Source: Pseudoalteromonas tetraodonis (lineage in GTDB: Bacteria > Pseudomonadota > Gammaproteobacteria > Enterobacterales > Alteromonadaceae). Taken from it: a stretch of DNA of 32,000 nt. This document shows, in pieces, positions 1 to 32,000 of this stretch; within the stretch, counting starts at the first letter, position 1; each line of letters opens with the position of its first letter. The notes under the pieces were generated by a model. The model saw nothing but the letters and a program-made list of their open reading frames with translations. It was not told the DNA's origin and ran no database searches. The stretch lies in the NCBI RefSeq assembly GCF_002310835.1, contig NZ_CP011041.1, forward strand, positions 1,950,001-1,982,000. The letters are read 5' to 3'. The position numbers and the translations under genes are program-made.

Positions 1-1
1 A

Positions 2-529
2 GGCTGCGGAAAAATAGGCTTGGCACTGTGTAACATTTTAAATGGTTTTGGCGCTAACGTTTTAGTGTGCGACCCTTTTGCAAAACCAGGCAATTACACT
101 ATTACCGATTTAAATACCCTACTTGCCCAAAGCGATATAATTTCACTGCACTGCCCGCTGAGCGAAGATACGCATCATTTAATCGATGACGCTGCATTTA
201 ATAAAATGAAAACCGGCGTCATGCTCATTAATACTTCTCGCGGTGCGCTGGTAAACAGCCAAGCGTGTATTAAAGCACTTAAATCACAAAAACTGGGGTA
301 CTTAGGGCTTGATGTGTACGAACAAGAATCAGAACTGTTTTTTAAAAACCACAGTGACGAAATAAATCAAGACGATATATTCTCTCGTTTAGTGAGTTTT
401 AGAAACGTGTTAATAACAGGGCATCAAGGCTTTTTTACTCAAGAAGCTCTAACCGAAATCGCTAATATAACATTACAAAATGCATTTGAGGTTACTCAAG
501 GAAATAGCTTAACAAACGAAGTGCTATAG
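2..529 (+). CDS. ldhA: D-lactate dehydrogenase / D-isomer-specific 2-hydroxyacid dehydrogenase, C-terminal part (5' end outside window)
   Basis: The frame is open from base 2 (GCGKIGLAL..., a GxGxxG NAD-binding loop). The segment TSRGALVNSQACIKALKSQKLGYLGLDVYEQE...ITGHQGFFTQEAL tracks my memory of E. coli LdhA ([32 protein letters not shown]...FTGHQAFLTAEAL). Confidence 0.85.
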   Translation, partial: GCGKIGLALCNILNGFGANVLVCDPFAKPGNYTITDLNTLLAQSDIISLHCPLSEDTHHLIDDAAFNKMKTGVMLINTSRGALVNSQACIKALKSQKLGYLGLDVYEQESELFFKNHSDEINQDDIFSRLVSFRNVLITGHQGFFTQEALTEIANITLQNAFEVTQGNSLTNEVL

Positions 530-549
530 CGCGGCTAAACAAAAAGCAA

Positions 550-582
550 AAAAGCGAACAAAATATAGTGTTCGCTTTTTTG
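550..582. terminator. Bidirectional rho-independent terminator between convergent ldhA and the NSS transporter
   Basis: aaagcgaaca (551-560) pairs with tgttcgcttt (569-578). An A-run lies on the 5' side and a T-run on the 3' side, so the hairpin reads as a terminator on both strands. Confidence 0.75.
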
Positions 583-613
583 TTATCAATAACACATGAG
601 TTATTAACGCGTT

Positions 614-1936
614 CTAGCCAAACGCAACGTTTGCAAATACTAAGGTCATTAGCACTGGGCAGACAAAACGAATGTACTGAGCAAACCAATAATGTGCACC
701 AGAACTTGCTTGATGAAGCTTATTACCACGTTGCCATAGCCAGCCTACCGTTATAAAGTAAAACAGCCCCATTAACGGCAATTGGTATTGAGTAAATACC
801 ATAATCACTAAACCAAATAACCAATCAAAGTTTAAAATAATGGTACTGGCACAAACAAATACAATTGCACTGACTGCCCATGTTGCTTTGGTTCTATCTA
901 CACTGTGGTTTTCAACCAAAAATGCCACAGGGATCTCAGTTGATGAAATAGTTGAGGTAACTGAAGCTATCGACATCAATACAAAAAATAATAAGCCAAC
1001 CAATAAACCAATTTCACCCATAGTGCCAAATAGCTCAGGTAATATGGCAAAAATAAGTTGTCCCTCACCAATTAATTTACCGTTATTAAATACTTCAACG
1101 CCATTGTACTGGGCAACATAAATAGCCGGAATTATTAATAAGCCCGCCAAAAACGCCACGCTGGTATCAAGTAGCGCAACACTTGCGGTTAATTTTGGTA
1201 AGTTAGCTCCGGGTTTTAAATATGAGCCGTAAATCATCATACAGCCTACCCCAAGCGACAACGAAAAGAACGCTTGCCCCATTGCGGCAATAATTAAATC
1301 AGGGTCGAGTATTTTACTAAAGTCAGGCACTAAATAAGCAGCAAACCCTTCGCTTGCGCCATCTAACGTTGCAATATAAATAATAAGCCCAATAAGGAGA
1401 ACAAGTAAAAGCGGCATTAAACGGCGTGACCAGGTTTCTATTCCCGACTTCACCCCTTTTAAAATAATACTGGCGGTTAAAATAAGCATAAGCGGCGTAA
1501 AAATAAAATTACGTAACATAGAGTCGCTATGTAAAAACTCACTCAAGCTATGCAAGCCAAAAAAGCTACTTATAGGCTCTATAGCGTAGGAAAGCATCCA
1601 ACCGGCCACAATAGAGTAAAAACTTAACATAACGATGGCACCGGCAAGGCCAATATAGCCTGCTGCGGCTCCCACTTTAGGGGCGTGATCTTGCCATGCT
1701 TGGCTTAGCGCTTTAACAGGGTTAGCTTGGGCTTTGTAACCTAAATACAGCTCGGTGTATAAAGCAGGTAACGCCAGCAAAAAAATAACGATAAAGTAAA
1801 CCAGTAAAAATGCGCCGCCACCATGATTAGCAGCCTGCGTAGGAAAACCCCATATATTACCTAAACCTACGGCTGCACCGGCTGCTGCCAATACAAAACC
1901 TAGTCGACTTTGAAAACCATCACGCACTTGTGCCAT
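614..1936 (-). CDS. Sodium-dependent transporter, neurotransmitter:sodium symporter (NSS/SNF) family
   Basis: 440 aa polytopic membrane protein. The N-terminal SRLGFVLAAAGAAVGLGNIWGFP is the hallmark NSS TM1 motif. It starts at an ATG. Confidence 0.85.
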   Translation of the reverse strand: MAQVRDGFQSRLGFVLAAAGAAVGLGNIWGFPTQAANHGGGAFLLVYFIVIFLLALPALYTELYLGYKAQANPVKALSQAWQDHAPKVGAAAGYIGLAGAIVMLSFYSIVAGWMLSYAIEPISSFFGLHSLSEFLHSDSMLRNFIFTPLMLILTASIILKGVKSGIETWSRRLMPLLLVLLIGLIIYIATLDGASEGFAAYLVPDFSKILDPDLIIAAMGQAFFSLSLGVGCMMIYGSYLKPGANLPKLTASVALLDTSVAFLAGLLIIPAIYVAQYNGVEVFNNGKLIGEGQLIFAILPELFGTMGEIGLLVGLLFFVLMSIASVTSTISSTEIPVAFLVENHSVDRTKATWAVSAIVFVCASTIILNFDWLFGLVIMVFTQYQLPLMGLFYFITVGWLWQRGNKLHQASSGAHYWFAQYIRFVCPVLMTLVFANVAFG

Positions 1937-2099
1937 ACACCTACAAATCTGTTATTATTTTAACGAATGCGAATTAAACCATATTTAAGAGCCACTGAGT
2001 AATAAAAATGTACTTAGCGCTCACAACAACTAACAACCGCTCACAAACTATCCAGCTTTGGGTAATAAATATGTAATCGGTCGTCATTTATAACGAGCA

Positions 2100-2861
2100 A
2101 TGATGAGTGTAACTTACTTTGAAAACCAGCTAGAAATCACGCCCGCTTTAGCAAATAACAGCCATTGCATTGCGTTGCTTAACGCGACCACCCTCAATGT
2201 GGGTGAATTTGATTTACCCCACTATTTAAGCCCTTTTGAGCTCAATGTTATTAATCGGCGTAAAAATCCACAGGCTAAACAAGAATATTTAGCCACACGT
2301 TTAGTGCTTAAATACCTAGTAAAATCCGCTTGTTCTTCTTATGCATCATTAAAGCTGTGTGATATTAGTTCTGAATTTAACCCCGATAACAGTAAATTAG
2401 AATTACATATTAAAAATACAACAGGCGTGATCAGTTGCTGTATTTCTCATTCTCATGGTTTTGTAGGTGCAGCGTTAAATGTAGCATCAACTCAATTTGG
2501 CTTTGATATTGAAAAAATTAGTTTAAAGCGCCCTTTTAATAAACTCGCTAAACACTTTTACCACCCAGCCGAAGTGAGCTTAATAACCGATACAGATAAC
2601 ATAACAACTCAAGCACATCATTTCTTTAGGATTTGGACATTAAAAGAAGCGCTGGCTAAAGCCACCACCCGCCCTATTGCTCAGCTATTAAGCCCTAATG
2701 TGTTTAACGAACTTAATAACGCCCAGCTTACAGCCTGCAGCAATACCGTGGTTGGAGCACATAACGACATGTTTGATATTAGCGTTGTGGCAAAAAAAAG
2801 CACCGACTGGCGGTGCTCAATAATGACTATTAACGATTTACGCAGCGCAATCACTTTCTAG
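2100..2861 (+). CDS. 4'-phosphopantetheinyl transferase, Sfp/EntD type
   Basis: 253 aa. It carries FGFDIEKI (the GxD(I/V)E Mg2+ motif) and FFRIWTLKEALAKA (the W/FxxKEAxxKA motif) at the spacing typical of Sfp-type PPTases. Confidence 0.75.
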   Translation: MMSVTYFENQLEITPALANNSHCIALLNATTLNVGEFDLPHYLSPFELNVINRRKNPQAKQEYLATRLVLKYLVKSACSSYASLKLCDISSEFNPDNSKLELHIKNTTGVISCCISHSHGFVGAALNVASTQFGFDIEKISLKRPFNKLAKHFYHPAEVSLITDTDNITTQAHHFFRIWTLKEALAKATTRPIAQLLSPNVFNELNNAQLTACSNTVVGAHNDMFDISVVAKKSTDWRCSIMTINDLRSAITF

Positions 2862-4229
2862 TAATCGACTATGAATCGCTTGAACCACTGCATCAGACTC
2901 GCTTTGCTCAACTAAAAAGCACAAGTTATGTTTACTTGCACCATGGCAAATAAGTCTAATATTAAAATCACTTAATACTTTCATTAAATTCATTTCGTGC
3001 TGACGCAATACAATTTCAGACCCAATAAGTGCTACTAGGGTTAAATTGTTCTCAACCGATACATGGCAAAATTCAGCGAGTTTATCTAAGCACTCTTGAT
3101 CTAGCTCTGGGCGTGATGCATTAGGCGCATTATCAAGGGTAATTGCTACACTAATTTCAGAGGTGGTAACCAAGTCTACCGAAATATTGCACTCACTTAA
3201 AATAGTAAAGATACGTGCTAAAAAACCACTCGCTAATAACATTTCTGGGCTTTTAAGGGTTAATAATATTTGATTTTTACGTTGCGTTACCGCACGAATA
3301 CCAGGTAGCTGCGATTTTTCACGTTCAATCCACGTACCGCCAAGTTCTGGTTCTCGGCTAGAGCCAACAAACACATTTATATGGCTGCGACTGGCAGGCA
3401 AAATTGTAGCTGGGTGCAGCACTTTAGCGCCAAAGGTCGCCATTTCTGCTGCTTCATCAAAACTTAAACGCGCAATAGGAGTGGCTTTTACACACAAACG
3501 AGGATCGGTGCTAAAAATACCCACTACGTCAGTCCAAATATGCACACTTTTAGCGTTAATAGCCTCAGCAAGCAGTGCAGCACTATAATCTGAGCCGCCT
3601 CGACCGAGCGTGGTCGTTAAATTGTTTGCATCGCTACCAATAAACCCTTGGGTCACAATAACGCTATCATCAAGCAGCGGAATTAAATGTGTTTTAGCGG
3701 CTTGCGCTGTGGCGGCCACATTTGGTGTTGCTTTACCAAATTGGCTATCGGTTTTAAGCACCTGGCGCACATCAAAACGAGTGGCTTTTAAACCCTTTAA
3801 CCTTAGTACTTGAGTAAATAAGTAAGACGATAAACGCTCGCCAAAGCTAAGTAGCTCATCGAACTGCTGCTCAGTATTGAGTGTTTGTGCCGCCAACGTT
3901 TGAAATGCATCTAGCGTTTGATTAAACCCAATGGCTAAATCCTCATCTAACGACAGGTCATTTAAAATAGCCTGCTGAATCGCAAGGACACCATCAATAT
4001 GCTGTTGGCGTTTAGCGGCTTCAATACCCGCTTTGCAAAGCTCCACTAAATGATTGGTCACTCCGGCACTGGCGCTTACTGCAACAATACGTACATTTTT
4101 ATCGTTTACGATAATTTCGCTACAACGGCTCATCGCCTCAAAGTTAGCAACGCTGGTGCCACCAAATTTGGCAACAATGTAATCTGATTTTGTGCACTGT
4201 GAACTTTGTGGCACTGGTTGGGTAGTCAT
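2838..4229 (-). CDS. lysC: Aspartate kinase (lysine-sensitive type)
   Basis: IVAKFGGTSVANFEAM (the KFGGTS motif) opens an amino-acid kinase domain, and the C-terminal regulatory region is ACT-like. I place the start at ATG 4229 (MTTQPV...), preceded by AAGGAG 7 nt upstream. The 506-aa track ORF runs on through the riboswitch. Confidence 0.9.
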   Translation of the reverse strand: MTTQPVPQSSQCTKSDYIVAKFGGTSVANFEAMSRCSEIIVNDKNVRIVAVSASAGVTNHLVELCKAGIEAAKRQQHIDGVLAIQQAILNDLSLDEDLAIGFNQTLDAFQTLAAQTLNTEQQFDELLSFGERLSSYLFTQVLRLKGLKATRFDVRQVLKTDSQFGKATPNVAATAQAAKTHLIPLLDDSVIVTQGFIGSDANNLTTTLGRGGSDYSAALLAEAINAKSVHIWTDVVGIFSTDPRLCVKATPIARLSFDEAAEMATFGAKVLHPATILPASRSHINVFVGSSREPELGGTWIEREKSQLPGIRAVTQRKNQILLTLKSPEMLLASGFLARIFTILSECNISVDLVTTSEISVAITLDNAPNASRPELDQECLDKLAEFCHVSVENNLTLVALIGSEIVLRQHEMNLMKVLSDFNIRLICHGASKHNLCFLVEQSESDAVVQAIHSRLLESDCAA

Positions 4230-4309
4230 TTCGTCTCCTTTCGCGGCATCCAAACCGCAATAAAACAAGAAGAACTTGGCAGGAAATAAAGATAAGAAAA
4301 ATCTACTGC

Positions 4310-4472
4310 CAGAAGCTCTCCACCTAAATTGGTGACAGTTTTGAGGATTCAGCCCCATAAACCGAAAAACAATGGTAACGACCCATTATTTTCCTCGGCG
4401 AGTACTTCCCTCCTTAATGATCGCAGGCTGTCGTTGCCTCACATTAAGTACCTAAGTATCGCACCTCTTCTG
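4310..4472 (-). promoter_or_regulatory. Lysine riboswitch (L-box) in the lysC leader
   Basis: The minus strand reads CAGAAGAGGUGCGAUAC...GGGAAGUACUCGCCGAGG...AUGGGGCUGAAUCC...CUGUCACCA...GGUGGAGAGCUUCUGG. P1 is CAGAAG/CUUCUG. The AGAGGUGCG, AGUA, GCCGAGG, GGGGCUGAAUCC, UGUCACC and GGUGGAG blocks match L-box conserved blocks as I remember them from the E. coli and B. subtilis lysC leaders. Confidence 0.85.
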
Positions 4473-4494
4473 AATGTATTATTAACCTGTGGCT

Positions 4495-4525
4495 AATAAA
4501 ACAAAACCGCACTAAGAGTGCGGCT
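4495..4525 (-). terminator. Rho-independent terminator of the NhaD-like gene
   Basis: The minus strand reads ccgcact-ctt-agtgcgg followed by ttttgtttt. It lies about 50 nt downstream of the stop at 4576. Confidence 0.7.
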
Positions 4526-4575
4526 TTGAAAGTTATCGTTTAGACGTCTAGCTGTCAAGTCGTTTTACTATAAAA

Positions 4576-5823
4576 TCAAATAAAACTACCCATTAAGTAA
4601 GAGCCCGCATAACCAAAGGTGTAACACAGTAATAAATACAGCGATAAGCGAAGGTAACTTGCAAACGTCAGCTCTTTTACCTTACTCATGGCTATAATAC
4701 CGGCCGCCGAGCCAATGATTAGCATAGAGCCACCTACACCGGTTGCATACGTAAACGACAACCAATGCTGTTGACTCATTACAATGTCGGCTTTTAATAA
4801 CGCTGCCGTTAGTGGCACGTTATCAACACCTGCGGATAAAATACCCATTAAGTAGTTTGCGTACTCTGGCGCCATTACCGTATACAAATTAGTAAATTGG
4901 CTCAGTACCCCAACTTCTTTTAATGCACCAACAAGCAGTAACACACCCACGAAAAACAATAAGGTGTCGTACTCTATATCGCGTATAAAATCGATCATAT
5001 CTTTGTTGATGTCTTTTTTGCGCATTAAAAATTGCGCGACTAAAAACATAATAGATAAACCCAATAAAAAAGTAAGCAGAGGCGGTACACTGTATAAAAC
5101 ACTCAATGTAAGCGTAGCAATAACCGTAGTGAAGAAAATAACCGCAATGGTTATGTCGGTTTTTTCAATACGTTTAAATTTAGTTTTTTTAAACTCGAGT
5201 TGCTTATTCATGCCAATTGATAACAAAGTAGCCAGTAATAATACACTTAATAACGCAGGCACAATTAACAGTAATAAATTGCTAATTGTTACTTTACCAT
5301 CAAGGAAAATCATAAGTGTGGTTACATCACCCGTGATAAGTGATACACCACCGGAGTTTACAGCAAATACAATAAGCGTGGCGTACTTAACTAGTTTTTT
5401 GGCTTCAAGCTTTAATGACATAATCACTGCCAGTGATATTAGCGTGGCCGTAACGTTGTCGGAAATAGATGAAAATAAAAACGCAAAACACCCCACCAAA
5501 AACATCAGCTTACGCTCACTAATGCTGGTTGGCATAATCCGGTTCACAACATTTTCGATAAGTCCTTTAGAGTTTAAATAGGCGACAAAGGTCATTGCGG
5601 CCATTAAAAACAGCCATAAAGAAGCAATTTCTAAAATATTGTGGTCTAGGAGGGTTTGAATCGTTTCGGGGCTTTGCCCATTAAGAGGAAAAATAAAGGA
5701 GATAATCCAACAAAGTGTACCAAAAAATAATGTCGTTTTTGCTTTGTTTACGTGGATCACATCCTCAATAACGATAAGCAAAAATGCAATCGCTATCAGC
5801 GTCAGGATAATCGAGGAAACCAT
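4576..5823 (-). CDS. Ion transporter of the ArsB/NhaD permease superfamily (putative NhaD-type Na+/H+ antiporter)
   Basis: ~415 aa with about 11-12 predicted TM helices and two-fold repeat architecture. Its length and composition fit NhaD/CitMHS-like permeases. The ATG at 5823 (MVSSIIL) is preferred over the TTG at 5835, which directly abuts the GAAGG Shine-Dalgarno. Confidence 0.55.
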   Translation of the reverse strand: MVSSIILTLIAIAFLLIVIEDVIHVNKAKTTLFFGTLCWIISFIFPLNGQSPETIQTLLDHNILEIASLWLFLMAAMTFVAYLNSKGLIENVVNRIMPTSISERKLMFLVGCFAFLFSSISDNVTATLISLAVIMSLKLEAKKLVKYATLIVFAVNSGGVSLITGDVTTLMIFLDGKVTISNLLLLIVPALLSVLLLATLLSIGMNKQLEFKKTKFKRIEKTDITIAVIFFTTVIATLTLSVLYSVPPLLTFLLGLSIMFLVAQFLMRKKDINKDMIDFIRDIEYDTLLFFVGVLLLVGALKEVGVLSQFTNLYTVMAPEYANYLMGILSAGVDNVPLTAALLKADIVMSQQHWLSFTYATGVGGSMLIIGSAAGIIAMSKVKELTFASYLRLSLYLLLCYTFGYAGSYLMGSFI

Positions 5824-6019
5824 GATATTAAACAACCTTCGGGGTTAAGTAAAAATTGAAACCATGTAAAAAATATACCCACAAACTCTATGTGCCTATA
5901 TTCGGCGCGGATACTATCACTAAGCGGGTGTAAAAACTATTATTAAATCGTCGCAAAAACGAATACCATATAAGTTCGAGAAATATAAAATAACGAATAC
6001 TAGGAAGTTGCAACGCCTT

Positions 6020-7291
6020 ATGATCCCAGCTAAAAAGCTACTTAATACCCTAAATGAACACTGGGGTGTATTAGAGCTATTATTTAAGCGCTTTAAAATG
6101 GCCGACTTTAGTATTAAAGATCTTCAAAATGCCATTAAGCAAAAGCAACCCACGTGGAATAATGAGCGTATTTATAAAGAAACCAACCGGTTATTAAATC
6201 AAGAAATTATTATTCCGCTGGCTAAATCGTCACAACTGGAAATTAACCGCGCCGTTGCCGACTTTGCCACCTTTTTACTGCAAGAAGAACATTTAGGCTT
6301 AGCACAAGAAATTAGTGTCTTGGTTGATGATTTGGCCCGTTTAGGTAATCGGCTATCTAATGCCGGTGAAATGGAAGATTTTGATGATTTACGCCGCTTT
6401 AGCCGTATTATGGATGATCGGGTGCGTAAAATAATCAAACTGTTTTTACACAACGAAAACGCCATTTTAAATATTGTTGAGCAAGCCAAATCTAATAATG
6501 CAGTGCAGTCGCTACAAAAACGCTATAAAGCCGTGATAGAAGCGTTTGATGAATATATAGAACCCATGCTGGAAATGGTGGATATTAGAGGCGACTTTCA
6601 TGCCTGCTTTACCCTTATTGAGCAACAAATTAGCACCCAAATAGAACATATTGAACGTTCAGGCAAAGCGTACAACGATAAACGCATGCTTGAACAATTG
6701 CGTACCCGCATTCTAGAAATGCACCTAGTTGGCCGGATAAGCTTACGTAAAAGTGCCGATATGTTAATGCCACTGCGTGAAGAGTTGCGCCGTAATAACC
6801 TTGTTACCCGCCAAGTAGCAAAAGTATTAGGGCTAATACGTAAAAATGGGGTAGATAATATGCTCAGCGCCGTGCAGCCACATTTTGTAAGCGATGCGCA
6901 AAAGTATTCATTGGGTCAACAGCGCCATATAGTAGCCTACATGGCAAGCCTGGCTGAATTTGAGCATCATGAATATCAGCTACCAGAGCAAAACGATGTG
7001 CCTGCGTTTGTCACACCAAACATTCCTGACTATCACGATGTAAAAGCGCAGTTTGCAAAACGCTTCAAAAAGCAGCGTAAAAAACCACAGCCTCTGCTGC
7101 AATTTTTAGACGAAAGCTATCCAGAGCTTGAAGCCGATGAAATGCTGTTTTTGTATCAAAAACTAGTGAGCGATACCACCCTACACATTAGCCAAAGCGA
7201 TAAAAAAGCCCGCGTTAACATTGCAGGCCAGCACTTTTCTTTGTACCCCTTTAATTCAGAGCCTCAGGCTGATAAAGCCGAGCACGAGTAA
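6020..7291 (+). CDS. MukF/MksF/JetA-like kleisin candidate (first gene of an SMC-like operon)
   Basis: ~423 aa, helical and acidic/basic mixed, with a KKQRKKPQ linker ahead of a C-terminal globular part. Its position and size match mukF (440 aa) and jetA. Its stop overlaps the next start (TAATG at 7289-7293). The assignment rests on context and architecture, not on a motif I can name. Confidence 0.55.
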   Translation: MIPAKKLLNTLNEHWGVLELLFKRFKMADFSIKDLQNAIKQKQPTWNNERIYKETNRLLNQEIIIPLAKSSQLEINRAVADFATFLLQEEHLGLAQEISVLVDDLARLGNRLSNAGEMEDFDDLRRFSRIMDDRVRKIIKLFLHNENAILNIVEQAKSNNAVQSLQKRYKAVIEAFDEYIEPMLEMVDIRGDFHACFTLIEQQISTQIEHIERSGKAYNDKRMLEQLRTRILEMHLVGRISLRKSADMLMPLREELRRNNLVTRQVAKVLGLIRKNGVDNMLSAVQPHFVSDAQKYSLGQQRHIVAYMASLAEFEHHEYQLPEQNDVPAFVTPNIPDYHDVKAQFAKRFKKQRKKPQPLLQFLDESYPELEADEMLFLYQKLVSDTTLHISQSDKKARVNIAGQHFSLYPFNSEPQADKAEHE

Positions 7292-7845
7292 TGACCATGA
7301 CACAGATAAACTTAAATGAGCTTTCTCACTTACAAGCCATTCATAAAAAATTAGTCGCGGGTTACCACATTTGCGAACAAGACACCCTAATGTGGCAAGA
7401 GCTTGACCAACAAATTGAAGCTTACAGCGCCTTATTCACAGCATTAGGCCATGATTTAAAGCACGACAGTCGTGGCTTTTATTATTTTGCTAGCGATGAA
7501 AGCACCCCCAATATGGGCAAAATATCGCGCGCGATAGCGCTCACTATTTATATTTTAATCGAACACTTTGCCAACACAGGTAAAGACCCAATGCGTGCAT
7601 TATTTGATGAGCCAAACGATTTAGAGCTAATGCAAACCTTGGTACAACTTAATAAACATTTATTTGATCAGCTTGAAATATTCTCGGGTTCTGATTTACG
7701 CAAAGATGTGTATTTACGCATGGTGCGTTTAGGCCTTGCCCGCGAAGTGGAAGGCGGCTTTATGCTACAGGCGCCAATTCATCGCTATATTGATGCCTTA
7801 ATGGAAGTAAATGAAGAAACCTTTTTAGGAGAGGACGAGGAATGA
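7291..7845 (+). CDS. MukE/MksE/JetB-like small subunit candidate
   Basis: 184 aa, acidic. The segment W-x2-L...I..Y...FTALGHDL..DSRGFYYFASDE resembles the DUF4194/JetB pattern (iGLeL..de.eGyAfL). It is coupled to both neighbours by overlaps (TAATG upstream, ATGA downstream). Confidence 0.55.
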   Translation: MTMTQINLNELSHLQAIHKKLVAGYHICEQDTLMWQELDQQIEAYSALFTALGHDLKHDSRGFYYFASDESTPNMGKISRAIALTIYILIEHFANTGKDPMRALFDEPNDLELMQTLVQLNKHLFDQLEIFSGSDLRKDVYLRMVRLGLAREVEGGFMLQAPIHRYIDALMEVNEETFLGEDEE

Positions 7846-10634
7846 AAAACTTATACGGACTGAGTAAACTCGCCCTACTTAATACTGCAGGCTATGCAAA
7901 GTGTGTGATCCCACTTGATAAAAGTAGCTCGATTTGTGCGCCTAACAACACAGGTAAAAGCTCAGTTATTAATGCACTGCAATTTCCGCTAATTAACGAT
8001 TTACGCCTTACCGAGTGGGATGGCCACGATTTAGATGAAACCCGTAAGTTTTATTTTTCATCAGATCAATCGTACATTTTATTGCAAGCCGATTTACCCC
8101 ATGGCTCAGTTGTCATTGGCGTAGCAGGCTTAGGTAAAATTGCCGGTTATGCACACCAATACTTTTGCTATCAAGGCAAACTTGATTTAGCCCAGTACAC
8201 CCAAGGCAATACCATTATTAAGTTTACCAAGCTGTTTAATCACTTAAAGCAGCAAGGTTACAACCCGATAGAGCTTAAAGCGCAAGAGTTAAACGCCCTA
8301 CTTACTGGCGGTGCAACGCAATTTGATGGTGAGATCAATTTAAAAATGATCCCCCTTAACAACGTTCAAGACTCTGCAATATACAAAGAAATATTTCGTC
8401 GTATTCTTAATTTACATAAATTAGGCGCAAACGACGTTAAGCGCTTTATGTTACGTGTGTTTGAACGCCACATGTCAAATTCAAAGGTCGACTTTTACGA
8501 AGTATGGCGCCGGTCGTTTGATAAAGTAAACCGCGCAAAACGTGAATTAAAAGCCCTTGAGTCAATGCAAGAGCCCATAGCCGCCCTTGAATCTATGCTT
8601 GAAAACCAAACCGTTCTTAAAGGTAAACTGGCTGCTTATGCACCAAAAATTGACCAAGCACTGATTGATTTTGATACGTATCAGGAAGAGCAACTAAGCG
8701 AACTCAACATCGCTCTTGAAGATATTGAGCACGAAAAACACGAGTTTGAACAAAAACAAAGCCTATACGTTCAACAATCACGCGATATAGAGCGCAAACA
8801 AACCCAAATTGAACAGTGGTTTTTAGATTACAACGCCCTTAAAAGTGAATTTGAGCTAGTTAATAAAGCCACGCTCAAAACCAGCTTAACGCAGTTAAAA
8901 AATGACTACGAGTCGTTGTCACACTCAATAACGAGTGCACAAGGTCAAAGCCTGCACACCCTTGATTACCGCATTGGCGAAACACAAAAACAAATTAAAA
9001 GCTTAAAGTTACAACTTAAAAACTTAGAATTTAATTTATTCACTCGAATGCGTGAAGACTTATCACTGAAAGAAGTTGAAGAAATATCGCGACTATTAAA
9101 CCCCGATCTTCTCTCCTTTGCTACCACCAGCAATGGCGATATCACCATTGATGATGACGACGCTTTCGGGGAATTTTTAGCACAGCTCAGCGAAAACGTA
9201 AAAGGCGGTGTACTCACCCTGCCCGGTGCCAGTATTAAACTTAAAAAACTCTCGCCTGTGCAAATGCAAAGCGGCGAAAACAAAGAGCAACTGAGTGCTC
9301 AATTAACCGCACTTGAGCAATCATTAAAAGAGTTTAAACAACAGCGTGAAGTGGCCGCCAATGTTGCAGATAAGCAAAAAGAAAAAGACGCGCTATACGA
9401 TGAGCTTATGAGTGCTGAAAGTGCACTTAAACGCTTAGAGCAATTTGAAGTGATGCAACAATCGGTTGACGCCCAAGCAATGCTAAAAGAGCAGCTTTTA
9501 GCCGAACGCGAACAAGTTGACGACTACCTGCAAGATATTCAAAAAAACAGTGGCTCAATTGCTGATAGACGCTCGTTAATTAAATCAAAACAAGCGCAAA
9601 TTAATCGTCAAACAGAGCGCTTACGCCAAGTTAAAACCGAGCGTATTGACCACACGTTAGATTTATACAGTGGTAAAGTAACGCCTTACATGATTGATAT
9701 AAAAATCGATTTTGATAATTTAAGCGATTTAATTCACCACTTTAATAAAGACTGCCAAGAGCTACGTAATTTCGATATAAATGTACGTAATACTTATATG
9801 CATATTTACAATGCAGGTATTACCAAGTTCGATAACGAAAACGATGAGTTTAGTAAATACCAAAAACTTATTAGCGCGTTTCATAATATTGATAACGAGC
9901 GTGATGCTGTTGAGCGCCAAGGTCGCGTTGCTCTCACCGAAGTGGCCGCCACGATTAAAGGCTTACGTGAAGATTTAGACCGCTTACGCCGTGAAATGAA
10001 TAGCTTTAATAAAGGCATAAGCCAGCATCGTATTTCAAACCTGCAAGCGTTTAAAATTAATATTATCCCGCGCAAAATGTTGGTAGATAGCATTGATACT
10101 ATTATCAGTACCTCTAACCAAATTGAACAAGGCGACACCCTGGATTTACTCAGCCAAGAGCCGTACAGCGAAAGTGCGGTAAACGACGCAAAAGATCATT
10201 TAATTAAACTCGCCTCAGACAAAGCAGGCCTGACCCTTACCGATTTATTTGATATTCGTTTTGAAGTGGTTAACCGCGCGGGCGAAACCGAGCACTTTGA
10301 AAAAATAGATTCGGCTGGTTCAAATGGTACGCGTATCACCATTAAGCTGTTATGTGGCATGTTGTTTATTCGTTACTTATTAAGCGATCAGGAACAAAAC
10401 TTATACCGTATACCTATTTACATAGATGAAGCGGCTGATATCGACCCGCAAAACCAAAAAGCAATTATTGAAACCGCCTTGAGCTTTGGCTTTGTGCCAA
10501 TATTTGCCTCAGTTAAACCGCAAATAAGTTGTGATTATATTGTGCCAATTCGTTCAGTAAAAGACGGCGCACAAAACTGGGTAGATGAAAAAGATTGGAT
10601 TGAGGTTGAACATAAAGCCTCTCTACTGGACTAA
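7842..10634 (+). CDS. MukB/MksB/JetC-like SMC-family ATPase
   Basis: 930 aa. The N-terminal LSKLALLNTAGYAKCVIPLDKSSSICAPNNTGKSSVINALQFPLINDL aligns with E. coli MukB [49 protein letters not shown] (Walker A). The C-terminal DSAGSNGTRITIKLLCGMLF...RIPIYIDEAADIDPQNQKAII...FVPIFASVKPQIS aligns with MukB [20 protein letters not shown]...[20 protein letters not shown]...MQLIIAAPENIS (signature-like motif, Walker B DE, D-loop). About 550 aa of heptad-rich E/K/Q/L sequence lie between the heads, with a non-coiled insert near aa 410-485. Confidence 0.85.
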   Translation: MKNLYGLSKLALLNTAGYAKCVIPLDKSSSICAPNNTGKSSVINALQFPLINDLRLTEWDGHDLDETRKFYFSSDQSYILLQADLPHGSVVIGVAGLGKIAGYAHQYFCYQGKLDLAQYTQGNTIIKFTKLFNHLKQQGYNPIELKAQELNALLTGGATQFDGEINLKMIPLNNVQDSAIYKEIFRRILNLHKLGANDVKRFMLRVFERHMSNSKVDFYEVWRRSFDKVNRAKRELKALESMQEPIAALESMLENQTVLKGKLAAYAPKIDQALIDFDTYQEEQLSELNIALEDIEHEKHEFEQKQSLYVQQSRDIERKQTQIEQWFLDYNALKSEFELVNKATLKTSLTQLKNDYESLSHSITSAQGQSLHTLDYRIGETQKQIKSLKLQLKNLEFNLFTRMREDLSLKEVEEISRLLNPDLLSFATTSNGDITIDDDDAFGEFLAQLSENVKGGVLTLPGASIKLKKLSPVQMQSGENKEQLSAQLTALEQSLKEFKQQREVAANVADKQKEKDALYDELMSAESALKRLEQFEVMQQSVDAQAMLKEQLLAEREQVDDYLQDIQKNSGSIADRRSLIKSKQAQINRQTERLRQVKTERIDHTLDLYSGKVTPYMIDIKIDFDNLSDLIHHFNKDCQELRNFDINVRNTYMHIYNAGITKFDNENDEFSKYQKLISAFHNIDNERDAVERQGRVALTEVAATIKGLREDLDRLRREMNSFNKGISQHRISNLQAFKINIIPRKMLVDSIDTIISTSNQIEQGDTLDLLSQEPYSESAVNDAKDHLIKLASDKAGLTLTDLFDIRFEVVNRAGETEHFEKIDSAGSNGTRITIKLLCGMLFIRYLLSDQEQNLYRIPIYIDEAADIDPQNQKAIIETALSFGFVPIFASVKPQISCDYIVPIRSVKDGAQNWVDEKDWIEVEHKASLLD

Positions 10635-10738
10635 GAGTTAATTGGCTATTCATCTTAGCCAGTTACACTTATTTTTAGATTTTAAATTACCCTCGCCCAT
10701 GGTAGTTTAAACAAACGCACTTTATTGGAGCAAACGGT

Positions 10739-11290
10739 ATGAAACATATATTTATTGTCGCAGCACTGGCGCTACTTACCGCCTGTACACAAACGCCCGA
10801 TTGGGATTACGATAAATCAGCAAACTTTAGTAACTACAAAACGTTTGCTTGGGTAGAAAACGCGAGCCTAACTAAAGACACGAATAACTACCAAATCAGT
10901 GGCCTTATGGAAAAACGCGTTCGCAATGCGGTAAACAACCAACTAAGCCAACAATTAGGTATGCAATTGGTTGACGTAGCGCAAGCTGATGTACTTGTTA
11001 ACTACCATGCAAGTGTAGATAAAGAGCTTGAAGTTGATAGCTTTAACGTAGGCTACGGTGCACGTTGGGGTTACTGGGACACAGGCTTTAACCACGATGT
11101 AAGCGCACGCGAATATGAAGTAGGCACGTTAGTTATCGATATTATTAATCGTGAGTCAAACCAATTAATTTGGCGTGGTGCTAAAGATGGCCGTTTAAAG
11201 AAAAAACAAACACCATCACAACGTGAAGCCGCTATTAAAGAAACGGTTGCCAATATTTTAAGCAACTTTCCGCCTAAAGTGCAGCAATAA
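10739..11290 (+). CDS. Lipoprotein, DUF4136-like
   Basis: The signal peptide has the lipobox LLTAC. It is 183 aa, and its size and pattern (ADVLVNYH..., LVIDIINRESNQLIWRG) are typical of DUF4136 outer-membrane lipoproteins. A GGAG Shine-Dalgarno lies 9 nt upstream. Confidence 0.7.
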   Translation: MKHIFIVAALALLTACTQTPDWDYDKSANFSNYKTFAWVENASLTKDTNNYQISGLMEKRVRNAVNNQLSQQLGMQLVDVAQADVLVNYHASVDKELEVDSFNVGYGARWGYWDTGFNHDVSAREYEVGTLVIDIINRESNQLIWRGAKDGRLKKKQTPSQREAAIKETVANILSNFPPKVQQ

Positions 11291-11307
11291 ACTTTAATTA
11301 ATATTTG

Positions 11308-11335
11308 AAAGCCCGCATGTTTGCGGGCTTTTTTG
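11308..11335 (+). terminator. Rho-independent terminator after the DUF4136 gene
   Basis: aaagcccgca-tgtt-tgcgggcttt followed by a T-run. Confidence 0.85.
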
Positions 11336-11354
11336 TGAGAAAAGGAATTTTTCG

Positions 11355-12167
11355 GTGACATTTAAAAAGCTCCTAACCCTTAGCTTATTTTTACCCCTGC
11401 TTTGTGCGTTCCATGCGTACGGCACTCAACTACAGTTAAAGCCTGGTATATGGCAAGGAATTTATAAAGATCATTTTGAGTACAATGTACTGGAAATTAA
11501 AGAAAACGGAGAACACCGTTTAATAATAGCAAGTATCGCCAATGCATTTTATAGAAATAAATCAATTGCGTTTAGCAATAATGATATCAAATGCAGTCGC
11601 ATTAATTGCACTATCAAACTTGTTAGCCCTAATAAAGAACATCTGCAATTCACATTGATTTTAAGCCCCTTTTTAGATAATTCATTCGAGGTGTTAGAAA
11701 TTTATTCTAATGCAGACGATAATTTTGTAATGTCAAAAACGTACCGATTGGAAGAACAAAAAGGGCAATCTACCGTTCGTACATTTATAGGTAAATACCG
11801 CTCTAAAATAGATGAGTTAGCTGCTATAGAAAAGACGGGCCTACATGGTTTTTGGGTAGGATTATTAAATTTAGACGGCAAGCAAGAACTAGCAAGTATT
11901 GAATTTCACCCCAATAAAAAGTCGTATTTCAATTATTTTACAAATGGGACCAATGACATAATTAGCACCTCTTTTATGCCACAAGATATTCAAGAAAAAG
12001 AGAGGATATTGGAAATAACCACCAGCCATCCACTTTTCGCAAATAAGCTAATTATTCATAAAGACAACCGAGAACTTAAAGGCTATATGTACTCAAACCA
12101 CAAAGGCACAACACTTCAAACTGGCTCGTTCAAATTATATCGTTTTGAAAGGCCTGAGTACCCTTAA
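11355..12167 (+). CDS. Hypothetical secreted protein (no recognisable family)
   Basis: GTG start with AAAGGAA 7 nt upstream. It has a clear signal peptide (MTFKKLLTLSLFLPLLCAFHAYG/TQ). I recognise no motifs. It is much more AT-rich than its neighbours. Confidence 0.6.
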   Translation: MTFKKLLTLSLFLPLLCAFHAYGTQLQLKPGIWQGIYKDHFEYNVLEIKENGEHRLIIASIANAFYRNKSIAFSNNDIKCSRINCTIKLVSPNKEHLQFTLILSPFLDNSFEVLEIYSNADDNFVMSKTYRLEEQKGQSTVRTFIGKYRSKIDELAAIEKTGLHGFWVGLLNLDGKQELASIEFHPNKKSYFNYFTNGTNDIISTSFMPQDIQEKERILEITTSHPLFANKLIIHKDNRELKGYMYSNHKGTTLQTGSFKLYRFERPEYP

Positions 12168-12172
12168 AGCTA

Positions 12173-12679
12173 TCACGATTTATACTTGTGCAATAAATCA
12201 ATTGGGATATGGCAATAATCATCAGGGTGATTGGTTAAACGGTCTTGATGCTCGGGATCGCTAGGGACATAATTAGTCAATGGCGCTACTTGTACCGCTA
12301 TTTTTTCAGCATCATCACGCTGGCTAATATAGTCTCTGGCGATGTTTAAATGATTACTGTCTTGGCTAAAAATGGCGGTGCGGTATTTTTCCCCTACATC
12401 GTCACCTTGTTTATTGATACTGTATGGGTCAATAATCTCAAAAAAATAGCCGATTAATTCATTTAAGGTCACTTCTTGGCTATCAAAGGTTACTTTCACG
12501 CATTCGGCATAGCCATCGTATTCACCTTGTGTTGTGTTACTAGTGCCATTGGCACGCCCCGCCTCAGTAGTCACTACTCCAGGTAAATACTTCATAAATT
12601 CTTGCACGCCCCATAAGCAACCACCAGCAAAATAAAGTGTGTGCTGATTTAATGAATGACTCGATTGTTGTGTTTGCAT
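12173..12679 (-). CDS. msrA: Peptide-methionine (S)-S-oxide reductase
   Basis: FAGGCLWGVQEF corresponds to the catalytic GCFWG motif of MsrA. The 168-aa length fits, and there are further matches (YRTAIF, DPEHQ). Confidence 0.85.
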   Translation of the reverse strand: MQTQQSSHSLNQHTLYFAGGCLWGVQEFMKYLPGVVTTEAGRANGTSNTTQGEYDGYAECVKVTFDSQEVTLNELIGYFFEIIDPYSINKQGDDVGEKYRTAIFSQDSNHLNIARDYISQRDDAEKIAVQVAPLTNYVPSDPEHQDRLTNHPDDYCHIPIDLLHKYKS

Positions 12680-12881
12680 AATAAAGTGACCAATGTAAAT
12701 AATTTATAGGATGCAGAGTTACTATTTTGTAACGCTAGGTTTGATTATCAAATGCAGTTTTTTATCATTAATGTACAATAGCGCCCAAAATCACCCTAGC
12801 TTAGTGAGCTTACCTTATCATGTGATAAAAAATGATAGGTATTTAATTGTTAGCGCCATTGCATAAAATGAGAATAATGAC

Positions 12882-14735
12882 ATGAATCGTGCCCCGCACC
12901 TTATTATACCGGCTTTACTAGCCAGTATTTCGACTGTTGCTTATGCAGAACAGAGTAAAGAAACAGCAACCATAGAACAAATAACAATTGAAGCGTCTCC
13001 CACTGCCAATACCTTACCCGTTGGTACATTTGATTCACCTATTTCAAATTTAGAATACGACCCGCGTGTTGACTTGCAATCACGCAATATGGCTGAAGCA
13101 CAAGCTGATGTAACGATACGCGGGGGTATTTTTGAAAATACCGGCTTTAGAGTCGGCAGTGCAACTCTACTAGACCCGCAGTCTGGTCACTACTTTGCAG
13201 AAATTCCTATTGCACCACAAATGCTAACAGGTGCTAGCGTATTAACCGGAGCCGATAACGCACTTTATGGCATGAATAGCTCTGTGGGTACTGTGTCGTT
13301 TGCTTGGAAACCAATAACAACCGGTGGCAGTGTCTCTTTGGGCGCAGGCTCAAATAACTTTAACTTACAAACAATTCATGCAGGTGTGAGTTCTCCACTT
13401 GAAGCAAACGCTAATTGGCGTATTGGTTTTGAAGGTGAATATTCGCACTCACAAAGCGATGGTTCGATTGATTTTGGCGATCATGACTTTACTCGTACCT
13501 CAGGTAGAGTGCAGTTAACCGGGAGCGATTCACAAACTGATTTATTTTACGGCTTACAAGAAAAGTTTTTTGGTTGGCCAAACCTTTATACCCCCTTTGG
13601 TGTAAATGAAACCGAAGACTTAGAAACGCAACTGTTAATGCTTAACCATAAGCAAGCTTATGCAATAAATAGTGAATTTGAAGTATCGGCTTATTACCGC
13701 AAGCATAACGACCATTATGTTTATTCAAGAGAGAACCCAAGCGCGTTCCAAGCATTTCATGAAACACAAGTAACATCACTGGCTGTTTCAGGTCGCCATG
13801 CGCAAACAAAGTCAGTTGCGGTTAATTACTCGGCGCAATATATAGGAGACAGTATTGACTCCACCACCCTTGAAAATAACTTTACTTCACGTAACTACTT
13901 TAAGCTTAGTGTATTACCAGAATACACAACAGCACTAGCAAGCAACCAGCAACTAACGGTGCGTTTAGGGGCTGCATTTGATAACACCAGTCGTGATGAT
14001 TCCGAGCTATCGCTAATTGGGGATGTTAGTTTAAATACCCATAATAACGATGGCACTGAGCGAACATTGTATTTGTCGTATGCTGAGGCAAACCAAGTAG
14101 CCGGTTATACTGCTATTGGTGGCAGTGAATCAGGTGGTTTGTTTAGAAGTAACGCTAATCTTGAGCGCGAAACCACTAAAAATTTAGAGCTGGGCTTATT
14201 GCTTGAGCAACAAAGCTGGCAGCTTAATTCCGCACTTTTTTATCGTAAAGATAACAACCTAACCGATTGGACATTTAGCTTTGATTCAAGCTCAGCGCGA
14301 TTTGCGCAGCCGGTTGATATTGACACCACAGGCCTTGAGTTTTTAGCCACTAAACAATTTAATAATACAGAAATTGTTGCCAGCTATACCTACTTACATA
14401 AAACAGAAACCTATGGCGCTGAAAATGTTGATGCTAGCTTTTATGCCTTAAATTATCCTGATCATCGTGTAACGCTCGGTGCAATTTGGAACCCGACGGA
14501 TATGTTAGAGTTTCGAGTAGATAATGAGTGGCGTAAACAGCATAACAATGCGCTGCGCCGTTCAGATGACGAGGCACTATTTACTCAGCTGACGTTAAAA
14601 ATAACCCCGGCTACACTGCAAAATTTCTTTATTACTTTAGCTGCGGATAATTTGTGGGATGAATCGTTTGAAGAAATCCCAGGCACGCCAGGTCGCGGTG
14701 AGCAATATACGCTAAGCGCAACGTATAGCTGGTAA
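12882..14735 (+). CDS. TonB-dependent outer-membrane receptor (substrate unknown)
   Basis: Signal peptide ...STVAYA/EQ, a TonB-box-like IEQITIEAS, a plug region (DVTIRGG...), a long beta-rich barrel and a C-terminal aromatic residue (...TYSW). At 617 aa it is BtuB-sized. Confidence 0.85.
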   Translation: MNRAPHLIIPALLASISTVAYAEQSKETATIEQITIEASPTANTLPVGTFDSPISNLEYDPRVDLQSRNMAEAQADVTIRGGIFENTGFRVGSATLLDPQSGHYFAEIPIAPQMLTGASVLTGADNALYGMNSSVGTVSFAWKPITTGGSVSLGAGSNNFNLQTIHAGVSSPLEANANWRIGFEGEYSHSQSDGSIDFGDHDFTRTSGRVQLTGSDSQTDLFYGLQEKFFGWPNLYTPFGVNETEDLETQLLMLNHKQAYAINSEFEVSAYYRKHNDHYVYSRENPSAFQAFHETQVTSLAVSGRHAQTKSVAVNYSAQYIGDSIDSTTLENNFTSRNYFKLSVLPEYTTALASNQQLTVRLGAAFDNTSRDDSELSLIGDVSLNTHNNDGTERTLYLSYAEANQVAGYTAIGGSESGGLFRSNANLERETTKNLELGLLLEQQSWQLNSALFYRKDNNLTDWTFSFDSSSARFAQPVDIDTTGLEFLATKQFNNTEIVASYTYLHKTETYGAENVDASFYALNYPDHRVTLGAIWNPTDMLEFRVDNEWRKQHNNALRRSDDEALFTQLTLKITPATLQNFFITLAADNLWDESFEEIPGTPGRGEQYTLSATYSW

Positions 14736-14741
14736 CAATTT

Positions 14742-14780
14742 AGCTCGGCGAGGGTGTATCCCACGCTGAGCTTGTTTTTT
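14742..14780 (+). terminator. Rho-independent terminator of the TonB-dependent receptor gene
   Basis: agctcggcg...cgctgagct stem followed by tgtttttt. Confidence 0.7.
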
Positions 14781-15064
14781 AAATTGAAATAATAAACAGA
14801 CTAGTAACAAGCTGACTTAAAAATTTCATACCGCAATTCGCTCTACTTTACGTGCCCTAAAAGCGCAGCGCCTCTTCGCCCTCTTTGTGCATTTATCATT
14901 AAAAACGGTATGAACAAAGAGAATTGAATGAGAAAAAACACTAGCGACAATGCTAAGTGGATACGTAATTGAACTCTCTCAGTACTACTTTTAGAAACAC
15001 AAAGTAAGTGTCTACACTTTTCAGGCGTATAAATTGTAAATATATGTGTATTTAATACAATAAA

Positions 15065-15328
15065 TTAGGTTAATTGCTCTAATTCTGTAATTAACGTCAA
15101 TGCGTGTTCATTAGTCGTCCCACAAACATCTAAAGTGGCGCTAAAATCACTACACACTTTAGGGCGCGACTCATCACCAAATAGCTTACATAAATTACGC
15201 TCATCCAGCTGAATACAACGTTCTCCGGCCTTTTTACCATTTGGCATACCCGGTATTGGCGAGCTAATACTTGGTGCAATACAACATGCTCCACAGCCTA
15301 AACGGCACGCCATTGATTGTGTTTTCAT
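15065..15328 (-). CDS. YkgJ-family cysteine-cluster (putative Zn/Fe-chelating, PF03692-like) protein
   Basis: CRLGCGACC followed by further Cys residues (ERCIQL, NLCKLF, KVCSDF) fits the CxxCxxCC family. The start at ATG 15328 (MKTQSM) has a GAGG 5 nt upstream. The track start at 15352 has no Shine-Dalgarno. Confidence 0.65.
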   Translation of the reverse strand: MKTQSMACRLGCGACCIAPSISSPIPGMPNGKKAGERCIQLDERNLCKLFGDESRPKVCSDFSATLDVCGTTNEHALTLITELEQLT

Positions 15329-15484
15329 TATAACCTCAGTAATAAATTTCAATTATATTGTTGCTGCTTTGCATACAAACAGAGCGATTTGTTCTATTTG
15401 TAACCGTATTATGCAATGACTTGTTACATCTTCAAACACACTGTAAACACTTTATTGCGTATCATTAGTTCATCAGCACAATTT

Positions 15485-16675
15485 ATGAAGGAATGCCCTG
15501 TGGCGACTAAAAAACAAATAATACTCCCTATCGCGGTCCTTGTTGGTGGCATCGCCCTTGCAGCGGGCTTTTCAGCAATGAAAAAACCACCAGAAGAAAA
15601 ACCAGAACAAGATACTCGCCCATTGGTTGCAGCACAACCTATTCACCTTGATGCAATCACTCTCGATGTTAAATCGTACGGTATTGTGCAACCTAAAGAC
15701 CGCACTGAGCTGATTGCTCAGGTAAGTGGCCAAGTTATTTCTGTTGCAGGGCAATTTGTTGAAGGTGCCTTCGTAAAGCAAGGAGATATTTTAGCACGAA
15801 TTGACCCAAATGATTACGAAGCTGATTTAATTGAAGCTGAGGCTGGGCTCGCCCAAGCAAGTTCAGCGCTTGAGATTGAACGTGCTCAAGCGCATGTTGC
15901 TAAAGCTGAATGGGAACGCATTAAAGCAGACTCAAGCGATATTACCGCTTCTGCGCTTTATTTACGTAAACCGCAATTAGCAGAGAAAATGGCGCGTTAT
16001 CGCTCAGCACAAGCAAGTGTAAAACGTGCTAAACGTAATTTAGAACGCACTTATATTAAAGCCCCCTACGATGCAATTATAAACGCGCGTAGCATTAGTT
16101 TGGGTTCTGTTGTAAATCCAGGTAATAGCTTTGGCTCACTCAGCGCCACTTCGGTCGCTGAAGTACGTTTACCGGTTGCCGATAAAGAGCTGCAATATTT
16201 AAATAATGGCGGTATTGGTGCAACAGTGTTATTTAGTGCGCAGTTCGCGGGCAAAGAAACCACATGGCAGGCTAAAGTGGTACGCAGTGAAGGGGTGATA
16301 GATCAAAAAAGCCGTATGAGCTATTTAGTAGCACAATTACCAACCCCATATGCTAACAAAACTCAACCATTGCGTTTTGGCTCCTATGTTAACGCTAGCA
16401 TAGAAGGTCGTGCAGTTAATAACGCCATTGTTGTGCCACATCATTTAGTCAAAGAAAATAAAATTGCGATATTAAACGACGATTTAACCCTGTCGTTTAA
16501 AACTCTCAATATTATACGTGAACAAAACGGCATGGTGATCGCAGACCAAGGGCTTAATGAAGGTGAACAGCTAATTACTTCTGCCCTTGAATACCCTACC
16601 GAGGGAATGGCGGTAAAAATTGAAGACGTTGTAACAACCCCAGACGTTACTCAACTTGCATTGAAACAGGAGTAA
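15485..16675 (+). CDS. Efflux RND transporter periplasmic adaptor (membrane fusion protein, HlyD family)
   Basis: An N-terminal TM anchor (ILPIAVLVGGIALAAGF) is followed by a lipoyl/alpha-hairpin signature (GDILARIDPNDYEADLIEAEAGLAQA...NLERTYIKAPYDAII). The start is either ATG 15485 or GTG 15500. The track start at 15416 is an over-extension. Confidence 0.85.
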   Translation: MKECPVATKKQIILPIAVLVGGIALAAGFSAMKKPPEEKPEQDTRPLVAAQPIHLDAITLDVKSYGIVQPKDRTELIAQVSGQVISVAGQFVEGAFVKQGDILARIDPNDYEADLIEAEAGLAQASSALEIERAQAHVAKAEWERIKADSSDITASALYLRKPQLAEKMARYRSAQASVKRAKRNLERTYIKAPYDAIINARSISLGSVVNPGNSFGSLSATSVAEVRLPVADKELQYLNNGGIGATVLFSAQFAGKETTWQAKVVRSEGVIDQKSRMSYLVAQLPTPYANKTQPLRFGSYVNASIEGRAVNNAIVVPHHLVKENKIAILNDDLTLSFKTLNIIREQNGMVIADQGLNEGEQLITSALEYPTEGMAVKIEDVVTTPDVTQLALKQE

Positions 16676-16678
16676 CTT

Positions 16679-19600
16679 ATGTCTACACGTGAAAAAGGCC
16701 TAATTGCATGGTTTGCGCGCAACCCTGTTGCAGCAAATCTATTGATGATATTTATACTTATTGGTGGCATTTTAACGGCGTTTACTATTCGCAAACAAAT
16801 GTTTCCACAATTTGAAAGTAACTGGATCAGTGTCTCTGCGGTATACCCTGGCGCAGCCCCGCAAGAGGTTGAGGAGGGCATTACCATAAAAGTCGAGGAG
16901 AACCTTGAGGGTATAGAGGGAATAAAGCGCCTTATCACCTACTCCAATAGAGGCTCTTCACAAGCGTGGATTGAAATAGAAGAGCAGTTTGACCCGCAAG
17001 AAGTACTCGATGAAATTAAAGTACAAGTAGATTCAATTAATACGTTTCCTGCGGGTATGGAGCGCCCTATTGTTCGTCGCGATAAGTACGAACAAGAAGT
17101 AATGATACTTGCCCTTTACGGTGACATGAGTAACTACCAACTTAAAGAGCTCGGAAACGATATAAAAGACGAGCTTCAGGCACTGCCTAATATTAATTTA
17201 GTTAACTTTAATGGTGGCCTTAATTACGAAATTGGTATTGAAGTAAGCCCAGACAAACTGCGTGCTTATGGATTAACGTTTAGAGATATTGCCAGTGCAG
17301 TGCAAAGCTTTTCTGCCAATATGTCAGCTGGGCAAATTCGCTCTGAAAATGGCTATATTTCAATGCGCGTTGAGAAACAAGCCTACCGTGGTAGCGAGTT
17401 TGCAAAACTACCACTGATCACCCTTGCCGATGGCGCGCAAGTTTATTTAGGTGACGTTGCCACTATAAATGATGGCTTTGAAGAAGGCCTGCAATACTCA
17501 AAATACAATGGTAAAAACTCATTGTCGTTTGAAGTAAACGCCTCTAAAGATCAAGATATTACCGATGTTGCTAAAGTACTTAAAACCTATATGGCTGAAA
17601 AAGAATCGCAACTGCCTGCAGGTGTTAAGCTCTCTCCTATTGTTGATTTAACTTACTACCTCGAAGGTCGCCTCGATATGATGGTCGACAATATGATTTG
17701 GGGTGGCTTATTAGTTATGTTGGTATTAGCGCTGTTTTTACCATTACGTTTAGCTTTTTGGGTAATGATGGGTTTACCTGTGTCATTTTTAGGTGCCTTT
17801 TTGTTTATGCCAATTGGCTTTTTAGATGTCACCATTAACTTAGCCTCGTTATTTGCCTTTATACTGGTGCTTGGGATAGTGGTTGATGACGCCATTGTTG
17901 TGGGCGAATCTGCTAGTGCTGAAATAGAAAAACACGGCCATACACTCGATAACGTAGTACGCGGCGTAAAGCGCGTTGCAATGCCAGCCACATTTGGCGT
18001 ACTTACCACTATTGCGGCATTTTTACCGCAAACTCTTGCCACAGGCCCAGGTGCGGCTTTTTCTAAAGCCATTGGTGGGGTGATTATTTTATGTTTAATC
18101 TTCTCACTAATTGAATCAAAACTTATTTTGCCGGCACATATTGCGGCAATGAAAGACCGTAAACCAAATCCAAAAAACCCGCTTCACCGTGCACGTAAAG
18201 TAATGGATAACGGCCTAAAAAGTTTTGTTGATAACTACTACACCCCGTTTGTTGGTCGCTGCATTCATTATCGCTACACCGTAATTGTCGGTTTTATGTG
18301 TTTACTGATTGTCAGTGCGGGAATGTTTGCCGGTGGTTTAGTTAAATTTGTGCCTAATCCTAAAATACCGCACGATTTTCCTCGCATTGATATAGAAATG
18401 AACTTAGCGTCTTCTGAGCAAGCAACGCTTGAAACAGCTAAAAAAGTAGAGCAGCTAATACTGAGCGTTGATAACCAGCTCAAAGAGCAATACGGTAAAC
18501 CGATGATCCGCGATTTATCAGTTAGCTTACGTGGGCGAACGCAAGCAAACATTATGGCTATTTTAGTTGAACCCGACCTGCGCCCTATTGATACCTTTGC
18601 ACTGAGTGCCTTATGGCGCGAACAAATGCCTAACTTACCGGGTGTTAAAACCCTAACCATTCAAGACAGTATTATGAACGGGGGTCGAGACGATGGCGAT
18701 GTAAGCTTTAAACTCGAAGGTAAAAATGCACAAGTACTTAAAGAAGTTGCTGGTAAGCTTAAAACCAAGTTGCAAAGTATGGAAGGCGTAGGCGATGTTA
18801 ATGACTCAATGCAAAGCGCTACCGATGAAGTACAGCTAGATTTAAAACCACTTGCTTACAGCATGGGGCTAACCCTTGCCGATGTGGCCTCACAAGTAAG
18901 CTTTAGTTATTATGGTCTTGAAGCACAACGTATTCTTCGCGAAGGTGAAGAAATTAAAGTGATGATCCGCTACCCAGAAGATGAGCGTAACTCAATCAGT
19001 GATATCGACAGCGTACGTATTATCACCCCAACAGGCGCTGAAGTACCATTAAGTGAAGTTGCTAATATTTCATTAGTTGATGGGGTTAATCGTATTCGCC
19101 GTGAAAATTCAAAACGTACAGTAAACGTGTGGGCTGCGGTAAATACTGACCAAGTAGAACCCTTTGCCATTGCACAACAAATTCGTGATGAGTACTTACC
19201 TTCATTACTTAAAAACTACCCAGGGGTACAAAGTAATGTGGCTGGTCGTATTCAAGAGGAAATGGATAGCGCTGATGAGCAATTACGTGACTTTGCGCTA
19301 TCGATGATCATAATTTTTGCATTATTGGCTATTCCTCTGCGCTCTTACTCTCAACCATTAATTATTATGTCGGTCATTCCATTTGGTGTGGTTGGCGCCA
19401 TGTTTGGCCACATGGTACTAGGTATGACCATGAGCAGCTTATCGATGTTTGGCATTATTGCGGTAGCCGGTGTGGTGGTTAATGACTCACTCGTGATGGT
19501 AGATTTTGTAAACAAAGCGCGTGCTGAAGGCGTGGCAATAAAACAAGCGGTAATGCAAGCCGGTGCACGTCGCTTTAGAGCCATATTACTAACTTCAATC

Positions 19601-19828
19601 ACCACCTTTATTGGGGTCATGCCGATTATTATGGAAACCAGCTTACAGGCAAAAATTGTAATTCCTATGGCGGTATCGCTCGCTTTTGGTGTGCTGTTTG
19701 CCACGGTAATAACGCTTATTCTTATACCGTGTCAGTATGTTGCGCTTGAAGATGCAAAACGCCTGATCCGCAAATGGCGCGGTAAAGATGCCCTAGTCGA
19801 TGGCCAACCAGCAACGACGAATCACTAA
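16679..19828 (+). CDS. Efflux RND transporter permease (AcrB/AcrD/AcrF superfamily)
   Basis: 1049 aa, with 12 TM helices and two large periplasmic loops. The N-terminal IAWFARNPVAANLLMIFILIGG and the TM4 GIVVDDAIVVGE are typical RND motifs. An AGGAG Shine-Dalgarno is present and the gene starts 4 nt after the MFP stop. Confidence 0.9.
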   Translation: MSTREKGLIAWFARNPVAANLLMIFILIGGILTAFTIRKQMFPQFESNWISVSAVYPGAAPQEVEEGITIKVEENLEGIEGIKRLITYSNRGSSQAWIEIEEQFDPQEVLDEIKVQVDSINTFPAGMERPIVRRDKYEQEVMILALYGDMSNYQLKELGNDIKDELQALPNINLVNFNGGLNYEIGIEVSPDKLRAYGLTFRDIASAVQSFSANMSAGQIRSENGYISMRVEKQAYRGSEFAKLPLITLADGAQVYLGDVATINDGFEEGLQYSKYNGKNSLSFEVNASKDQDITDVAKVLKTYMAEKESQLPAGVKLSPIVDLTYYLEGRLDMMVDNMIWGGLLVMLVLALFLPLRLAFWVMMGLPVSFLGAFLFMPIGFLDVTINLASLFAFILVLGIVVDDAIVVGESASAEIEKHGHTLDNVVRGVKRVAMPATFGVLTTIAAFLPQTLATGPGAAFSKAIGGVIILCLIFSLIESKLILPAHIAAMKDRKPNPKNPLHRARKVMDNGLKSFVDNYYTPFVGRCIHYRYTVIVGFMCLLIVSAGMFAGGLVKFVPNPKIPHDFPRIDIEMNLASSEQATLETAKKVEQLILSVDNQLKEQYGKPMIRDLSVSLRGRTQANIMAILVEPDLRPIDTFALSALWREQMPNLPGVKTLTIQDSIMNGGRDDGDVSFKLEGKNAQVLKEVAGKLKTKLQSMEGVGDVNDSMQSATDEVQLDLKPLAYSMGLTLADVASQVSFSYYGLEAQRILREGEEIKVMIRYPEDERNSISDIDSVRIITPTGAEVPLSEVANISLVDGVNRIRRENSKRTVNVWAAVNTDQVEPFAIAQQIRDEYLPSLLKNYPGVQSNVAGRIQEEMDSADEQLRDFALSMIIIFALLAIPLRSYSQPLIIMSVIPFGVVGAMFGHMVLGMTMSSLSMFGIIAVAGVVVNDSLVMVDFVNKARAEGVAIKQAVMQAGARRFRAILLTSITTFIGVMPIIMETSLQAKIVIPMAVSLAFGVLFATVITLILIPCQYVALEDAKRLIRKWRGKDALVDGQPATTNH

Positions 19829-19849
19829 ATTAAGTAAAATCCCAACCAA

Positions 19850-19881
19850 AAAAGCTCGGTATTATTATGCCGAGCTTTTTA
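19850..19881 (+). terminator. Rho-independent terminator of the RND operon
   Basis: aaaagctcgg-tattattatg-ccgagctttt followed by T residues. Confidence 0.8.
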
Positions 19882-19970
19882 TTTATAGTTAAAAAATAGC
19901 ATTCAACTATTTGCCAGTTTGTCTCCCTACTGGTAATTTAACTCTAAACTTTGCTCTTAAAGGATTAACC

Positions 19971-20147
19971 ATGGGCACATTTCAGCTTATCTTATTTATC
20001 GTCTTTGCCGTATTGACTACTCTGGGTTACAAAAAGAACAACCGCAATTTAATGCTATTGGGTGCAATAACTATTTCTTTTGCATTTGTAGGATTAGAAT
20101 TTTTACTTGGGTTTGATGAAGGATTATCAAGGACTGACTATGAATAA
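19971..20147 (+). CDS. Small hypothetical membrane protein (58 aa, 2 TM)
   Basis: ATG at 19971 with an AAGGA Shine-Dalgarno. There are two hydrophobic helices. The track start at 19911 (TTG) is unsupported. Confidence 0.45.
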   Translation: MGTFQLILFIVFAVLTTLGYKKNNRNLMLLGAITISFAFVGLEFLLGFDEGLSRTDYE

Positions 20148-20427
20148 AAAAGTAATACATTGGCCAAGTATGTCATTTTATTTAATCGCCTTATTCACGT
20201 TTATCGGTGGCATTATTGACTCCACCTATTCGAGCTTCCTCATTGGCTTTGGCTTTTGTTTTATGGGCTTTGCAAGCATTCGCTTAATCCCTGCAAACTT
20301 TCTTACTCGTAAACTAACTAGCCCTGTAGCGGAAACTCTCGTTCGCAAAAGAGATATAGCAACACAAATTATCGGATTTTTATTACTCATTACTGGGTTA
20401 GCTTTATCTATGTTGTTCAACGTTTAA
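20140..20427 (+). CDS. Small hypothetical membrane protein (95 aa, ~3 TM)
   Basis: ATG at 20140 overlaps the upstream stop (ATGAATAA). The protein is hydrophobic and I recognise no family. Confidence 0.5.
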   Translation: MNKKVIHWPSMSFYLIALFTFIGGIIDSTYSSFLIGFGFCFMGFASIRLIPANFLTRKLTSPVAETLVRKRDIATQIIGFLLLITGLALSMLFNV

Positions 20428-20528
20428 TTGCGTGATTAAAAAGATCCTATGATGAGCATAGTAAACTGCTCGTTTTTTATGCCTTTTACGTTATGGTATT
20501 TAATAATCATAATAAATAAGGCACAACT

Positions 20529-21419
20529 ATGAATTCCCCTCAGTCTGAACACATACCTCAAGAAGCATTTGATTGGTATGACGAATACGCTCACGGTTTA
20601 ATTGATAGACGCACGTTCATGAAAAAGCTTGGTGGCTTAGCCGCATTGGGCTTTTCAATGACGGTGCTTACAGGTGCATTATTACCTAATTACGCTCAAG
20701 CTGAGCAAGTCTCATTTAACGACGATGACATAAAAGCCACTTACCAAGAATTTGATTCGCCTGATGGCTATGGTTCGGGCAAAGGCTATTTAGTGGTTCC
20801 AAAAAATACACAAGGCAAGCTACCTGTTGTATTAGTAGTACACGAGAATCGCGGCTTAAATCCGTATGTAAAAGATGTTGCAAGGCGACTGGCTAAAGCC
20901 GGGTTTATTGCCTTTGCCCCTGATGCGTTGCACCCACTGGGTGGCTACCCAGGCAACGACGATGAAGGTCGAGCCATGCAACGTACCCTTGATCGCACTA
21001 AAATACAAAATGATTTTGTAGCCGCTGCGCATTTTTTAAAAGCACAGCCAAATAGTAATGGTAAATTAGGCGCGGTTGGTTTTTGTTTTGGTGGCTATAT
21101 TGTTAACTATTTAGCTGCAGTAGACAGTAACTTATTGACCGCGGGCGTGCCCTTTTATGGCACACCTGCAAGTGAAAGCTTACATAAAAACATTAAAGCG
21201 CCGTTAATGATTCAATTAGGTGAACTTGATAAACGGGTTAACGCCACATGGTCTGAATATGAGCAGAGCTTAAAATCAAACAATGTTGATTACACTATGC
21301 ACATGTACGAAGGCGCAAATCATGGTTTTCATAACGATTCAACTGGCCGCTACGATGAAAAAAATGCCGAACTTGCATGGCAGCGTACATTAGCATTTTT
21401 TAATAACCACTTAAGTTAA
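20529..21419 (+). CDS. Dienelactone hydrolase family protein with a twin-arginine (Tat) signal
   Basis: DRRTFMKKLGGLAALG is a Tat motif (RRxFxK) plus h-region. VVHENRGLNPYVKDVARRLAKAGFIAFAPD and GAVGFCFGG (nucleophile elbow with Cys) are typical of the DLH fold. Confidence 0.8.
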   Translation: MNSPQSEHIPQEAFDWYDEYAHGLIDRRTFMKKLGGLAALGFSMTVLTGALLPNYAQAEQVSFNDDDIKATYQEFDSPDGYGSGKGYLVVPKNTQGKLPVVLVVHENRGLNPYVKDVARRLAKAGFIAFAPDALHPLGGYPGNDDEGRAMQRTLDRTKIQNDFVAAAHFLKAQPNSNGKLGAVGFCFGGYIVNYLAAVDSNLLTAGVPFYGTPASESLHKNIKAPLMIQLGELDKRVNATWSEYEQSLKSNNVDYTMHMYEGANHGFHNDSTGRYDEKNAELAWQRTLAFFNNHLS

Positions 21420-21439
21420 CACTACTAAACGTGTATTTG

Positions 21440-22381
21440 TTACTCGTTAATTAATACACGTTTATCAACAATTCCCTCTTTTACTAGCTGATTCAATAAG
21501 TGAGCGGTTTTTTCTCTGCACACATCGCGTAGTAGTCGTACAGCGGGAGTAATCGATTGTCTGCTTGGGCAAATAAGCCACAGCTCCCCTTGGGTGTGCT
21601 GATAGTTAGGCATCACAGTAACAACGCGTTTATTTAATAAGTCATCAGCAATATCTAACGCCGATTTAACCGCTAAACCTTTATCTGCCACACACCAGCG
21701 CCTTACTAAATCGCCATCGTTTGAAGCACGTCTGCCCTGCATTTTTACTTTGTATTTTTTTTGGCCATCGGTAAACTCCCATACATTATTGATAATATCT
21801 TGCAGCTGATAAAATAACCCTTGATGCTGCGCTAAATCATCAGGGTGCTCTGGCTCACCATATTTAGCTAAATAGGTAGGTGTAGCACAGAGTAGTCGCG
21901 GTACGTTGCAAATTTTAAATCCATAAACACTGCTATCACTTGGGGAGCCATAACGCAGTGCAATATCAACCGAATCACGAAAAAAATCGATATTGCTATC
22001 GCTAATGTGCGTACGCAAGCTCACACTTGGGTACCTATCCATAATGTCATCAATCCAGGGGATCACTAGGTTGCGCCCTAAATCAGATGAAGTAGCCACC
22101 CGCAATTCTCCCTCAATAGCATCATGTTCTCCTTTGAGGTTTTGCCTTGCCGTTTCAAGTACAGCCAGCGCTTGTTCGCATTGGGGTATGTACCGCTCCC
22201 CTGCACTGGATAAACGCAAATGGCGAGTTGTTCTAATAAATAATTCGCAGCCAAGGGCTGATTCTACGCGCTTAATAGCCGCACTGGCGGTTGCTGTGCG
22301 CATATCTAACTTAGCAGCAGCTAAAGTAATACTTCGACACTCTGCTACTTTTAAAATCAGTTTTAAGTCATCAATCTGCAT
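21440..22381 (-). CDS. LysR-family transcriptional regulator
   Basis: The N-terminal wHTH is MQIDDLKLILKVAECRSITLAAAKLDMRTATASAAIKRVESALGCELF, followed by a LysR substrate-binding domain. ATG 22381 is preferred. The track start at 22411 is a TTG without a Shine-Dalgarno. Confidence 0.85.
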   Translation of the reverse strand: MQIDDLKLILKVAECRSITLAAAKLDMRTATASAAIKRVESALGCELFIRTTRHLRLSSAGERYIPQCEQALAVLETARQNLKGEHDAIEGELRVATSSDLGRNLVIPWIDDIMDRYPSVSLRTHISDSNIDFFRDSVDIALRYGSPSDSSVYGFKICNVPRLLCATPTYLAKYGEPEHPDDLAQHQGLFYQLQDIINNVWEFTDGQKKYKVKMQGRRASNDGDLVRRWCVADKGLAVKSALDIADDLLNKRVVTVMPNYQHTQGELWLICPSRQSITPAVRLLRDVCREKTAHLLNQLVKEGIVDKRVLINE

Positions 22382-22422
22382 ATTATCTATTTTTATTTGA
22401 TAATGATTCAATAATTATGCTG

Positions 22423-22437
22423 TTTATTTTAAATAAA
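22423..22437. promoter_or_regulatory. Candidate LysR-type (T-N11-A-like) dyad in the divergent intergenic region
   Basis: TTTATTT-T-AAATAAA is a perfect 7-bp-arm palindrome between the LysR gene and the nitroreductase gene. It is AT-rich, so chance occurrence is not negligible. Confidence 0.3.
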
Positions 22438-22508
22438 GCAAATTGTATTATGTTGCTCATACACTCAGTGAACACTGTTTATTAGCCCTTTTTTATTATG
22501 GAGAGACT

Positions 22509-23165
22509 ATGACTCACCCTATTATTCGCGACCTTGAAAGCCGCCATACTGCTAAACGTTACGACGCGACAAAGCGCATTTCTCAAGACGATTTAACGGT
22601 ATTGTATGATGCTATGCGTCTTTCTCCTTCGTCAATTAATTCGCAGCCTTGGAAATTTGTAGTGATTGAATCAGACGCTGCAAAAGAGCGTATGCACACT
22701 ACCTTTGCTAATAAGTTTCAATTTAATCAGCCACACATTAAAGCGGCGTCGCACATTATTTTATTTGCTCATAATCCGCAATATACTCGTGAAGATTACG
22801 GACACGTAATTGATGCCGATATAAAGAATGGCCGAACTCAAAAAGAAAACCGCGAGCAAGCTTTTGGCGCCTTTGCGTTTGTTGATTTAAATACCGATGA
22901 GCAAGGTAATAATGCCGCGTGGACCAAAGCACAAACCTACATTGCTTTAGGCAATACTATGCATGCAGCAGCACGCTTAGGGATTGATACCACGCCGATG
23001 GAAGGCGTTGATGCACAGCTGATTAGTGAAGAGTTTGCAAGCGAATTAGACGGCTACATCTGTGATGTGGCACTTGCGCTGGGTTACCATGATGCAGAAG
23101 AAGACTACAATGCTAAGCTGCCAAAATCACGTTTAAGCAAAGAACAAGTAATTCAGGTTTTATAA
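22509..23165 (+). CDS. Oxygen-insensitive NAD(P)H nitroreductase (NfsB-like)
   Basis: RHTAKRYDATKRIS...LSPSSINSQPWKFVVI parallels E. coli NfsB RHSTKAFDASKKLT...YSPSSTNSQPWHFIVA. ATG 22509 has a GGAGAG Shine-Dalgarno. The product is 218 aa. Confidence 0.85.
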   Translation: MTHPIIRDLESRHTAKRYDATKRISQDDLTVLYDAMRLSPSSINSQPWKFVVIESDAAKERMHTTFANKFQFNQPHIKAASHIILFAHNPQYTREDYGHVIDADIKNGRTQKENREQAFGAFAFVDLNTDEQGNNAAWTKAQTYIALGNTMHAAARLGIDTTPMEGVDAQLISEEFASELDGYICDVALALGYHDAEEDYNAKLPKSRLSKEQVIQVL

Positions 23166-23169
23166 GTCA

Positions 23170-23203
23170 AAGCTGCTCACTTTAAATTGTTAGTGAGCAG
23201 CTT
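23170..23203. terminator. Bidirectional terminator hairpin between the convergent nitroreductase and S66 peptidase genes
   Basis: aagctgctcact (23170-23181) pairs perfectly with agtgagcagctt (23192-23203), giving a 12-bp stem. Confidence 0.7.
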
Positions 23204-23209
23204 ACTTTA

Positions 23210-24268
23210 TTAGGCTAGTTTTGTGACCACAGACGCACTAATAACTTTGCCTTGATCAACATCTGCGGTAACAGTGCATAAAGCTCCATTGATTAAATTT
23301 AAATTAGGAGGGATGTGACCAATATCGGCATCAATGATCACCGGAAACAAACACCCGCCAAAAGCGGCATTTAAGCCTTGGCGATAGTCAAACCCCGGAT
23401 CTTGCCCCTGTAAGGTTACATGGCGGCCAATAATCACCCCGTTTATATCATCAAACATACCGGCTAATTTGAGTGACAATAAAAACCTTGCAACGGTCGC
23501 TGGCGTGAGCTCTGCGCTTTCTAAATAAAGTACAATACCTTGCGAGGCATTGTGCTTTTTAAACTCATGCAGAGCTAAAAAAGGCGAATCAAGTAACAGC
23601 CCAACCGTATCAAGACACCCACCAAACAACCGCCCTGACATTTCAATACTGCGCTTATCGGTGTAATTTAAACATTGCCATTGTGTGGGAACGCTGTGAT
23701 CAAATAATACGTTTGGGTTTTGTGCATAATCAGGCTTGCTATGTTGATGGTAAGTCGAGGGGGCTTGCTCAAACTCACTATTAGCCTCATAGCTTAGACT
23801 TTCAAAAATTTGTAAACAATACGGGTCTTTTTCATCAGGGTGTAATTGAATTAAATTAGCGCTATGCAGTGTTGCCCAATTACATTTTGCTGTCAGTGCA
23901 CAAGCAATCGTACTGACATCTGAATAGCCCACTAACCATTTAGGTTTAGCGTTTTTAATTGCGCTAAAATCAAGCAGAGGCAATATTTCCATTGCCAGCT
24001 CTCCGCCCATTGGCGGCATGATCGCATCTATTTCATCATCTAATAAAAAGCCCATTAATTGCTTGGCATGCTGCTTAGCTGTAAGTTGAGTTCGCGGCTC
24101 GTTTTGACGTAAAAACTCCCCTTCAACAACCTCATAACCTCGATGTTTTAAGCCATTAATGACAATATCTAACCGTGGATGGTATTTTGATTTGATCCCC
24201 GCTGATAAAGAACACACGGCGATTTTAGATCCCACTGTTAAAGGTGCCGGATACAGTATATTTGCCAT
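23210..24268 (-). CDS. S66-family LD-carboxypeptidase (LdcA/MccF-like)
   Basis: 352 aa. VGYSDVSTI is the Ser-nucleophile motif of the S66 peptidases, and the C-terminal half ends with ADIGHIPPN (catalytic His region). An AAGGAA Shine-Dalgarno is present. Confidence 0.75.
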   Translation of the reverse strand: MANILYPAPLTVGSKIAVCSLSAGIKSKYHPRLDIVINGLKHRGYEVVEGEFLRQNEPRTQLTAKQHAKQLMGFLLDDEIDAIMPPMGGELAMEILPLLDFSAIKNAKPKWLVGYSDVSTIACALTAKCNWATLHSANLIQLHPDEKDPYCLQIFESLSYEANSEFEQAPSTYHQHSKPDYAQNPNVLFDHSVPTQWQCLNYTDKRSIEMSGRLFGGCLDTVGLLLDSPFLALHEFKKHNASQGIVLYLESAELTPATVARFLLSLKLAGMFDDINGVIIGRHVTLQGQDPGFDYRQGLNAAFGGCLFPVIIDADIGHIPPNLNLINGALCTVTADVDQGKVISASVVTKLA

Positions 24269-24373
24269 ATTATTTCCTTATTGAAGAATAGGTTACTACC
24301 ATAACAACATAGCCTACATTTACAAACAATGAATAATATTCAACCGATTCTAAACCAAATATAAAAACCAAGC

Positions 24374-24410
24374 ATAAAAAAACCAGTGCTTATTACTAAG
24401 CACTGGTTTT
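24374..24410 (-). terminator. Rho-independent terminator of greA
   Basis: aaccagtgctta / taagcactggtt is a 12-bp stem with a U-run on the minus strand (complement of aaaaaa at 24375-24380). Confidence 0.85.
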
Positions 24411-24437
24411 TATAAAACGTTAAAGTGAGTTAACTAA

Positions 24438-24914
24438 TTAAATATACTCAACCTCAATGATTTCGTACTCTACATCACCTTTTGGCGTTTTGATAATCAC
24501 AGCGTCATCCGCTTGTTTACCAATTAAGCCGCGAGCAATTGGTGAATTAACAGAAATTAAATTACTTTTAATATCTGCTTCATCATCGCCAACAATCTGA
24601 TATTTAACTTCAGCGTCGGTTTCAACATTAACGATGGTTACTGTAGTCCCAAAAATCACTTTACCTGTATTAGGCATCTTTGTTACGTCAATCATCTGCA
24701 TGTTTGAAAGTTTTGCTTCAATTTCTTGAATACGGCCTTCACAAAAACCCTGTTGCTCACGCGCAGCGTGATACTCAGCATTTTCTTTTAAGTCACCGTG
24801 TTCACGTGCATCAGCAATATCAGATACAATTTTTGGACGGGTAACAGTTTTTAATTCGTTAAGCTCATCGCGCAATAATTTTGCGCCACGAACTGTCATT
24901 GGAATTGATTGCAT
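24438..24914 (-). CDS. greA: Transcription elongation factor GreA
   Basis: [22 protein letters not shown] parallels E. coli [22 protein letters not shown]. The product is 158 aa. The 9-codon upstream extension in the track lies inside a hairpin. Confidence 0.95.
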
Positions 24915-24931
24915 ACTTTTCTCACTTAATC

Positions 24932-24955
24932 CCAAGGCCATGGTTATGGCCTTGG
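24932..24955 (-). other. Perfect 10-bp GC-rich hairpin in the carB-greA spacer
   Basis: ccaaggccat-ggtt-atggccttgg. No U-tract follows it on the transcribed (minus) strand. Confidence 0.6.
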
Positions 24956-24964
24956 CACATTTCC

Positions 24965-27900
24965 TTAGTTCAATCGCAGGTGTAGTTCTTGAACAGACGT
25001 CACTTTACTGCGGTCATCTGCTTGGTTAGCAGTACAGTTAGCAAATGCCGCATTCAATGTCGTAGTATAATTGGTTTTGTGCTGCAATGCACCACGACGT
25101 AACACCTTCGAATCTTCAATCGCTTGGCGACCTTCGGTGGTATTAACGATATAGCTATACTCGCCATTTTTGATTCTATCAAGAATGTGCGGACGACCTT
25201 CGTATACTTTATTTACACGGCGAACCGTAATTCCAGCATCTTCAAGTGCAGCAGCTGTTCCACCTGTTGCGTCTAGCTCAAAACCAAGGTCTGTCATGGT
25301 TTTAGCTAGTTCTACAATACGTGGCTTATCGCTATTACGTACAGATAGTAACGCGCGACCACCACGTGGTAAAGTGTTGCTTGCACCTAATTGTGCTTTT
25401 GCAAACGCTTCGGCGAAAGTATCACCAACACCCATTACTTCACCCGTAGAGCGCATTTCAGGTCCACGAATAGGATCCACACCTTGGAACTTAGCAAATG
25501 GCAATACCACTTCTTTTACGCTGTAGTAAGGTGGAATCACTTCTTTAGTAATGCCTTGGCTTGCTAAAGATTGACCCGCCATACAACGTGCCGCTACTTT
25601 TGCAAGTGCTACACCCGTTGCTTTAGATACAAATGGAACTGTACGTGCTGCACGTGGGTTTACTTCGATTAGATACACTTTGCCATCTTTAACCGCAAAC
25701 TGCGTATTCATCAAACCAACTACGCCAAGTTCAAGTGCCATATCAGTTACTTGCTTACGCATCACATCTTGCACTTCTTGCGTTAGCGAGTGAGCTGGTA
25801 ATGAACATGCTGAGTCACCAGAGTGAACGCCTGCTTGTTCAATATGCTCCATGATGCCGCCAATAATCACTTGCTCGCCGTCGCAAATTGCGTCAACGTC
25901 AACTTCTATCGCGTTATCTAAGAAACGGTCTAGTAATACTGGCGCTTCATTTGATGCAGATACGGCTTCGGTCATGTAACGACGTAAGTCTTGCTCATCG
26001 TATACAATTTCCATCGCACGACCACCTAATACGTACGAAGGACGTACTACCAGTGGGAAACCAATTTCAACTGATTTAAGTAGTGCTTCTTCAGTAGAGG
26101 TTACGGTGGCATTTTCTGGCTGCAGTAAGTCTAAACGCTCAACAAGTTGTTGGAAACGCTCACGGTCTTCTGCACGGTCAATTGCATCAGGTGAAGTACC
26201 AATTACAGGTACGCCGTTAGCTTCAAGCTCGCGCGCTAGTTTAAGTGGTGTTTGACCACCGTACTGCACGATAACGCCTTTTGGCTTTTCAACACGTACA
26301 ATTTCTAGTACGTCTTCAAGCGTAATTGGCTCAAAGTATAAACGATCAGATGTGTCGTAATCGGTAGAAACCGTTTCAGGGTTACAGTTAACCATGATGG
26401 TTTCGTAGCCGTCTTCGCGAAGCGCAAGAGCTGCGTGTACACAACAGTAATCAAATTCAATACCTTGGCCGATACGGTTAGGACCGCCACCAATTACCAT
26501 GATTTTATCACGGTCAGATGCGTTAGCTTCACATTCTTCATCGTAAGATGAGTACATGTAAGCAGTGTCTGAGCTAAATTCTGCGGCGCACGTATCAACG
26601 CGTTTGTAAACAGGTACAATATTGAGTTGATGGCGCTTTTTACGAATTTCAGCTTCTGACACACCAGCAATTTCTGCAATACGCGGATCGGCAAAACCTT
26701 TACGTTTAAGTTTACGCAAGAAGTCCGCATTTAAGCCGGCCATACCGACTTCTGAAATTTTAGCTTCATCTTTTAGGATGTCTTCAATTTGTACTAAGTA
26801 CCAAGGGTCAATCTTAGTCAGCTCGAACACATCTTCAACACTCATACCATGGCGCATTGCATCGGCAATGTACCAAATACGCTCTGCACCTGGCTCACGT
26901 AATTCACGAATGATTTTTTCTTTTGCTTTAGGGTCATCAAGTGCCACAATTGGGTTAAAGCCTGTTGCGCCTACTTCTAAACCACGTAATGCTTTTTGTA
27001 ATGACTCTTGTTGGTTACGACCAATCGCCATTACTTCGCCCACTGATTTCATTTGCGTCGTTAAACGGTCGTTTGCACCGGCAAATTTTTCAAAGTTAAA
27101 GCGAGGAATTTTTGTTACAACGTAATCGATTGACGGTTCAAACGATGCTGGGGTTTTACCGCCAGTGATATCGTTTTGAAGCTCATCTAACGTGTAGCCT
27201 ACCGCTAACTTAGCGGCGATTTTAGCAATAGGGAAACCCGTTGCTTTAGAGGCCAGTGCCGATGAACGTGATACACGTGGGTTCATTTCAATGATAACCA
27301 TACGGCCATCAACGGGATTTACACCAAATTGTACGTTTGAACCGCCGGTTTCAACACCAATTTCACGCAATACGGCCATAGAGGCATTACGCATAATTTG
27401 GTATTCTTTGTCGGTTAATGTTTGTGCTGGAGCCACAGTGATTGAGTCACCTGTGTGCACACCCATTGGGTCAAAGTTTTCAATAGAACAGACGATAATA
27501 CAGTTGTCTTTTTTGTCACGAACAACTTCCATTTCGTATTCTTTCCAGCCAATTAACGACTCATCTATTAATAACTCGCTGGTTGGTGAAAGGTCTAAAC
27601 CGCGCTCACAGATTTCTTCAAACTCTTCCATGTTGTAAGCCACACCGCCGCCGGTGCCGCCCATTGTGAAAGAAGGACGAATAATACACGGTAAGCCGAT
27701 ACGGGTCATGGTATCGCGCGCTTCATCCATTGAATGGGCAATTTCAGCACGTGGACATTCTAGGCCGATGTTACGCATAGCAACATCAAAGCGTTCACGG
27801 TTTTCTGCTTTATCGATTGCATCAGCCGTTGCGCCAATAAGCTCAACGCCATGCTTAGCCAATACACCATGCTTGTCTAAATCAAGCGCACAGTTTAATG

Positions 27901-28183
27901 CTGTTTGGCCACCCATTGTAGGCAGGACAGCATCTGGCTTTTCTTTTTCAATGATTTTTTCTACCACTTCCCAGTGAATTGGTTCGATGTATGTTGCATC
28001 GGCCATTTCTGGGTCAGTCATGATAGTTGCTGGGTTTGAGTTAACTAATATAACTCGATAGCCTTCTTCTCTTAGTGCTTTACACGCTTGAGCACCAGAG
28101 TAGTCAAATTCACAAGCTTGACCAATTACAATTGGGCCTGCGCCTAAGATAAGAATGCTTTTTATGTCGGTACGTTTTGGCAT
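24965..28183 (-). CDS. carB: Carbamoyl-phosphate synthase large subunit
   Basis: 1072 aa. It begins [42 protein letters not shown] and has duplicated ATP-grasp halves plus a C-terminal MGS-like domain. This is an unmistakable CarB. Confidence 0.98.
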
Positions 28184-28199
28184 TATTACTCCGGTTAAA

Positions 28200-29336
28200 T
28201 TAGTGGTTACGCGCTTGCATCAAATCGATGAAGTGGTCAAATAATGGGGCTGCATCGTGCGGACCAGGACTCGCTTCAGGGTGACCTTGGAAGCTAAATG
28301 CTGGTTTATCTGTACGGTGAATACCTTGCAATGTGCCGTCAAATAACGATTTATGCGTTGCACGTAGGTTATCTGGTAATGTGGCTTCATCTGCAGCAAA
28401 ACCATGGTTTTGTGCGGTGATCATTACGACATCGCGCTCAAGATCTTTAACTGGGTGGTTACCACCATGGTGGCCAAACTTCATTTTTACTGTTTTAGCA
28501 CCTGAGGCAAGCGCTAATAGTTGATGCCCTAAACAAATACCAAAAATTGGCGTATCGGTTTCTAAAAAGGTTTTAATTGCATCAATGGCATAAGTACATG
28601 GCTCAGGATCGCCAGGGCCATTTGATAAGAAAATACCATCAGGGTTTAAGGCTAGTACGTCAGCGGCAGAGGTTTGTGCGGGTACAACCGTTAGTTTACA
28701 ACCACGATCTACAAGCATACGTAAAATATTACGTTTAACACCGAAGTCGTAGGCAACAACATGAAACTTTTCATCGTCAGCGTGTAAGGTTTTAAACCCT
28801 TCGCCTAATGTCCAGCTTGATTCGCGCCACTCAAAATTTTCCTTGGTTGAGACAACTTTTGCTAAATCCATGCCTTTTAAGCCTGGGAAGGCTTGCGCAG
28901 CTTCAAGCGCTTTTTTCTCGTCTAGTTCGTCACCGGCAATGATACAGCCATTTTGTGCGCCTTTATCACGCAAAATACGGGTTAGTTTTCTGGTGTCGAT
29001 GTCCGCAATACCTAAAATATTACGTTCTTTTAAGTAATCATCTAACGATTGCTCGTTACGAAAATTACTCGCTAGCAGTGGCAAATCACGGATCACTAGG
29101 CCTTTAGCCCAAATGTGACTCGCTTCTTCGTCTTCGCTGTTGGTACCCGTATTACCGATATGTGGGTACGTCAAAGTTACGATTTGTTCCGCGTACGATG
29201 GATCAGTCAAAATTTCTTGATAACCAGTCATAGACGTATTGAATACTACTTCACCGACTGACATGCCGTCAGCGCCGATTGCAGTACCGCGAAACACTGT
29301 GCCGTCTTCTAGGACTAACAGAGCGGATTTAGTCAA
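28200..29336 (-). CDS. carA: Carbamoyl-phosphate synthase small (glutaminase) subunit
   Basis: 378 aa with the GICLGHQ catalytic Cys motif and HGGNHPV. It has a TTG start with AGGAGG 5 nt upstream. E. coli carA is also known to initiate at UUG. Confidence 0.97.
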
Positions 29337-29354
29337 GTTAAACCTCCTAACAGT

Positions 29355-29391
29355 AAAAAACGGGAGTAAGCAAATTGCTTAACACCCCGCC
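29355..29391 (-). terminator. Terminator-like hairpin plus U6 inside the carA leader (attenuator candidate)
   Basis: The minus strand reads GGCGGGGUGUUAAGCA-AUU-UGCUUACUCCCG-UUUUUU. The U-tract ends 18 nt before the TTG start, and there is no room for a promoter downstream of it. Confidence 0.45.
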
Positions 29392-29650
29392 AATACTCAG
29401 ATAATTGGTCAAAACCTGATTTCTGTGAGCTTAAATTGTTTTACGCAGTCTTAAATGATGCCGATGTAAACCACTAAACCTTCATTCATTTTTCTTGCCT
29501 AAAACTCTTTTCATTCCCACACAAACCCCGGTTTTGCTAACCATATGAGTATAATTGGAAACACGCATTTAGTAATTTTTGGCAAATTGGCTGCATTCTA
29601 CATGAAGTTGGCTTTTAGGTCTAACGCTAATTAGTAAATTGTAATAAATA

Positions 29651-29673
29651 AGTGGTTATAGCAAAAAACCACT
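29651..29673 (-). terminator. Possible dapB terminator
   Basis: The minus strand reads agtggtt-ttttgctat-aaccact followed by tatttatt. The stem is only 7 bp with a large loop. Confidence 0.35.
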
Positions 29674-29698
29674 CCAAAGCGTTAAAAAAGGAACTTAA

Positions 29699-30496
29699 CT
29701 ACTTTAAATCTAGCACATCTTGCATATCATAAAGTCCTGCAGGTTTATTTTTCAACCACTGCGCAGCTCTTATAGCACCTAGCGCGAAGGTCATTCGCGA
29801 ACTTGCTTTATGGGTTAATTCAAGTCTTTCGCCCATTGTAGCGAAGTAGGCCGTGTGTTCACCTACTATATCACCGCCTCTTAGCACCGAATAACCAATT
29901 TCATTTTGTGATTTGGCCTGCTCTATGTTGTTGCGATCATAAACGGCAACCTCATCATGATCCCATCCTTTTGCCTGAGCAATCGACTCGCCAATGGCAA
30001 GTGCAGTGCCCGATGGCGCATCAATTTTATGACGATGATGTGCTTCAAAAATTTCTATATCTAAATCATCGCCTAGTTTTGTCGCTGCCGTTTGCACTAA
30101 GTTAAGCAGTAAATTTACGCCCACGCTATAATTACGCGCAAATACAATCGGAATATGTTTAGCGGCATCCGTTAATAGCGCCATATCGTCATGAGTTAAG
30201 CCGGTGGTGCCAATTACCATAGGTGTTTTTTGCTCAACGGCTGTTTTTAAATGATTTCTCATGCCTTCAGGCAAAGTAAAGTCTATAAGCACATCTACAT
30301 TTTCAACCTGCTGTTCACTGCTAAACTTAATCTCTTTTGCCGCTGCGCTATTAAGCTGATTAACGGGCAGGTCTAATAACGGTGACTGACTGCGCACATA
30401 GGCCGCCGCTAATTGTGAATTTTTATTGATTGTTGCTGCTTCTACAAGTGCCAGTCCCATACGGCCATTCGCACCAAACACACCTACTCGATTCAT
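29699..30496 (-). CDS. dapB: 4-hydroxy-tetrahydrodipicolinate reductase
   Basis: 265 aa. VGVFGANGRMG is the N-terminal Rossmann loop, and EAHHRHKIDAPSGTA is the classic DapB E(L/A)HHxxKxDAPSGTA motif. Confidence 0.95.
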   Translation of the reverse strand: MNRVGVFGANGRMGLALVEAATINKNSQLAAAYVRSQSPLLDLPVNQLNSAAAKEIKFSSEQQVENVDVLIDFTLPEGMRNHLKTAVEQKTPMVIGTTGLTHDDMALLTDAAKHIPIVFARNYSVGVNLLLNLVQTAATKLGDDLDIEIFEAHHRHKIDAPSGTALAIGESIAQAKGWDHDEVAVYDRNNIEQAKSQNEIGYSVLRGGDIVGEHTAYFATMGERLELTHKASSRMTFALGAIRAAQWLKNKPAGLYDMQDVLDLK

Positions 30497-30589
30497 CTTT
30501 TTACAACCTATGTATTTTTTAGTTAGCTAGATTTTATCTAAAACTCATGTAATAGTCAGGAAAGCTTATAAAAAAGCTTCGATTATTTT

Positions 30590-30855
30590 AGGGTCTGTTG
30601 ACCTTTGCGGATTAAAATTTGTTCAAACTAGGAGCGATTTAATCGTGGCGCGAGGTTTGTAACCTAGTGGGCTAAGTAAAAACCGAGCAACAAAGAGTAA
30701 ATCGCCCCTAGGCAGAACCCTTCGGGCAGCGCCTGTTTGGCATTGATGCTGAGTTATCGCCTATTTATGGGGAACAACCACACCACATAGGCTCTGCCTT
30801 GCCTAAATACCAAACAGACTGCTGCAAATTTAACCTTGAAAGATCAACAGACCCT
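30590..30855. other. ~266-nt element bounded by ~30-nt imperfect terminal inverted repeats with nested internal stems (candidate structured RNA or MITE-like insertion)
   Basis: agggtctgttgacctttgcggattaaaattt (30590-30620) is complementary to aaatttaaccttgaaagatcaacagaccct (30826-30855): the outer 12 nt are perfect, then the match continues with a mismatch and bulges. Inside, ctaggagcgattta (30628-30641) pairs with taaatcgcccctag (30698-30711), and gcagcgcctgtttgg (30726-30740) pairs with ccaaacagactgctgc (30810-30825). Confidence 0.5.
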
Positions 30856-31064
30856 CATAATAATAACAGATAGTCTTTGCATTTAGCCATCTATACATTT
30901 AAACTTCTTTTTTTGCGCCGATTTGGTCTTTGGCTTGCGGGCGCTGTTGGATTACTTATCTGGTTAGATAGTAAAACAAACAACTAAATTCAGCTAAAAG
31001 AGGGATGCTTTGGCTGTTTAATATATCAATCGACTTCGATTGCTATGAATAATTAACGAGGATT

Positions 31065-32000
31065 ATGATGCAGCCATCATTTGATAAAAATAAAGCAAGA
31101 TTTTCTTTGCTTCCCCTACTCACCTTTGTTGCTATTTTTTTAGGCTCAGGCTTATATTTACAATCTCAAGGGGTTGATTACGCGTTTTATCAACTCCCAG
31201 CACCAGTCGCTATTTTACCCGCGATTGTTTTAGCCTTTATTTTAAATAAAACCAACATCAACCAAAGCGTAGAAACCTTTATAAAGGGCGTAGGTAATAA
31301 CAATATTATTACCATGTGTCTTATTTACTTACTAGCGGGTGCTTTTTCGGCGGTTGCTGGTGCTACCGGCGGTGTAGATGCGGTTGTTAATGCCGGACTT
31401 TCACTTATTCCCCCTTCGTTACTACTACCTGGTTTGTTTTTAATAGCGGCGGTTATTTCTACTGCTATGGGCACATCAATGGGAACTATTGGTGCTATTG
31501 GCCCAATTGCCTATGCAGTATCTATTAAAACAGGAATTGATCCTGCTTTAATGGCCGGTACCATTGTATCTGGTGCTATGTTTGGTGATAACTTATCAAT
31601 AATTTCTGACACCACGATTGCTGCTACGCGTACGCAAGGCTGTGAAATGAAAGATAAGTTTAAAGAAAACCTTAAAATTGCTGTTCCGGCCGCCATACTC
31701 ACTATTGCATTGCTATTATTTTTAACGCCTGCAGCACAAGTAGTTGATACCAAAGACTACGATATTTTATTAGTACTTCCTTATGCCTTTATTTTAGTCC
31801 TGGCGGTAATGGGCTTTAATGTGTTTGTAGTGCTGTTAAGCGGTATTGTGTTTGCCGCATTAATGGGCTTTACCGGCAGCTATGAAGGTGCAAGCTTTGT
31901 AAAAGATATTTACAAAGGCTTTAGTGAAATGCAGGAAATATTTTTACTGTCTATGTTTATTGGTGGCCTCTCTGAGTTTATTCGTATTAATGGCGGCCTC
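31065..32000 (+). CDS. NhaC-family Na+/H+ antiporter-like transporter, N-terminal 312 codons (3' end outside window; absent from the ORF track)
   Basis: I translated it by hand from ATG 31065, which has a GAGGA Shine-Dalgarno 4 nt upstream. It reads MMQPSFDKNKARFSLLPLLTFVAIFLGSG...AVISTAMGTSMGTIGAIGPIAYAV...GAMFGDNLSIISDTTIAATRTQG... and stays open to base 32000. The MGTSxGT and SDTT blocks are typical of the NhaC family. Confidence 0.8.
   Translation, partial: MMQPSFDKNKARFSLLPLLTFVAIFLGSGLYLQSQGVDYAFYQLPAPVAILPAIVLAFILNKTNINQSVETFIKGVGNNNIITMCLIYLLAGAFSAVAGATGGVDAVVNAGLSLIPPSLLLPGLFLIAAVISTAMGTSMGTIGAIGPIAYAVSIKTGIDPALMAGTIVSGAMFGDNLSIISDTTIAATRTQGCEMKDKFKENLKIAVPAAILTIALLLFLTPAAQVVDTKDYDILLVLPYAFILVLAVMGFNVFVVLLSGIVFAALMGFTGSYEGASFVKDIYKGFSEMQEIFLLSMFIGGLSEFIRINGGL

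What the first reader, a model, noticed from the sequence alone, without database searches (positions are those of the whole stretch)
6020..10634. Translationally coupled MukFEB/MksFEB (Wadjet JetABC-like) SMC operon with no JetD/MksG nuclease gene
Seen in the sequence: three same-strand ORFs (~423, 184 and 930 aa) are joined by overlapping stop/start signals (TAATG at 7289-7293, ATGA at 7842-7845). The third product aligns by eye with both head halves of E. coli MukB (Walker A region; signature-like motif, Walker B DEA and D-loop), separated by a long coiled coil. The order large helical protein, small acidic protein, SMC matches mukF-mukE-mukB and jetA-jetB-jetC. The next gene, 104 nt downstream, is a DUF4136-type lipoprotein with its own terminator. 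Nothing Toprim/DUF2220-like occurs anywhere in the window. Established knowledge: Wadjet (JetABCD) restricts plasmids by SMC loop extrusion, with the JetD/MksG Toprim nuclease doing the cleavage. MksBEF without MksG has been studied as an accessory condensin, for example in Pseudomonas aeruginosa. Alteromonadales normally carry canonical MukBEF as well. Inference: this is a second, compact Muk-like complex. It could be an accessory condensin, a DNA-sensing module whose effector is encoded elsewhere, or a complex that acts without cleavage. The family is not new, but the nuclease-less compact variant in a housekeeping context is the most system-like and least characterised item in the window.
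Basis: partly seen in the sequence, partly recalled or inferred. Interest (0 to 1): 0.72.

Follow-up and report, generated by a model that had tools for sequence, protein, structure and literature searches.

The report
Nuclease-less MksBEF condensin operon in Pseudoalteromonas
These three overlapping genes encode a conserved MksBEF-type SMC (DNA-organising motor) complex in Pseudoalteromonas that has no nuclease partner; this kind is already known from Pseudomonas aeruginosa, so it is a clear but fairly ordinary example, and its distant relatives still carry a DNA-cutting fourth gene.

Summary
Three same-strand genes (423, 184 and 930 aa) overlap at TAATG and ATGA. They encode a MukF-fold kleisin (MksF), an acidic KITE subunit (MksE, a small kleisin-binding partner; Pfam PF21980) and a MukB-like SMC ATPase (MksB). 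No Toprim/JetD gene lies in the window or within 5-10 kb in any close relative.

The source is Pseudoalteromonas. The trio is a core gene set: MksB is 70-100% identical across the genus, dN/dS is about 0.03-0.05, and the upstream gene order is kept in Rheinheimera and Algicola.

Pseudoalteromonas carries Smc-ScpAB, not MukBEF, so the setting matches P. aeruginosa (Smc-ScpAB plus MksBEF). "Compact" is also the family norm, at about 890-955 aa.

There is new context. The wider family is normally a four-gene system. All 33 metagenome loci at ≤32% identity carry a roughly 290-aa DUF7281/JetD_C-like Toprim gene after mksB, and 0 of 45 loci at ≥54% identity do. The three-gene loci form one clade (100/100 bootstrap).

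Best reading: a domesticated, nuclease-less Mks complex acting as an accessory chromosomal condensin.

Novelty: new member of a known kind. Interest is modest.

The parts
5836..6019 (+). Intergenic region shared with the divergent CitMHS transporter gene; presumed promoter and 5'UTR of the operon, with AGGA at 6003-6006 as a possible ribosome-binding site
   Evidence: Sequence. The consensus scan found no sigma-70-like site in this stretch, so the promoter is unassigned.
6020..7291 (+). mksF: kleisin subunit, 423 aa. N-terminal winged-helix domain, helical bundle, disordered linker (about residues 286-332), C-terminal winged-helix-like domain
   Evidence: NCBIfam NF040857 2.4e-62 over the full length. 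Precomputed Pfam PF28010. AlphaFold2 model pLDDT 74. The top 11 Foldseek PDB hits are all MukF, best 9gm7_C at E=8e-6 over the full length. No sequence-level match to MukF or to the PDB.
7291..7845 (+). mksE: acidic KITE subunit, 184 aa (alternative start 7297); start overlaps the mksF stop (TAATG)
   Evidence: Pfam PF21980 MksE 5.1e-39. NCBIfam NF040858 8.7e-37. pI 4.81. Overlap read.
7842..10634 (+). mksB: SMC-like ABC ATPase, 930 aa; start overlaps the mksE stop (ATGA). Split head, two antiparallel helical arms of about 190 and 245 residues, small hinge-like domain
   Evidence: NCBIfam NF040859 4.7e-166, residues 3-920 against model positions 4-922 of 926. AlphaFold2 model pLDDT 70. The top 7 Foldseek PDB hits are MukB at 8.5e-18 to 1.7e-11, followed by JetC, Rad50 and Smc5/6. 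hhalign to E. coli MukB heads.
7938..7961 (+). Walker A (P-loop) codons, residues 33-40, APNNTGKS
   Evidence: N35, G38 and K39 are invariant across 129 family members. The whole stretch is invariant within the clade.
9066..9281 (+). Hinge-like central domain, residues about 409-480 (low model confidence); no CxxC zinc hook
   Evidence: Secondary structure and pLDDT. Sequence.
10311..10331 (+). Signature-like motif, residues 824-830, SAGSNGT
   Evidence: S827 is invariant and N828, G829 and T830 are nearly invariant family-wide. It aligns with the MukB signature region.
10413..10445 (+). Walker B and D-loop, residues 858-868, PIYIDEAADID
   Evidence: D862 is invariant; E863 and D868 are nearly invariant. 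It aligns with MukB [11 protein letters not shown].
10639..10675 (+). Terminator-like hairpin plus T-rich tail, starting 5 nt after the mksB stop; marks the 3' end of the three-gene unit
   Evidence: 10-bp stem with only 3 G-C pairs. The number of such sites in the region is not above the shuffle expectation, so this is weak evidence.

Best explanation
The locus encodes a three-subunit MksBEF complex. MksB is an SMC-like ATPase dimer, MksF is a MukF-fold kleisin that bridges the heads, and MksE is the KITE subunit bound to the kleisin. It has no nuclease subunit.

It belongs to a vertically inherited clade found in Pseudoalteromonas, Algicola, Rheinheimera, Catenovulum, Saccharobesus and Algibacillus. 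This clade descends from a four-gene, Wadjet-like MksBEF-plus-Toprim-nuclease family and lost the nuclease gene once, at its base.

Shown here: the subunit identities and folds, intact and conserved ATPase motifs, strong purifying selection, conserved chromosomal gene order, absence of the nuclease gene, and monophyly of the three-gene loci.

Inferred, by analogy with P. aeruginosa MksBEF, which also coexists with Smc-ScpAB: the complex binds chromosomal DNA, uses ATP-driven head engagement to bridge DNA or extrude loops, and acts as an accessory or backup condensin for chromosome organisation and segregation without cutting DNA.
For: Family assignment: full-length NCBIfam Mks hits for all three proteins, Pfam MksE, and precomputed PF28010/PF21980/PF28007 in every relative examined.

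Folds: MukF for ORF1; MukB ahead of JetC and Rad50 for ORF3. Profile alignments to both MukB head halves.

ATPase residues are invariant across 129 family members.

Core-gene behaviour: 70-100% identity across the genus; dN/dS 0.03-0.05 at dS above 1; aspartokinase-CitMHS-mksFEB gene order kept in three genera; only housekeeping neighbours.

No nuclease: no hit in the window or in close relatives' loci; 0 of 45 metagenome loci at ≥54% identity have the fourth gene, against 33 of 33 at ≤32%. The three-gene clade is monophyletic at 100/100 bootstrap, and a four-gene lineage is its sister in the first NJ tree.

Setting: the genus has Smc-ScpAB (PMC7858055).

Function of the analogue: P. aeruginosa MksBEF lacks JetD and contributes to chromosome organisation and segregation (PMC10586767; bioRxiv 10.1101/2020.05.18.101659; bioRxiv 10.1101/2025.03.10.642339).
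Against: There are no functional data for this clade.

All three proteins score far below the NCBIfam equivalog cut-offs (211 against 750, 127 against 400, 554 against 1900). It is therefore a different subfamily from the one the models were built on.

The sampled representative closest to that model (P0285, 1005 bits) does not group robustly with the window's clade (29/100), so transferring function from Pseudomonas is by analogy only.

The sister lineages look like defence systems.

Only ±10 kb was searched for the nuclease, not the whole genome.

The structure models have moderate confidence (pLDDT 70-74), and it is low around Walker A and the hinge.

No promoter was identified.
Confidence: 0.75

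Rival explanations
1. The complex is still an immune sensor. It recognises small circular or foreign DNA by loop extrusion, as Wadjet does, then either silences or sequesters it without cleavage, or recruits an effector encoded elsewhere in the genome.
For: All more distant family members examined keep a JetD_C/DUF7281 Toprim gene. Many sit beside defence or mobile genes such as BrxR, Mu transposase, a PIN toxin-antitoxin pair, a Gabija-like ATPase plus UvrD helicase, or on plasmids. The ATPase motifs are intact.
Against: The clade behaves as a core housekeeping locus. It has conserved gene order across genera, very low dN/dS, large cluster sizes and no defence neighbours. No fourth gene or remnant lies within 5-10 kb in 45 or more loci. 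The loss is ancient and clade-wide, which is hard to reconcile with an effector kept in trans.
Confidence: 0.15
2. One reading: a second, compact Muk-like complex operating alongside canonical MukBEF in an Alteromonadales genome.
For: ORF1 and ORF3 are structurally closest to MukF and MukB. Reviews state that Mks systems can coexist with MukBEF (PMC4255302).
Against: Pseudoalteromonas is reported to have SMC, ScpA and ScpB, with no E. coli homologues (PMC7858055). A scan for the invariant MukB motif [10 protein letters not shown], written with the TTT codons this genome prefers, returned 120 loci from enterics, Pasteurellaceae, Vibrionaceae, Orbaceae and Aeromonas, and none from Alteromonadales.
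Confidence: 0.04
3. ORF3 is a repair-type SMC-like ATPase (SbcC/Rad50, RecN or RecF-like), and ORF1 and ORF2 are unrelated accessory proteins.
For: Rad50 and Smc5/6 chains appear among the significant Foldseek hits. Weak LmuB and Rad50-type coiled-coil hits appear in PADLOC and NCBIfam.
Against: MukB and JetC rank above Rad50. ORF1 has a full-length MukF kleisin fold and ORF2 is MksE. There is no SbcD/Mre11 gene nearby and no CxxC zinc hook in the central domain (sequence).
Confidence: 0.02

Closest known systems
Pseudomonas aeruginosa MksBEF (Petrushenko et al. 2011; Lioy et al. 2020)
   Same: Three-gene mksF-mksE-mksB system with no MksG/JetD. The SMC-like subunit is about 930 aa with short coiled coils. 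It coexists with Smc-ScpAB and is chromosomal. The same NCBIfam and Pfam Mks families match over the full length.
   Different: All three proteins score far below the equivalog cut-offs. The representative closest to the NCBIfam model does not group robustly with the window's clade, so nuclease loss may have been independent. The host has two chromosomes (PMC7858055). This clade has not been studied experimentally. That the NCBIfam models derive from Pseudomonas is my inference; it was not checked.
Wadjet / JetABCD (also called MksBEFG or EptABCD), types I-III
   Same: Kleisin, KITE and SMC-like ATPase gene order and overall architecture. JetC is the second-best structural match after MukB. 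Distant relatives of the window's operon carry a JetD_C-like Toprim fourth gene.
   Different: No nuclease gene is present. PADLOC JetA and JetB models do not match, and JetC matches only partially at 7.6e-10. The context is housekeeping and the genes are inherited as core genes, not sporadically in defence islands.
Escherichia coli MukBEF
   Same: Best structural matches for both the kleisin (MukF) and the ATPase (MukB). Both head halves align by profile. Gene order is F-E-B with overlapping genes.
   Different: MukB is 1486 aa with long arms and a larger hinge. The Pfam scan returned no family at all for ORF3, so no MukB domain matched. MukF is not detectable by sequence. The host lineage uses Smc-ScpAB and shows no canonical MukB motif.
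Four-gene Mks-plus-DUF7281 systems, for example on Polaromonas naphthalenivorans plasmid pPNAP02 and Pseudomonas amygdali megaplasmid pMPPla107, and in many metagenome contigs
   Same: Same Pfam and NCBIfam Mks families and the same protein sizes. These are the evolutionary outgroups of the window's clade.
   Different: They carry a 278-316 aa fourth gene at the 3' end of mksB, with invariant E-N and D-Y-D Toprim-type motifs. They lie on plasmids or in defence and mobile contexts. They are rare and sporadic, in clusters of 1-5 members.

Membership tests
MksBEF condensin (nuclease-less, P. aeruginosa type) | Operon of kleisin (MksF), KITE (MksE) and SMC-like ATPase (MksB) genes | tested here: met
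MksBEF condensin (nuclease-less, P. aeruginosa type) | SMC-like subunit markedly shorter than MukB or Smc, with short coiled coils | tested here: met
   930 aa, with helical arms of about 190 and 245 residues. Nearly all full-length members among the 150 listed representatives are 890-955 aa. Literature statement in PMC4255302.
MksBEF condensin (nuclease-less, P. aeruginosa type) | No MksG/JetD nuclease gene in or next to the operon | tested here: met
   The whole genome was not searched.
MksBEF condensin (nuclease-less, P. aeruginosa type) | Scores above the NCBIfam equivalog cut-offs (NF040857, NF040858, NF040859) | tested here: not met
   211 against 750, 127 against 400 and 554 against 1900 bits. 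It is homologous over the full length but belongs to a different subfamily.
MksBEF condensin (nuclease-less, P. aeruginosa type) | Coexists with a primary condensin (Smc-ScpAB) | tested here: met
   From the literature for the genus (PMC7858055). Not verified in this particular genome.
MksBEF condensin (nuclease-less, P. aeruginosa type) | Contributes to chromosome organisation and segregation | not testable with these tools
   Requires genetics and Hi-C.
Wadjet / JetABCD (MksBEFG) | Toprim nuclease JetD/MksG encoded with the SMC module | tested here: not met
Wadjet / JetABCD (MksBEFG) | JetA (DUF3375), JetB (DUF4194) and JetC profile matches | tested here: not met
   Pfam and PADLOC give no JetA hit, JetB2 at 0.013 and JetC1 at 7.6e-10 over part of the coiled coil only. 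UniRef labels some ORF1 homologues as DUF3375.
Wadjet / JetABCD (MksBEFG) | Sporadic distribution, in defence islands or on mobile elements | tested here: not met
   Core-gene distribution with conserved gene order.
MukBEF | MukB of about 1480 aa with Pfam MukB N-terminal and hinge domains; MukF and MukE families | tested here: not met
   The Pfam scan returned no family for ORF3. No sequence match to MukF. Only fold-level and head-motif similarity.
MukBEF | Occurs in the lineage that replaced Smc-ScpAB (together with MatP, SeqA and Dam) | tested here: not met
   The genus has Smc-ScpAB. None of the 120 MukB-motif loci is from Alteromonadales. MatP, SeqA and Dam were not tested.
SbcC/Rad50-type repair ATPases | Zinc-hook CxxC at the coiled-coil apex and an adjacent SbcD/Mre11 nuclease gene | tested here: not met
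   No CxxC in residues 400-480. No SbcD/Mre11 gene among the neighbours.

The most novel reading that the evidence does not exclude
The Alteromonadales mksFEB clade is an independent domestication of a four-gene, Wadjet-like family that has so far gone uncatalogued. That family's nuclease is a compact DUF7281/JetD_C Toprim protein, PADLOC 2023 does not recognise the family, and RefSeq annotates its genes as hypothetical. On this reading, the step 'lose the nuclease, become a core condensin' has happened more than once in Gammaproteobacteria. This clade and its four-gene sisters would then be a natural matched pair for testing what converts a plasmid-restriction motor into a chromosome organiser, possibly with a specialised role in a genus that maintains a chromosome plus a chromid.
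Probability: 0.3. Interest if true: 0.55.

Novelty: new member of a known kind. Interest (0 to 1): 0.35.

Why it matters
Taken alone, the locus adds a well-conserved member to the known class of nuclease-less MksBEF condensins, in a marine genus with two chromosomes.

Its wider value is comparative. Within one sequence family there is a clean split between a monophyletic, core-gene, three-gene clade and sporadic four-gene relatives that carry a Toprim nuclease and sit on plasmids or in defence islands. This gives direct comparative support to the published hypothesis that Mks and Muk condensins arose by domestication of Wadjet-type immune systems through loss of the nuclease.

It also suggests an experiment: add the sister lineage's fourth gene back to a Pseudoalteromonas strain and test whether plasmid restriction returns.

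Tried and rejected
- Sequence and profile searches of ORF1, ORF2 and ORF3 (shallow profile) against PDB chains gave nothing meaningful. Only the deep 129-sequence profile reached MukB, amid coiled-coil noise.
- hhalign of the ORF1 profile against E. coli MukF found nothing; only the fold comparison showed the relationship.
- Petrushenko 2011 and Rybenkov 2014 could not be read. Full-text searches for MukBEF or MukB with Alteromonadales or Pseudoalteromonas were uninformative.
- The 129-sequence alignment was too divergent for the search for related loci and too large for an alignment-wide NCBIfam scan.
- A profile of the fourth-gene proteins found no JetD or MksG chain in the PDB. Its Toprim assignment therefore rests on the Pfam JetD_C/DUF7281 and PADLOC JetD hits plus the conserved motifs.
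- A second homologue search seeded with the Rheinheimera protein did not reach beyond the clade.
- Cluster look-ups gave almost no taxonomy for the four-gene outgroups.
- I could not obtain the P. aeruginosa PA4684-PA4686 sequences, so their position relative to this clade is inferred only through NCBIfam scores.
- The SbcC/RecN-type reading and the 'beside MukBEF' reading were considered and rejected (see rival explanations).

Full report
OBSERVATION. The three + strand ORFs exist as described: 6020-7291 (423 aa; a TTG at 6008 would add four residues), 7291-7845 (184 aa) and 7842-10634 (930 aa). The junctions TAATG (7289-7293) and ATGA (7842-7845) were read directly. The next gene starts 104 nt downstream. 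It is a DUF4136 lipoprotein (3e-43) with a textbook terminator at 11308-11334. A weaker hairpin with a T-rich tail starts 5 nt after the ORF3 stop. The rest of the window holds ordinary housekeeping genes: aspartokinase behind a lysine riboswitch, a CitMHS transporter, PMSR, a TonB-dependent receptor, an RND pump, a DLH hydrolase, LysR, a nitroreductase, an LD-carboxypeptidase, GreA, CarAB and DapB.

WHAT THE PROTEINS ARE. NCBIfam gives full-length matches to the three 'Mks condensin complex' models: 2.4e-62, 8.7e-37 and 4.7e-166, the last covering residues 3-920 against model positions 4-922 of 926. All three scores lie far below the equivalog cut-offs. Pfam gives MksE (PF21980, 5e-39) for ORF2, and the precomputed newer Pfam families PF28010 and PF28007 cover ORF1 and ORF3. 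NCBIfam and Pfam call the kleisin 'MksB' and the ATPase 'MksF', which is the reverse of the literature, where MksB is the SMC-like ATPase, MksF the kleisin and MksE the KITE subunit (PMC10123090).

PADLOC finds no JetA, a negligible JetB hit and only a partial coiled-coil JetC hit. Sequence searches of the PDB were empty, so I tested folds instead. The AlphaFold2 model of ORF1 (pLDDT 74) has an N-terminal winged-helix domain, a helical bundle, a disordered linker and a C-terminal winged-helix-like domain. Its 11 best PDB matches are all MukF, and the best covers the full length (E=8e-6). The model of ORF3 (pLDDT 70) has split heads, arms of about 190 and 245 residues and a small central domain. 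Its seven best matches are MukB (8.5e-18 to 1.7e-11), followed by JetC, Rad50 and Smc5/6.

Profile comparison aligns the N-terminal head half to MukB residues 8-111 (E=2e-4). With a 129-sequence profile, the C-terminal head half aligns to MukB 1206-1439, including the signature-like motif, Walker B and the D-loop (95.7% probability, E=1e-8). Walker A N35/G38/K39, S827 and D862 are invariant across the family, and E863 is nearly so. ORF2 is acidic (pI 4.8).

ORGANISM AND CONSERVATION. The exact ORF3 protein occurs in Pseudoalteromonas issachenkonii/tetraodonis-group genomes and in many marine metagenomes. MksB is 70-100% identical across the genus and about 60-63% identical in Algicola and Rheinheimera. 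MksF homologues at 43-47% identity occur in Rheinheimera, Catenovulum, Saccharobesus and Algibacillus. The upstream gene order aspartokinase-CitMHS-mksFEB is kept in Pseudoalteromonas, Rheinheimera and Algicola, while the downstream genes vary. dN/dS is 0.03-0.05 at dS above 1 for all three genes. This is the behaviour of a core gene, not of a defence island.

WHICH OTHER CONDENSIN IS PRESENT. I scanned one genome per species for the invariant MukB motif [10 protein letters not shown], written with the TTT codons this genome uses 89% of the time. All came from Enterobacterales in the strict sense, Pasteurellaceae, Vibrionaceae, Orbaceae or Aeromonas, and none from Alteromonadales. Independently, Xie et al. 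[quoted passage not shown] The setting is therefore Smc-ScpAB plus MksBEF, the same as in P. aeruginosa, where MksBEF lacks JetD and contributes to chromosome organisation and segregation.

THE WIDER FAMILY. An exhaustive HMM search of 1.84 billion cluster representatives found 572 relatives at E≤1e-3 and 222 at E≤1e-30. Nearly all the listed full-length members are 890-955 aa, so 'compact' is the family norm. All 20 sampled representatives match NF040859 over their full length, and none of the 10 scanned with PADLOC matches JetC over its full length.

The neighbourhoods divide sharply. The relative at 44% identity (P0283) has three genes in a housekeeping context. Relatives at 20-31% identity carry a fourth gene of 278-292 aa abutting or overlapping mksB. 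It matches DUF7281, in one case JetD_C above Pfam's gathering score, and the C-terminal Toprim region of PADLOC JetD1. Its invariant residues include E-N and D-Y-D motifs. These loci lie beside BrxR, a Mu transposase, a PIN toxin-antitoxin pair or a Gabija-like ATPase-plus-UvrD pair. Others lie on plasmids (Polaromonas pPNAP02, Pseudomonas megaplasmids), where RefSeq annotates all four genes as hypothetical and PADLOC does not recognise the set.

A metagenome survey made this systematic. None of the 45 loci at ≥54% identity has the fourth gene within ±5 kb, and all 33 loci at ≤32% identity have it at the 3' end of mksB. tblastn and an HMM of the fourth gene find nothing, not even a remnant, in the window or in close relatives' loci. 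In NJ trees of MksB the three-gene loci form one clade (100/100 bootstrap), and a four-gene lineage is its sister in the first tree. P0285, the representative nearest the NCBIfam model (1005 bits), also lacks the fourth gene but does not group robustly with this clade (29/100). Nuclease loss may therefore have occurred more than once.

MECHANISM. Shown here: a kleisin, KITE and SMC-like ATPase complex with intact ATPase motifs, under strong constraint, with no nuclease. Inferred: MksB dimerises at the small hinge. MksF bridges the heads, and its MukF-like N-terminal domain probably joins two complexes. MksE binds the central part of MksF. ATP-driven head engagement then bridges DNA or extrudes loops on the chromosome, giving an accessory or backup condensin beside Smc-ScpAB. 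The main rival is a nuclease-independent or trans-effector immune role. It is disfavoured by the core-gene behaviour and the ancient clade-wide loss, but it cannot be excluded without a whole-genome search and genetics.

COMPARISON AND VERDICT. The system works like P. aeruginosa MksBEF and is a full-length homologue of the same NCBIfam and Pfam families, but in a distinct subfamily because the equivalog cut-offs are not met. It is not a Wadjet system, because there is no nuclease, the Jet profiles do not match and the context is not defence-like. It is not MukBEF either, given its size, the lack of any MukB domain match and its host lineage. It is a new member of a known kind. The domestication hypothesis it illustrates is already published. 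What this analysis adds is the clean split between three-gene and four-gene members within one family, and the observation that the four-gene relatives seem to be uncatalogued.

Noticed in passing
window 4305-4477 (- strand): Lysine riboswitch (RF00168, 97 bits) directly upstream of the aspartokinase gene. The mechanical 506-aa ORF (2838-4358) overlaps it, so the true start is the internal ATG that gives 463 aa, as several assemblies call it.
   Followed up: partly
L132, L134, L137-L139, L187-L219; plasmid loci L220 (NC_008758.1, 850-6525) and L221 (NZ_CP031226.1): Distant relatives form a four-gene system: MksF, MksE, MksB and a 278-316 aa DUF7281/JetD_C-like protein with invariant E-N and D-Y-D Toprim-type motifs. 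They lie on plasmids or beside defence and mobile genes. RefSeq annotates all four genes as hypothetical, PADLOC 2023 does not call the set Wadjet, and no paper in the library mentions DUF7281. This may be an uncatalogued Wadjet-like type.
   Followed up: partly
NCBIfam NF040857/NF040859 and Pfam PF28010/PF28007, as applied to window 6020-7291 and 7842-10634: These databases name the roughly 412-aa kleisin 'MksB' and the roughly 926-aa SMC-like ATPase 'MksF'. This is the reverse of the published nomenclature (MksB is the ATPase, MksF the kleisin) and will propagate confusing annotations.
   Followed up: yes
L222 6357-11174 and L223: In the lineage closest to the NCBIfam MksB-type model (P0285), mksE and mksB lie downstream of O-antigen/Wzy genes with no kleisin gene upstream. 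A separate SNase-family nuclease gene lies about 590 nt downstream. Either the kleisin is encoded elsewhere or the system is degenerate.
   Followed up: no
L011 14290-19272 (Saccharobesus litoralis CP026604.1): A phage-type integrase and a type V (Cas12a) CRISPR-Cas locus are inserted immediately downstream of mksB, so the 3' flank of the operon serves as an integration site in that genome.
   Followed up: no
window 11355-12167 (+ strand): A 270-aa ORF with a signal-peptide-like N-terminus and no Pfam match. It is present in some strains and replaced by short 98-99 aa genes in others, so it is a strain-variable spot between the DUF4136 and PMSR genes.
   Followed up: no
L139 273-3814: An AAA_15/AAA_21 ATPase and a UvrD-type helicase (a Gabija-like pair) lie directly upstream of a four-gene Mks system, with RNase H-like, DEAD/MZB helicase and LexA genes downstream. 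This is a typical defence island.
   Followed up: no
window 11308-11334 (+ strand): A canonical intrinsic terminator (GCCCGCA-TGTT-TGCGGGC followed by TTTTTT) after the DUF4136 gene was not listed by the consensus terminator scan of 5700-11500, so that scan's negatives should not be trusted.
   Followed up: partly
window 30497-32000: About 550 nt with no ORF of 50 aa or more, containing a 30-nt inverted repeat (30590-30619 and 30826-30855, 80% complementary). It is followed by a membrane-transporter-like ORF in an open frame from 31053 that runs off the window end. No Rfam match.
   Followed up: no
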